A DNA stretch of 64,000 bases from an uncultured Nitrososphaeraceae archaeon (GTDB lineage Archaea; Thermoproteota; Nitrososphaeria; Nitrososphaerales; Nitrososphaeraceae), in assembly GCA_963837175.1 (NCBI GenBank), contig CAWIMJ010000052.1, forward strand, positions 1 to 64,000, given 5' to 3'. Below the pieces are notes generated by a model. The model did no database searches, was not told the origin of the DNA, and worked only from the letters and a program-made list of their open reading frames with translations. The translations under genes and the position numbers were made by a program. Positions 1-64,000 of this stretch are shown here, piece by piece. Position 1 is the stretch's first letter. Each line of letters starts with the position of its first letter.

Positions 1-100
1 ATTCAATGCCAAGTCCATAAATCACCAGACTATATGGAACGAATATTTACTGCATTATGATATATTAATATAAGCCTGTCAAATAAGATGATATTTCTAT

Positions 101-1139
101 ATGACAAAGAAAATCTTTGCAATTTCCTTGCTAATAATAGCTATGATAATTTTATCATCCATGATGCCTTTACATGGAAGTCCTACTGAAGTTAAAGAGG
201 AACAAGAAAAAAGACAACAACAACACTTGGCATATGCTACTCCTACTATAACTCCTACTCCTCCTTCTTCCTTTTCCTTCCTTCCTAGTACTAATTATTT
301 TAATTTTGCAGTTGCAGGAGATTGGGGATGTACAGCTGACACATCAACTACTGTAATGAATATACAAAACAAACATCCAGAACTTGTGCTAGCTCTTGGA
401 GATTTTAGTTATGAGAAGACTGCAAACTGCTGGATTAATGAGACAAGCTCTATAAATAACAAGCTTAAAATCATTATGGGCAATCACGATATGTGATAAA
501 AAAGGAGACCCTACTTTACTTCAAGCACAATACAAGAATCATTTTGGTCTTTCAAATACATACTATTCATTTGACTATCATAATGTACATTTTATAGCAA
601 TGGATTCTAACCTTCCTTATACTATTGACTCTCCACAATACTCTTTTGTAAAAAGAGATCTTATCAGTACCTCACAAAATCCTAACATAAAGTGGATTAT
701 TGTATATTTCCATCAGCCAATGTATACTTCACCAACTAAACATCCTTCAGATATTTTACTCAGAAATATTTATCATCCATTGTTTGACCAATATGGAGTA
801 GATCTAGTCTTACAAGGACACAACCACAATTATCAAAGATCATATCCAATGACATATAATAACAATAATAATAGTAATGCCAATCCATCATCTAATCCAA
901 CTATAACATCTGCCAATACAAATACATACAACCATCCAAGAGGAGAAGTATATATTATAGCAGGTACTGGTGGAGAGGACCTTTATAATTTGAAAAGTAA
1001 ATCTGATTTTATAGCTACTCAATACAAAGGCTTTGGATTTTTAAATATAGATGTATCATCTGATGGAACAAAGCTTATTGGTACATTCTATGCTAATGAA
1101 GATGGATCAGTCAAAGACACATTCACCATACAAAATTAG
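101..1139 (+). CDS. Secreted metallophosphoesterase (purple acid phosphatase-like), split by a +1 frameshift near 490
   Basis: Signal peptide. Motifs GDWG, GDFSY and GNHD lie in ORF 101-496; FHQP and GHNH lie in ORF 600-1139. The second frame is open from 492 (..YYSFDYHNVHFIAMDS), so removing one base joins them. Confidence 0.85.
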
Positions 1140-1354
1140 TTACTAAGTTAATAGCAGTAAAAGAAGACCAATTCTATGGTAAAAAATCATGATACTTAAT
1201 GAAGCTCTATGACAATACCAATAATGGTAATGGTAATAATTTCAAAGTAATATGATATCTATTGAAAGTCTATCTATCTATCTCACCTCGGTCTCGCTTT
1301 TTCATACCTTCCTAGTATCGCCCCTCTTTCCCCTCCATTCATCTTCTTAGAGAA

Positions 1355-1551
1355 GAGTCTGTGTTAACACGCATTGCATGTCTCTACATCAGTCCATATT
1401 TTGTCTGTCACAGGTCTAGTAGTAGACTTGTACATTTCCTCTCTATTTGGGCGACTTTATTATAGATCAAGTCCTCAAATGTCCTTAATGGTGGTTGCGG
1501 TAGGCGCTTATGTAGATGTTTTATATTCTTCATCTTCCTTGAATCATTCAT
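1355..1551 (-). pseudogene. Frameshifted copy of the ~70-aa PLRSL...WTEIETL.WVL family
   Basis: Reads PPLRTFEDLIYNKVAQIER, then shifted EMYKSTTRPVTDKIWTDVET..QCVLTQ. Aligns with 31820-32041. Confidence 0.6.
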
Positions 1552-1681
1552 TTTATTTACAAAAAGACTTACAAATTCATGTGTAAGATAAGAATTGAAG
1601 TTCCAACAAGGAAGAGAGTGGTAAAGATATAGAACGGATGTATAAGATGGCAAACAAAGAATTACTATAAATGCAGGATAC

Positions 1682-1717
1682 CTAACTAGCCTGCGTATAC
1701 TAACTAGCCTGTGTATA
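1682..1717. repeat. 18-bp tandem duplication
   Basis: ctaactagcctgcgtata followed by ctaactagcctgtgtata. Confidence 0.85.
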
Positions 1718-2458
1718 CTTTTGTTTATAAAAATTCGTTCTGTCTTCTCTCTTTCTTTTCTTTTCTTTTCTTTTAACAATAATTGCATTACTATAATCAT
1801 TCCACCTCTTTTTACCAGTTATATCGAATCCCAATTCAGAAATGAGACTAAAATGACACAAGTCTGGAATTCCATTCTTTTTGAAAAGTAAATGAGCATC
1901 TTCAAGTCTGATATTATCTTACAGAGCAGGTATTTTGGAGTTTGGTATCAGATGTACGCCTGCTATTACTATGTATTTAATATTAGAGGATTACATAGGT
2001 AGATAAAACAGATTTGACGCCCTTGAATGTTTTCTGTATCCACTAGAAATATCCTTGGCAGGTATTGCGATTTCAGTCTTGTTATTCATGTATTGTTGTT
2101 GGCAGCTGCTTTCTCTTTAGGATAAAACGTATAGATATTGAATTCTACAGATAGTCATAACAATAAAATACATTTGCTCATTATATTGTTGTTATCAAAA
2201 CTATCCAAGCTGCAATCTAAATTTATGCCTAGAAAAAGTAACAAAATTATCAATCTTATTATTATAATTTCAGTCATTGACTCCCGAATTTGTCCCTGCT
2301 GGTAGGACAATTAGAGAGAAAATATATACCAGCACTATCTTGATCTACGTCAGAGGCATCTTACCAAAATTTCACAATTAACATTATATTTCCTCTGTAA
2401 TAATAGGGCTTAAAGAGAAGTGTTAGACATTTATCTTTCTATCTTGCTATAAATTCTT

Positions 2459-2728
2459 GTGGGTAAGCGGAAACCAATTCTCTTTGTAGATGGGTCGGAT
2501 GATTCTGTGAAGGCCGTTGATCTCTTAAAAATGTCGGGCATTGACTATATAGAATATAATATCAAGAAATTTGAAGAAAGCTGTTGTGGTGAGCTTCCCA
2601 CAACCAAAGCTCCTTCACTTTTTGCAATTGAAGGAATCTTTAAAGGTTTAGAAAAAATTGCTGAATACACCTCCTTAAAGAGGGATGATGGTGCTGCTGA
2701 TATTCAGCTTGAAAGTGCATATTGGTAA
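2459..2728 (+). CDS. Glutaredoxin/thioredoxin-fold-like small protein with a CC motif
   Basis: Pattern PILFV...AVDLLK.SGIDY.EYNI...APSLF resembles glutaredoxin. It has no canonical CxxC but carries ESCCGELP. Confidence 0.65.
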   Translation: MGKRKPILFVDGSDDSVKAVDLLKMSGIDYIEYNIKKFEESCCGELPTTKAPSLFAIEGIFKGLEKIAEYTSLKRDDGAADIQLESAYW

Positions 2729-3039
2729 GGAATTGAAGGAAGGGAAATACATGCATATAGATATGTATTATTAATATCCAAGAGACTGTTAAGGAATATT
2801 TAAGAGATGAATTAAGTAAAGCTAAGATTGAATAAACTAAAACTATTAAAATCGATATTATAAAAGGAGATTCTAGATCTAAAGACTAATCTTATGAAAA
2901 ATCATATTCACAAGGTAAAATAACGGATCATCTATTATCTTGAATTGCAGATGGTAATGATATAATAAGAGTTAATACATTGGAATGGGTCTTAAAAATA
3001 ATTGAAAACTTGGAACAAGATTCATGAACCAGCAAAAAA

Positions 3040-3201
3040 TTAGTGGCTGTGACCACAGCCGCAACCGCCTGTCATATTACTACTTTCCTGCTCACGATGC
3101 TCATGATTTTGTTCTGAACATGATGGACACATTGTAGTTCCAGTTTCAGACATGAACATTGTACCGCAGGAGGTACATTTTAATTTTTGAACTCCTTGCA
3201 T
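3040..3201 (-). CDS. 53-aa zinc-ribbon micro-protein with GGCGCGHSH tail (not in ORF track)
   Basis: Translated by hand: MQGVQKLKCTSCGTMFMSETGTTMCPSCSEQNHEHREQESSNMTGGCGCGHSH. A T-run follows the stop. Confidence 0.8.
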   Translation of the reverse strand: MQGVQKLKCTSCGTMFMSETGTTMCPSCSEQNHEHREQESSNMTGGCGCGHSH

Positions 3202-3847
3202 ATCTACTACTTGCAATAAAACATCCTAATTAAAACCTTATGAGAAATAAGGATTGAGAATGGAGGAATAAATCTAGTATCATTGGAGATCGAAGAATAC
3301 AGGAAAGCCTAATTGTAGAGTAATCACAGATGGCATAAAAATAGAAGCTTGGATAAAGATTTTAACGTCCTTTCATCAAAAATTTTAAAATAATTGAGAG
3401 AGACAGCCAAAACCATGAGCATGTAAGGAATATTGGAGATGGATGAATGTATCCGGTAGAACATCTACATTGGAATAATGTAAAAAAAGAAGGTACAGAT
3501 TGGATAGCCTTGCATTTGTGTTTGTTTCTAGGAATATTGGATATTGTGACTCATCCGTAGGACTGCATGCAACCACACATTTTAAACAAACAGGACAGCC
3601 TTCACTGATAACATTACTTAATAAATCATGATAACAGTCTAAATTTACAAATCATATGCATGTAGATAATCAGATAATCTATATATCTATCCATATATCT
3701 ATCTAATATTTTCAAATTGTCTTGAATACCGTCGGATGTAGATTCTATTAAGAAAGTTAAGGCTTTCCCCTTAAGATTATACCTATTGGGGATAATTGAA
3801 TCATTATGTAACCCATTTATACTTGTATAACTGTCTCATAATGGATA

Positions 3848-3934
3848 ATGAGTAGTCAACCAAAGGAAGAAGAAGAATTGCAGGAATCGGAAACTGAAGA
3901 AGAATTAGTAGAAGAAAATCCACCTGCAAATTAA
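3848..3934 (+). CDS. 28-aa acidic micro-peptide
   Basis: MSSQPKEEEELQESETEEELVEENPPAN. TTTATA lies about 30 bp upstream and a T-run lies downstream. Confidence 0.5.
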   Translation: MSSQPKEEEELQESETEEELVEENPPAN

Positions 3935-4267
3935 TATATTATTTTTGAGAGAAATAAATAGAGAATTTTATAGGATGCTCCAGAACACTAATTCTCTTGA
4001 GGATCGATGCGAGTCAAAGTCACTGAATCTTTTACCACAGGATAATATATATGCGCCGTGTTGCTTCATTAATGTGAAAAGGATATTCAAACATTTTTCG
4101 AATGCAGTTTTTAAGTAATCATAAGAAAATGCAATAAATTCGATCTATATATTCATAATTAAAAAAATATAAATCTGTACGTTTTCGATATCCCAGTTAG
4201 TATGTACAAAGTAATTAGATTTAGATATTAATTATAATATCTGTTTTATCTACAATTATTATTTATA

Positions 4268-4520
4268 ATGGAACGCAATAACAACAACAATACCATTCTT
4301 AGATAGAATACTAATAGCAGATCAATATGTATTAAAGGCTAAGGTCTTTTAAGTTTGCAAAAATACGATGAAGCAAATAGACTGTTTTGATAACTCTGTT
4401 AGGATAAATATCCTATATAGTGAAGCGTAGAGTTAGTGAGGAGGTTAAGGCTCTTCCTAGTTTAGGATATTATAAAAAGGCAATAAAATATTATGACACT
4501 TATACAAATGAATTCAAATT
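4268..4520 (+). pseudogene. TPR-repeat protein remnant
   Basis: Fragments LLSLQKYDEA/DCFDNSVRIN and ALPSLGYYKKAIKYYD, with stops and frameshifts. Confidence 0.55.
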
Positions 4521-4654
4521 GATACTTTCACAACCAAGTGGACAACTAATTACTCAAATTACAAAGGTTGGGCTCATGCAAGGATACAAGATATAGATAA
4601 TTTCTGCTTTGCAGCCAGATGGATCTTTTTTAATTTATTTTGGAATAATATTGC

Positions 4655-5128
4655 TTGGCCGAATTTGTACCTAGTATAAATGTCATCCCACTGTTCTGCT
4701 TCTACTCTCTCCCTCCTAGTCCCCAAGGTTCTGGTACTTCTATATATCACAATTGTAAATATTTTTTCACTATGAAATTGAACTGGTTTAAGTATAATCT
4801 AAAACCTTCTAATGAAGATCTATTAAATATTTTAAAACGAATTGAAAGAGCGTATAATATAGTTGAGCTAAATAAACAAGAACAAATAATATTTGAAAGG
4901 GACAGACAACAGCAGTTATTTGGCGTACTAAGTACTAAAGATAAAAGCAAATCCTATGAAGTTAATCCAGATATTAAGACCTGTACGTGTCCTGATTTTA
5001 ATTTTAGGCTGCTGAAATGCAAACATATTATTGCAGTTGAACTTGTAAGTTTGTTATCATCATTTCCACAAACCGGTCCACAATCATTATCGCCGTCTTC
5101 ATCATCATCATCTGTCATAGCGGCTTGA
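4655..5128 (+). CDS. SWIM zinc-finger protein (true start possibly the ATG at 4772)
   Basis: YEV...CTCPDF...CKHIIAV SWIM signature. Confidence 0.8.
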   Translation: MAEFVPSINVIPLFCFYSLPPSPQGSGTSIYHNCKYFFTMKLNWFKYNLKPSNEDLLNILKRIERAYNIVELNKQEQIIFERDRQQQLFGVLSTKDKSKSYEVNPDIKTCTCPDFNFRLLKCKHIIAVELVSLLSSFPQTGPQSLSPSSSSSSVIAA

Positions 5129-5534
5129 AAAATATGGGATGAAAAAGGTGGGACGTGGAGCGATATGTTCTAACAAAGGATGTAATCATCTACTAAGTCA
5201 ACACTATTATAGTACCAAAAGAGGAAATCTTATTCCTTGTAAGCAGTGCAATTGCAAGAACTACAAATAATATGATTGCATTCAAGGTTATAAAAAATAT
5301 AATATTGAAATCTGAAAGTACCGCAAAGTATAACAACTACAATTTTATCTGATATGGTGTTATGCCGCTTTAAACTTCAGTAAGTATTCTAACTTTTTGA
5401 GAATAATTCAAGCAAAAATATCTCGTCTTCTGCATGACCTTTCGAAGTCTTTGTTTTTGCTTCGGCATCTTGGCCTATATTTTTTATGTTTTTGGCTATG
5501 TCTGACATAGATAAACAATCAATATCTTCTATCT

Positions 5535-6239
5535 TTAAGTAACGCCCTTACGTCGGTCGCTTTGGGGATAAGGATATTCCATTTGACATGCCGTGGCCTG
5601 TCCTATCTTGGTTCCGAAAAAGTGGCTGACAATGCGAAGGGCCATGTCAATTCCAGCGGAAATGCCTGCAGAAGTAAAGATAGGCTCTGCTAGAGTAAAT
5701 CTGGCGTCTTTACGTATGTGGGCATTAGGTGCGGATTGGCTGAGAAAGTCAAAAGCATGCCAATGAGTGGTTGCTTCACGTCCATCCAACAATCCTGCTT
5801 TCCCAAGAAGACTTGAGCCTGTGCAGACTGAGGCAGTCAGTATAGCCTTAGAGGCACGATTCGCAATCCACTTCAATATATTAACATTTTTTACCTCAGT
5901 GCGTGTACCACTACCACCAGGAATTATCAGTAAATCCAGTTCGGGACAATTATCGATAGTTACATCTGGAGTAAAGCGTAGGCCTCCAACGGCAAAGACT
6001 GGACCTATCTTTTCTGAAACCAAGAGTATTCTGAACGGTGATGATGATTCTTGTCGGCATTCTTCATTTAAACGGGTTACAGAAAATACCTCAAAAGGTC
6101 CTGCAACATCTAAGATCTCCACTTGATCAAAGATTAGAATTCCAACTGTCAGTGGGAGAAGTAGGTTTTGATTGTTTTTCGTAACAAACGTATCATCTCC
6201 TCCGCTGTCCATAGTTTCTTGTCTTTTTTTTACTTCCAA
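5535..6239 (-). CDS. DJ-1/PfpI family protein
   Basis: VEILDVAGPFEVF, LIIPGG, ASVCTGS nucleophile Cys, ATTHW, TSAGISAGID. Confidence 0.92.
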   Translation of the reverse strand: MEVKKRQETMDSGGDDTFVTKNNQNLLLPLTVGILIFDQVEILDVAGPFEVFSVTRLNEECRQESSSPFRILLVSEKIGPVFAVGGLRFTPDVTIDNCPELDLLIIPGGSGTRTEVKNVNILKWIANRASKAILTASVCTGSSLLGKAGLLDGREATTHWHAFDFLSQSAPNAHIRKDARFTLAEPIFTSAGISAGIDMALRIVSHFFGTKIGQATACQMEYPYPQSDRRKGVT

Positions 6240-6599
6240 AAAATATTCATCCCATAGTTTACATTATCTTGAAATTTAAATAGATTATTCATATCAGTTT
6301 TCTTCTATGACAATGCATCAAGTGATAAATGTTAGCCGTGGAACCGGATGGATGAGAATCTATTGATGTTATTAATATCTTGAAGGAATCTTCTATGTAT
6401 AAATCTGACAATACAAAATGGCTAATATTATTATATGCCATTAATATACTTTAATCAGTCAATAGAAAACATAATGAAAACAGATTTCGTACTATTTGTA
6501 AATGTACATAGTCTTGTATTAACGTCTAATTTCAGTTTATACTATAGAGGAGTAACGGAGAATAACAGAGGTAACTTGGCTAATAATATAAGTAAAATA

Positions 6600-6800
6600 T
6601 CAACAATTAGATATCAAGGTTAGAGATACATATAACACGATTTAAGAGTGATGACAAAGAATATGATAAAATCAAAATGACTATTGAAGAAGTTATTACT
6701 ATTCTAACAAATGGTAAAGTACTCTTACAATTCACTCATGCATCAGTAATTGAAGACCTAAGAAGAAGCCCTGAAAAATACAATGATCTTCTAGCCCATC
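6600..6800 (+). pseudogene. Fragment of a coiled-coil protein type recalled as multi-copy near thaumarchaeal integrated elements
   Basis: ISRLEIHITRFKSDDKEYDKIKMTIEEVITILTNGKVLLQFTHASVIEDLRRSPEKY, with no start. Family recognised from recall, not from a search. Confidence 0.4.
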
Positions 6801-6936
6801 GTACGTCATCAATAACATAATCAATAACAACAATACTTACATACCAAGGAAATGCTTGTTGTACTGAACCATGCGTATATTAGATCTCGCAGTTGTTACT
6901 GATAGGTGACCTATAGTACTTTTTGAAGTTAGTTAG

Positions 6937-8367
6937 TTATTTCCTCCGTTCTAGCTTCATACGCATCCCGTATTTAGGGCGCAACGTAATAAGTGGTTTT
7001 AATTCAACTTTATGATTTGCGTCATGATGCATCTTCCATTGTTGGCAGATAGTAGCTATTAGCAGTACTCCTTCCATCCATGCAAATGGCTCCCCTACAC
7101 AACCCCTGATACCTCCACCAAACGGAAAATAACTGAATCTAGGAAGATGAGACTTTGCTTCTTTGGTCCAGCGATCTGGATAAAAAAGATCAGGGTCAGA
7201 AAAGTAACGCGGATTACGATGCATTACATATTGACTCATTAAAATGATTGAGCCAGTAGGTATAACATACTTGTCAACCTTGAAATCATTTATAACTTGG
7301 CGACCTATAGTCCATGCTGGAGGATAAAGCCGCATTGATTCTCTAAAGACCTTTTCGGTGTATTCTAATTCTGGTACGTCTTCAATGGTTGGAATTCTTC
7401 TTATTCTTCTATTACTTGTATTACTTCTACTTTCCTTGACATTACCAAGTACTGAACATAGTTCCTCATACAACTTAGTCTCTACCATTGGATTTTGTGA
7501 TAATAGATAAAAAGTCCAAGTAAGTGCATTGGCTGTTGTTTCATGACCAGCGAGAAAAATTGTCATTACTTCATCTCTTAATTGTGAATCAGTCATTCGT
7601 TCAATTGCGGCTTCTGTATCTTGGGCTTGTAGTAGAGTATATAGCAAGTCTCCCTGGGACACACCTTTGCTTTCGCTATCTCTATGTTCTTTGATCATAC
7701 TATACACTATAGAATCTAATTTCTTTTTTGCAGCTTGAAAGCCTTTGTTGATAGGCAATACTGGTATTTTTTCAATCAGCTCACCAAATGGCATTAGGAG
7801 ACGATTAAAGTATTCGGCGCAAGTCAAGAGTGCATCCCCAACTTGGTCACCTTCTTCTGATTTAATATCTGAACCTAATACAGCCTTACTAATGATTGCG
7901 GATGTTACATGTATCAACTCCTTATGTATATCCAAAATACTTCCATCCTCCCATCGCTGACACATATTTACAGCGTAAGTTGTCATTATGTCTCCATATC
8001 CCTTTATGAGATTAGGATGAAATGCAGGTTGTATTATTCTTCTTTGGCGATCATGGTATTCTCCTTCACTAGTAACTAGACCTTCTCCTAATAGGCGCTT
8101 AGAAACTTGTAGACCTCTACTTTTTATAAAATTCTTATATTTTCTGATTAATATGTCCTCTATATAGTCTGGATTATTAATTAGATAGACATGTTGTCTT
8201 CCAAACTTAAAATGAGCAATATCGCCATAAGTATTTGCAATATCCATCAAGGTTTTGATAGGATTATGTATAAATTTACGTAATAACTTGTTAGGCAAAA
8301 TTGAGTGAGGTCCTGGGGGATATTCAATAGAAGGGGAAGAGGACGTCTTCATTTTGTTGTCTTTCAT
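6937..8367 (-). CDS. Cytochrome P450
   Basis: I-helix AGHETT, K-helix ESMR (ExxR), PDRW, heme motif FPFGGGIRGCVG. Confidence 0.97.
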   Translation of the reverse strand: MKDNKMKTSSSPSIEYPPGPHSILPNKLLRKFIHNPIKTLMDIANTYGDIAHFKFGRQHVYLINNPDYIEDILIRKYKNFIKSRGLQVSKRLLGEGLVTSEGEYHDRQRRIIQPAFHPNLIKGYGDIMTTYAVNMCQRWEDGSILDIHKELIHVTSAIISKAVLGSDIKSEEGDQVGDALLTCAEYFNRLLMPFGELIEKIPVLPINKGFQAAKKKLDSIVYSMIKEHRDSESKGVSQGDLLYTLLQAQDTEAAIERMTDSQLRDEVMTIFLAGHETTANALTWTFYLLSQNPMVETKLYEELCSVLGNVKESRSNTSNRRIRRIPTIEDVPELEYTEKVFRESMRLYPPAWTIGRQVINDFKVDKYVIPTGSIILMSQYVMHRNPRYFSDPDLFYPDRWTKEAKSHLPRFSYFPFGGGIRGCVGEPFAWMEGVLLIATICQQWKMHHDANHKVELKPLITLRPKYGMRMKLERRK

Positions 8368-8562
8368 TATTTGTTTTACTTCGGTAATATATACAAATAG
8401 AAGAGAGATAAGAAAAATTAAACAACAATAAAATAACTGAACCCTTCTATAGTCGGCGAACTAATCCACTGAATTTACAGAATTTTGCATAACTACCTAG
8501 TTAGTGTGTTATAGTAGATTTACTCATATTAATTTATAATATCTAGTTGTGATAAAGAAACA

Positions 8563-8760
8563 ATGGATAAAGAAACAATGTTAACTGTCTCATGTAGAGA
8601 AGTAGGTATGGACTGTGACTATGTTTGCAAGGGTGAAACAGAAGAGGAAATTATGAAAAATGCTGAGCAACATGCAATGAAAGATCATGGATATAAAACA
8701 GAAGATTTAATGACTCCTGACTTTAGAGAAAAAATAAGATCACATATTAAGAAATCTTAA
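8563..8760 (+). CDS. DUF1059 small metal-binding protein
   Basis: CREVGMDCDYVCKGETEEEIM...HAMKDHG. Confidence 0.9.
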   Translation: MDKETMLTVSCREVGMDCDYVCKGETEEEIMKNAEQHAMKDHGYKTEDLMTPDFREKIRSHIKKS

Positions 8761-8850
8761 CTCCCATCTCTTCATTTTTTTGATGCATTTAGAGTAGTTA
8801 TTAATCTCTATGTACATCGAGCCTGTACTCAACTTCTGAGCTCCAAGTTT

Positions 8851-8883
8851 GAGTCAATTCTATATCTCACATTCCACTGAACC
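8851..8883. repeat. Dispersed repeat, putative IS/MITE terminus (copy 1)
   Basis: gagtcaattctatatctcacattccactgaacc. Related copies at about 9155-9190, 27572-27620 and 35600-35630. Confidence 0.5.
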
Positions 8884-9020
8884 CGCTAACAATATGGTAG
8901 GCTTGAAAAATAGTAATAGTAATAGTAATAGTAATAATAATAATACTAATCTCATCTATTCTGAGTTATAAATTTGACTCAAATTTGTGAGTCCGGGAAA
9001 TATAGAGATTAATTGCTGCC

Positions 9021-9100
9021 TACTACTGACTCTTTGCGTACTCTTTTGCACCTGTAAAGTCAATAGCTATACAAGGCTCATTTCCAACTACCCATCCATT
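9021..9100 (-). pseudogene. C-terminal remnant of a cupin protein
   Basis: GWVVGNEPCIAIDFTGAKEYAKSQ*. Confidence 0.55.
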
Positions 9101-9188
9101 TAGAAACTAATAGACTAATATAAAAAGTAGACAGAAATAGGGTTTATTCCAGTTGAGTTGCAAAATAGAGTCAAATCTATCTTTGTAT

Positions 9189-9650
9189 TTAGACGTGATA
9201 TTCTAATATCTTTTCAATGGGATCCGTGTCGTCATCATTGTACGTATCTTTCTCGTATCTTGTAAATTCTAGAGGGTTAACTATACCTGCAGGTTTGTTT
9301 GCATCATTATTTTTATCAATAACAAGTAAATGTGTTACGTTTTGTTGTAGCATTACATCAGCTGCTTCTAATGGAGATGATTTGGTATCAATAGTAAAAA
9401 GAGAAGCCATTATCTCCTTATTTGTCACTGTGCTAATCGGCACATTATTTATGCACATCTTTCTAACCAAATCGCGTTCAGTAATTATACCCTGTGGTTT
9501 GGCATCTCCATCAACTAATATCAACGAACTTACATTCTTGTCTTTCATTTTCTTGGCTGCCTCTTGAATAGAAACCAATTCTTCAATGGTTTCTACATTT
9601 TTTCTCATTATATTGCCAATAGTAGTAATCATGATAGGAATATGTAACAC
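9189..9650 (-). CDS. CBS-domain pair protein
   Basis: IQEAAKKMKDKNVSSLILVD...GIITERDLVRK, plus a second CBS repeat EAADVMLQQNVTHLLV. Confidence 0.9.
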   Translation of the reverse strand: MLHIPIMITTIGNIMRKNVETIEELVSIQEAAKKMKDKNVSSLILVDGDAKPQGIITERDLVRKMCINNVPISTVTNKEIMASLFTIDTKSSPLEAADVMLQQNVTHLLVIDKNNDANKPAGIVNPLEFTRYEKDTYNDDDTDPIEKILEYHV

Positions 9651-9689
9651 TTATTTGGTCTTTTAAATAAATATGAGAAATGTTGCATC

Positions 9690-9760
9690 TTTTACAAAAT
9701 GGGGATCTGGAGGCACAGATTCAGTCAATTGGACATTCCATCTCCTATCGCTGTTGATTG
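9690..9760 (+). pseudogene. NHL-repeat remnant
   Basis: FTKWGSGGT, then shifted QLDIPSPIAVD. Confidence 0.4.
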
Positions 9761-10639
9761 ATCCGAAACAATTTTTCTTGCAAAGTAACTGATCGTCGAT
9801 AACTATTGGTCTTATATAGTTTATATACACAGAATTTTTATATTTAATCTGCGAATATATATTGATGTAGTATGGAGCTCATACTACTCGAGAGATTATT
9901 ATTACATAGTCTCATTTTCCATAGGTAACGAAAATCTCTAGGGTTCTAGAGTAACCTATGCCAACTATGGACTAGTGATTAATAAACAATAAGCTATAAT
10001 ATTATCATTTTTAGCTAGAGTTCTCTTTTTAGAATCAAGTTTAATGTTTCAGCGCTTGAAATTTGTGAGCGAATGATTTTTTTTAACTCAATATGTGACT
10101 TATGTACTACAACACACACATAGCCTTTGACCACTTCTTAAATAAATAAATAAATAGAAAAAAATTGTCAACTAATAAATCAAAAAAAAGAGCTGTAAAT
10201 ATAAGAATATATTTTTTAGGAACAAAATGCCCAAATCAATAAGTGTTTTTCAAAGTGATAGGCCATGAAAAATATATTGTATTTATTGTAGATATATATA
10301 CATACTTTGAAGGTGTTCTATTCTTATAAATAAGAGGAAGAAACATTACTTTTCAAGCTATAGAAATATAGTTTAATGCAAGGACAAAATATTAATCGAA
10401 ACCTTAAAGGAAATGACTGTTGTGTGATTAAAAGTCAAAAATCCACTGGTAACCATGTCTGGATTTGACTACTTTTCCATAGCAGATGTTAAAGTTATGG
10501 AAATATATTCTCTCTGTATGGCTTTGTAGAAAAGCTATCTAACGACCTTCTAAAAGAAAAAATGTAAAAACAATAGGAATTTGTAAGAATAGATTTATTT
10601 AATATGCAACCTACCTTATAGGTGGTGCTATTATTATAA

Positions 10640-11311
10640 TTGAGTTCCGGACGCGACGATATAGAACCATTTGATTGGTTTAGGAGGTTCCTTGGAGGTG
10701 GCGGTAGCAGTAGTAGATCAAGAGGACAATTTGGTTTTGATGATATGTTCAGAGGATTTGAAGAAATGAGAAGAGAAATGGAAAGACAATTTGAAGACCA
10801 GTTAAAGAACTTTCAGTCTACAGTACCAAAGGATTTAGTAAGAGAATATGAAACTCCTGAAGGAGGTAAGGTACGTGAAGTAGGTCCAATAGTATATGGT
10901 TATTCTATGACTATAGGACCTGATGGCAAACCAAAAGTAAGAGAATTTGGTAATGTAAGATCACCATCATCATTATTACGTGGTGGTAGTAGTGGTGGAG
11001 GCTCTTTTACAAGGCCTTTAATTTCTTCTGAAAGAGAGCCTTTAGCAGATATAACAACTTCAAATAAAGAGGTTAAAGTTGTATTAGAAATGCCAGGTGT
11101 CAGCAAAGACAAGATTAAGATAAGTGCTTATGATAACACAGTAGAAATAAAGAGCGATGATCCACAGAGAAAATATCATGAAGTTATAGATTTACCTCCA
11201 GAGGCAGATATTGAAACAGCTAAATCAAGTTACAGGAATGGAATATTAGAGATAACATTTAACAAAAAAGAGCAAACAAAACCAAAGGGAAAGCAGATAA
11301 ACATAGAATAG
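10640..11311 (+). CDS. hsp20: Archaeal small heat-shock protein Hsp20
   Basis: GPIVYGYSMTIGPDGKPKVREFGN, EREPLAD, EMPGV, SYRNGILEI alpha-crystallin domain. Confidence 0.95.
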   Translation: MSSGRDDIEPFDWFRRFLGGGGSSSRSRGQFGFDDMFRGFEEMRREMERQFEDQLKNFQSTVPKDLVREYETPEGGKVREVGPIVYGYSMTIGPDGKPKVREFGNVRSPSSLLRGGSSGGGSFTRPLISSEREPLADITTSNKEVKVVLEMPGVSKDKIKISAYDNTVEIKSDDPQRKYHEVIDLPPEADIETAKSSYRNGILEITFNKKEQTKPKGKQINIE

Positions 11312-11927
11312 AAAATAAAATAAAATAAAATAAAAAAAGAATAAAAAGTGAATAAAAAATTGTTTTCATAAAGGTTCTTTCACCTTATTTTTTTCTGCAG
11401 CCACCGATATCAATAGAGCTTTATTTCTTCAATTCTTCTGCCCTTTCAAATTGACAATTTCTTTTATTTGTCAACTGTATGCGCTGTGACTCTTGCAATT
11501 TAGCAAGATATTTGTCAGATACATACTATAGAGATATTATATGACGAGAGATATTCATATATACTTCCAATTTGAAGATCGAGAAAGCTACAAAGACGAA
11601 GACGACAATGCTGCCGGCACTATAGTCAAGTATTTACACTTATACAAAAAGCAGAAGCAGCAGATGAATATAGAACACTAGTTACTCCACCGTTTTTCAT
11701 ACAATACTTGACTAACATTTATCCATAATGGTACAAGGGATTACGTCATCCTGATTTTCTGTTGTTTCATTCACATACATTTCAACATGTGAAATGCTTC
11801 GTATAGACCGGATATTATAGAATGTTTGATATATGAACCACTCAGAAACATAGCATTAGTATGGGAACAGATATTGATTTTCAATTAGCAAATTGATGAG
11901 TGGTGTATGTTATAATAACATACCCTG

Positions 11928-12110
11928 CTATAATTTGATGTAAGATAATTTTACCTCTGGTCTTTGTCTTTGCCTTATACTGTTAATAAAATCTATTTTT
12001 ATTTCCATTTGAGTATTTGGAGGAATAGGATAATACTTTTCAAACGTTGTTTGTTCTAATGGAGTTTTAAATTCAATTTGTGCGTCTCTTGGGTTAAATC
12101 TGATTTTCAT
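11928..12110 (-). CDS. Hypothetical protein, possibly truncated
   Basis: 60-aa ORF with plausible composition and no recognisable motif. Confidence 0.3.
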   Translation of the reverse strand: MKIRFNPRDAQIEFKTPLEQTTFEKYYPIPPNTQMEIKIDFINSIRQRQRPEVKLSYIKL

Positions 12111-12356
12111 TTATCTTGTATTATCATACGTAATAATATTAATAATAATATCCTGTCTGCTTGCACCCTTCGACTGGTAGAATCATCGCTTACCATATCG
12201 ATGCTAAAAGCGGATTTTTCTTGTATTGATATGGACTGTCTGAGCTTACATGTTTTTTTCATATATGTCTTATATGTAATTACAAATTTGTTTAATATTG
12301 TTAATTAAGAGTAATGGATTTTTGCTAATCTATTTAATTCATTAATCTAATTTCTC

Positions 12357-12443
12357 TTACTTATCTTCTTCATCAAACTCTTCGTTATCTTCCAATTCAT
12401 GAGTTTCTTCTTTCATTTCTTCTCTTTCAGATTCTTTACTTAT
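12357..12443 (-). CDS. Acidic micro-peptide (ATA start, or internal ATG at 12416)
   Basis: (I/M)SKESEREEMKEETHELEDNEEFDEEDK*. Confidence 0.35.
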   Translation of the reverse strand: MSKESEREEMKEETHELEDNEEFDEEDK

Positions 12444-12876
12444 AGCTATAATATGCTAGTTATTGGTTTCAAATATCTATGTATTGCTTTTTAACCGGAA
12501 ACACCAGAATATTGTTGTGAGTAATTAATACAATATGGATGTATATCATTGCTGAATATCGGTGAGTATATATAGTAGTTTGATTGGAAGATTCTTCTTA
12601 TTCGTAGATTCAAAATAGACAATAATAGCAAAGTGGAAGCTTAATGAGCGACTTATACATACAAGGCTTGCTTTCTATTGAGATTAGGAGGTCAATGAAA
12701 ATAAAATAATTTCAATTAATGAGATGAATGATATGATTATTATTATCTGCCTCTACAATTCAGATTTTGATCTTGTTAAATCTATAGACTAAGCATGAAT
12801 ATCATATATAAGAGAAAATCCCGAATAGTCTCTTATTGTTCATATTTCATAGTTTCAACATCTTTTGCATGCCATT

Positions 12877-13185
12877 TTAAGATAACACTCCAAGAAAAGT
12901 TCTTACAAACCTTCGTTTGGCAATTTTAAGCGCATTTTTTCCTCTCTGCGTAAGAGTATAGACTATAGTTTTACCTTCTTTTTCTTCTACACTAATAAAT
13001 CCCATCTCTCGAAGGTTCTTAATCGCTGGATAAATTGTTCCTGGACTAGGCTTTTCTCCTTTTCTTTTTGCAATCTCATCCGCGAGTTCCTGTCCGTGCA
13101 TTGGATGTTTTGAAAGTAAAAAGAGGATTAAAAATCCCAACATACCTCTCATATCGCAACAATAGTTATTGCCAAACCTTCGCAT
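12877..13185 (-). CDS. PadR-family transcriptional regulator
   Basis: MRG.LGFLILFLL...MHGQEL...SPGTIYPA..L...G.I...Y.LT..G. The start at 13185 is preferred because the longer ORF overlaps the divergent gene. Confidence 0.9.
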   Translation of the reverse strand: MRRFGNNYCCDMRGMLGFLILFLLSKHPMHGQELADEIAKRKGEKPSPGTIYPAIKNLREMGFISVEEKEGKTIVYTLTQRGKNALKIAKRRFVRTFLGVLS

Positions 13186-13230
13186 ATATAATATTGGGCA
13201 TACGATATATATAAATACATCAATTACTAT

Positions 13231-13248
13231 ATATCGTATATCCGATAT
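13231..13248. promoter_or_regulatory. Putative PadR operator palindrome ATATCG-N6-CGATAT
   Basis: Perfect inverted repeat between divergent padR and the small ORF at 13272. Confidence 0.65.
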
Positions 13249-13271
13249 GGATGAAAACGGGGGTGAATAAT

Positions 13272-13424
13272 ATGGGATATGGTTGCTGTGAAAGCGGGTT
13301 TCATAAAGCAAGAAGTTTTCTTACCAAGGAAGAGCGAATTGCATTGCTAAAAGAATACAAGAACGATCTGGAGAGCGAAACTCAAGGTGTTGTTGAAAGG
13401 ATCAAGGAACTTGAAGCAAAATAA
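13272..13424 (+). CDS. 50-aa DUF5320-like coiled-coil micro-protein with N-terminal CC (not in ORF track)
   Basis: MGYGCCESGFHKARSFLTKEERIALLKEYKNDLESETQGVVERIKELEAK. SD GGGGTGA upstream and a T-run terminator downstream. Confidence 0.85.
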   Translation: MGYGCCESGFHKARSFLTKEERIALLKEYKNDLESETQGVVERIKELEAK

Positions 13425-13627
13425 ATTGATTCTATTTTTTCTTTTTAATATAATCCTTGTACATTTTCATGCTTAGTTTTTGTCTTGTAGATGTTAGATT
13501 TATGTTCGTCGTAGTCAATTATATTCATTTTTAAATGTAGTAAGTAGATCTTGTATTTGATAAAGGTGTCTGAGAATTATTACTTTGGTTATTTTTAAAG
13601 TACCTTACAATACAACTTTAGAACAAT

Positions 13628-14032
13628 ATGCCACCAACATTAGTCCACTTTGATATAACTGCAGACGATGTTGAAAGATCAAAGAAATTTTATGCTGACG
13701 TATTTGGAAGATAGAAAAATGGCCGAGTCTGTGGCTTCTAATCTGGAGTACTTGATTATAAGTACTTTAATATAATTACAACAGATGAAAAAGGAAATAA
13801 AGCATTAACAGATGGAATGATGAAAAGACAAATCCCTCAACAACAGATTACTAATTACATTGACCGACGTAAAATCAGTAGATAACTATTGTTCTAAGAT
13901 AGAGAAACTAGGAAGGAGAGTATTACACCCTAAGAGTCCAGCGCCAGAGATGGGATGGGATGCTTTACAGTTTGTCTTTATACAGAGAATAACAGTTTTG
14001 CTATTTGGGAATCTAATGAGAATGATAAGTGA
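13628..14032 (+). pseudogene. VOC/glyoxalase family pseudogene
   Basis: MPPTLVHFDITADDVERSKKFYADVFG, GMMKRQ..QQITNYI, DVKSVD and TENNSFAIWE, spread over several frames. Confidence 0.8.
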
Positions 14033-14166
14033 ATATAGTCAAAATAAATGTGTGTGTATTATTATTGATTTTCAATTCGCCATAATCAATAATTGCACCT
14101 ACGACACATATTTTAAATCCGATAAAGTTATTTCTAGACAAACCAGATAGATCACGAAAGGATTCA

Positions 14167-14919
14167 TTACCTTTCTTGGGCCGTTGGTCTTATTAATATC
14201 TCATTAACATTAACATGATTTGGTGCTTGTATTGCATATAAGACTGCATTTGCTATGTCCTCTGACTGCAATATTTCCATATTCTTTGTAGCTTGTATAA
14301 GTCCTGCCATGGAGTCATCTGTTATTGTTTCCAATAGTTCTGTTGAAACAGCTCCTGGTTCAATACATGTAACTCGTATCTTATACTCTGGACTTAATTC
14401 CTTTCTTAATCCCTCGCTAAATGCAGTAATGGCATGTTTTGTTGCACAGTATACACTTGCTCCAGGAAATACAATTCTCCCTGCAACCGAAGAGATATTC
14501 ACTATATGTCCCGATTTTTTATCTAACATATAGGAAATTACTGCAGAAGTGCAGTATAGGACTCCTTTGATATTTACATCAATCATCTGTTCCCATTCTT
14601 CCACTTTTCTATTTTTGAAATAACTTAGCGGCATTAAACCAGCATTGTTAATTAGAATATCCACTTTTCCCCATTTTCTAACTACGGCATCAACAAATGA
14701 ATCACAATTTGATTTGCTTGTAACATCAAGTTTTTGAATAAAGATTTCTCCTCTTTCATCTTTTTTGTCGTTTATAATTTTCTTTTCTAGCTCTTGTAAT
14801 CTGTCTGTACGTCTTGCTCCAACTGCTACTCTTACACCAGCTTTTGACAACGCCAAAGAAGTAGCATGACCTATGCCACTGCTTGCTCCAGTGACTATTG
14901 CAACTTTATTTTCCAACAT
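14167..14919 (-). CDS. SDR family NADP-dependent oxidoreductase
   Basis: TGASSGIG, ARR, NNAG, YCATK catalytic motif, IEPGAV. Confidence 0.95.
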   Translation of the reverse strand: MLENKVAIVTGASSGIGHATSLALSKAGVRVAVGARRTDRLQELEKKIINDKKDERGEIFIQKLDVTSKSNCDSFVDAVVRKWGKVDILINNAGLMPLSYFKNRKVEEWEQMIDVNIKGVLYCTSAVISYMLDKKSGHIVNISSVAGRIVFPGASVYCATKHAITAFSEGLRKELSPEYKIRVTCIEPGAVSTELLETITDDSMAGLIQATKNMEILQSEDIANAVLYAIQAPNHVNVNEILIRPTAQER

Positions 14920-15236
14920 CCTAACAACATGGCAATATGATTAAAGAACTTATTGATATATTTCACAAATCTGATACAATAATTATTCTCAGATATATAA
15001 GATAGATCAGACTATAAGTAATTTCTCTCTTATTGATCTAAAATAATCTCTACTACAACACCCATTGATAACAAAATCTATCAACTACTATTCATTAGAG
15101 AAAAATTGAAGACAGCAGAATTATAAATAACAGACTATAAAAAATTGTATTGTATTATTGTCATTAGAAATGCTGGTATTGTTTTTATCATTAGTGAGAA
15201 TATCATGAGCAATAAAATTTAGCTAAGTAGATTTTC

Positions 15237-15815
15237 TCATAGTCTACTATTACTATGCCTTTTTTGAGCAAGCTCTTCAATTCTATTCAATATTTCTGGC
15301 GCTGGTTTAACGATTCCTTCTCCTAGTTTCCAATATCTACCATTATAATAGAGTAGAGGTCGTATATTCTCATCTGCTGATATCTCAACAACTTTACCAA
15401 TAAACATAATATGATCTCCTAACTCTTCCTGTTTTACTAACTTACATTCAGCATTCATCGCAGCCCTTTGTACCATTAGTACTTTGATATGCTTGGCATT
15501 ATAAAATACTGCAATGCCATTCTCCTCAAGAACTGAGATTTTATCTACCTGTCTGCCTGTGTATCTACCTGCTACACTACAAAGAACATTTTAATCCTCT
15601 GCCGCTATATTAACACCAAATTCCTTAGATTCTCTAATATTCTCGGCGGTAGCATCATGTCCTCTTATGTTGACTGCAATCAAACTAGGTGAATAAGAGA
15701 TATGATGAGTCCATTCTGCTGCCATTATATTACGACCTAGTGGACCATCTGTTGTGATAAGTCCTACATTTGTTACAAATTGTCTTGTACGTTTGTCATT
15801 CCATAAAAGATCCAT
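15237..15815 (-). pseudogene. Flavin reductase family protein with an in-frame TAA at 15591-15593
   Basis: The two ORFs are in the same frame: AAED*NVLCSVAG (likely CAA>TAA). Motifs EFGVNI and GDHIMFIG are present. Confidence 0.85.
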
Positions 15816-16168
15816 ATTTTATACAACAGACATCAATGCCAAACTATAATATATCTATGTATAAGTAGCATAGCAGAATATCTTAGTATTGTATATTAAA
15901 AATCATTCTGTTACTTATTATTGAGTATTCTAAAGAGATAGAAATTCTTCAAATTTCATGAATAATGAAGGTGCGTATTTCTTCTCTGCCCTTAGGTTCA
16001 TTAAATACTACTTTTTACCTTCTTGGATTAGCGATTCTGCATCCTTTTCAAGGTATTGTCTACTTCTAGGAATAAAAGTCATTATTGGCTGACAATAACC
16101 GTAGCTTTAATGGCCAGTGCCAAAGGGATATTATAAAAACCCATAAGAGAATCTGATTATTATTATTA

Positions 16169-16303
16169 ATGATGAGTGAATTAAAAAAGCAACCATGTGA
16201 ACGATGTGGCAGTTGGGAAGGTGTAGATATCTACTTTGGTTCCATACAAAAGGAAATCTGGTTATGCAAAACTTGTAGAAAACATATGCTTTTGGGTAGG
16301 TAG
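16169..16303 (+). CDS. 44-aa C4 zinc-finger micro-protein (not in ORF track)
   Basis: MMSELKKQPCERCGSWEGVDIYFGSIQKEIWLCKTCRKHMLLGR, with TTATAAAA at 16131. Confidence 0.7.
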   Translation: MMSELKKQPCERCGSWEGVDIYFGSIQKEIWLCKTCRKHMLLGR

Positions 16304-16932
16304 TAGTTGCTCTTATTAGTTCTCACAATAGCTAATTTTATGTCACTAACTTTACAGTCATGAAAGCAATTTAACGGTAGAAAGATCAAGAGAACGTAAA
16401 AGCAATATATTTTAATATGTTATTTTATGATGATAGATTAGCAGATAACTGGATAATCATCTTCTTCTGCTGCTACTACTGCTAAGATTCCAACCATTAG
16501 TAAAGTGGAGTTATTGTTCATTATCTTCTTACAGAAAGCGTCTTGGACATCATATATTTACTTAATTTTATGCTGGATTTATCTGAACACACATATTTAG
16601 TATGACAGTATTTAAAAATTAATAATTACTAAAAAAGATAAGATGCTATAACCAGAGACATTTTTAACTAAATAATTATTCGTGAATAATCCAGTTTGCT
16701 TACTACTACTGTTAGGCTGATTACTATTTCTTCTTGTAATAGCAGAGAATCGAATTATTATTCTTATAATTATTATTATTATTATTTTGCTTATATATTA
16801 GCTTTCATATGATTGATATCAGTGACATTAATTTGAAAGTCATACATGTCTTAGATTTACAAATAGAGGATTGTTATTTCTTATTTCAATTAGAAGAGAT
16901 AGCCGTTTTTATTGTTATTATTGTAATGTTAC

Positions 16933-18114
16933 GTGGAAGTATATTTGTATATATATACTACTACATCTGTTAGAACCTCATCAGAAGAAGATGCAGCAGG
17001 AATGCAAAAAGCAAGAACAAAGAAGAATACGAGTAAAAGAAGTAATAACAGTAACAACAACAGCAACAACAACATGAATACCAAAGGTGTCTTTGGAATA
17101 CATCATGTTACAGCGATTACTAGCGACCCACAAAGAAACATAGATTTTTACGCAAATACTTTGGGACTTCGGTTTGTAAAACTAACAGTAAATCAGGATG
17201 ACCCAACTTCATACCATCTTTATTATGGTGATGAGTTAGGACGTCCAGGTACGATTCTTACTTTCTTTCATTGGCCAGATGCACCTAAAGGACATCGGGG
17301 AACTAGTGAGGTGACTGCGACATCATTTCTGATTCCTGAGAATTCTATGAACTATTGGATAGATAGATTTAAGAGCAAACAAATAGAATTTCGTGGCCCA
17401 TACAAACGTTTTGATGATAGTGAACAAGTAATAACACTATATGACCCAGATGGGCTAGAATTAGAACTTGTAGCACATAAATCTGCAGAAGCTAGAAGTG
17501 TTAATGTATGGAAAGAAGGTCCAATTCCTATTGAACATGCAATAAGAGGTTTTTATTCTGTAACTTTATCTGAAGAAGGATACGAACGTACTGCTTCTAT
17601 TTTGACTGATGAGTTGGGGTTCATTCCTACACGTCAGGATGGAAGCCGATTCCGTTATGAAATTGCTACTACTAATACTACTAAAGCATCTGCTGATCTT
17701 ACCCAGGAAAAAGAAGGAACAAGAACAGGAGCTAGTATTGTTGATGTTCTTTGTGTGCCTTATACACAACGAGCGATTATAGGTATTGGATCAGTTCATC
17801 ATGTGGCGTGGCGTACACCTACTGATGAACAACAAAAAGTGTTACGCAAAAATATAGTCAGAGCTGGATTAAATGCAACTCCTGTTATAGATCGATTTTA
17901 CTTTCATTCTGTATATTTTCGTGAACCAGGCGGTGTACTGTTCGAAATTGCTACTAATCCCCCTGGATTTATGATAGATGAAAAAGCTGAGGAACTTGGC
18001 ACACATCTCGTGCTACCTCCTTGGCTTGAATCGATGCGCAAGGACCTAGAGAAAATCCTGCCTCAAGTATATTTACCTAAGAAAGAAAAAGAGGAACAAG
18101 TAGTAAAGAAGTAA
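16933..18114 (+). CDS. Ring-cleaving dioxygenase (MhqO/MhqA-like VOC family); start probably 17002 or 17074
   Basis: GIHHVTAI, VKLTVNQDDP.SYHLYYGD, VHHVAWR, DRFYFHSVYFREPGGVLFEIAT. Confidence 0.95.
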   Translation: MEVYLYIYTTTSVRTSSEEDAAGMQKARTKKNTSKRSNNSNNNSNNNMNTKGVFGIHHVTAITSDPQRNIDFYANTLGLRFVKLTVNQDDPTSYHLYYGDELGRPGTILTFFHWPDAPKGHRGTSEVTATSFLIPENSMNYWIDRFKSKQIEFRGPYKRFDDSEQVITLYDPDGLELELVAHKSAEARSVNVWKEGPIPIEHAIRGFYSVTLSEEGYERTASILTDELGFIPTRQDGSRFRYEIATTNTTKASADLTQEKEGTRTGASIVDVLCVPYTQRAIIGIGSVHHVAWRTPTDEQQKVLRKNIVRAGLNATPVIDRFYFHSVYFREPGGVLFEIATNPPGFMIDEKAEELGTHLVLPPWLESMRKDLEKILPQVYLPKKEKEEQVVKK

Positions 18115-18142
18115 TTAAGTAAAGAGGAGAATTAAAGCAAAA

Positions 18143-18794
18143 ATGGACAACAAGAAAAAGACTGAACTAGAATTTATTCATCAATTTATCCCCTCAAATA
18201 ATAGAAAAGAAAAGTCATCAACTATAATATTATTACATGGGACTGGAGGAAATGAATATGATTTAATCCCATTAGCAAAGATGTTGAGCAGCCCTGCTAA
18301 TGCTTCTATTCTTAGTCCACGAGGAAAAGTGCTAGAGAATGGTATGCCTCGCTTCTTTCGTCGATTAGCAGAAGGAGTTTTTGATATCAAAGATTTAAAA
18401 TTTCGAACTCATGAACTAGCGGATTTTATAGAAAATGCATCTAGGCTTTATAGTTTTGATTTAGACCATATAATAGCAATAGGTTATTCTAATGGTGCAA
18501 ATATAGCATCTAGTTTATTATTACTACGCCCAGAAATTCTTTCTGCGGCTATTCTCTTTCGTCCTATGGTACCTTTTATACCAGAAACACCACCAAATCT
18601 TATTAGTAAAAATATCTTTATTTGTGCTGGAGAATGGGATCCGATAGTACCAAGACAAAATACTGAGAAGCTTTTTGACATATTTAAGAAAGCACATGCA
18701 AGAGTCTCAATCTATTGGCAAAAGAGTCGGCCATGAATTAGGACAAGAAGAGATCCAAGCATCCAAGGAATGGTTATCACATCATATTTCATAA
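18143..18794 (+). CDS. Alpha/beta hydrolase (MhqD-like carboxylesterase), +1 frameshift at about 18728
   Basis: LLHGTGG, GYSNGA nucleophile, DPIVP. The catalytic His appears only in the shifted frame (GHELGQEEIQASKEWL..*). Confidence 0.9.
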
Positions 18795-19029
18795 TGATCG
18801 GCGCGTGTAATATGAAGGAATACAAGAACCAAAATAAGAGACAAGGATAATTAGATAATGGATAGAAGAACTGAATTATACACGGCTGTAGGCTTATGAG
18901 TTATGATTGACAGAAGATGGGATCTGGATTGTAAAAATTAAGTAAAAAAAGGTGATGGACTTCAAACTGCATATCATATTATCTAATATTTAAAAATAAA
19001 AATTCAAAGATCCAGGCAATATAGTTGTT

Positions 19030-19260
19030 ACTTATTCTCCTCCCTTTCTTCTCCTTCTCCAATAGTATCGTTAGCAGCGAGTTATATCAATGTTCCAAAT
19101 GTTGCTCCATTATCAATACTTATTTTTCATAACAGATTGGTTAGCTGTTTAATGTACTTCCTATTATGACATAACTACATTCTGAACTTCTGATGGTATT
19201 TCCTCAATTCCTGAATCTGTATCTGTGAGCGTGGATTGCTAGCTTTATGTTACATCAAAT
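19030..19260 (-). pseudogene. BNR/Asp-box repeat protein remnant
   Basis: SIDNGATFGTLI*LAANDTIG Asp-box-like C-terminus, with stops. Confidence 0.45.
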
Positions 19261-19445
19261 GTGGAATCATTATCTTCCTGAAGATGCTCAATAAAATACT
19301 CTCTCCTGTCATCACTATATCAACAAAAAATAATATTATCACCGGTTCAAGTTCAAGATAATATGCATGAACTATTCAAATTAGATACTCAAAAAATCAC
19401 TTCAGAATCAAGGTGACAGTATATGCATGACAAATAACCTTATTA

Positions 19446-19763
19446 TTGACAAATTCCATAAAAACATCATATATGGGCGCTGTATTTAGACCTAAGGATT
19501 TACGAAGAGATTACAACAAGAAGATCCTAGAAAATGCGATAAAGGACCTCAGCCCTGATACGAAAGATAATGTCATCAAATTACTGGATTCTTGGGATAA
19601 AAAAGGAATAAAATCAGAAGAAAAACTGAAGGAGATCCTGGCTCAGGATAAAGCTGCTGAAGAATTATTGAAGAATATTAAAGCAAATGAAGAAGTCAAT
19701 TTGACTAATGATGAGAGAAAAAGATTAAGTAATATGTTCAAGGAGTCTCTAACTTTTGATTAA
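19446..19763 (+). CDS. Hypothetical helical protein (start probably ATG 19473)
   Basis: Clean ORF. A degenerate paralog at about 50917-51040 supports that it is coding. Confidence 0.7.
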   Translation: MTNSIKTSYMGAVFRPKDLRRDYNKKILENAIKDLSPDTKDNVIKLLDSWDKKGIKSEEKLKEILAQDKAAEELLKNIKANEEVNLTNDERKRLSNMFKESLTFD

Positions 19764-20194
19764 AGTTATCTCTATGTCATTTTCGATACCTTATCTTATG
19801 CTCTTCCTTATTTTGATTTTTTTATAATAAATATTAAATATACGACATACCAATCATTATTACTTGAAGTGTTTTACTGACCATGTCTAGCTTGCCTGTG
19901 TAACACTCTACTCCACGAGTAGGCACCAATTGTTCTAGATTCCGAATACGTTGCAATTAATATAATAGAAACAACTGCTGCTACAAAATGTAGGGAATCT
20001 TATCTTCTCTGCTTTGTTAGTACACATCTTTCTTTCCCTATTATTATTCTCAATACAATGGATATAACTAGTAAGTCCAAGTAGGCAGTAATATGGTTAT
20101 ATCCTTACACCAATATAGTATTATTATCTTAAAGGGTTTCTCCTACTATTCATAGTTGAGTTTTTAAGATGACTATTATAGTATATGTACAATA

Positions 20195-20674
20195 GTGAGT
20201 CAGGCAAAAGGAAAGTTTACAAAGATATTAGTAGCAATAGATGGTTCAGAACAATCGATGAAGGCAGCTGACTATGCTATTGCAATGGCTAAAAAAGAAA
20301 ATAATAATAATACTCAGCTAATTGCTTTACATGTTTTATTTTCGCAAACAGGATATGCATATTCTATAAACATGTTTGGCCTAGTCACTCCTAGTTCAAT
20401 AAACAAATTTCTAGAAGATGCTAAACTTGACGCTCAGCAGTGGTTTGATAAAATTAAAGAAAAAATATCTGAAAATGACATTCAATTAAAAACAGAAGTA
20501 GTTGTAAGTACTACATCTGTAGTAGCCGCAATCGTTGATTATGCGGAACAGGAAAATGTAGATTTGCTGGTAATTAGTTCAAGAGGAAGGTCTGGTTTTA
20601 AGAAATTATTGCTAGGAAGCACTGCTTCTGGAGTTGTAACTTATGCAATATGTCCTGTATTGGTAGTAAAATAA
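20195..20674 (+). CDS. Universal stress protein (UspA family)
   Basis: KILVAIDGSE.S..A, DLLVISSRGRSGFKKLLLGS...CPVLVVK. Confidence 0.95.
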   Translation: MSQAKGKFTKILVAIDGSEQSMKAADYAIAMAKKENNNNTQLIALHVLFSQTGYAYSINMFGLVTPSSINKFLEDAKLDAQQWFDKIKEKISENDIQLKTEVVVSTTSVVAAIVDYAEQENVDLLVISSRGRSGFKKLLLGSTASGVVTYAICPVLVVK

Positions 20675-21239
20675 AATACCAATTAACCTGAAAATTGAAA
20701 TTGAAATGCAACAGCTAACCCTTTTCTCTAAATCAAACATTTAGTTTCCAATTTAATCTGGCTTAAATAGGAAATTATTTTTAACATTTGTATATTTGAC
20801 GGAAATAATGGAAATAACAACTCGGTGTATTGTTGCAGTTCACTACGCTTTGAATCAAACCCTAATAAAACTAAATCTCATCAAATCATGCGACTATTAG
20901 TGACTCTGCTTTCAATTTTTCTTTTGGATATGAATTCGGATTATCTAAATCCACATCTTTTTTACAATTTCTTTTAGACCTGCTAGCGTATTTTAATATT
21001 CGTGAAATAAGTCTGATTCATGTCAAACTGGTAGTCACATTTGGCGAATTGCTTATCTAGGGTAATAACTATATCAAGATTAACTTTGGATTATCAGGTA
21101 TAGAACATTTTCTAAACGTCATATTTTTTAAACTACCCGAACTTAACTGACGTGGCAGAATATGAGAAGTTGAATATATAGGAAAGACATTACAACAAAC
21201 CAATAGGATGCTGCCTACATTTAAAGAAATATGTTATGA

Positions 21240-21482
21240 CCCGAACAAGGTGAAAACGGAAATCCTGTAGTAGTCACATTATTCAAATATGATTCTACTA
21301 TGAATCAAGTATCAGAAAGTGGTTCATTTACAGCTGACAAACTTGAAGGACCATTGGCTGGCAAGCAAATATCCGACGCTGCTACTGAAATGACCAATGG
21401 AGAGACATACGTCAGTATTCATACAGAAAAAAATTCTAATGGAGAGAGCCGTGGACAAATTAGTGGCAGTGGAGGCCAATAA
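21240..21482 (+). pseudogene. CHRD-domain protein remnant
   Basis: GENGNPVVVTLF...LEGPLAGK...GETYVSIHTEKNSNGESRGQI; the N-terminus is lost. Confidence 0.7.
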
Positions 21483-21675
21483 TCAGCAAATTTATTTATT
21501 TTTTTGAATAAGGCGATATTTCCTCTGCAAAAATATCTTTTGTCAACTTTATAATTTTTATTGTATATGTATAGAATTAGCGTTTTAATTTATTATCGAT
21601 ATTTGGCTTTATATTTATAGTTTGACAAGTCATCTATAGCGAACTATATTTAGACCAAATAGGATAGAAATTAAT

Positions 21676-22245
21676 TTGAAAAAAGAAGACAATAAAAATA
21701 AAATTCATTTTACACTCCTATTTGATGGCAAATCCTTAGATGGGTGGAAGATGACAGGAGAAGGTAACTTCATAGTAATGGAAAATGAAAAAGCTCTTCT
21801 TTCTGAAGGAGGGATGGGTCTTTTGTGGTATACTAAAAAGAAATACAATGATTTTATACTAAAGTTAGAGTGGAAAGTATTGCATAAAGATGATAATTCA
21901 GGTGTCTTTGTACGATTTCCTGACCCAGACGATGATCCACAGATCGCAGTTGATAACGGTTATGAAATACAGATTGATGATTTAGGTAAACCCGACGGTG
22001 AGGGAATTCACAAGACAGGAGCAATTTATAATTTCGCTGCTCCAAGTAACGTAGTTTCAAAACCTGTAGGTCAATGGAACAATTTAGAGATTAAAGTACT
22101 CAAGCATAATTATACAGTTATTATAAATAATCAAAAAATAACAGACTTTTCTGGTAATAGACAATTGGAGGGATATGTAGGTTTACAGAACCATGATAAT
22201 AAATCAAAAGTATCCTTTAGAAATATCAGGATAAAAGAAAGATGA
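21676..22245 (+). CDS. DUF1080 (3-keto-disaccharide hydrolase-like) protein
   Basis: LFDGKSLDGW, DFILKLEWK, NSGVF, GYEIQIDD, TGAIY, GQWN, GYVGLQNH..VSFRNI. Confidence 0.92.
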   Translation: MKKEDNKNKIHFTLLFDGKSLDGWKMTGEGNFIVMENEKALLSEGGMGLLWYTKKKYNDFILKLEWKVLHKDDNSGVFVRFPDPDDDPQIAVDNGYEIQIDDLGKPDGEGIHKTGAIYNFAAPSNVVSKPVGQWNNLEIKVLKHNYTVIINNQKITDFSGNRQLEGYVGLQNHDNKSKVSFRNIRIKER

Positions 22246-22314
22246 TATAACCATAATATCAAGAAAATAGATCTGTTTTTAGTATATAAGCAATCCTTTA
22301 TTATAAGGAGTAAA

Positions 22315-22467
22315 ATGAGAGAGGGAGATGACAATAATGCAGATGGATGGTATTGCAATAATTGTGGTTTAGATTATCATATAACAACTTTGATAATATG
22401 CAATATTTGTAGCAAAGATCTATGTCCACAATGTTCAAGTAGCCATATTCATGATAAAACCGAATAA
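22315..22467 (+). CDS. 50-aa zinc-finger micro-protein with B-box/AN1-like spacing (not in ORF track)
   Basis: MREGDDNNADGWYCNNCGLDYHITTLIICNICSKDLCPQCSSSHIHDKTE. SD AAGGAG and a TATATAA box lie upstream. Confidence 0.75.
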   Translation: MREGDDNNADGWYCNNCGLDYHITTLIICNICSKDLCPQCSSSHIHDKTE

Positions 22468-22839
22468 GCCTAAACGCAAACTAAATAACCTTATATTACA
22501 GAAAGAGATATTGCCGATTAGTAAATAAGAATAATCATCATATAAGTATAATCATAAAGTGTCTATGTATGTTTTTATACGTCATCTTCATTTAAGAAAT
22601 GCTATTACACATTATGTAAAAGACCTTTAATTTAGATAATGAAATCACAATAATATGAATTGCCATAAACATATAGGAAATATATTTCAACAATAGGAAA
22701 TATCGTATGATGATTAGTATTTTCAATATCTTTATTTCTTAGAATCGCGGCAGTATCATCTTCTTCAGACATGACTCAGGATAATCGTAAACAGCTATGA
22801 GTTGAAGAACTATTTCGCCAGGAAAGTTCTATTCCTTTG

Positions 22840-23070
22840 ATAAGTAATTGACTCATTATTTTCTGCTGATAAAATATATCAGAGCCGTAAACAGTGATTC
22901 AGTAGAGTTGTATTCGCCTTTAGCCATGAATGCTTTACTCTTCTTCTTTTTTATATTCAGTTAACATGTTGTTGAACAGAATTTCTGATCTTCTCTCAAA
23001 CTATACTCAAAACTATTCCAAGATTCTATTTCTTTTGCAATTACGTTTTTTCCTCTACCATAATGTACTG
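22840..23070 (-). pseudogene. Degenerate conserved archaeal hypothetical protein
   Basis: NVIAKEIESWNSFEYSLRED...KAFMAKGEYNSTESLFTALI..QQKI, with frameshifts. Confidence 0.55.
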
Positions 23071-23475
23071 CTTTAATCCTTAATGATGGATAGATCCAAT
23101 TTAAGAAGTAAAACACGAATCAGAAAAAGAAGAGGTAGTAGTGTATATATACATCCAAACTGATAATTCATTTTTTTCAAAATAAAATAGATGTGGAGTC
23201 AATTAGCTCTAACATGTAAATAGATTAGACGCTGAAATACTGAAAGCAAATTTTTACTCTTTTTTTCTCTCGATACAGAGCCATTCATGGTATATAGCTG
23301 GTAATATCCTGTATTTTATTCGCCTTAGTTTTTTTTATAATATATTATTATCTAGATGTCAGTAAATACAGAAATTAAATGAATTAAAGTAATAGAATCC
23401 TATCATCGATCCTTTTCAATATATTCACCAAAGGTCTTAACTAGGAGAATGTACAGATAGATAAATAGATATATT

Positions 23476-23799
23476 ATGCCTGATGAACGATTGGTTCAAT
23501 TTCTAAAAAATGGAAAGGATTGGGAAAGAAAAGCTACCAATATAGCTGGTGTGTTTTTACTCAGGTTACCTACATTTAAAGGAAGATCTGCATCGATAGC
23601 TATTGAAATTAATCCTGTAGATGCTTCTGGTTCTGTTACAAAGAAGAGAGGAATAGTGATTAGGTCAGCTCCAGAATTAGAAGAAATCAGTCGCCTTCTA
23701 ACAGATCCAAAAATAGATGAGATGGCAAAAATGATAGATGCAGTTAATCCGACTGAGGTTAAATCCACTTCAAGGAGTTTAGATGTCTTTGAAATTTGA
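23476..23799 (+). CDS. Conserved archaeal hypothetical protein
   Basis: Clean 107-aa ORF (KDWERKATNIAGVFLLRLP...IEINPVD...KKRGI). Confidence 0.75.
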   Translation: MPDERLVQFLKNGKDWERKATNIAGVFLLRLPTFKGRSASIAIEINPVDASGSVTKKRGIVIRSAPELEEISRLLTDPKIDEMAKMIDAVNPTEVKSTSRSLDVFEI

Positions 23800-23994
23800 A
23801 TTAACATAGATTGTTTGTAGTAGTAATAGTGCATCTGTTTTTTCTCCTTGCAAAAAGTTCCCAATCTTCTACTATTGCATACTCTACCGCAGCTTATAGA
23901 TAGATTTTGAGAGCACCAAAATATCATAAGCAATCATTTTAAAGACTACTATCTTTTTTTGATTGAGTTCAGGTAATCATCTTGCGCTGCAAAT

Positions 23995-24640
23995 TTATTT
24001 CCTGCTAATTATTGTATTATATATTGATTCTCCGTCATAACCATCACTTAACGCAAATGCTAATACCATATTAGCAACAGAGGTAAGAAGATCAATATCT
24101 AGAATAGACGGTATGTCAGTGTCATTACGATAATGATGATTTCTGTCTATAGCTGATCTGTTATATGCATCGATACATACATAGCCACTTGCTTCAATTG
24201 GTATATAGTCGCTATTATCTATAGGCCACTGATTTACATTGCTTAGGTTGGTATATAATCCATCGCCATTTGTTCCATCTTCTGACCAAGAATTTGGAAA
24301 GCTTCATTGTTTGTTGATAGAGATCATGTAGTATCATAATCTACTTCTACATTCGTGGTATCATCAGCGGCTAGAATCCGGCTTTACATACATAGCTGGA
24401 TTAACTACAGCATAAAGATCTACATTCAATTTTAAACATATTGAGCATACTGCTTAGATTCCCACAGTCCTCGTTCTTCTCCTGAAAAGAAATAAATCTA
24501 AAATTATATTAGACATATAATTGCAAAATTATACGAACAATATCTTTACAACCATACTGATATCGCTAGCGTTATCATCAGCTGCAAGAGCTCTTGATTC
24601 TGTATCATTAAGATCTCTTGTTAAATAGTGTCATAGTGTA
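23995..24640 (-). pseudogene. Peptidase M28 (aminopeptidase) pseudogene
   Basis: HYD, RALAADDNASD and FSGEERGLWES zinc-ligand motifs, among many stops and frameshifts. Confidence 0.75.
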
Positions 24641-24693
24641 TGCAAAAAAGAAGAATACACATCTAAAAAATCTAAAAGCATTAGTAATCACTT

Positions 24694-25939
24694 TTATTCT
24701 TTATCTTTATGTTCTTCTTCAGGAGCCTTTATCTTTCTAAAGTTTACATATAGTCCTATATCATAAGCTATTTTGAGTAATCCTCCTATAATAAAAGGAG
24801 TAGATAATGAGAGGGTATTGATGATAATACCCGTTAATGATGGACTAATAGCTTGCGCTATATTTCTTGATATATTAGTAATGCCAGCTGCTGCAACTCT
24901 TTCTTCTTCATTAACTACAGCAATAATATAAGACTGTCTTGTAGGAACATCCATCTGTGATAAAGCCATCCTTGCTAAATAGAATACAATGGCTACTGGA
25001 AGAGAAGGAGCAAATGCAACAAGAATAATGAGTACATTGGAAGGTATATGAGTAAAAACCATAGTATTAATCAATCCCACTTTATCTGCAATCTTTGAGG
25101 CACCTATAAATGAAAAAGCAGTAAGTACTCCAGCTACAGAGAAAATGTAAGATAATGTTGTTAAATCTGCTCCAAATTTAATAAAAAACCAAAATGAGAC
25201 AATACTTTGAATAACAAAACCGCCTGCAAATGAATCAATAGCAAAAAGACCGGATAGCTTAGCAACTATATTCTTAGACCTTGGCGATAACGTTTGTGTT
25301 AATGGCCTTGATATCTTTCCTTCTACTTCTATCCTATTTGATAATAAAAGATAGATTCCTATTACAACAATACCCATTATACTATACAAAATAAAAAGTA
25401 TTTTCATAGAATCAATTTGGTTTAATGTATTAAATTGATGTCTGAAGAATTGGTGGTAGACCAGAAAGTACAACTCCTCCAGACATTGCAAATGTTCCAA
25501 CCATATTATAAATTGCAAAAATAATATTCCTTTTCTTTCGGTTTTTTATTGTTTGTGGAAGCATAGCTTGTTCAATAGACAGAAATGGTCCTGTCTCTGA
25601 GCCAGTTACATTGATAGTTCCAATAAAAGCTGCTACAATTAGCATAAACTGGTTTTCTGTGCTAGCAAAGATTCCACCAGAGATTGACATTAATGCCGCA
25701 TAAATAATTAGAATTTTTCGTCTTCCTATTCTATCTGCATAAAAACTAGCTATTAGAGTAAAGATTACACTGTTTACTAATGTTACCGTAAGTATTAATC
25801 CAATGAAAGGATCATCAAATCCAATCAACTTCAGATAAATAGCGAGAATAATACTCAGAAAACCATAAGAAAATGTTCTAACCATTTTAGCAGCCAATAA
25901 TAGTTTACCATCGTTTGAAATCCAACCAAAAGTGAACAA
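24694..25939 (-). CDS. MFS transporter, +1 frameshift at about 25441
   Basis: ADRIGRRK motif A in the N-half; ADKVG and MDVPTRQSY in the C-half. Deleting one A joins LQ|HQFNTL. Confidence 0.9.
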
Positions 25940-27180
25940 CTTTGAGTAAATATTATAAAAATAGTCATTTTAAAGTATTTGGAATAATATTAATTGTTAC
26001 TTTTACATCGTCTCCGTCTGTCTTGATCAATTATGATTTGTCTTTTTCAGAAAAGTCAATGAAGAATTGAAAAAGATGCCAGAGATTGCAGAATTTGAGT
26101 TCAAAGCATTTATGATATAATTTTAAAAATAATGCAGATTCAGAAGAGCAATTGTATGAGATTGTTGAGAGGAAAGTAAGAGCAGGAGAAGAAATTAAAA
26201 TGTTTTAATTATGATTATTATATAGTCCGAGGGTCCAAATAGAGGAAGAGAAAGAGTAAGCGATAGTTCTTTTCAAGCCTTTTTTTATCATTACACAGAG
26301 ATGACAGTTTCAAAAAAGTCTCCATCTAACTAAACATATCCATATGAAAACATCTGATATCCTTTTGCAACTAGATTAGAGACATAATAGAAATGGTTTT
26401 ATTATTTTGGATTAATAATTACTGGTACGTGCAGGATTATGTGGTATCTGGAACAATAAACAAGAATTAGTTGATATTTGATATGTATACAGTTCTTCTG
26501 ATTTCATATTGAATTTTTTGATTTCTTTTGTTTATTAGATAGTTTTCTTCAGCTTTAATTTGTTGCTCTGTAAATTGCATAAGTTGTTCATAATGATGAA
26601 ATATAATAGACATAAGAATTGGCTGTATCCTTGTAGGTTTAGCGCAGCTATAAAGCCAAGCTGGTAGAATGGTAATATCATGCTCGCTATATTATGATAC
26701 TAATTTAGTACCTTAATCATAATTTATTTTAGCAAATGTCAGAAAGTGAAAAAACAAAGTGGAGATTAAGTACGGCATCTGATCAAAGAGATATAGCTTC
26801 ATCACTACACCAACAGAAGAGCAGGAAAAAAGGCAGAAATTACAAGAAAGAGTATACAAACAAAAGCAGAAGATATAGGTAGTGGAAGAGACTGAAGCCT
26901 TGTTACTAAAACAGAAGAAGTACCTATAACTGAACTGAACCTAGAAAACAGCAAAGAAAACAAGGAAGAAATTTTCTTAAGTCAAGTGATACTACAATGA
27001 ACAAAGAACCCATTAACAACTTAGCCACCATATCTAAGTAGCTTGAAAAAAACAAGCAAATTAACTGCCTAGAATAGAAAAGATTAGTTAACAATCACAA
27101 AAGCTTTCAATAAAATTGATAAACAATCAATCTTCTTCTAATCAATTAACTTCATAAATCACTTAGTTGAGTAAATAACA

Positions 27181-27393
27181 ATGTCGTCTGAATTTAACTC
27201 TGTTTCTGAATTAAAGAAATTACTTGATGCCAATTGCAAAATAGAAAAAATACAACCTTCTGTTTTTGCTTCAGATGCAGAAGTAAACATTGTAATAGTA
27301 ACAGTAGTATGTCCTGATGGTAAAACACAAACAATCAAAACTTATAGAGAAGAAGCAGCTGCTTTGAGAGAATTTATAAGAACATATAGATAG
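27181..27393 (+). CDS. Hypothetical protein
   Basis: Clean 70-aa ORF with an AT-rich promoter-like sequence about 30 bp upstream. Confidence 0.7.
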   Translation: MSSEFNSVSELKKLLDANCKIEKIQPSVFASDAEVNIVIVTVVCPDGKTQTIKTYREEAAALREFIRTYR

Positions 27394-27571
27394 ACGGGAT
27401 ATTCATTTATCTGAAGGGTAAAAGCAAGGAAGTAAGGAAACTTTAAAGTTTGGTATATTATTATTACTATGATAGTAACCTATTTTTTACACCAATATTG
27501 TCACTGATTACATTGAACCTACAAATTATACACATTACTATCTTGATCTGACCATTCTCTTGATCTCTAAG

Positions 27572-27620
27572 AGTTGAAGTTGCAAAATAGAATCAATTCT
27601 GTCCTGTGTTCCACCGAACC
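27572..27620. repeat. Dispersed repeat, putative IS/MITE terminus (longest copy)
   Basis: agttgaagttgcaaaatagaatcaattctgtcctgtgttccaccgaacc. Matches 9155-9190 (gagttgcaaaatagagtcaaatctatc) and 8851-8883. Confidence 0.55.
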
Positions 27621-27897
27621 AGCAAAATTTTACTCTTTAAAAAAAGAAAAAAGTGGTAATAATTTAGAATGACTTTTTCTTGCCTTATAGGTTGTTATTT
27701 GGGGTTCCACTGTCATACTTGGAGTAACAGTATGATAAAATAATAGTAAATACAAAAGTTAGGTTAAAGAGAGGTATATAGTATTGTAACATATATGATA
27801 AGTTTATAGTGAAAAGAGATTAGAGGAAATACTGTGGAGCTCATAATGATAACGATATATCCTCTCTATTTATTAGAATGAGTCATAAGATGTTGTT

Positions 27898-28329
27898 GTG
27901 ACTAGGGTAACCAAGATATCTGCTGTAACTTTAATAATCAAGAATATGAAGAGATCTTGCAATTTTTACTCTCAAATACCAGGGTTTAAGTTAGTATATG
28001 GGGGGTCATCTACTGACTCTTTTACTACATACCAAATTGGCGAATGTACTCCTACGATTTATCTAAACCTAGAACTAAGTATAGCCGCCAATAGTAATCA
28101 CAATGAGCATAGCAGAAGGCATTTTGGAAGGATAATTTTCCATACTGAAGATGTAGATAAACTATATTCATATCTGAGGAGTAATAAAGGCATCTCAAAT
28201 ACAATATCATTTGAAAATGAACCGATGGATGCGCCATGGGGTGAGAGGTACTTCCATATACGTGAACCAGATGGATATCAGCTTTCATTTGCAAAGCCTA
28301 TAAAGAAAAGAAAAGCCTTTAAAGTTTAG
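27898..28329 (+). CDS. VOC/glyoxalase family protein
   Basis: ISAVTL..KNMKRS..FY, IIFHTEDVD, APWGERYFHIREPDGYQLSF. Confidence 0.9.
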   Translation: MTRVTKISAVTLIIKNMKRSCNFYSQIPGFKLVYGGSSTDSFTTYQIGECTPTIYLNLELSIAANSNHNEHSRRHFGRIIFHTEDVDKLYSYLRSNKGISNTISFENEPMDAPWGERYFHIREPDGYQLSFAKPIKKRKAFKV

Positions 28330-28807
28330 ACTCTCTCTGCTATATAGCAACATACTTTAGCACCAATATCAGCATTCATCCCTTTGGATTAGAACCTTAC
28401 ATTATAATTAAAATTCTTTTAATATTCTCATCAACGTAAATTAATCCTTTTACCACAAGGAATATGATACGGCCAAACACATACTGATGCTAGTAACTAA
28501 AAGGATTACTTAAAGTAAAGAACCCTTTAGTAATAAGCAAAAAATGAATGAATAAATGAATTAAAAGAACAAGAATAAGGGAAGGAATTACTGGTCAGTT
28601 CCCTATCCTTATATGTTCTGCTGATTCTGGAGCCAAACTTAATAACATAAGTACTACTGCGCCTGTCATCAATGCTCCAATGATTACAAATAGTTTTCTT
28701 CTTACTTTACCATAGCTATGTTATGAACACAGCTGCTTGCATTGCTGCTGACAGAACTGCAGTAATTATAGATTAACACTTATTAGAGATCAGTTCAGTC
28801 ATATGAT

Positions 28808-29158
28808 ATGGAAGAAAAAGGTCATAGCGATAGCAATAGCGACAAAGATGATAAAAACGATTTAACTCATTCCAATCAATTTACACCAATTATGCCTTTA
28901 TGGCAACAATTTTCGCCTGTGGCTTGGAATAATATGTACAATGAATATATTAAATACACAACAAGAATGACTGAGATATACAATGAATATATTAAAAGCT
29001 CAGAAAGGATGGCTGAACTGTACAAAGAATTAGCTGCAAATACACACAGAATGACTGAACTGTACAAAGAATCTGCTAAGAGCACAGAGAAAATTACTAA
29101 TTATTGGTCAGACTTTTTTTGGAAGCCTTTGTCAGCGGCAAAAAAAGAAGAAGAATAA
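28808..29158 (+). CDS. Amphipathic helical repeat protein (four 14-aa repeats)
   Basis: MYNEYIKYTTRMTE/IYNEYIKSSERMAE/LYKELAANTHRMTE/LYKESAKSTEKITN, with 42-bp periodicity in the DNA. Confidence 0.75.
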   Translation: MEEKGHSDSNSDKDDKNDLTHSNQFTPIMPLWQQFSPVAWNNMYNEYIKYTTRMTEIYNEYIKSSERMAELYKELAANTHRMTELYKESAKSTEKITNYWSDFFWKPLSAAKKEEE

Positions 29159-29484
29159 GAATAAGGAAAAAAGGGCAAAGAATAATGTAATATACTAAAT
29201 AAGTTTTTTTTACATATTCTGAACTATCAAAAGAAAAATTACTATTTTACCGAAAATCAGAATCAATCAACAGTAACGATTGAGCGTAAGAATAGATTTA
29301 ATCTTTACAATTATCTTTGACAGGAAGGGAAATATCTGAATAAAGTAATAGAAGAGGTCAAAGAGAAAAGAAAACAGTGAAGAAAAATGTGAGTCATTAG
29401 TGTTTCTATCAACATCACCAATGATTAATCTATACTTGATCCTTGCTAAGCCAGACAACCTGATAGAAAATCTCAGTCATCGTC

Positions 29485-30879
29485 TTACTCTACAAGTAAC
29501 TTACTTTCGATATCTTTTATGACTATTGATTTTATATTAACAAATTCCCTAATACCATATTTATATAACTCCCTCCCATTACCAGAATGTTTTATCCCCC
29601 CAAAAGGCATCCTAGGATCAGTTTTAACTATTTCATTAACTGATACCATTCCGCTTTGAATTTGCCTTGCAAGATGGATACCTCGTTCAATGTTATTTGT
29701 CCATATACTCGCTCCAAGACCAAATTCCGAATTGTTTGCTTCTCTAATAGCTTCTTCTTCATTATTTACAACTATTATTGGAGCAACAGGACCATATACT
29801 CCTTCTCTTAATATATCCATTTGAGGAGTAACATTTGATATTATTGTTGGTTCATAAAAATATCCTTCTCTATTAATTACGTTACCCCCTGTTAATATTT
29901 TTCCACCTTTTGATTTTGCATCGTCAACCTGCCTGGTCAATGCTTGTCTATGGTTTTCTCTAATCAAAGGTCCAATGGTTGTCTGTGGATCCATGGGATC
30001 GCCTACGATTTCTGCTTTAATATTTTCTACAAATAGTTTCGAGAATTTTTCTGCAATTTCTCTTACTACAATAAATCTTTTTGCTGAAATGCTGCTTTGA
30101 CCAGTATTGAGAAGTCTTGATTGGATCGCCATATCCACAGTATAACTTAGGTCTGCATCTTCTAGAACCACAAACGGATCACTTCCACCTAATATCAAAA
30201 CAAATTTCTTTAAATTTTTAGACGCTAATTCTCCTATTCTCTTTCCTGCTCGTAAATTTCCATTTAATGATACTGCCTCAATTTCTGATTGTACAAGGAG
30301 TTCTCCTGATCTGTGATCTCCAATGACAACTTGGAATACATTCTCTGGAAATCCTGCATCTTTGAATGCTTGTTCAATTTTCAAAGCACTTCCAGGGCAT
30401 TTGCTAGAATGCTTTAGAATTCCTACATTTCCAACTGTTAATGTAGGGACTGCAAATCGTACTACCTGCCAAAAAGGAAAATTCCATGGCATGATAGCAA
30501 CTACTACTCCAAGAGGCTCAAATGAAACAAAACTTTTACGAAATTCAGTAGGAATTATCTGGTCACCCAAGAAAGACTCTGCACGTTCAGCGTAATAATC
30601 GCTAACCCATTCACATTTTTCTATTTCTGCAATTGATTGTTTTATAGGCTTACCAGTTTCTTCCGTAATTAGCTTTGCAAATGCTTCTTTATTTTTTCTC
30701 ATAACCCTTGCCAGGCTATGCATATAGAGAGCACGTTCTGAATTATCCAGTTTTTTCCATTGTTCTAAGGCTAGCCTTGAATTTTTGACCTTTTGAATGA
30801 TTTCGTCAGAATCCATATTCTCATAGGTTGCAATAACTTTTCCACTTGTAGGATTAATTGTTTCAATTGTTTTTGCCAT
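29485..30879 (-). CDS. Aldehyde dehydrogenase (succinate-semialdehyde DH-like) homologue lacking catalytic residues
   Basis: Full ALDH fold (IMPWNFP, FGGIKHSG.GRE) but with GQSS in place of GQSC and LILGG in place of LELGG. Confidence 0.92.
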   Translation of the reverse strand: MAKTIETINPTSGKVIATYENMDSDEIIQKVKNSRLALEQWKKLDNSERALYMHSLARVMRKNKEAFAKLITEETGKPIKQSIAEIEKCEWVSDYYAERAESFLGDQIIPTEFRKSFVSFEPLGVVVAIMPWNFPFWQVVRFAVPTLTVGNVGILKHSSKCPGSALKIEQAFKDAGFPENVFQVVIGDHRSGELLVQSEIEAVSLNGNLRAGKRIGELASKNLKKFVLILGGSDPFVVLEDADLSYTVDMAIQSRLLNTGQSSISAKRFIVVREIAEKFSKLFVENIKAEIVGDPMDPQTTIGPLIRENHRQALTRQVDDAKSKGGKILTGGNVINREGYFYEPTIISNVTPQMDILREGVYGPVAPIIVVNNEEEAIREANNSEFGLGASIWTNNIERGIHLARQIQSGMVSVNEIVKTDPRMPFGGIKHSGNGRELYKYGIREFVNIKSIVIKDIESKLLVE

Positions 30880-31059
30880 TTCTACAATAAGGATATTACT
30901 GGCTAATAATATAGTTTAGATTACTACCTTATTAATATCCTTTTATAACAAAGAAAATAGAATTGATGGAAGATAAAAATAATAATAATAATAATAATAA
31001 TATCATAGCTTCAAGTGCAAAATATGATGAAAGAGGATATTGTTATGCAGATTCTTATT

Positions 31060-31285
31060 CCCAAGAAAGAAAGATCAATCTGATTACGGAAGGTTTAGAA
31101 CCACTATATACTAAGGGTTAGCAAATATATCAAATGATAATGCTCAGACTGTTATCGATTTCACATTAAATACCAAAATAGAGGTAAATCTTTCAGATAA
31201 TCATATGAGAAAATTATATCAATCTATTAAACAAATTATCATAGTTTTATCATAATAAGAATCATTCAAAGAAATGAACAGAAGT
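31060..31285 (+). mobile_element. N-terminal remnant of a tyrosine integrase (thaumarchaeal type)
   Basis: ERKINLITEGLEPLYTKG..ISNDNAQTVIDF..KIEVNLSDNH..YINLLNKLS..SFKEM resembles the SAM-like N-terminus (recall). Frameshifted, with no catalytic domain. Confidence 0.6.
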
Positions 31286-31819
31286 CTTTCTTTCAGAACA
31301 GAAGTTAACAATTAGACACCATTTTGATTACATATTAATTATCCAAATCTAACAGCTTGTCTTAAATCATCCATCTATTGGTAGATTGAGTCCGCAGCGG
31401 CAATACCAAAATATCTGACGGAAGATATTCATGGCTAACTATGGGTAGCGTTATATCCATTCGGTATTTAACATCTAAACAGCAAGGCTACTCTAATGAT
31501 AATGCACTAAAAAGAAGGAGAGTGAAGTATTTATTTAAGATGGAAATCAAACACTTTTTCTTTTCAAAGCGTGTCATATGTATACGTATGATGTATTTTC
31601 TATCCCTAGTACTCAGAAATGATAGTCAAAGGATATTTTATAACCAAGAAGCGAACATCTTTTAGTCCTAATTCTAGTAAATAGCACTAATAATCATATC
31701 AACTACCACACGTATATTATTATAAATTAACTTTGAAGCAGCATCTTTGCTTTATCATTACCTGTCTCCCTCGCTGTCTCTTTGGTGCTTCAAACCTTAT
31801 TTGCATGATAAATGACACC

Positions 31820-32041
31820 ATGTTATTGAACTTGAAGGAATCACCATCATCATCACCATTAGTACAATCAACACTACCATTAAGATCACTACAAGAAATA
31901 CTACATAATAGAATCGTACAAAAGAAAGGAGAAATACATAAATCTCATAATAAAGCCTATAATGATAGCCTGTGGACTGAAATAGAAACATTACACTGGG
32001 TCTTGGCTCAAATACCCAAGCTGCTGCAACGATCACCATAA
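31820..32041 (+). CDS. ~70-aa helical hypothetical protein, intact member of a dispersed family
   Basis: PLRSLQEILHNRIVQKKGEIHKSHNKAYNDSLWTEIETLHWVLAQI. Paralogs at 56199 and 1355. Confidence 0.7.
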   Translation: MLLNLKESPSSSPLVQSTLPLRSLQEILHNRIVQKKGEIHKSHNKAYNDSLWTEIETLHWVLAQIPKLLQRSP

Positions 32042-32209
32042 CTGCTAAAGCTAATAATAGTAATAGTTAAATTGCTGTATTCAATATTAGAGTGGAAGCC
32101 AAAACCTCATGTATGAGCACTTTTTTGAGCCATCACGTGATTATATCACTTTGACTCTGCTAATGTAAATGCTTGTGTAAAATTTTTAAACTCAATTACG
32201 ACATTGTAG

Positions 32210-32626
32210 TTGTATAAACAGATGTATACTGATAGTACCACTACTAATAATACTAACAAACCGAGGAGAATCCTAATTGTAGATGATGAACCCGATATCA
32301 TCTCAGTCTTTAAGATGGTTTTAGAAATGAATGACTTTGAAGTTGACACCTATAACGATCCTTTGTCGGCATTAGCTAATTTTAAACAAAATGCATACGG
32401 CCTAGTAATATTAGACATTAGAATGCCACATATTAACGGATTTGAATTATATAAAAAAATAAGGACAGTTGATGATAAAGTCAATGTTTGTTTTATGACA
32501 GCCTTTGATGATTATCGCCAAGAGTTTAAGAAATCATTTCCAATGCTAGATGAGATAAAATGCTTCATTAGAAAGCCAAATGCAATAGAAGATCTGGTAA
32601 AACATGTAGCAACAATTCTAGGTTAG
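32210..32626 (+). CDS. Stand-alone response regulator (REC domain)
   Basis: ILIVDDE, LVILDIRMP..NGFEL, FMTA, FIRKP. Confidence 0.95.
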   Translation: MYKQMYTDSTTTNNTNKPRRILIVDDEPDIISVFKMVLEMNDFEVDTYNDPLSALANFKQNAYGLVILDIRMPHINGFELYKKIRTVDDKVNVCFMTAFDDYRQEFKKSFPMLDEIKCFIRKPNAIEDLVKHVATILG

Positions 32627-32745
32627 AGCACTACACACCCAAGTTAGTAGCTAATTCTGTAGAACCTAAATTTATGTATGATTATTCTGCTTAAAAATTC
32701 ATATAATTTACAATATCATCAAACCTACTGATCAATACTTATTAC

Positions 32746-33080
32746 TTAACATGATCTCATTATTTTATTTATTTCTTTTTACTATCTCTTCATTTTCAAT
32801 CGGCTCTCTAAAAAAGAGTTTTACCTAATTCACAACAATCTTGTTTTCTAAAATTTTTTATAATACATTTTGCTAACTGTTAAAAAGCAGGCTTTGATTT
32901 TTGATGTCTTGATTTTTCATTTCCTGATATAATTCAAAGCCATCCATTTGTGGCATTTTAATATCAAGGATAACCAAGTCATAAGAAACTGGTCTGAAAT
33001 TCGATAATGTTATCAGATGATCATTAAATGATCAACTCTAAATCCATTTTCCTCTTCAAACTTCCTTGCAAGTTCAATCT
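32746..33080 (-). pseudogene. Response regulator pseudogene
   Basis: YDLVILDIKMPQMDGFELYQEMK, KACFLT and PIENEEIVK, with frameshifts. Similar to 59569-59943. Confidence 0.8.
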
Positions 33081-33303
33081 TTGATGGAAGAAGCGATACT
33101 GCTACACAGTAGTTTTTCATTATTCAGGTTTGAATAAGGTGTTTATATTTAACCTTATTTAGAATTAGTAGTTGCAAGTATCATAAAGATATATGCCTTA
33201 TCTTAAACAAAAAGATAAAAGAAGTAATCTGGAATAGATACATTGAAGAAGGACCACCAGAAGAATATGAGAAATTCTTAGTTGGTCTAACTTCAAGCTT
33301 TTC

Positions 33304-34224
33304 TTATTTCGCTTTATTCTTTCGTTTCTCTACTTGTTGTTGTTGTATTTGTTGTGCTAATCTTTTAAGCTCCATATCAAGACCAGATGCAAATTCTTGT
33401 GGTGCATCTGGTATATTTGGTATAGCGACACCTTCTGGATGACCATCAATAACTTCCAATTCGCCATCCCCAAATGGTGAAGAACCATTAAAGATCTTTG
33501 CTAACCCTGAACTTTGACTAGAAGTATTAGGAGCAGTAAATGTCCATTGTTGGTTGTGAAGGTTTCTATTTTCTAATTCCTTAACTTCAGGCATCTTTGA
33601 ACTATCTAACTTTGGTATTGGTAAGGCTTTACCCCAATCTACTCCTAACGTCTCTAATGCCTTTGCAAATACTTTTTCATGTGCTAAGTCTCTAACTATG
33701 AGATAGGATACTGTAGCTCTGTATGCTTTATTATCGCTCATTTCATAAAGCCTGCATTTTTGTAATCTTCCTGTTGCTTCGAGTATTAGGTTATATAGCA
33801 TATTTAGAACCAAATTGCCACTATCATATACATAACTAGCTGACCAAGGATTACCAGCAGCATCTACTGGTCTAGAACTTTGTCCAGCTACTAGAAAATG
33901 GTGTATATTAGGTGATTCAAGTGCAATTGAAAGTGGAAGATCCTTTGGATCAGCTGCAGGACTTGAAGCACCTTCAAGTAAGATGTTGATAGTATTAGCT
34001 ACGAGTTCTACATGACCCATTTCTTCTGTTGCGATGCTTCTTAGCAGATCTTGATATGCCTTTGCCTCTCCTCTAAAGTTCATATTCTGAAATAGATATT
34101 GCATCATTGTCCTCATTTCTCCAAATTGACCACCAAGACCTTCTTGAAGTGCTTGGGCAGCTTTAGGATCTGGTTTATCTGATGGAGGTATTTGGTTTGG
34201 AAGTTTATTTATTGATTCAAACAT
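33304..34224 (-). CDS. Manganese catalase
   Basis: LGGQFGEMRTMMQYLFQ, IATEEMGHVE, LEATGRLQK.RLYEM, RDLAH. Confidence 0.95.
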   Translation of the reverse strand: MFESINKLPNQIPPSDKPDPKAAQALQEGLGGQFGEMRTMMQYLFQNMNFRGEAKAYQDLLRSIATEEMGHVELVANTINILLEGASSPAADPKDLPLSIALESPNIHHFLVAGQSSRPVDAAGNPWSASYVYDSGNLVLNMLYNLILEATGRLQKCRLYEMSDNKAYRATVSYLIVRDLAHEKVFAKALETLGVDWGKALPIPKLDSSKMPEVKELENRNLHNQQWTFTAPNTSSQSSGLAKIFNGSSPFGDGELEVIDGHPEGVAIPNIPDAPQEFASGLDMELKRLAQQIQQQQVEKRKNKAK

Positions 34225-34295
34225 GTTTTCTTCTTTCTAAGATTGTTAAACATATTAGTTATTTGTTATAGCTGGTTTGTCTGAAAGCTAAATCT

Positions 34296-34315
34296 ATATT
34301 CGCTAATACGAATAT
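34296..34315. promoter_or_regulatory. Inverted repeat ATATTCG-N6-CGAATAT upstream of Mn-catalase
   Basis: Perfect 7-bp arms about 70-90 bp upstream of the start. Confidence 0.5.
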
Positions 34316-34647
34316 TTTTGCATTCTACTATTCTTGAATCAAAATATAATACTTTTCCTTATTGCTCATAATTATGAACTGAAACAGAACCCGTAATAAA
34401 AGAAAATCTGTATCTATACAAATTAATAATATTCTCATTATCTGGATCAAATTTGACAGAGAGGTTGGAAAGGTATACAAACATATTTGATTTATTTGAC
34501 ATAGTAAATTTTTTAAATGTCTTAAGATAATAATAATAAAAGATATTTTTGAAATATTAACTTGTTCTCGTATAAAAAGAGGATCTTATAAACAATTTTA
34601 TTATACTATTATTAGTAATTAAGTACATATCAACAGCAGTAACATAT

Positions 34648-35006
34648 ATGGCTAACAAACAAAACTTGAACAAAAGTTAGGTGAGGCACTCGGTTTAGAA
34701 ATGGCAACTCAAAAAGCAGTTGAAGAACTTAGCTCAAAAGGCTTATTGGAGCAAGGAGGGATGAAGACTAAATTACAAGGAATGAAACGAGAAGCTAACA
34801 ATCATCAGACACAGACTGAAGAATTAGTTCAAAGATTATCTCAGTCAGAAGGCTTGAATTCTGAAACTATCCAAGAATCAGCAAAAGAAACTGAGCATAA
34901 AGCTTCTAAGATAATGCAAACTTATCTGGGTGAAGATCCTGATTCTTCAGAAGCATTAGAGTTTTTGTGTCTAGCAGAAGGTGGTGGGGTAACACTCCAC
35001 TTTTGA
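34648..35006 (+). pseudogene. Ferritin-like four-helix protein, frameshifted at the start and truncated
   Basis: ATG 34648 is out of frame with KLEQKLGEALGLEMATQKA..EANNH..ALEFLCLAEGG; the last helices are missing. Confidence 0.65.
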
Positions 35007-35140
35007 TTTAAAAAGAATTTGATCTATATTTAAAAATCCTACAAAAGTTAATTGAATATCTCTAGATGCTGGAAATTAAAAAAATTTAAAAAACCTATGA
35101 AAAAAAAGGTAAGTATGGGCTATAACTACTGCGTGCTCGA

Positions 35141-35356
35141 TCACTTGTTCATTCTAATAACATCTACTTGACCACTATGCAACCAATTCTTTAGTTCTTC
35201 ATGACTTGGCTTAACATCATGCTTGCCGGCCAAATGAAGGTGCAAAAATGCATAGTTAATCTGATTTAGCAATGGCTTGTTTTGTTCATCACCATTACGG
35301 CTTTTCTGCTGTAAATCAACTGGAACTGTCTTCCACCAATCGTTGAAGCTTCTCAT
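35141..35356 (-). CDS. Hypothetical protein
   Basis: Clean 71-aa ORF with TTTATAA about 25 bp upstream (leaderless). Confidence 0.75.
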   Translation of the reverse strand: MRSFNDWWKTVPVDLQQKSRNGDEQNKPLLNQINYAFLHLHLAGKHDVKPSHEELKNWLHSGQVDVIRMNK

Positions 35357-35733
35357 GTTGTGATAAGTATTAGATTATAAAGGCTTTAAAGATTGGGATA
35401 TATCTTAACTTTTAGGCTTGAATATAGCTTAAACTGGAGGTTACCGTCAACTACTTTGTTATTAGCATTATTGTTATTCCCATCCCAACAGAAAATGCCT
35501 CAGTCATTACTTTCATTTTGCCTTTTCAGCATAATCTAATTCTTCATGAATATTCTTGATTTAATTATTATCATGATATAGATGCCTGTGGTACAAATTT
35601 GATTCAAATCTGTCTTGTATCCCACTGAACGAATGAGCTATATCATTTATTCAAAAAATAGAATGCAGAGGTTTAAGAAATAGAGAGGCAGAAACAAAAT
35701 ATTTAACATACATACGTCTGGTTAAAAAATTAG

Positions 35734-36012
35734 CTACCTTCTTCTTGCCACTATTGTATGTGTTTGCTCTACATACCATCTAATAGTATCTTTAAACTTT
35801 GACCACCAATCTAAAAATGAATCAGCACTATCAGCTTCAAATAACAAAAAACCATTGTATTCTGTTCCCCATGCATGGACATATTCCCCTACTAGCTCAA
35901 TACCAGAAGGTAAGTTATTCTTCAATTCGCGCCATTCATCATTAGCTTTTTGAGTTTCTTCTTTAGTCATTGCTTTAAATCGATAAAATACTAAGAATGC
36001 AGTAGCAACCAT
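35734..36012 (-). CDS. Dimeric alpha+beta barrel protein (GYD/DUF3303-like)
   Basis: FLVFYRF, GIELVGEYVHAWGTEYNGFLLFEADS ferredoxin-like pattern. Confidence 0.7.
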   Translation of the reverse strand: MVATAFLVFYRFKAMTKEETQKANDEWRELKNNLPSGIELVGEYVHAWGTEYNGFLLFEADSADSFLDWWSKFKDTIRWYVEQTHTIVARRR

Positions 36013-36030
36013 ATGTGTGTATATAGTAAC

Positions 36031-36055
36031 ATGAACTCAATATTTAAGAGTTCAT
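36031..36055. promoter_or_regulatory. Operator-like inverted repeat ATGAACTC-N9-GAGTTCAT around the TATA box of 36012
   Basis: Perfect 8-bp arms enclosing TTAAATATT (minus strand). Confidence 0.55.
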
Positions 36056-36125
36056 ACAATGCATTTTCTTTAGATTTTTCTAATAATGCGAAAGAAAGAA
36101 TCCTAATATAAGCACAATTACAAAT

Positions 36126-36536
36126 TTAAAATAAACTTTTTGGTTGCTCTTCCTCAGATTCATATAGATAGCCCAAGACTGTTTCAGCAACTTCTCCAGG
36201 AGAAGTATGGCTCTGTGCTAATACTACTATTAAACGATTCGACTCATATATTTTAATAACTCTTATTTTGTCGTATTCTGATATATCCCAAAGATGTTGT
36301 CCTAATGATGATGGATTTGCTCTTTGCTCTTTGCTCTTTTCAAAATTAATATTTAGATCTGACCTTACAGAATCAACTATAGAACTATCTATCTTTGCAT
36401 CCTCTGCAATGAATAAATCAGAAATATTGCCATCCGGATTTATAATGAAAACAGCCATTATCTTTTCGTCTACTTCGACTATATGTTTAGCCTTGTCATA
36501 AGAAGAAGAGGAAGACGACGACGATCCTTCGTTCAT
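36126..36536 (-). CDS. Roadblock/profilin-like (DUF6659-type) domain protein
   Basis: IVEVDEKIMAVFIINPDG...LG.....ISEYDKIRVI. Confidence 0.65.
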   Translation of the reverse strand: MNEGSSSSSSSSYDKAKHIVEVDEKIMAVFIINPDGNISDLFIAEDAKIDSSIVDSVRSDLNINFEKSKEQRANPSSLGQHLWDISEYDKIRVIKIYESNRLIVVLAQSHTSPGEVAETVLGYLYESEEEQPKSLF

Positions 36537-36741
36537 ATTAATTCATATTCTACCATGACTTTTATTTATTGATCTTTTCAAATTATTTATATAAACAAGC
36601 AAACAACATATACGGTAGCACACAATATTTTTTTTCTTATTATTATGACAAAGCAATAGTAGTATATACTCCTCAGCTTCCTCTACTGCCGTCCGCTTGT
36701 TTTGTTTTTATCATTATTTATTGATTTTCTAATAGGATTCT

Positions 36742-37968
36742 CTATCTAGATTGCAATACATCATCTTTTCTATATGCCATTTTAAGCCATATTGGAGTGA
36801 TAATTGTAGTTACTGCGACCATAATAATGACAGACGTATAGATATCTGTAGTTAAAGCACCTGCTGAAACACCAACTCCAGCCACAATCAAGCCAACTTC
36901 TCCTCTAGATATCATCCCTATACCTACTTTCATTGCTCTACTTTTATTACCTTGCAGAAATATCATTGCAGGTAGTCCACATCCAACTAATTTGGTAATA
37001 ATAGCAACTGCTATTATTACTCCTGCAAGGTACAATACGTTCAAATTGATGCCTCTAAGGTCTACTTGAGCTCCTATAATCGCAAAAAATAATGGTGCAA
37101 AGATAATTCCTAATTTTGAGACATATTCTTCTATCTGTTTGATTACCCTGGTGCTGGCTACAGCCATGCCTATTGAAAAAGCTCCTACTATAGGAGATAG
37201 ACCTACAATTGCTGCAATACCTGCTGCTCCAAAGAATACAGCAGTTGTTATACCTTCAACGCTACCTTCTGAGCGCCATAATCTTTCTACATGTAATATC
37301 CTTGGCACTATTAGTATTGCACCAACTAATACAACAGCAAATAATCCAAGTATCTTTAGAATTAGGAAGGTGATATCAATAAGATTTGGAGTTATGTTTC
37401 CTGTTTGTACCATTGTAGTAACTACAGATAATGCCGCAATAGCGAGAATATCATCTACTATAGCAGCCCCTAAGATTAATCTAGATTCCTTTGATTTCAT
37501 TTTTCCTAGTTCAGTTAATACTTGTATAGATATTGCAATACTTGTGGCAGTCAAGGCAGTTGCAATAAGCATAGATTGTATTGCTTCTAATCCAATTATA
37601 GTAGTAAATACATAATAACCAACAAAGAACGGTACTATTACTCCAAGTGAACCTACAGTAAATGACGCTGCTCCGCCTTTCAAAAATTCTCTTGGTGTAA
37701 TTTCAAGACCTGCTATAAACAATATTACAATAGCAGATATTTCTCCTATATGCCTGATAGTTTCATCAAGAACAACTAGAGGTTCTCCATTATAGATAGG
37801 TATTATTCCTCCCAATGCATAAGGCCCGACAATAATGCCAGCTAATAATTCTCCTAATACAACGGGCATTTTTATTCTATGAAAAAGTTCAGCAAATAGC
37901 TTGGCAGCAAAAAGGAGGATAGAAAGGGTAATTATTATATGAAGGAGTGATATTGATTCGACAGCCAC
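36742..37968 (-). CDS. Cation:proton antiporter (CPA2/NapA family)
   Basis: LGELLAGIIVGP, ATSIAI, AIVDDI, GMISRGEVGLI, many TM helices. Confidence 0.95.
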   Translation of the reverse strand: MAVESISLLHIIITLSILLFAAKLFAELFHRIKMPVVLGELLAGIIVGPYALGGIIPIYNGEPLVVLDETIRHIGEISAIVILFIAGLEITPREFLKGGAASFTVGSLGVIVPFFVGYYVFTTIIGLEAIQSMLIATALTATSIAISIQVLTELGKMKSKESRLILGAAIVDDILAIAALSVVTTMVQTGNITPNLIDITFLILKILGLFAVVLVGAILIVPRILHVERLWRSEGSVEGITTAVFFGAAGIAAIVGLSPIVGAFSIGMAVASTRVIKQIEEYVSKLGIIFAPLFFAIIGAQVDLRGINLNVLYLAGVIIAVAIITKLVGCGLPAMIFLQGNKSRAMKVGIGMISRGEVGLIVAGVGVSAGALTTDIYTSVIIMVAVTTIITPIWLKMAYRKDDVLQSR

Positions 37969-38258
37969 TTCTTATCTATTAAACAATCAAAAGGAAATTA
38001 TCTATAAGTGGTTTTTGATTTATATCATCATGCTGCAAAGATAGTAAAGAGCCAAAAAAACTTGATTACGCGGATATAGAATTATACAAATAAAAAGAAG
38101 CAAAGCAAACAGAACAAGTAGGAACGAACCAAGGCTTCTCACCAACTTTAAAAAAAAGGGTAAATTATAACATCAAGAGTCAATATCATTGTTCTATGTT
38201 GCTTCAAATTCTTGTACTTTGGGGATGCGTGCCTGAAATAACTAGAGATTGTGTAGAT

Positions 38259-38528
38259 ATGACAAATACATCAAGTACATATCTGAGCATTGCTTTAGGA
38301 GCGATAGTTGGTGGAGTAATAAGTTGGTTGATCTATAATATGCAAAAGAAAACCTCTGTTAAACAGGACGAGACACTCAGACGCATCAGCGAACTGGAGG
38401 AAAGTCATGATAAAGTTTTGAAAACAATACAGCAGTTCCAAAAACATCACGAAAAACTTCTTAGTCAAATACTTAATTTGGATGAAAAGATAGATGCCAT
38501 AATCGAAAAGGAGGATAGAAGAGGATAA
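38259..38528 (+). CDS. Single-TM coiled-coil protein
   Basis: N-terminal TM (YLSIALGAIVGGVISWLIY) followed by heptads; the ORF track begins it at 38196. Confidence 0.7.
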   Translation: MTNTSSTYLSIALGAIVGGVISWLIYNMQKKTSVKQDETLRRISELEESHDKVLKTIQQFQKHHEKLLSQILNLDEKIDAIIEKEDRRG

Positions 38529-38731
38529 TACTATAATCTTGCAATTACCGCATGAACTTGGTCAACTGATTACCAAGGATAACTATAAAAATGAAGCACC
38601 TGAAATTTGGCCGTTATAATAATAGGATGCCGATTTTCAACTATTTACAAATGCTAGCTTGAAAATATGGCATAAGATAACTCCATCATAACTCTTTATT
38701 ATTCAATTAAGCGATTAGATTTTTAATCTGT

Positions 38732-40175
38732 TTGTTTTTAAATTACTATAAATTGCTTAAAGCAGCATTAAGATACGATAATGGTACCATCTTGATAACA
38801 GGTATTGCTCATATACCTTTTGCCACAGTTGATCCAAGGACAAATCACTTGAGAGCACAGGCATTATACTATCAAAATATTGTAGAGTATCTAAAGCAAA
38901 GTGAGATAGTCTGTGATGATTATGTTTTAGATCTAATACCTTCTCCAAATATTTTGATAGATAATAATAATAATAATACTAAAAACAACAACAACAACAA
39001 TAACCACCACCTTACTTTAAGAGACTACCAACAAAAGGCACTTGATAATTGGTCTAAAGCAGGTAAGAGAGGATGTGTAGTCTTACCAACAGGCTCAGGC
39101 AAGACTGTTATTGGGGTGAAGGCAATAGAAATGGTAAACTCTGCCTCTCTAATTATAGTTCCCACAATAGATCTTATGGATCAATGGACATCAGGTACTA
39201 TCAAAATATTTTCCTAATATCAAAATTGGAAATTTGGGTGGTGGGGTAGATGATATTCAGGCAATAACAGTATCCACATATGATTCAGCATACATAAGAG
39301 CATCTAATCTTGGTAATAGATTTGCTTTAATTATTCTCGACGAGGTTCACCATCTGGCGGCACCGGGCTATAGAACAATCGCAGAGCAGTTTGCATCTCC
39401 GTTTCGTTTGGGGTTGACTGCTACAATTGAGAGAGAAGATGAGTTACATAAAGACTTTCCACGGCTTGTTGGCGGTGTTGTGTTTCAAGCACACGCTTTC
39501 GATCTTGCCAAAAACAAACATCTAGCTTCTTATGAAATTGAAAGAAGACAAGTAGATATGCTGCCAGAAGAGCTTGAAGAATACAAAAAGCAGTTTGGTA
39601 TATATCAAGTTTGTTTGAAGAAGGTAGGACTAAGAATGAACTATGCTGGTGCCTTTAGACGATTGATAATGATCTCTGGAAGAAGCATTGCTGCAAGAGA
39701 GGCTGTGTTAGCAAGAAATAAGGCTATGGATATTGCGTTAAACAGCAGATCTAAAATAGAAGAATTAAGAAAAATATTAGCAGAAAATAGGGGTCTTAGG
39801 ACAATAATATTTACTCAACATAACAAATTAGTATATGAGATATCAAATAGATTTCTAATACCATTTATAACCCATAAATCCGGCAAGGAAGAAAGACAGC
39901 ACACTTTAAGTGGATTTAAAGATGGAAGGTACAATGCCATAGTTACATCCAAAGTCTTAGATGAAGGAGTAGATGTTCCAGATGCACAACTGGGAATAAT
40001 TCTTAGTGGAACTGGTAGCAGCAGGGAATTTATCCAGAGATTAGGAAGATTGCTACGACCTAAACCCGATTCAAATAGAAAAGCAAAGCTAATTGAAATT
40101 ATATCCTCAGGTACTAGAGAGACAGGAACCAGTGCTAAAAGGAAAAAGGCATTGAACAGAGTAGAAGATGGATAA
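38732..40175 (+). CDS. XPB/Rad25-like SF2 DNA helicase, +1 frameshift at about 39194
   Basis: LRDYQ, LPTGSGKT, DEVH, LGLTAT, VLDEGVDVP, QRLGR. Removing one G gives WTSVLSKYFPNIKIGNLGGG. Confidence 0.92.
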
Positions 40176-40476
40176 TAAATAATAAAAAATAATAATAAGA
40201 ATAATAATAATAAAAAATAAGAATCTCTCAACGATACAAAGATAATGATCGAAATCGAACTCAAATTACCTGTTAATTACAACAATAAGAATAGTATTGA
40301 ATATGTACACTGGCAATTTAAAACAAAATTATACTACTTTATTATTTTGAATCCACATATAGCGTTCAATATTATTACTGAAGATGATGATGGTGAGGCA
40401 CAATAGTACAGTTATTGTCACATCCTAACTATGCCCATCTTCGAATGCATTAGACCGTCTTGCATACCTCAATTGG

Positions 40477-41346
40477 CTAGTGTCCATAATTGACCTCCCA
40501 TACTGCTGGGCCTCTTTCAGTTTCATTTGCGCCGGCAATATTCACATTAAGAGTACCGTTGCCGCTCAACCTGAGGTATTCAGGAGTTCCAACTATGGTA
40601 GCATTAGTACGAACAACAGAGCTTCCTGCTTGAACAATTTTAGGATTAGTCAGGGCAAAATTAACAGTGTCTGTGCCATTCTGCCCGTGTAAGTTCAGTG
40701 TTTCAGGGTAGTTGTGTGCTCCAGAGGTATCGGTGATGTTTCGTCCCGATGCATTTACACTAACACCTTTCATAATATCGTATACGACTTGATTATCTCT
40801 TGCTATATACATACTCGAAATTAAACCGGCGCCGCCAAATCTTCCCGGTGGCACGGCACTATTAAAAACCAAATCAGCTCCAAATCCCTTAGGAGATTCA
40901 GCGTGGAGTTTGATAGTTTTCAGATCATCAAGGACCCAATTGTTACCCATAGTTACGTTAAGCGTATTGCGTGCAGAAAAGAATTTGTCAGTACTTACAT
41001 GAATCTGGTCACGATGCACTGTGCCATTAGGAGTCGTAAGGTTGAAACCCACATACGGATCAAGTGGTCCAGAGTTATTCATCCAAGGCTTTACAAGGAA
41101 AGTAATCTCAGCATGAGAACCATCATCAAATGTTCCCTGAAAGTACCACCACTCAAAAGTGCCAGGCATTGGATTGGTTCGTAAGCCATTTTCCGAGGGT
41201 TGCATTGTAGGAGCTAAATCTTCATATTCCATATATTGTCGCGTGTCTCCTACGATCACATGTGTTTGTGGAGTAGTTGCACCTGCAGTCGCGGAATATA
41301 ATAAAATGTTGATCAGTCCTATAGACAATATTGCGACTATAGCCAT
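40477..41346 (-). CDS. Secreted AttH/CrtC-like lipocalin-fold protein, probably with an internal deletion
   Basis: Signal peptide and FEWWYF..FDDG motif. The expected GYHD.NWG segment is absent. Higher GC than the flanks. Confidence 0.6.
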   Translation of the reverse strand: MAIVAILSIGLINILLYSATAGATTPQTHVIVGDTRQYMEYEDLAPTMQPSENGLRTNPMPGTFEWWYFQGTFDDGSHAEITFLVKPWMNNSGPLDPYVGFNLTTPNGTVHRDQIHVSTDKFFSARNTLNVTMGNNWVLDDLKTIKLHAESPKGFGADLVFNSAVPPGRFGGAGLISSMYIARDNQVVYDIMKGVSVNASGRNITDTSGAHNYPETLNLHGQNGTDTVNFALTNPKIVQAGSSVVRTNATIVGTPEYLRLSGNGTLNVNIAGANETERGPAVWEVNYGH

Positions 41347-41544
41347 CTTGATCAGAGGGTGTCGAGTCCTCTGTTTTATCGTATCATAAAAATTTTTTAT
41401 AATAAGTTCATTAAATTATCAGTAATATTGTCTCTTTAAGGGATTTTCATATGATATATACAATCTTGTCTGGCATTGGAGACTGTTTGCAGATATCTAT
41501 CGTAACCAAGGCTTATCAATAAAAATATTGGTACGATGGAAAAC

Positions 41545-41776
41545 CGTTCCTGCAATTTCGTGACCGGGTGGTAGTGGGGTAACTTACGCTCCAATCACTA
41601 GTCTTAAAAAATTGTCCATCAAGTACTTCATAACCGCCTTACCATAGATGAATATCATTGTGATAGACGTCAGATGAGTGAACCTTTACAAGAACTTGTG
41701 AACCTCTTGGCTTTGGCAGATTAAGCTGTTGTATTTCTAAAGATTCTTCTGGTTTAATGATCCTTGCAGCTTTCAT
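41545..41776 (-). pseudogene. Zn-dependent alcohol dehydrogenase N-terminal remnant
   Basis: MKAARII...PKPRGSQVLVKV...HNDIHLW*GGY...PGHEIAGTV. Its ATG overlaps the nitroreductase stop (ATGA). Confidence 0.8.
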
Positions 41777-42384
41777 CCTGATATCTTTCGTTCCCTAAAA
41801 TATCCTTCCATTACTATATCCGCCAAAGGTTTTCTATCATTTGGAAATTCTCTTTCTTGAAGCTTTGGAGGAAGATTCTCCTTTGGTCCCCTCTTACCAA
41901 TCGCAATCATTGCCATGACATCGAAATTATCAGGAATTTGCAAGTCCACTCTGGCTTTTTTATAGTCAAAGCCCTCCATGCCATGAGTAACAATTCCGCG
42001 TAGAGATGCTTCTAATGCCAAATTCTCCCATGCAGCGCCTGCATCCAATTGATGAGTTATAGAAGCTCTTTCATCATACTCGAAATTCTTCCTTGAAATT
42101 ACAGCGACTAATACAGCAGCATTTATTGCCCATATTTTGTTGCCTTCATACAACAGATTGAAGAGTCTATCCCAGTTCTCAGTATTTCTTTTTGCATAAA
42201 TAAATCTCCATGGCTGATTATTAAAAGACGATGGAGCCCACCTTGCAGCCTCAAAAAGACTCATTATATCTTCATCATTTAATTCTTCTCCACTCATTGA
42301 CCTAGGAGACCATCTATTAATAAATAAGGGGTTTATTTTGTATGCAGGACGTCTTGTATGCTCAACTTCCGGTTTGAGCGTCAT
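41773..42384 (-). CDS. Nitroreductase family protein
   Basis: RWSPRSM, EAARWAPSSFNNQPWRF, DAGAAW, HGMEGFD. Confidence 0.95.
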   Translation of the reverse strand: MTLKPEVEHTRRPAYKINPLFINRWSPRSMSGEELNDEDIMSLFEAARWAPSSFNNQPWRFIYAKRNTENWDRLFNLLYEGNKIWAINAAVLVAVISRKNFEYDERASITHQLDAGAAWENLALEASLRGIVTHGMEGFDYKKARVDLQIPDNFDVMAMIAIGKRGPKENLPPKLQEREFPNDRKPLADIVMEGYFRERKISG

Positions 42385-42464
42385 AATTTAGTGTGAGCAG
42401 TATAATATATAGTGGTATTAGGTATATCTTGTATAAGGCATTCTTTTTTACAACTAATCATCAG

Positions 42465-42900
42465 ATTTACACATCTACAGTGCGTTTAGGAACGTCCATT
42501 GTGCCAACCTATCCACACCAACCGATGGCCCTGGCACAACAGGCTCTGGCTCTCCATGATATTGCACCAGATCGATTGCGCCTTGGATATGGATCCAGTC
42601 ATCGCATTATTATAGAGGATATCTATGGCTTGCCGCAGACAGCACCTTTAGCCCACCTGCGCGAATATGTGAAAGTGCTCGCATGCCGCACTCTGGGAAG
42701 GGAAGGTCAATCATCACGGACAGTTCTTTAACGTTGTAGTCACGTTGCCAGTACAGCGCATATTCCAGTGTTAATTTCGACACTAGGAAAAAAGGCGTTT
42801 GAATTGGCTGGAGAAATGCTGACAGAGCCATTTCATGCGGGTATACTACTCCGTTTTTGTTCCGTACGGGAATTCCTGGAGGCACAGCAGCGGCCATCAC
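42465..42900 (+). pseudogene. LLM-class flavin-dependent oxidoreductase fragment
   Basis: RLGTSIVPTYPHQP, RLRLGYGSSH, HLREYV, LWEGKVNHHGQFF, FELAGE. Frameshifted and visibly more GC-rich than the flanks. Confidence 0.8.
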
Positions 42901-43136
42901 CTGGCTTTGAAGAGAAGCCAATGCCTAAATTTTTTTACACATATCTAGATCCAAAAAACATTTAGACTAGCAATGGACATAGTTAAGATAGTTCTCAATT
43001 TACTACTTAGTATGCTCTTAATATTTGGTGCTTACTTTTTCATATGATCTTTTTTTATTTTGCATAAGATTTTATTATAATAATTCCATTTTATATCAAT
43101 CAGAAATAGGAATAATAGTAAAAAGAAGAGTGAAAG

Positions 43137-43508
43137 ATGAGTCAGAGTGAGACTAATAAACGAAGAACTAGAATGGATGTAAATCATTCTAATATAAATC
43201 AGAAAAAACTTGCAGAGTATAGGCGATTTCAGCTTGATTACTCCTATGAAGTGGGGAAGATCTATAATCACAATGAAATATCGAAGGCTCGAATTTCTCC
43301 GATCTTTAATAGAGAATATAACCTAGCATATGGATACGGCATAGACAATGTGGTATTACCTTCAGATATTGAGAGCTACAGCACTAGGCAAGGAAATGGA
43401 GTAAAAATGATTTCTCATGTTAAAGATGTCTTTAGCAAAGGACAGATAGTAATTCAGCCATTTTTGCTATATTTTCATATTGGTATAGAAGACAATCAAG
43501 ATTTTTGA
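43137..43508 (+). CDS. Hypothetical protein
   Basis: 123-aa ORF with no recognised motif. Confidence 0.45.
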   Translation: MSQSETNKRRTRMDVNHSNINQKKLAEYRRFQLDYSYEVGKIYNHNEISKARISPIFNREYNLAYGYGIDNVVLPSDIESYSTRQGNGVKMISHVKDVFSKGQIVIQPFLLYFHIGIEDNQDF

Positions 43509-44209
43509 GATGTGATGTCTAGTTAAATCAAAGAGTTATTTAATAAAAAAGATTATAGTAAAAAATATTGTTCTATATATTACCACTATTACTAATATCA
43601 TTATAAAAATGATAAAAAAATAAAAATAATAATATAATATTGCTTACAGTAAATACCTCATATTAAAATCTCGCTGTCACGAGCTTCAAATAATTGCCTA
43701 TGCTTTTTCTCAGGATCTTCTATTTCTTGGCTATAGAAAATGTCTTCAATATTGTGTCCAAATGGTGTACTTTGAAATCAACAATTTTCTTTGCTTTTCA
43801 GTTCTCCTCATTGGTAACGTTTGCGTCCATCGGAGAAGTATAAAGCTTACTCTATATTAATAACTTCGCTAAAATAAAGCGCGTGTAAAAATCCGTGTAA
43901 TAATTTTAAATTCGTGTAAAGCGTTGTATTACTGGGCTCCACTAAATAATACTTGAATATATAGCTTATTGTATCACCGCATTTTTCTTGTACAAATCTA
44001 CTAATCTCTGGACTACATATGACATAGAATCTCTATATTTAGCCATCTCTCTCTATTAGCTCCTCCTTGCGTATGCGGATCTATTCTATAAACTTGATAG
44101 GTTTTTCTGGCATGTGGTACTTTAATACCCCATAATGCATAGTTTACGTTATAGTATACGGTAAAGTTTATGTCGTTATATATGGTAAACTTTAGATTGT
44201 AGAGTTATG

Positions 44210-44340
44210 TAAATTGGCAAAGAAAGAGGGATGGATATGAGCAGGTCGTTAATGCTGTAGATATTGCTGCTAATAAACTTCCATATGTGGAAAGTCTCTA
44301 TAGACAAGTCAAAGAGGATCTAGATAATCTTTATCATAGA
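44210..44340 (+). pseudogene. Fragment of a multi-copy coiled-coil protein (same recalled class as 6600-6800)
   Basis: LAKKEG..EQVVNAVDIAANKLPYVESLYRQVKEDLDNL. Confidence 0.4.
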
Positions 44341-44837
44341 GGACAAATGTAAAAGCTTCATTGGATAAAATAGGAAATCTCGATATTTTCCTGTTCAAAC
44401 ATATATAATATTCTCAGTGGTTAATCTATATTTATCAAAATATGTAGCACACCAATGGCATGTTTTCACAAAGGATCAATATGTCTTCCACAGAGCCATA
44501 CTCCTTTTTTCATTATCTGCAGCAATTTGGAATGTCGTTATTTGTATGTATTACTGTTAACACAAGCAAATAATCTTTGTTGAGGTGTATTCTTGAAATG
44601 CTGCGATGAAACTTGACTAATTTCGAGTGAAAATGTATAAACCTAACTTTAATAATTATAAATAAGATAAATTCATTCACCAAAACATTTTTGGCTGTTG
44701 GTCTAATTGCATTTGTTAAATTAGTTCCAATTTTGGATTATTTATATTAACATACATAAAGCTATTTCGGATATTAAATTTCAATTGTTAGGATATTTAG
44801 GAGAATGCCTTATATTGTTTTAGTTTATACTAAAAAT

Positions 44838-45002
44838 ATGCTTGAAAACGTGAACCTTGTCATATACTCTGTCATTGGCTTTGCGATCAGCTACTTGTCT
44901 CTTGAAGTTACTTGGCATATCACTGCGTGCAGAATGTCAGATGAGACAATAAAGCCATGTCTCTTCAAGGCAGTAAAAACAGTAGTATTGAATAGATTAT
45001 GA
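44838..45002 (+). CDS. 54-aa single-TM micro-protein with two conserved Cys (copy 1)
   Basis: MLENVNLVIYSVIGFAISYLSLEVTWHITACRMSDETIKPCLFKAVK... The paralog at 47386 fixes the start. Confidence 0.8.
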   Translation: MLENVNLVIYSVIGFAISYLSLEVTWHITACRMSDETIKPCLFKAVKTVVLNRL

Positions 45003-45022
45003 TGCAATAAAAAAGATGTTCA

Positions 45023-45946
45023 ATGGTCTCTATCATGAAAAATAAAAATGAAGTAATGGTGATATTCAAAGGAATAAAGTATGGAGCTTTTGCTGGTTTT
45101 ATCGCAACTTGGTCTATATCTTCATTGATTGCAATAATCGAACTGTTAGTAGGATTGAAAATATCTACATTTTATTCGATTATGGGCATTAGCTTAGGGG
45201 TGAATAATGTTGCCACTGCCGCATATGCAGGTTTTGGTCTTCATCTACTAACTGGGACAATTTTAGGAGCGGTGCTTGGTGCCATTGGGATTAGATGGAA
45301 AAAGGTGCGTATGCTCAATCCGTATAAGAGTTCATTGGTTGGTGTGGGCGTGGGTATAGTAATCTGGTTAGTATTATTTCTACCAATAACCGCATTGTTA
45401 GTCGAACCAGCTATTCATCGTATAACTATTATGTTAGCCATAGAATCACAGCATAGAGTATTAGCTGAAAACATAAACCAGTCTATTACAACTATTGCAA
45501 TAAGTGCAATTGCATTTCACTTAGTATGGGGAGCAATATTCGGCTTTATAACCAGCTCTTTGCTAAGGATTAGGGTTTTTAAAATAAAGCAACACTATAA
45601 AGATATTGTAAATATTGATCCAAATATAAGGTTGGTTACTATTTGTGATGCAGAAGGCAAAATGATGTACTCTCGTCATCGTCAAGGTGTAAAGAATTTG
45701 CTTAGCTCAGAAGAAAGTAAAGAATCACTTGAGATGGCTATGACTGGATGGAAAATACGCAGCAAACTTGCACCAAAGATTGGAAAAGGAAAATATGTAT
45801 TGGCTGAATATGAAAAGATTAAACGCATCACTATGCCATTTGGGGATGACCTTCTTCTTTATTTAACATCAGAACCACAAGCTGATCATTCAAATATAAT
45901 CAATAGAATTCGTAAGTTAGAGGCAGGACTAAAGTATTCTGATTAG
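45023..45946 (+). CDS. Multi-TM membrane protein fused to a C-terminal roadblock-like (DUF6659-type) domain
   Basis: TM helices including HLLTG and HLVWG, then DPNIRLVTICDAEG...IGKGKYVLAEYEKIKRIT. Confidence 0.8.
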   Translation: MVSIMKNKNEVMVIFKGIKYGAFAGFIATWSISSLIAIIELLVGLKISTFYSIMGISLGVNNVATAAYAGFGLHLLTGTILGAVLGAIGIRWKKVRMLNPYKSSLVGVGVGIVIWLVLFLPITALLVEPAIHRITIMLAIESQHRVLAENINQSITTIAISAIAFHLVWGAIFGFITSSLLRIRVFKIKQHYKDIVNIDPNIRLVTICDAEGKMMYSRHRQGVKNLLSSEESKESLEMAMTGWKIRSKLAPKIGKGKYVLAEYEKIKRITMPFGDDLLLYLTSEPQADHSNIINRIRKLEAGLKYSD

Positions 45947-46094
45947 ACCGTATAAGGGCTTTTACTCACTTCAGAAGTATTATTTTTGAAAGTCTAGTAT
46001 TTCTTTAACTTTTTTAAACTCAGAATCTCAGAATAGAGTAATGCTCAATGAGTAATTGATTATTCCTGCACTTAAAGAGTTGTATGGTAAACCA

Positions 46095-46330
46095 AATGAA
46101 GATAGAGACAATAAAGAAAATGTCGTTGCCAAGAAAATTATGCAGACTAACGATTGAATATCTAAAAAAAACAAACTTCTATGCAACCCTAAATTAGGTG
46201 GCAAGGATTTACTGAAGAAATATATTCATCCTTTAATTAACCAAAAAATAATAAACCAAACTATCAGTAAATAAGATATTAGGCAAAATATCTATTTTCC
46301 AGCAGAGAAATGGAGATAGACATTATCTGC
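46095..46330 (+). pseudogene. Degenerate protein fragment, possibly derived from an integrated element
   Basis: DNKENVVAKKLCRLTIEYL...KLGG...IHPLINQ...DIRQNIYFP, broken by frameshifts. Family recognised from recall only. Confidence 0.35.
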
Positions 46331-46667
46331 AATTATTTTTTATGAAAGACTAACTACATTCGGAATATTTTTTTTATAATGAAAGGGATTTTCACAACTA
46401 TAGAAGTTTCTGCATCTAATAGATTGGTGTTGGCTTAATGAAATGAGTATTCTATTGTTTCAGGTAAGATCGTAAAATACATATATTAGCAGAACAGGAA
46501 ATGAGAGATCAAAAACGGCTATCATAGTATCTAGGTTCGCACGATACACATTATTTATAAGACCATTTATAAATTATAATATATTAATTTTTTCTATTAA
46601 GGCATAATATTAATTTTTTTATTTGTATATTTTTTATTTATAAGGATAATATTACTTAATTAAAACA

Positions 46668-47120
46668 ATGGCCTTGGATGAAATAGATACAAAAATACTA
46701 AAAAAGATGCTAAAGGATGCTCGAATGTCTTATCGAAAAATAGCTGATGAAATAAATGTCTCTCCTCCTACTGTTCTTAGTAGAGTACAGAAATTAGAGA
46801 AAGAGCACATTATCAAATCCTATTCTGCAATAGTTGATCATCAAAAACTAGGTTATGATCTTACAGCAATCATAGAAGTTACAGCTGTTAAGGGAAAGAT
46901 AACAGATGTAGAAAAGCATATATCAAAATTTCCAAACGTTTGTGCTGTTTATGATATAACTGGATTAACAGATATGTTAATAATTGCAAAATTCAAAAAT
47001 CGAAAAGAACTTAGTGACTTTGTAAAAAAGGATCTATCATTACCATATATTGATAGAACTAATACCCATGTAGTATTAATAACTGTGAAAGAAGATTTCA
47101 GCTTTATAGATAATTATTGA
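46668..47120 (+). CDS. Lrp/AsnC family transcriptional regulator
   Basis: LDEID..IL..L.KDARMSYRKIA..HTH, LGYDL, YDITG..D, RTNT. Confidence 0.95.
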   Translation: MALDEIDTKILKKMLKDARMSYRKIADEINVSPPTVLSRVQKLEKEHIIKSYSAIVDHQKLGYDLTAIIEVTAVKGKITDVEKHISKFPNVCAVYDITGLTDMLIIAKFKNRKELSDFVKKDLSLPYIDRTNTHVVLITVKEDFSFIDNY

Positions 47121-47385
47121 GGAAATGTATATGCATATGCCATTTTTAAAAAAGAAGCAAAAGCGTACTATTATCTTATTCAGCATAGGAAGTTTGGTTT
47201 AATATTATAATATTAACATATGTTATTATTGTAGAACAAAATACGTGTTTACAATTGATAAACAAACTCTTGATAGTAGGTGATGGTACTTAACGAATAT
47301 TAACTGATTCTCTATTAATCATTACAATTGTTTAGTTTTATCACAAAGAACTTTATATAAGACAAATTATATACCCATTAGTAAT

Positions 47386-47559
47386 ATGTTAGAAAATCTG
47401 AACCTAGTCGTATATGTAGCACTTGGATTTGCAATTAGCTATCTAGCTCTTGAAGGAGCATGGCATCTTACAGCCTGCAGAATCAAAGATAAGTCAATAC
47501 CACCATGTATATTTAAGCAAGTGAAAACTCGGTTTATCACCAGCAACAGGTTGGTATAG
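47386..47559 (+). CDS. 57-aa single-TM micro-protein with two conserved Cys (copy 2, not in ORF track)
   Basis: MLENLNLVVYVALGFAISYLALEGAWHLTACRIKDKSIPPCIFKQVKTRFITSNRLV, with TTTATATAA at 47352. Confidence 0.85.
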   Translation: MLENLNLVVYVALGFAISYLALEGAWHLTACRIKDKSIPPCIFKQVKTRFITSNRLV

Positions 47560-47586
47560 ATAAATAAAGAAGGTTGATTTTATAGA

Positions 47587-47748
47587 ATGTCCAGCGCCAA
47601 TAGAAAAAGACTGAAAAATCCAAGAATTGATTCATCATTAGAAGCAAATTCTAAACTATACGATAAATCATCTTCCTCTTCTGTAAATATGGTAGAAACA
47701 AATCGAATAATCATGAGAGATGGCTTTCAATATTTTGAAATAGAATAA
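47587..47748 (+). CDS. 53-aa hypothetical micro-protein (not in ORF track)
   Basis: MSSANRKRLKNPRIDSSLEANSKLYDKSSSSSVNMVETNRIIMRDGFQYFEIE, with SD-like AGGTTGA upstream. Confidence 0.55.
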   Translation: MSSANRKRLKNPRIDSSLEANSKLYDKSSSSSVNMVETNRIIMRDGFQYFEIE

Positions 47749-47800
47749 TAACTAATATTATAAAATATCTCAAAATGCGAATTGGAATAGCATATACAAA

Positions 47801-48016
47801 ATGTCATGCAAAAATATTTGTATAGAGTATAGAGTTAAAAAGTCATACCAGAGCGGCTATTATGAAGATGGCCTCAAATGGTGTTCATACTGTGAGGTTT
47901 TTATAAGATGTAGTAGTGCAAGGTGTCCATGTTGTGGAGTAAGTTTAAGAATAAAATCCCACGATGCAAAAGTAAGAAGGAAACTAAAACACAGAAGTTT
48001 ATTGGTTGACTTATAG
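47801..48016 (+). CDS. Cys-rich zinc-finger small protein
   Basis: MSCKNIC...Y..GLKWCSYCEVFI...RCPCCGVSLR. Confidence 0.8.
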   Translation: MSCKNICIEYRVKKSYQSGYYEDGLKWCSYCEVFIRCSSARCPCCGVSLRIKSHDAKVRRKLKHRSLLVDL

Positions 48017-48139
48017 ATATAAAAATAGAATTATATTATATTAAATTCAGTTAGGCGCTTTATTCATTCTCCTTATGACTCATGAATCATCATTTAAATA
48101 TGATCTTTTCTATTTTTTATAATATAAACACACATACTA

Positions 48140-50152
48140 ATGTCAAAAGGATCTATTAACCCAAACTTTAGAACAGAGCCAAAAGATTACTCTAAAGTAG
48201 AGTTTGTAAAGATCAGTTCTAATGGCTTACGAGGAAACCTATACAAGGAATTTAGAGATCTAAAGTCAGAAAACATATCATGGGAGTCAGAGCAAATAGC
48301 AAAATCTCATGGCATCTATTTGGAATATAATAGAGCCAAGACTGGAACGGAAAAAGACTGGATGTATATGATACGAATTAGTATACCTGGCGGGGGACCA
48401 ATAACAGCTGAACAGTGGAATATATTAGATAAAATAGCTGATAAATATACAATTGGACCCCAAGATGTACACCCTTATTCACGTCCTTCCTTAAGGATAA
48501 CAACTAGACAAAATATACAATTACATTGGGTTAGAAAAAAAGATGTAGTTAATGTAATAAGAGAAGTAGCAGAATCAGGATTTTTTACTATTAATGGCTG
48601 CGGAGATAATACAAGAAATGTAGTTGGCTGTCCGCTATCATATTATTCAAAAATTTTTAATGCTACGCAATGGGCCCAAAAAGCTGGTAAATACTTTGCT
48701 CTTCCCACCAGTGCCTTTATAGAAGTATTTGAGATAGACAGAAAATATCTAAGAAAGACTGAGCTAGAAAAAAGAAAGATAGGAATAAGTCAATTTGATT
48801 ATGGTGAAAATCAGCTTAACAGAAAATTTAAGATTGCTTTTTCGGCAATTCATTATAATAAAGAAAAGGGAAAATATATTCCTGATAATTGTGTGGAACT
48901 ATTAACAAACGATATTGGTGTTGCTCCAATTATCGAAGATAGCGATGACGATAAGAAGCAGCAGAAGAGTAGTAATATTGATGTTGATGGTAATTATTTT
49001 AATGATGAGAAAAATAAAAATAAACCATTAATAAACAAGTTTCAGGTTTACATTGGTGGAGGTCAAGGCCAACAAGCTGGAAAACCAACTATTTCTACAC
49101 TTGGAGAACCTTTTGGTATATTTACAGAAGATAATCTGTTGAAAGGGCTTGATGCCATATTAAGAGTACATAAAGAATGGGGAGACAGACAAAATAGACA
49201 TTGGGCTAGATTAAAATATGTAATGAAAGTAAAAGGAATTGAATGGTTTAGGGCACAAGTTAGAAAGATTGATAGTAGTTTGGATTTTGAACTTCCTATA
49301 CAAAGTCATGATTATGGAAGCAGAGATCTGCATCTGGGCTGGATAAAACAACCTGATAATAATGATAATAATAACCGGAGAAGATGGTGTTTTGGTGCAT
49401 TTATAGAGAATGGTAGAATAATAGATGGAAGTCCCAATGGCAACCTTAAAAGCATGATAAAATATCTTATGAATAAATATACAGATGTAAAACTTTTTAC
49501 TACTCCTAATCAGCATCTGCTCTTTTCTAATATTACTGATGAACTAAAAGAACAGTTTGAAGAGGATATGAAAACAATCTTTGGATATGGAGTATTATGT
49601 AAAAACAACAACGGCAAAATAAGATCATCATCATCTCATCCATATTCAAAATTAAGAATGCTATCTGGAGCCTGTGTTGGAAGAGATACATGCAGGCTAA
49701 CCTATACTGATTCTGAAAAATTTGAACCATATCTTATTGACGAATTAGAAAAGAAATGGGGAAGCATCCATGAATCTATAGGTATCACAGGTTGTGAAAA
49801 ACAATGTTATCGACCTGCAACAAAGACAATTGGGTGGATTGGCACTGGTTTTAATCTATATCAACTAACACTCATGGGAACAGAGGATGGAAGACATCAA
49901 GGAACACCATTAATTGATCCTGATTCCAAAGAAGAATACCTTCACTTTGTACCTAGAAAGTATGTTGCAACAGTTACAGATGCATTATTTGAATATTATA
50001 TAAAAAATTGTTCCACGATAAATGAAGAATGTGAACCTGGAAAAATGGGGTACTTTATGAGAAGAGTTGGTCCACAAGAAATTATTTTATATCTAAAGTC
50101 AAATCCTATGACTGCAGAGTTGATGAAAAAAAGTTTCAGAACTTCGTTGTAA
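48140..50152 (+). CDS. Ferredoxin-dependent sulfite/nitrite reductase (siroheme, 4Fe-4S)
   Basis: HGIY, RITTRQNIQLH, GCGDNTRNV, RKFKI, ARLKY, ACVG..TC and GITGCEKQC cluster/siroheme ligands. Confidence 0.92.
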   Translation: MSKGSINPNFRTEPKDYSKVEFVKISSNGLRGNLYKEFRDLKSENISWESEQIAKSHGIYLEYNRAKTGTEKDWMYMIRISIPGGGPITAEQWNILDKIADKYTIGPQDVHPYSRPSLRITTRQNIQLHWVRKKDVVNVIREVAESGFFTINGCGDNTRNVVGCPLSYYSKIFNATQWAQKAGKYFALPTSAFIEVFEIDRKYLRKTELEKRKIGISQFDYGENQLNRKFKIAFSAIHYNKEKGKYIPDNCVELLTNDIGVAPIIEDSDDDKKQQKSSNIDVDGNYFNDEKNKNKPLINKFQVYIGGGQGQQAGKPTISTLGEPFGIFTEDNLLKGLDAILRVHKEWGDRQNRHWARLKYVMKVKGIEWFRAQVRKIDSSLDFELPIQSHDYGSRDLHLGWIKQPDNNDNNNRRRWCFGAFIENGRIIDGSPNGNLKSMIKYLMNKYTDVKLFTTPNQHLLFSNITDELKEQFEEDMKTIFGYGVLCKNNNGKIRSSSSHPYSKLRMLSGACVGRDTCRLTYTDSEKFEPYLIDELEKKWGSIHESIGITGCEKQCYRPATKTIGWIGTGFNLYQLTLMGTEDGRHQGTPLIDPDSKEEYLHFVPRKYVATVTDALFEYYIKNCSTINEECEPGKMGYFMRRVGPQEIILYLKSNPMTAELMKKSFRTSL

Positions 50153-50190
50153 TTAGAAAACTATGTATAAAAGAGAAAAATGTGAATCAG

Positions 50191-50213
50191 GGCGGAATGG
50201 CAGAGGAGTTATG
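50191..50213 (+). other. tRNA-like 5' fragment (acceptor strand and D-arm; tRNA-Cys-like)
   Basis: GGCGGAA-TG-GCAGAGGAGTTATG with a TATAAAA box about 25 bp upstream. No anticodon arm, T-arm or TTCCGCC found downstream. Confidence 0.45.
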
Positions 50214-50916
50214 TCCTGCCTCTAGGTCTCCCATTCGTATCTCTCATCACTAGTCTGAACAGGTTTATTGATCAAGCTTTTCAAGCTTATCCAATCCATT
50301 CATTTACCTGTTCTGATGAGGATAATAGTGAAAATGTCATAATGAACATCTGTCTTCACAAAGATATTTAGTGGTTACAAATAGTTTTGATAAAACTATA
50401 GGAAATAATAGCAGTTTATAATCTCAGTTTAATCTTTTTTTAGACATTACATTTGTAGACCTACTGTTTTGACCATCATCAATTTTTGTTTGGTTTTACA
50501 ACTGTCGTATATGATGATATTTTGTTAAGATCTCCCTAATTTTTAACTTTGTTAGCTGCGGCATTAGCTGCAGTGTTAATCATCTCAGCTGAACCTTCCA
50601 TCTCTTTTTCTACATCACTCTTTGTTGTATCTGTTTCATATTTACTTACTTCTTGTTATTATTCTTCTCTACCTCACGTCTTCCACCATGAAAACTTGAA
50701 GACTCATATTACTTTTAGACATATTCTACCCAAAATTCTCATAAGCTTTCTTTTCAATTTGCCTTGTTGGATTAATTCTTCTTTATGCATTCCCTCTTTA
50801 AAAGTATAATTTGATATCTTATAAACTCATGATATGTGATTTGGCATAAAATAAGTGGCAGTATGTCAAATCCAAACAGCCTTGTTATTATTTTTAACAA
50901 ACTCCCTAAGATATTA

Positions 50917-51040
50917 TGGTATGAGCAGTCTTTAGATCCAAGGATTTAAGGAGAGATTATAGATAGGTCATAGAAAAAGCAGTAAAGGATTTCAGTCTAG
51001 ATACTAAAGTTAATATCATCAAATTGCTGGATTCTTTGGA
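50917..51040 (+). pseudogene. Degenerate paralog of 19473-19763
   Basis: AVFRSKDLRRDYR*VIEKAVKDFSLDTKVNIIKLLDS versus AVFRPKDLRRDYNKKILENAIKDLSPDTKDNVIKLLDS. Confidence 0.75.
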
Positions 51041-51396
51041 AGGCAGATACACTGACAAATATTGTATTGTTGAGTTCAATATCCTTATTACATGACTTTG
51101 ATATTGCAAAAATGGTAATTGAAGGCATCCAGGTCTATACTGAAGAACAACATCTTAATGGAGCTATTGATCATATCAAAGAATTAAAGTCAGAGTTAGA
51201 GTCGACAATACTTAGATTGGGTACGAGATTAAAGTAAGATCGAAGAAAAGATAGTAAGTAATAAATTAATGATCATAAGATATGAAGAAAAACGCTGGAT
51301 GATATTTCAAAGCTAATTTTACTAATGCAGGAGGCAATTTCACTAATACAACTAGTTAAGCATCATACTTAATAATGTCCTATATTATTAGATTTT

Positions 51397-52713
51397 ATGC
51401 CTATAAATCCACCGCAAGAAAGCAACTCCAATTCCGACAGGAAAATCTCACGTCGCAATTTTTTAAAGTTTATCGGTGCTACCGGCGCTATATTCACTTT
51501 ATCTTCTCTAGCACCTTCAGCTAAAGCCTTTGCTTCTGGAGCAAATACGACATATACCAACAGTAGTCAAATAAGCGCTTCCACTCAGCCAAAAGAAATG
51601 GCTTCACCTCATGTATTTAATCTTGATACGGCCATCCCTCAAATTTCCAATATTAAGGGTGGAAGTAGAACTATAGCAAACGCTGATAACTTCCCAATAT
51701 TTAATGGCAGTGGCATGGCAACATATCTACTGCGTCTTAAAAAGGGCGGTGTATATGAACCGCACTGGCATCCTAATGCCTCTGAATTAAGCTATTGTAT
51801 AAATGGTAGAGCAATAATGACTATATTTAGTCCTAATGCAGGTTATGATTCATTTACAATAGATCCTGGAGAATTAGTTTTTGTTCCCCGAGGCTATATA
51901 CACGACATTGAGAATACCAGTGATCAAGAAGCAAAATTTGTTACTGCATTCAATTACGAACAGCCTCAAGAGATTGGCATATCCGGATCGGTTGGCTCCA
52001 TGCCTGATCGTGTTTTGAATGGAACCTTTGGAATTAAACCACCCACACCTGCATTTTTTAATGGATTTAACAATAAATCTCCTAAAGATCTCGTAATAGG
52101 ATCCAAACCAGCTAACCTGCCAGAACCTTCTGCTGTTAATAGCGTGACAAGAATTACAAATCCTCATAAATTTAATCTTGAGGGTATTCCTCCACAGGTT
52201 CAAACTGCTGGAGGTACAGTTGCTCTAGGAAATGCCAATACTTTTCCTATACTTAATGGATTGGCATGTTACTCGCTACGTTTGAAGCCCAATGGTATTA
52301 GAGAACCGCACTGGCATCCTAATGCTTCTGAATTGGATTATGTAATTGAGGGAAGAGCACGGATGACAATATTAAGTCCTGGTGGTAGTGTAGACACGTT
52401 TGATGTTAGTCCAGGTCAAATTGTTTTCATTCCTCCTGCATATTTTCACTATATAGAAAATCCTGATAGCATTAATAATATGCATTTTGCAGTTTTCTTT
52501 GGCCATGAAAGGCCAGAAGACATAGGTATTTCAGGAGCACTTAGTGCATATTCTAATGAGGTATTGGCTGCTGTCTTTAACTTGGATCCTATTCTCTTTG
52601 ATAAACTTCCTAAATTAGAAGCGGATGTTTTTGTCGTAACAGGAGGCAGCATAGAAGTAATTATATTAATGTATAAGGGATACAAAAATGATAGAAAACT
52701 GTGTAAAGCCTGA
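51397..52713 (+). CDS. Tat-exported bicupin (oxalate decarboxylase family)
   Basis: SRRNFLK twin-arginine signal and AKA site. Two cupin domains, each EPHWHPNASEL...H.IEN. Confidence 0.9.
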   Translation: MPINPPQESNSNSDRKISRRNFLKFIGATGAIFTLSSLAPSAKAFASGANTTYTNSSQISASTQPKEMASPHVFNLDTAIPQISNIKGGSRTIANADNFPIFNGSGMATYLLRLKKGGVYEPHWHPNASELSYCINGRAIMTIFSPNAGYDSFTIDPGELVFVPRGYIHDIENTSDQEAKFVTAFNYEQPQEIGISGSVGSMPDRVLNGTFGIKPPTPAFFNGFNNKSPKDLVIGSKPANLPEPSAVNSVTRITNPHKFNLEGIPPQVQTAGGTVALGNANTFPILNGLACYSLRLKPNGIREPHWHPNASELDYVIEGRARMTILSPGGSVDTFDVSPGQIVFIPPAYFHYIENPDSINNMHFAVFFGHERPEDIGISGALSAYSNEVLAAVFNLDPILFDKLPKLEADVFVVTGGSIEVIILMYKGYKNDRKLCKA

Positions 52714-52856
52714 TGCAGATAATATGCAGTTTAACTATAGATCTCCAGCTAAATACGGAAGAAAGTCAAATGAGAGCTTGAATACTAATGGTTTCAGTGA
52801 TCATTTTCATATATCATTAATCATAGAGGAAAAATTAATCAAAATATCGATCCTAT

Positions 52857-53441
52857 ATGTCTGGATACAATAATAATAATAGCTTTTCATTGGTAACAAT
52901 TTCTGTAATGGCAATAATAATAATAATAATAATCTGCCCATTAATTCTATTATCATTTCCTTCTTTATTATATCATAATACCACTTCCACATTAGCAACG
53001 GTTTATGGACAAAGTAGTAATGACTCAAGTCTCCTTGCAATAATTCATGGTGGTGGTACTGGTTCTATCACCTGTCCTGATGGCTCTTCAAAACAGGCCG
53101 TTATATCTTTTGTTGTATCGGAAAATAGTACTAATGGAAAGGCACCAACAGCCAATTGGAATATTAATGAACTATCTTCTAACCAAAATCCCACTCCTGG
53201 ATTTGTTAGTGGATCTTTTAATTCAGTAAATTTAGATTCAGCTAGATATAAAATTACAGGTCAAAAAATCACTGAAATAGACTTTTGTCAACCACCAGTA
53301 TCTGTGCCTATTACCCTCAGCGGATCATGTGGTCAAAATATAGCTATAAATGTACAGTTCGAATCGAATAATCCTATTTTGATGACAGGAGGATCTTTTA
53401 CTGGAGATGTGACATGTTCGCAAAAAATGATAAATAAATAA
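52857..53441 (+). CDS. Secreted or membrane-anchored beta-rich protein with four extracellular Cys
   Basis: Hydrophobic N-terminus, GGGTGSITCPDG and FTGDVTC. Confidence 0.7.
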   Translation: MSGYNNNNSFSLVTISVMAIIIIIIICPLILLSFPSLLYHNTTSTLATVYGQSSNDSSLLAIIHGGGTGSITCPDGSSKQAVISFVVSENSTNGKAPTANWNINELSSNQNPTPGFVSGSFNSVNLDSARYKITGQKITEIDFCQPPVSVPITLSGSCGQNIAINVQFESNNPILMTGGSFTGDVTCSQKMINK

Positions 53442-53815
53442 AGAAATAAATTATTCTAAGGTTTGTTCACTCCATTTCTAGTAGGTTCAAATGGCAGGGG
53501 AAATAAGTGAATTTACGTCAATAATCACCTTAAATATAGGTGAGGAACTATTCTTCTAATTGTAAGTCTCCTGTGACAAATACTGTAACAATTGTAACCA
53601 TCATGGAAGATAATGAAGTATCATATAGCTAAGGACAAGGCTTAATAATTATAAAAGATGTGAAATGAAAACTTGGACTGCACAGGTAATAGGAAATGTT
53701 ACTGAGAAAAGGAACGTAGCATTATGAGGAGTTTGGGTTTTATAGCCCAAATCCCACTTTAAACTAGACTTCGATCTCAATTGGAACTTGCGTCTTAATG
53801 AGCTAGGCTCAGTAA

Positions 53816-55666
53816 AACTTTACTATTAGAAGCTACTATTACTTTACTGGTGGGACGACTATCTTCTCAAAAAGTAGCTCCATAATATTAATTATTATTG
53901 CAACTGTAGCAATAGCACTATCGATGATTTCCTATCAACATTCATCACTTATCTCTAATAATATTGTTAATATTGCTTCCGAAGAATTAAGATCGCAAGC
54001 TAGAATTCAAGCTCATGATTTATCTCAAATATTAGCAAATCGTTTAGAATCTATAACACCCCTTTTACAAACATTGGCTGATTCTCCTGCATTACAAAAT
54101 AATGAATTTCGGAGGGCACAAACTATAATTGATTCCAGAAAAAACTATACAGATGATTTAACAGATTTTTATATGTGGCTTGATAAAGATGGCAAAATAG
54201 TTTGGATTAGCAACATTAATTCTACAGCATACCAAAGATACAAAGGATTTGATCTTAGCTATAGACCTTACTTTACTGTACCTAAGAACATCAATACAGC
54301 ATATTATAGCAGTATAATAGAGTCAAATGATAAAATTCCAAGATTATACATATCTTATCCTATTTTGAGTAAGCAAGGATCTGAATATAAAGATACTAAT
54401 CTAACAAAAACAGGAACTTTCAAAGGTGTTGTAGTTACTGCTATAAGGATTGATATGCTGGGCAATCTTTTGAAAAATCAATTATTTCCAGAATTTGTAA
54501 GCAGCTTAGTACTAATGGATAAAAAGGGGATAATACTCTATTCTAGTAACAACTCAGATATTGGCAAAAATGCTGTCGGAGATGAATTCCAGTCAAGGGT
54601 GTCTATATTGGGTTCTCCAAAGTCACGTAATCCATTAAATGAACTTTTTAGAGCCTCCTTACAGGAGAAAACAGGTAGTTCGGTAGATATTTTTGCGCAG
54701 AATAGAATGAATACTATTGCTTATCAACCAGTAAATGTAGGAGGAGATCGTTTCCTGAATTTATTTATCGGTGTACCACATAACTTTGCAAGTGATGTAG
54801 GTGCTGCAATTAATGCGCAGAAGAACTTTAGTATACTGATAGTAATAATAATAGGATCGTTAGCAATAGGGATTGCATATCTTGTTCTTACATGGAATAG
54901 AAGATTGAAAACTATTGTTAATACTAGAACTGCAGAAGTAAAGAAAGCAAATAAACAACTTGTATCAGCATATGAACAGTTAAAAGGTCATGATAGAATG
55001 CAGAGAGATTTTATCAATATAGCAGCTCATGAATTGCGAACACCAATACAACCAATACTTACATTAACTGATGCCCTTCGTTCTAAAATAAAAGATACTG
55101 AAAAAAATGAAATTCTAGATGTTATATTGAGAAATGCAAGACGATTGCAACGACTTACAGAGGATATACTTGACGTTACAAAGATCGAAAGCCGTACTCT
55201 AGAACTCCATAGAGAAAGGTTCAATCTAAAAGACATATTATCAAATTTGATACAAGACTATAGGAGCCAAATTGAAAAAAAAGATAATAATGAACAAAAT
55301 TTAAAGATTCTGTACGAACCTGGTAACGATAATGTATCTATAAATGCAGATAAGGTAAGGATTACTCAAGTCATCTCCAACCTTATTAATAATTCAGTTA
55401 AATTTACTAAATTAGGAAAGATATCCATTACCTCAAAAAAGAATTATAGTCACGTTATAGTTAGTGTAAAGGACACAGGGATAGGCATAGATCCTGAAAT
55501 AATGCCTAAATTGTTTTCAAAGTTTGCTACTAAATCGTTCTCAGGAACAGGATTAGGTTTGTTTATTTCAAAAGCTATTGTAGAAGCGCATGATGGTAAG
55601 ATATGGGCTGAAAATAACTCTGATGGAAAAGGAGCTACATTTAGTTTTAGCCTACCGTTCAAATAA
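53816..55666 (+). CDS. Membrane sensor histidine kinase with a Cache-type extracellular domain
   Basis: DLSYRPYF Cache motif, TM2, AAHELRTP H-box, N/G1/F/G2 boxes. TM1 is encoded in frame upstream of ATG 53924 (frame open from 53816), so the true start is shifted (GTG 53850?) or non-canonical. Confidence 0.92.
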   Translation, partial: NFTIRSYYYFTGGTTIFSKSSSIILIIIATVAIALSMISYQHSSLISNNIVNIASEELRSQARIQAHDLSQILANRLESITPLLQTLADSPALQNNEFRRAQTIIDSRKNYTDDLTDFYMWLDKDGKIVWISNINSTAYQRYKGFDLSYRPYFTVPKNINTAYYSSIIESNDKIPRLYISYPILSKQGSEYKDTNLTKTGTFKGVVVTAIRIDMLGNLLKNQLFPEFVSSLVLMDKKGIILYSSNNSDIGKNAVGDEFQSRVSILGSPKSRNPLNELFRASLQEKTGSSVDIFAQNRMNTIAYQPVNVGGDRFLNLFIGVPHNFASDVGAAINAQKNFSILIVIIIGSLAIGIAYLVLTWNRRLKTIVNTRTAEVKKANKQLVSAYEQLKGHDRMQRDFINIAAHELRTPIQPILTLTDALRSKIKDTEKNEILDVILRNARRLQRLTEDILDVTKIESRTLELHRERFNLKDILSNLIQDYRSQIEKKDNNEQNLKILYEPGNDNVSINADKVRITQVISNLINNSVKFTKLGKISITSKKNYSHVIVSVKDTGIGIDPEIMPKLFSKFATKSFSGTGLGLFISKAIVEAHDGKIWAENNSDGKGATFSFSLPFK

Positions 55667-56198
55667 TAAATACCAAGAATTCTTTACAATTGCAAAGTGA
55701 TGTCATGTACGAACTCTGAGATATTTATTTTGTCTAGTCCTCAGTCTTTCTATTCTGCAAATATATTTCTATAAATAAAATGAATTCTGGGTGACAAATA
55801 TATCACAACCTAGACTATCAATAAAAAGAAAAATAAATAAAGAGCAAGAGGATCATTATACATGCGAACAAAATGCATTAAATGACTTTAATATTTGAAC
55901 CCATTTGCATACACGGTTCAATCAGATATGAATCTCCGACGATGTATTAACTATACTATCAATAGAAGAATCAAGTAAAATAGTCAAACTTTCTCACCTT
56001 TAATGTGTGTCATCCAGTTGATAGCGCCACATTTCCTCTATATCATTGAATGATGGACGTACAGCTTGAAAGAATGTATGAAATTCTGGACATGTACGAA
56101 AACCTTTAAGATGGCGATCTTCCTCTCTCACTCACTTCTATGTTGATGCTTCAAATCTTATTTTGGATGATAAATAAGAGCACATCATTAAACACTAT

Positions 56199-56413
56199 AT
56201 GAATGAATCATCACCATCATTAGTACAATCAACACTATCATTAAGATCATTACAAAAAATACTACATAATAGAATCATACAGAAGAAGAGAGAACTGCAT
56301 AAGTCTCATAATAGAGCTTATACGGTAGCCTGTGGACAGAAATAGAAACAATCCGATGAGTCTTGGCCCAAATACTTATGCTGCTGCAGCAATCATCAGA
56401 CACCAAAAGTTAA
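56199..56413 (+). pseudogene. Paralog of 31820-32041 with a 1-bp deletion and TGG>TGA
   Basis: MNESSPSLVQSTLSLRSLQKILHNRIIQKKRELHKSHNRAY../SLWTEIETIR*VLAQI, with high nucleotide identity. Confidence 0.85.
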
Positions 56414-56682
56414 CAGGACATATTGGGCTCAATTATCGTGTCCGATCGCTGTTATTCTGAAATGTAACAATAAGAAATGGCAATGAAACTGTCCACTACA
56501 TTAAATCATATCAGAACTTTGTCTGCTTAAGATTCGAGGCAGAAATTTATGTTGATGATAAAAACATCTACTGAATTTAGCCATTTAGACACATTACCCT
56601 GAGACATCTATTAACCTGGTTTATGATTAGGCTTTGACATAGAAAGTATTATTACAAAGTAAAATTAATAGCACTAACAACT

Positions 56683-57300
56683 ATGGAGCACCAACAAAAA
56701 CAGTGGAAGCTTGAGGGAGATTACTTTGAGGGATGTAATTGCAAATCGATATGTCCATGTATTTTCTTGGATGATCCTACTGAAGGCAATTGCTATTTAA
56801 CTACTGCATGGCATATCCAGAGAGGTAATTATAATGATACTAATCTTGATGGGCTTAATGTAGTAGGTGTATTTAATACACCAGGCAATATGGCAACTGG
56901 ACCAAAGTGGAAAGTGGCCCTTTATCTTGACCAAACAGCAACTGCAGAACAATCTGATGCTCTTACTAAGATCTATTCTGGTCAAGCAGGTGGATTCTTT
57001 GCCGCACTTTCTAATTTTATTGGAGAGATTTTGGGTGTAAAATCAGTTCCAATTGAGTTTAATGTAGAAGGAAAACGTCGTTGGCTACACATAAAAGATT
57101 CTCTAGAACTGGAGATAGAAGGAGTTACGGGCATAGACCCTGATAAAGAGTCACGTGTAGTTAATCCGGCATTCTCTGCTGTACCTGGATCTGATTTAAT
57201 AATTGCACGTTCAACTAAATATAGTTACAATGATCATGGGATGCAATGGGATAATTCTGGTAAGAATGGTTTCTATTGCCGTTTTAGTTATTCTCCATAG
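56683..57300 (+). CDS. DUF1326 protein
   Basis: W.LEGDYFEGCNC.SICPC...PTEG.C, W....G.NGF. Confidence 0.93.
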   Translation: MEHQQKQWKLEGDYFEGCNCKSICPCIFLDDPTEGNCYLTTAWHIQRGNYNDTNLDGLNVVGVFNTPGNMATGPKWKVALYLDQTATAEQSDALTKIYSGQAGGFFAALSNFIGEILGVKSVPIEFNVEGKRRWLHIKDSLELEIEGVTGIDPDKESRVVNPAFSAVPGSDLIIARSTKYSYNDHGMQWDNSGKNGFYCRFSYSP

Positions 57301-57797
57301 TAATGATGACGATTTATAAAATGCAATAGGCATATTCTTAATTTATTTATCATAACTGCAAATATGTACACTAATTACTGCAACTCATATAATTTTCATC
57401 AGAGCTCCCATATAGATAGATTAAACCTATCACTTACAAAATCTTTAAAGCTTATTCTCCTGTGATATATTTAGGATCTACTTTTAGTGCCGATATCAGC
57501 ATGATTCCAACGAAGTCGCTAGTTGAAACTTAATTAAATAAGGCAAGACTTTGGAAATATTAGAGTAAATTCAGACTGTTATGAGTCTAGTTAACATGTC
57601 TATCGAAAAATACCCAATGTCATTTTTTTTATCATTATTTTCCTCATTGTGCTTTATACATTTTAGATAATGCTTATAATATTATATACAAATTTCTCCT
57701 TTGATAAATTGGCACAAGTCCAGCGTAAACTGAATCAACTAATGATCTACATGAGAAAAAGACCTTTTATAATATGAATTGTTAATATCGCATATCA

Positions 57798-59565
57798 TTG
57801 CCAATCCCCAATACTCCTACTATCGATTCTGAGAAGACTCAGGTACTGCATGGATTTGAGAAAACTACTGAGGCAATAACCAGCTTCTTGTATAGTGCAG
57901 AGGATTATATGAATATCTGTGCAGACTATACTTGGCCATCCGTAGCAATGGGTGTAGAAGTGTTTAAGAAAGGACTATATGAACTTAAAAAAAGGAATGT
58001 CAAGTCAAGATTCGTAACAGACATCACAAAAGACAATATTAAGTATTGTAAGGAATTAATGCAAATATCGGAACTTCGTCACCTTGATGGAGTTAAGGGA
58101 AATTTTGCAATAAGTGAAAAAGGCTACACAGCTTCGGCTACGTTGCAGGAAGCGGCCCTCCTGCAAGAAGTCATATATAGCAATGTTAGATCGATTCTTG
58201 ATCAGGCAGCAGTATGTGTTTGAAACTTTATGGAGTAAAGCAAAACCTGCAGAACAAAAGATAAGAGAAATTGAAGAGGGTGTTGACTTTGGAAAGACAG
58301 AGATAATTCAAAGTCCAAAAAAAATACTTGAATTACTCATAAACATGATAAAATCAGCCAAAAGTGAAATACTACTGATGCTGCCTACAATCAATGCCTT
58401 TCTTCGTGAAGAGCGCATAGGTGCAATAGAACTTTTAAAGCAATCGGCGGCAGAACATAATGTAAATGTTAGAATCATAACTCCAAGTAACGATGATGTC
58501 GAAAAGATACTGCAAAATACAGTATCTGTAGCAGTGAGAAAAGAGCAACAAGAAAACCAGAAGAAAGAAAAAGGTTTTGAAGTACAACGTAGCAATATTC
58601 AGTTTAAAGAAACTGCGATGACTACAGTTACCATACTAGTTGTTGACAAAAGAGAATCTTTGGTAATAGAAAAGACAGATGATTCCAAAGAAAACTTTAT
58701 TAAAGCAATAGGATTGTCCACTTATTCTAATAGTGAACCAACAGTTATATCCTATCTTTCAATCTTTGAGGGTTTGTGGAGGCAAGCAAAATTGTATGAA
58801 GAGTTAAGGGAAGCAAATGAACAACTACAGATTCATGATAAGATGCAAAGAGAATTTATCAATATAGCAAGTCATGAGATGAAAACACCTACTCAAGCCA
58901 TTCTTGGAACTAGTGGGTTGTTGCAGTATTATCCAGAAAGAATAGACGAATTGATTGAAATAATACAAAGAAATGCCAAAAGACTCCAGACACTCATTAT
59001 TAATATATTAGATGTCACAAGAATTGAAAGTAAGACATTAATACTAAACAAGGAGCGATTTAATATCCGTGACGTAATATCATCTCTCATAGAGGATCAC
59101 AAAGATAGGACAAAAAATAGCAATATCAAATTAATCAATAAAAATAATAGTAATAATAATAATCCTATTTTTGTAGAAGCAGATAAAGATCGGATAATTC
59201 AGGTTCTCTGCAATCTGTTAAGTAATGCGATCAAGTTTACAAATCAAGGGCAAATATCTATTAATTTATTTGAAAAGAGTGATGTTCACCATGAAGAGGA
59301 TGGGAGAAAAGAAGTCATTGTTAGTGTTACGGATACAGGTAGTGGAATAAACAGTGAAATTTTTACAAGGCTATTTTCCAAGTTTGCTTCAAAGTCTTAT
59401 CAAGGTACTGGATTAGGATTGTTTATTTGCAAAAGTATTATACAAGCTCACGGTGGAAGGATATGGGCAGAAAATAATGACGTCAGCGAAAATAAGAGTG
59501 GCGCTACTATTACCTTTAGTCTACCTGCTGCCACCGACATAAACATGGCCAATGGAGATAATTAA
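57798..59565 (+). CDS. Cytoplasmic sensor histidine kinase, +1 frameshift at about 58206
   Basis: Two related N-terminal input domains, then ASHEMKTP, NLLSNAIKF, DTGSG and GTGLGL. Removing one G gives ILDQQQYVFETLW. Confidence 0.92.
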
Positions 59566-59568
59566 CCT

Positions 59569-59943
59569 ATGGATAATAATAGAATTTTAGTTGTAGACGA
59601 TGAGCCTGATCTCACTAGAGTCTCTACCTTGGCTTTGGAGTATCATGGATTCAAAGTTGATACATTTAATGATCCACAAGAAGCATTATCCAAATTCAAG
59701 CCAGGTTCGTATGATTTGATTATCCTTGATATTAAAATGCCAAAGATGGATGGTTTTGAATTGTATCACGAAATAAAAAAGAAAGATAATAACGCTAAAG
59801 TCTGTTTTCTTACAGCAAGTGAATTATATTATGAGGAATTCAGAAACAAAGAGTACCGTGCGTTGGATAGAAATCTGTTTATTCGGAAGCCAATAAATAA
59901 TGAAGACCTAGTAAAAGAAATAAACAAAATGATCAAGAAATAA
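59569..59943 (+). CDS. Stand-alone response regulator (REC domain)
   Basis: ILVVDDE, IILDIKMP.MDGFEL, FLTA, FIRKP; 3 bp after the kinase. Confidence 0.95.
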   Translation: MDNNRILVVDDEPDLTRVSTLALEYHGFKVDTFNDPQEALSKFKPGSYDLIILDIKMPKMDGFELYHEIKKKDNNAKVCFLTASELYYEEFRNKEYRALDRNLFIRKPINNEDLVKEINKMIKK

Positions 59944-60786
59944 GAATACCTCCTATGTGCGTGAGAAAGATAAATCCCTTGTATTATGAGTTCACAAACT
60001 AAGAGTGATTACATATGCTAGTGTATTGCATACTACCGAACCCACTAATTATGCAGTTCTTCTACTACGAGATATAGGTTTATGATCAATTAAGTTATCA
60101 ATAATGAAATATATCAAGTATTTGTGGAAATTACCAAGAAGGTTGGAAGAAGGTTGTATATTTATTATTGATTACATTTATGGCCTGCTATGTAGCCTTC
60201 AACCAGTATAAACCTATAACCAGCTGCTTCAGCATCCCTACACCCTTGATCTGTTGCAACTGTGGCAGTATCACTTCGATCAGGTACTATAATAAAGCCT
60301 CAAAGGTACTAATGCCAAGAATATTTTTACCTCTTTACTACCAGCAGTAGATAATATATATAAAAGTATTTATGGTAATGAAAAAAGCCAACAAATAATA
60401 TTGGTAACCCTTGACTATAGCATACATAAAAACCGCTTCCAGAGTATTATCATTTCTTTACAAAGCTAAAAGATTCAGGAAAGACTACTGGTTGTACTTC
60501 CTTGCTCATAATTACTAATTCAATGAAAAAGTATATAGAGAAATTACGGGTTAAAAATGACTAAACTTACCTATTATGTTTTTTGAATGAATATTAAACT
60601 ATGAAAGAAAGAGAAGCAGAATCGTTCTGATTGCCTAAAGAAAAGTTTATGATTAAATTTACTGTACGCTACGTTTGCTGCGACTATAAAGACGTTTTAT
60701 TCTGGGATTTCTATATAATTTTCTTATTTTAGTTTTATGAAAAAAATGGTTTGCAGTAATAAGAACTGCCAATGTTTTGGGTCACA

Positions 60787-60987
60787 TCACGGAGTAAATG
60801 TTATGGTGGCTGAGTTGCTACAGTAAGCGTTGCCACTACATTTGTTCTCTTGCTGTTGTTCGTAACTAAAATCCGAATCCTGCGCACTTGCTTGTTGTTG
60901 CATTGCAATAGGTACTACAGCTAATCCTGCTGACAGCATTGCCACTGCTCCTAAGATTCCTATCATTAGTAAGGTTGAGTTGTTCAT
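60787..60987 (-). CDS. Secreted micro-protein with a Q/N-rich two-Cys core (copy A)
   Basis: Signal peptide ending QASA; mature part QDSDFSYEQQQENKCSGNAYCSNSATITFTP. Confidence 0.85.
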   Translation of the reverse strand: MNNSTLLMIGILGAVAMLSAGLAVVPIAMQQQASAQDSDFSYEQQQENKCSGNAYCSNSATITFTP

Positions 60988-61043
60988 ATAACTTCTACCA
61001 GAGAGTATATACTAATAGCTTATTTATTTTTAAAACTTTTATA

Positions 61044-61064
61044 CTGAATTTATCTAATAGATAT
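61044..61064. promoter_or_regulatory. Conserved upstream motif of copy A (contains palindrome TATCTA-A-TAGATA)
   Basis: ctgaatttatctaatagatat, 20/21 identical to 61669-61689. Confidence 0.6.
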
Positions 61065-61371
61065 ACATACTAAATATAAAGTATAGAAAATTGTTGTAAG
61101 CACTTTATAAGATGACATAATTTAAAAAAAGTTTTAAGGCATAATAATCTCCATCTCCAATGCTAAAATTTGAAACTCAATCAGTTGTCCATCGTGGATA
61201 ATTCAGAAAGCTTTTGTCAGAATGAAGCCAATATTACAGATTAATTTAATAATAATAATTTCTTTTGTAATTATCCGTCGCTTAATATTGGATTAACCAC
61301 ATTAAGGTAAATTGTTCTCTTTAGCGAAAAGGAAAAAAATAGTGATTGCAGCAATAATAAGGGAGAATATC

Positions 61372-61617
61372 TTATTCTATCATGTCTTCTATTGGCACAT
61401 TAAATGTTATTGTGCCTTCATTACTACATTCAGCAGAACCACTACATCTATTCTTTTGTTCTTGTTCAAAACTGAAGTTTGTATCGCCTCCATCCTCTTC
61501 ATCCATTAATACGTTTGCACTTGCTTGTTGCATTGTAGTAGGTAATACAGCTAATCCTGCTGATAGCATTGCTACAGCTGCTACGATTCCAACCATTAGT
61601 AAAGTTAAGTTCTTCAT
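61372..61617 (-). CDS. Secreted micro-protein with a Q/N-rich two-Cys core (copy B)
   Basis: Signal peptide ending QASA; core DTNFSFEQEQKNRCSGSAECSNEGTITF. Confidence 0.85.
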   Translation of the reverse strand: MKNLTLLMVGIVAAVAMLSAGLAVLPTTMQQASANVLMDEEDGGDTNFSFEQEQKNRCSGSAECSNEGTITFNVPIEDMIE

Positions 61618-61668
61618 ATCTCTACTGAGTGTTGTACTTATGGTATATCTATTTTAAAAGATATAATT

Positions 61669-61689
61669 CTGAATTTTTCTAATAGATAT
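61669..61689. promoter_or_regulatory. Conserved upstream motif of copy B
   Basis: ctgaatttttctaatagatat, just upstream of the TTTTAAAA box. Confidence 0.6.
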
Positions 61690-62011
61690 GTTTAGCGTAA
61701 TATTATATAAGAGTAGTAATTAATAATAAAGATAACCATAGTTAGCAACATCTTACACTATAGAATTCTGAGAATATTTGATGTCCATGCGGTTGAAATC
61801 ATTAAGTCAAATCTGTCCTGCATTCCATCGCATCATAATCAGATCTGTCATTCGTCTATCAGATTTGATTATATCAGTAACTAAATTCTAAATAAATATC
61901 ATCAGATAACTTTTAGGAAGAGCTGTTCATTTTGAATTTAATTAATTTCTTTACATTCTATTTTTATTCATAGGCAGATAAATCGTTATTGTTATCTACC
62001 TATTCCCAATG

Positions 62012-62203
62012 CTACCGTCGCCTTCTTGCCTCTCTACGCAAATACTTTTCTAGCTCTTCAGGAGACATATTTCTTAGTTGATCGGTATTTAAATCAAGGC
62101 TAAATTCTGTTACTCCTGGTCCAGAAAAGTCTTTGTCATAGTCTCTACCCTCTCCTTGTTCTCCTTCCTTGTCAAAGTAATCGGGCGCATTTCTTTTTCT
62201 CAT
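62012..62203 (-). CDS. Small charged hypothetical protein
   Basis: 63-aa ORF with TTTAAAA about 30 bp upstream. Confidence 0.55.
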   Translation of the reverse strand: MRKRNAPDYFDKEGEQGEGRDYDKDFSGPGVTEFSLDLNTDQLRNMSPEELEKYLRREARRRR

Positions 62204-63051
62204 GGCTTATTTTTGACTTGACATTATGTTTATTTTAAATTACAGTGAAATCTTCCTTCCCCAATCATACAGGGCTTTTGTACAGTTCTAAGTGGCATCT
62301 AAAAATTGTACATGTTCCTATAGCAAAGTAGAAGAGAGTGCGTCATCTTGACTTGACTTCTTTTTATTAAGTATTCAATAAAGTTTACCCAATACCTATT
62401 GGTGGTCTCTTAGATTCACTATGTTCTAATAGTTTATGATAATTCAGTATATACCAACTATCAAATACCTTACTACAGATATTGCATTTCCAGACTTTTC
62501 TACTATCTGCCATTGATTCTTCAATATGAGAAGTGTTATTAATCTGTCCTGGTTATGCAGCAGCATATATATAGTAAAATCATAATTAGAAAATCTAAAT
62601 AAGAACAAAATAACAAAAGCCCTCTTCATGGGGGGACCTAATCACATCGAACCGGTGCTAATCTTGACTTGTTGAGGAAGAGTTGGATAGAATCGGAGAA
62701 TATAGCATAAGTGTGATTTCGTAGTGTTTCATCCTATTCCTGACAAGTTATTTTTTCCAGCCAAAAGGAATAAGCCCGACTGTTATATATCATATATTAG
62801 ATCTCCCTCAATAATCAATAAAATAAACAAATATCTGCCGTCCTTGCGATTTCCTTTTTACTTGCAATAGGCAGCATCTATTTCAGGATTGACAAACTTA
62901 GAAGCATTAGGTCAACAACAAAATGCAACAAATGCCACTGCTACCATATCCAATCAGACAGGATAATGGTTATACTGGAAAAAGTCCAGCCTTAGTTAAT
63001 TGCAGCAGAGCAATATTCAATAGATATATACATCAAAAGATGTAGATATGT

Positions 63052-63275
63052 ATGGTAGATGCTACAATTTTAGTAATCGGCACAGCTGGCACGATTGGTA
63101 GCGAAGTTATGAAACAGTTGATTTTAACTGCTCATACTTCAAACTAACATTAAGGTCAGCTGTTCATTCACAAGAGAGTAGAAAAAGACTAGCAGTTGAG
63201 AGAATCAAAACAATTCTTATCGATTACAATAAACCAGACATTACAGAGGAATCTATCAAAGACATTGATAGATTA
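63052..63275 (+). pseudogene. NmrA/SDR family remnant
   Basis: MVDATILVIGTAGTIGSEVMKQL Rossmann start, later IDYNKPD...IKDIDRL. Confidence 0.7.
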
Positions 63276-64000
63276 GATATTCCATTATTTCGTGTTTCAT
63301 TCATGCCCATATTACTATTGTCTTTCATAATGGTATCGTTATTATCACTCATATCCATCGTGGTCGTCGTCATATCCATGCTATTATCCATAGCAGCATT
63401 ATCTTTACCAATATACATACCAATTGGAATTTCCATTAGCCCAAGTATTGCCAAAATACCAATAACCATAAAACCAACACCTGCACTTCTAGCAACCCAT
63501 ATACCACCATGTAACCATATTTTCTCTCCAAATATTATAGCTGCAAATAAAGCCATCCATAGCAAATTCATCCAACCTAAAGCTATCATTAGCAGAAAGT
63601 AAGGCCAGCAGCACCCAAGACAATATATACCATGATATGTTCCCATCTTGACCGCTCCAATTGTTCCACTTCTCCATCTTCTCATAAAGAAGCTCATTGG
63701 AGATTCACAATATCCAAGGCATTTTGTTTTTAGTGGACTGAATTGATATAATCCTGATATTATCAGTAGGATTCCAAATATAATATCAAGTTGTTGTTTG
63801 CTAATTAAGGAAGAATTCATTCCCATAAAGAAATAATTGATCGGAATGGACCATGCTATTAGGAGGGCAATACCTGTTAAAGCCCATACAACAAGATACG
63901 AGCCAACAAACAAAATTATTTTAAATGAATATGATGGCCATAGTAGAAATGCTAATAATGATGATGATGACTTCTTTGCTTCTCCATCTGCTTCATCTTC
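63224..64000 (-). CDS. DUF2182 predicted metal-binding integral membrane protein (5' end outside the window)
   Basis: GLYQFSPLK.KCL.YC.SP, G.YCLGCCWPY, GWMNLLWM. The frame is open to the window edge and ends in a Met-rich tail. Confidence 0.92.
   Translation of the reverse strand, partial: EDEADGEAKKSSSSLLAFLLWPSYSFKIILFVGSYLVVWALTGIALLIAWSIPINYFFMGMNSSLISKQQLDIIFGILLIISGLYQFSPLKTKCLGYCESPMSFFMRRWRSGTIGAVKMGTYHGIYCLGCCWPYFLLMIALGWMNLLWMALFAAIIFGEKIWLHGGIWVARSAGVGFMVIGILAILGLMEIPIGMYIGKDNAAMDNSMDMTTTTMDMSDNNDTIMKDNSNMGMNETRNNGISNLSMSLIDSSVMSGLL

Follow-up and report, generated by a model that had tools for sequence, protein, structure and literature searches.

A probable aldehyde dehydrogenase pseudoenzyme under purifying selection in soil Nitrososphaeraceae

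A 64,000-nucleotide stretch of Nitrososphaeraceae DNA, referred to here as the window, carries an intact gene for an aldehyde dehydrogenase (ALDH) of the succinate-semialdehyde dehydrogenase (SSADH) type, whose active-site sequence predicts that it is catalytically disabled. The gene quite probably encodes a pseudoenzyme kept by purifying selection, which would most likely assemble and bind like an ALDH without oxidising its ligand. The open reading frame (29485..30879, minus strand) begins with ATG and encodes 464 amino acids without an internal stop. It matches the Pfam Aldedh family (PF00171) with 463 bits, the cut-off being 23, and residues 3-452 lie on model positions 7-461 of 461, which bears out the uninterrupted, full-length ALDH frame described in an earlier note on this DNA. 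The top-scoring NCBIfam model is NF006915 (NADP-dependent SSADH), despite a score of 476.4 bits that stays below its equivalog cut-off of 730, and the closest solved structure is PDB 3vz1 (E 2.4e-117, residues 4-455 on 5-457). The source genome contains an archaeal amoA, the Nitrososphaeraceae being soil ammonia-oxidising archaea. An AlphaFold2 model from a 38-row alignment is poor (mean pLDDT 67.3, pTM 0.76, low-confidence stretches 106-119, 320-366 and 409-464), probably owing to a shallow, near-uniform alignment, and it provides no structural support for the pseudoenzyme reading.

The replacements affect both the chemistry and the cofactor side of the pocket (coordinates of residues are on the minus strand throughout). 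The position of the nucleophilic cysteine is taken by Ser263 (30091..30093) and that of the general-base glutamate by Ile229 (30193..30195); their codons are AGC and ATA, one change from the TGC and two changes from the GAA of an active paralog in the same genome. The spacing of 34 residues between them equals that of Cys262 and Glu228 in the cyanobacterial SSADH (PMC7510979), as the earlier note had anticipated from the C302/E268 pair. The T-G-S cofactor motif has become Asn206-Gly207-Asn208 (30256..30264; N-G-S in seven of 12 members of the clade described below), and the Glu-Val-Phe that supplies the nicotinamide-ribose glutamate and the stacking phenylalanine has become Gly360-Val361-Tyr362 (29794..29802). 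At residues 206, 208, 360 and 362 the window reads AAT, AAT, GGA and TAT, the active paralog ACC, AGT, GAA and TTT. In addition Thr420 (29620..29622) replaces the serine that contacts the substrate carboxylate (Ser419 of 3VZ3); threonine is found in 11 of 12 clade members and serine in 110 of 110 active homologues. The codons and the alignment with 3vz1, in which LILGG, GQSSIS, LNGN and REGVYGP pair with LELGG, GQSCIA, LTGS and QEELFAP, agree with the substitutions first read from the window. The C262A and E228A mutants of the cyanobacterial SSADH are inactive (PMC7510979), and such mutagenesis of homologues suggests that dehydrogenase activity has been lost in the window protein.

Other functional residues are kept, and all of them are invariant in the clade. 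Asn133 of the PWNFP motif (30481..30483), recognised earlier as the oxyanion-hole asparagine, corresponds to Asn131 of the cyanobacterial SSADH and Asn169 of ALDH2; Trp137 and Arg141 (30457..30471), which anchor the carboxylate of succinate semialdehyde, correspond to Trp135 and Arg139; and Lys156 and Ser159 (30403..30414), determinants for the 2'-phosphate of NADP, correspond to Lys154 and Ser157, all five at a constant offset from the residues of PDB 3VZ3 (PMC7510979). The strands of the oligomerisation domain (residues about 110-124 and 445-457) hardly differ between the substituted and the active clades.

The substitutions are shared by a small clade of 12 sequences. An orthologue search of the kind that the earlier note had suggested recovered a 90% identical copy from a congeneric species (G003) and ten metagenome protein clusters (P0001-P0010, 86-100% identical, out of 120 listed clusters), all with the same replacements, the next database match being 75% identical. 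P0003 derives from a contig of 59.6 kb. Within the clade Asn206, Ser263 and Gly360 occur in 12 of 12 members and Ile229 and Tyr362 in 11 of 12. The residues lost are near-invariant elsewhere, as had been claimed: in a 122-sequence alignment the 110 other listed homologues without exception keep T206, E229, C263, E360 and F362, and in an alignment of 32 genome relatives two sequences carry the replacements, the remaining 30 having E, C, TGS and the E/F pair. The gene is narrowly distributed (two of 238 genomes of the family), and a scan of genome and metagenome contigs for further loci of the clade returned active homologues of 72% identity as the best among the matches listed. The active paralog (G000:C47:83174-84565) is 71% identical to the window protein and unlinked to its gene, the two lying on separate contigs. 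Another paralog, of 45% identity, is on contig C16 of this genome (G000:C16). A close active paralog was not found in G003 (96% complete, 470 contigs) with either protein as query; the searches returned the substituted copy and ALDHs that share 52%, 49% and 29% identity with the active paralog and 46-47% and 28% with the window protein.

The stem branch of the clade is long (0.23, against 0.05-0.08 for neighbouring clades), and the changes along it reach well beyond the catalytic residues. Among the 110 active homologues 267 columns are conserved to 97% or more; of these, 26 are replaced and 35 polymorphic in the substituted clade, whereas a comparably diverse active clade, the 13-member cluster used as control, has four replaced columns and 26 of 290 polymorphic; a 97-sequence active cluster was uninformative as a control, its 'rest' set including its own close relatives. 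Twenty of the replacements come on top of T206N, E229I, C263S, E360G, F362Y and S420T. A clustering of changes at catalytic and cofactor sites therefore holds in part, roughly half of the 26 columns lying in or beside pocket motifs as judged from motif positions; the protein as a whole is 29% different from its nearest active relatives, and to speak of a selectively erased active site was an overstatement, since the stem branch also saw changes at many conserved positions elsewhere. The tree gives the clade no firm position, and an AU test does not reject that it arose inside the genus by recent duplication (p-AU 0.487), so that an in-genus duplicate and an older paralog are both compatible origins. 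The catalytic loop drifts within the clade (Ile or Val at 229, Ser or Asn at 208, and G231E, S233N and Y362S in G003, whose loop reads LILEGN). Such drift agrees with a loosened constraint on the former active site, and nothing in it points to a new catalytic arrangement under tight conservation.

The gene as a whole has nonetheless evolved under constraint. For the single DNA pair available, window and G003, the NG86 method gives dN 0.050, dS 0.279 and omega 0.180 (bootstrap 95% CI 0.118-0.273, highest of 500 replicates 0.318), YN00 gives 0.098 and maximum likelihood 0.121. Active orthologues have dN/dS of 0.08-0.12, about 1.5-2 times below the substituted pair, whose interval partly overlaps those of three of the four active pairs. 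Of 1392 sites, 123 are different in the two copies, 71 of them third positions (p = 2.5e-8), and 64 of the differing codons are synonymous only while 47 change the residue. When 123 substitutions were placed at random, the frame stayed free of stops in only 58 of 20000 trials with uniform placement and in 16 of 20000 when placement was weighted by composition. The window copy, the G003 copy and the ten database variants are all free of stops and frameshifts; a truly decayed ALDH gene of the same genome, on contig C49, has TAG and TAA stops. The shared replacements, an omega whose interval lies far below 1 and the intact frame thus uphold the selection for retention proposed in the earlier note, and support the view that the gene has been retained by purifying selection after losing its catalytic residues. 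None of the outcomes that the earlier note named as refuting was seen: C and E are absent from the other members of the clade, dN/dS is far from 1, and the contigs read AGC/ATA.

The surroundings of the gene are less stable, as seen from the two genomes that could be compared. About 40 nucleotides after the stop (29445..29484, minus strand) are conserved with the G003 orthologue; on the other side homology ends 26 nucleotides before the start (30880..30905, minus strand), where a dispersed repeat adjoins (30907..31276) that recurs at 77% in the same genome (G000:C45) and at 74% in another (G001:C273). No terminal direct or inverted repeats of the mobile-element type bracket the gene. Neither flank shows synteny with the other species, and the gene may therefore be dispensable. 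The description of the region as full of decayed genes holds for an MFS transporter 3.5 kb away, which is split or frameshifted (24694-25939) where two sister genomes have single 418-aa frames; the XPB helicase, in two frames (38732-40175), was read in the window alone. Such a poorly syntenic, repeat-rich setting, in which one or more neighbouring genes are broken, together with the patchy distribution, is what an incipient pseudogene that had recently lost its function and not yet acquired a stop might show. That explanation is nevertheless very improbable. The substituted state is older than the split of the two species, whose copies have come to differ at 123 positions, yet with an omega of 0.12-0.18 and with no interruption in either copy or in the ten variants. 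At the nucleotide level the pair is 91.2% identical, on a par with other comparisons between species of this genus, in which active orthologues share 88.6-90.4% and the RNA-polymerase region 88-90%. That the key codons are errors of sequencing or assembly can be dismissed with near certainty, given the same codons in G003, the same residues in ten independent database clusters and a 2869-nucleotide DNA contig of run X4 that spans the coding sequence without a difference and confirms AGC and ATA. DNA contigs of runs from several studies, which may include the source sample, hold 97-100% of the sampled words of the gene. At the level of RNA, contigs of soil metatranscriptomes from two studies match the gene at 98% or more: three from X15 (29981-30120, which has no differences and covers the Ser263 codon, 30232-30380 and 30387-30536) and one from X16 (29573-29806); these contigs may derive from contaminating DNA.

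What the protein does can be approached through what it has kept. An SSADH-like Nitrososphaeraceae paralog would have suffered its catalytic losses on one long stem branch (Cys to Ser263, Glu to Ile229 and, on the nicotinamide side, Thr to Asn206, Glu to Gly360 and Phe to Tyr362), and after this burst the intact gene would have been maintained under purifying selection. Because the fold, the oligomerisation strands, Asn133, Trp137/Arg141 and Lys156/Ser159 are retained, ALDH-like assembly and ligand binding are likely, and we infer that the protein binds a carboxy-aldehyde, for instance succinate semialdehyde, without oxidising it, or binds the adenosine half of NADP(H), or both. Its likely cellular role would be that of a non-catalytic ligand-binding protein, whether for binding proper, buffering or sensing, or of a non-catalytic subunit. 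The hydroxypropionate/hydroxybutyrate cycle, by which Thaumarchaeota fix carbon, passes through succinate semialdehyde as its reactive aldehyde intermediate. A dedicated, non-oxidising succinate semialdehyde binder, acting as buffer, shuttle or sensor and perhaps also binding NADP(H), is a long shot; if true, certain soil ammonia oxidisers would have derived it from an enzyme that otherwise drains this intermediate.

Serine can serve as a weak nucleophile, and Ser263 may allow residual or altered chemistry. An enzyme of changed chemistry would use Ser263 as its nucleophile, in ester or hemiacetal reactions for instance or in a very slow dehydrogenation, or would carry out a non-redox reaction on a carboxy-aldehyde in the remodelled pocket (Asn206, Ile229, Gly360, Tyr362 and Thr420). 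The near-fixation of the new residues (11-12 of 12), the retained substrate anchors and oxyanion asparagine, and a stem burst followed by constraint, which is also a signature of neofunctionalisation, speak for it. We nevertheless consider it unlikely, as Ile or Val at 229 leaves no candidate general base and the loop of G003 is still drifting (LILEGN, Y362S); moreover, ALDHs with Cys replaced by Ser or Pro have been judged unable to catalyse dehydrogenation efficiently (PMC4207490), and the closest characterised homologue loses its activity through either C262A or E228A (PMC7510979). The pseudoenzyme reading includes a special case, already raised in the earlier note as a regulatory subunit, in which the protein joins the 71%-identical active paralog in mixed oligomers and tunes its activity. 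The paralog does occur in the same genome, the oligomerisation strands are almost invariant between the two clades, and an inactive ALDH2 variant acts through heterotetramers (PMC10211241). Even so, mixed oligomers are a doubtful proposition, since the near-complete G003 genome yielded no close active paralog and the two genes are unlinked.

Among eukaryotic kinases, phosphatases and proteases pseudoenzymes are a familiar phenomenon, and the ALDH fold has been recruited to a non-catalytic role in the omega-crystallin of cephalopods and scallops, a structural protein of the animal lens. The vertebrate ALDH16A1 lacks the catalytic residues and is considered to be a pseudoenzyme with a binding function (PMC8160307, PMC12041015); it belongs to a different, eukaryotic family (Aldh16, cd07111) of independent origin, the best matches of the window protein being SSADH-type, and a term search of a 2025 review of ALDHs shows 'pseudoenzymes' applied only to vertebrate ALDH16 (PMC12041015). 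In GRM1 bacterial microcompartment loci a second aldehyde dehydrogenase with Ser or Pro in place of the catalytic Cys stands beside an active copy and has been proposed as a scaffold or regulator (PMC4207490). Those enzymes are CoA-acylating and encoded in operons with shell proteins, whereas the window gene is SSADH-like, has no microcompartment context and, unlike the second GRM1 copy, has also lost the general base and the nicotinamide contacts. Searches of the literature pairing Nitrososphaera with succinate semialdehyde dehydrogenase found nothing; judged from the listings, those on Nitrosocosmicus and aldehyde dehydrogenase contained no report of a disabled ALDH gene, and those on an ALDH that 'lacks the catalytic cysteine' none of relevance.

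The window protein is thus a new, narrowly distributed archaeal case of an ALDH pseudoenzyme, a class that as such is already known. Its interest lies in an independent archaeal origin, the maintenance by selection, the matches in soil RNA libraries and an active paralog available for comparison; chemistry and nicotinamide contacts appear lost while substrate anchors and adenosine-phosphate site are kept, which makes a binding-only role directly testable. Automatic annotation pipelines name the proteins of the clade 'aldehyde dehydrogenase', a label that in metabolic reconstructions would overstate the aldehyde-oxidising capacity of soil nitrifiers. The cyanobacterial SSADHs (Synechococcus PCC 7002, PDB 3VZ1/3VZ3; Cyanothece cce4228) have identical counterparts of Asn131, Trp135, Arg139, Lys154 and Ser157 in the window protein, while their Cys262, Glu228, Ser207, Glu359/360 and Ser419 are replaced. 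Closest of all are the active SSADH-like ALDHs of the Nitrososphaeraceae, called 'NAD-dependent succinate-semialdehyde dehydrogenase' in databases, which are 71-75% identical, likewise 464 residues long and colinear without gaps; they share the oxyanion asparagine, the anchors, the 2'-phosphate binders and the strands, and the window protein departs from them in the six pocket replacements from T206N to S420T and in its long stem branch.

The dead aldehyde dehydrogenase (ALDH) is encoded on the minus strand at 29485..30879 as an uninterrupted ORF of 464 aa with an ATG start. Its product covers positions 7-461 of the 461-position Pfam Aldedh model (463 bits). Among NCBIfam models the NADP-dependent succinate-semialdehyde dehydrogenase (SSADH) equivalog scores highest, though its 476 bits fall below the cut-off of 730, and the closest solved structure is the cyanobacterial SSADH (PDB 3VZ1/3VZ3, E 2.4e-117, residues 4-455 on 5-457). 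Between the latter and the window protein LELGG is replaced by LILGG, GQSCIA by GQSSIS, LTGS by LNGN and QEELFAP by REGVYGP. Ile229 is encoded by ATA (30193-30195, minus strand) and Ser263 by AGC (30091-30093, minus strand), where the active paralog of the same genome has GAA and TGC; likewise Asn206 (AAT), Asn208 (AAT), Gly360 (GGA) and Tyr362 (TAT) stand opposite ACC, AGT, GAA and TTT. An earlier note had described a full-length ALDH pseudo-enzyme, and its coordinates, residues and spacing all proved correct when the codons were read directly and the structure was aligned.

The host genome (3.81 Mb in 58 contigs, 91% complete, the window being its contig C52) contains archaeal amoA, and public close homologues of the protein are labelled Nitrososphaera sp., Nitrososphaeraceae archaeon or Thaumarchaeota archaeon; these findings place the host among the soil ammonia-oxidising archaea of the family Nitrososphaeraceae. 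It carries three full-length ALDH genes: the dead copy, the active paralog (C47:83174-84565), which is 71% identical to the window protein and has every catalytic residue, and a 45%-identical ALDH on C16. A further relic (C49:11889-12774) is a true pseudogene with three TAG and two TAA in one matched piece and one of each in the other, and an ALDH at C9:123285-124686 lies in two adjacent frames (323 and 229 aa) without stops.

The loss is shared. Orthologues with the same substitutions were found in a second species of the genus and in ten metagenome clusters, as the earlier note had proposed to look for. Among 41 related genomes searched, one, G003, holds a 90%-identical full-length copy, and in the 32 aligned genome-derived homologues the replacements Ile for Glu, Ser for Cys, Asn for Thr and Gly for the second Glu are confined to these two; the other 30 keep all these catalytic and cofactor positions. 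The same motifs have drifted further in G003 (LILEGN, REGVSGP). The best 120 of 7904 matches in a collection of 5.8 billion proteins split sharply: clusters P0001-P0010 are 86-100% identical to the window protein and the next match is 75%. All ten have N-G-(S/N), L(I/V)LGG, GQSSIS and REGVYGP, and the other 110 clusters among these 120 all keep T, E, C, E and F. The dead gene was found in 2 of 238 family genomes searched, the host genome and G003, equivalent to 2 of 116 of high quality. Residue 201 (30277-30279) is Glu in the window and Asp in the other 11 of 11 dead-clade members and at least 97% of actives; it is private to the window genome, as P0001, identical elsewhere, has Asp. P0010 is 96% identical to dead-clade P0008 and 75% to active P0011 over residues 1-400, and 72% and 91%, respectively, over residues 401-464; it is a dead/active chimera, produced either by recombination or gene conversion between paralogs or by assembly.

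That the key residues are an artefact is effectively refuted and deserves practically no credence. Fourteen soil or rhizosphere DNA runs from five studies, among which the source sample may be, contain 0.97-1.00 of the gene's sampled words. A 2869-nt DNA contig from run X4 spans 29300-30965 and matches the entire CDS without any difference, AGC and ATA included, and so confirms these codons; its six other letters and one gap all lie upstream of the ALDH start. Contigs of two soil metatranscriptome libraries match the dead ALDH at 98% or more: from X15 at 29981-30120 (no differences, Ser263 codon included), 30232-30380 and 30387-30536, and from X16 at 29573-29806. At the DNA level the active paralog shares only 73% identity, which assigns these contigs to the dead clade; they hint at transcription without proving it, since DNA can occur in RNA libraries.

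A decaying pseudogene is likewise effectively refuted, and is very improbable. The window and G003 CDSs are separated by 123 differences over 1392 sites; 71 of these fall at third codon positions (p = 2.5e-8 where one third is expected), with 64 synonymous-only and 47 residue-changing codon differences. From this one DNA pair dN/dS is 0.180 by NG86 (dN 0.050, dS 0.279), 0.098 by YN00 and 0.121 by ML, with a bootstrap 95% interval of 0.118-0.273 and a maximum of 0.318 in 500 replicates; the ratio is thus not near 1, the value the earlier note had tied to an incipient pseudogene. Within-genus active orthologues give 0.080, 0.117, 0.103 and 0.100 (intervals spanning 0.053-0.170), so that purifying selection on the dead copy is somewhat weaker but clear. 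When 123 random substitutions were placed on the CDS it stayed stop-free in 58 of 20000 trials (uniform) or 16 of 20000 (composition-weighted). The pair is 91.2% identical in nucleotides, like between-species active ALDH orthologues (88.6-90.4%) and the RNA-polymerase region (88-90%) of the same genus, which dates the dead state to roughly the time at which those species diverged.

In the tree the two dead copies pair at 100/100, and their stem measures 0.23 substitutions per site where neighbouring clades have 0.05-0.08. The pair is nested in a 19-member family clade whose branching order the tree does not settle; duplication within the genus is not rejected by the AU test (p-AU 0.487). In the 110 actives 267 columns are conserved to at least 97%; of these the dead clade has 26 replaced throughout and 35 polymorphic, compared with 4 and 26 of 290 in an active clade of 13 members and similar diversity. 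The pattern is a burst of replacements along the stem followed by renewed constraint. The 26 include catalytic or nicotinamide-side positions (206, 229, 263, 360, 362), substrate-side positions (140, 417, 420, 424) and three in the helix that follows T-G-S (211, 215, 216), but also 54, 75, 80, 93, 246, 248, 291, 306, 310, 434, 440 and 454, distant in sequence from those motifs. The 'selective erasure' of the earlier note is therefore an overstatement.

With a constant numbering offset, and with roles as assigned in PMC7510979, the oxyanion-hole Asn131 of the cyanobacterial SSADH is kept as Asn133, the succinate-semialdehyde carboxylate anchors Trp135 and Arg139 as Trp137 and Arg141, and the NADP 2'-phosphate binders Lys154 and Ser157 as Lys156 and Ser159; the substrate carboxylate contact Ser419 is replaced by Thr420. 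The five kept residues are invariant across the dead clade, and the oligomerisation strands (~110-124, ~445-457) hardly vary between dead and active proteins. The cyanobacterial enzyme is inactivated by C262A and by E228A, which makes loss of dehydrogenase activity in the window protein a strong inference; R139A weakens substrate binding and E360A leaves 65% efficiency (PMC7510979). Ligand binding and oligomerisation have plausibly been retained. We regard the protein as probably an ALDH pseudoenzyme, maintained by selection, that binds but does not oxidise. A changed chemistry that uses Ser263 appears unlikely, as the lost Glu has no replacement base and the old catalytic loop is still drifting. 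In its own genome the window protein could possibly serve the close active paralog as a subunit; however, this paralog was not found in G003 (96% complete), whose nearest non-dead ALDHs are 52% and 49% identical to it and 47% and 46% to the window protein.

The sequence common to the window and G003 comprises the CDS, 26 nt upstream and ~40 nt downstream only. In G003 the neighbours are a divergent ADH_N_2/ADH_zinc_N (alkenal/one-reductase-type) oxidoreductase (3638-4705, minus strand, of locus L043 on C104) and a TerC protein, both lacking counterparts around either ALDH locus of the host genome; in the window they are a glyoxalase/VOC-fold protein, a small repeat-containing ORF, a receiver-domain protein, Mn catalase and a universal stress protein. 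The carbonyl/oxidative-stress and detoxification flavour of both sets is suggestive only. The small ORF (28808-29158, plus strand, 116 aa, no Pfam match) lies just downstream on the opposite strand and contains three 42-nt (14-aa) tandem repeats (28935-29088) with a helical 'MTELYKE...' motif. The 24-36 kb part of the window is a mosaic: in the sister genomes the homologues of its genes lie on different contigs, and several of its segments occur in multiple copies across the genus; no repeats bracketing the dead ALDH, as a mobile-element signature, were found. Segments of 200-500 nt (31537-32050, 35145-35421, 35619-36000, 27182-27395, 25923-26376, 34628-34995, 32759-33047) have copies, 73-91% identical, on many contigs in each of the seven genomes of the genus. 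Some overlap short ORFs (e.g. 31733-32041, 34701-35006), and the segments are either dispersed repeats or members of small multi-copy families of genes. An MFS transporter at 24694-25939 (minus strand) is split between two ORFs that overlap (274 and 169 aa), is a single 418-aa ORF in 85%-identical orthologues of genomes G002 and G005, and is either a frameshifted gene or an assembly error. An XPB/Rad25-type helicase at 38732-40175 (plus strand) occupies two consecutive ORFs of 161 aa (XPB_DRD and the start of ResIII) and 313 aa (the end of ResIII and Helicase_C).

Our literature search found no paper on this SSADH-like pseudoenzyme of ammonia-oxidising archaea. ALDH pseudoenzymes as such are already known, among them vertebrate ALDH16A1 (PMC8160307, PMC12041015), and GRM1 microcompartment loci are described as encoding a second AldDH in which Ser or Pro takes the place of Cys (PMC4207490). 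The dead ALDH represents an independent origin within the SSADH-like family of ammonia-oxidising archaea.
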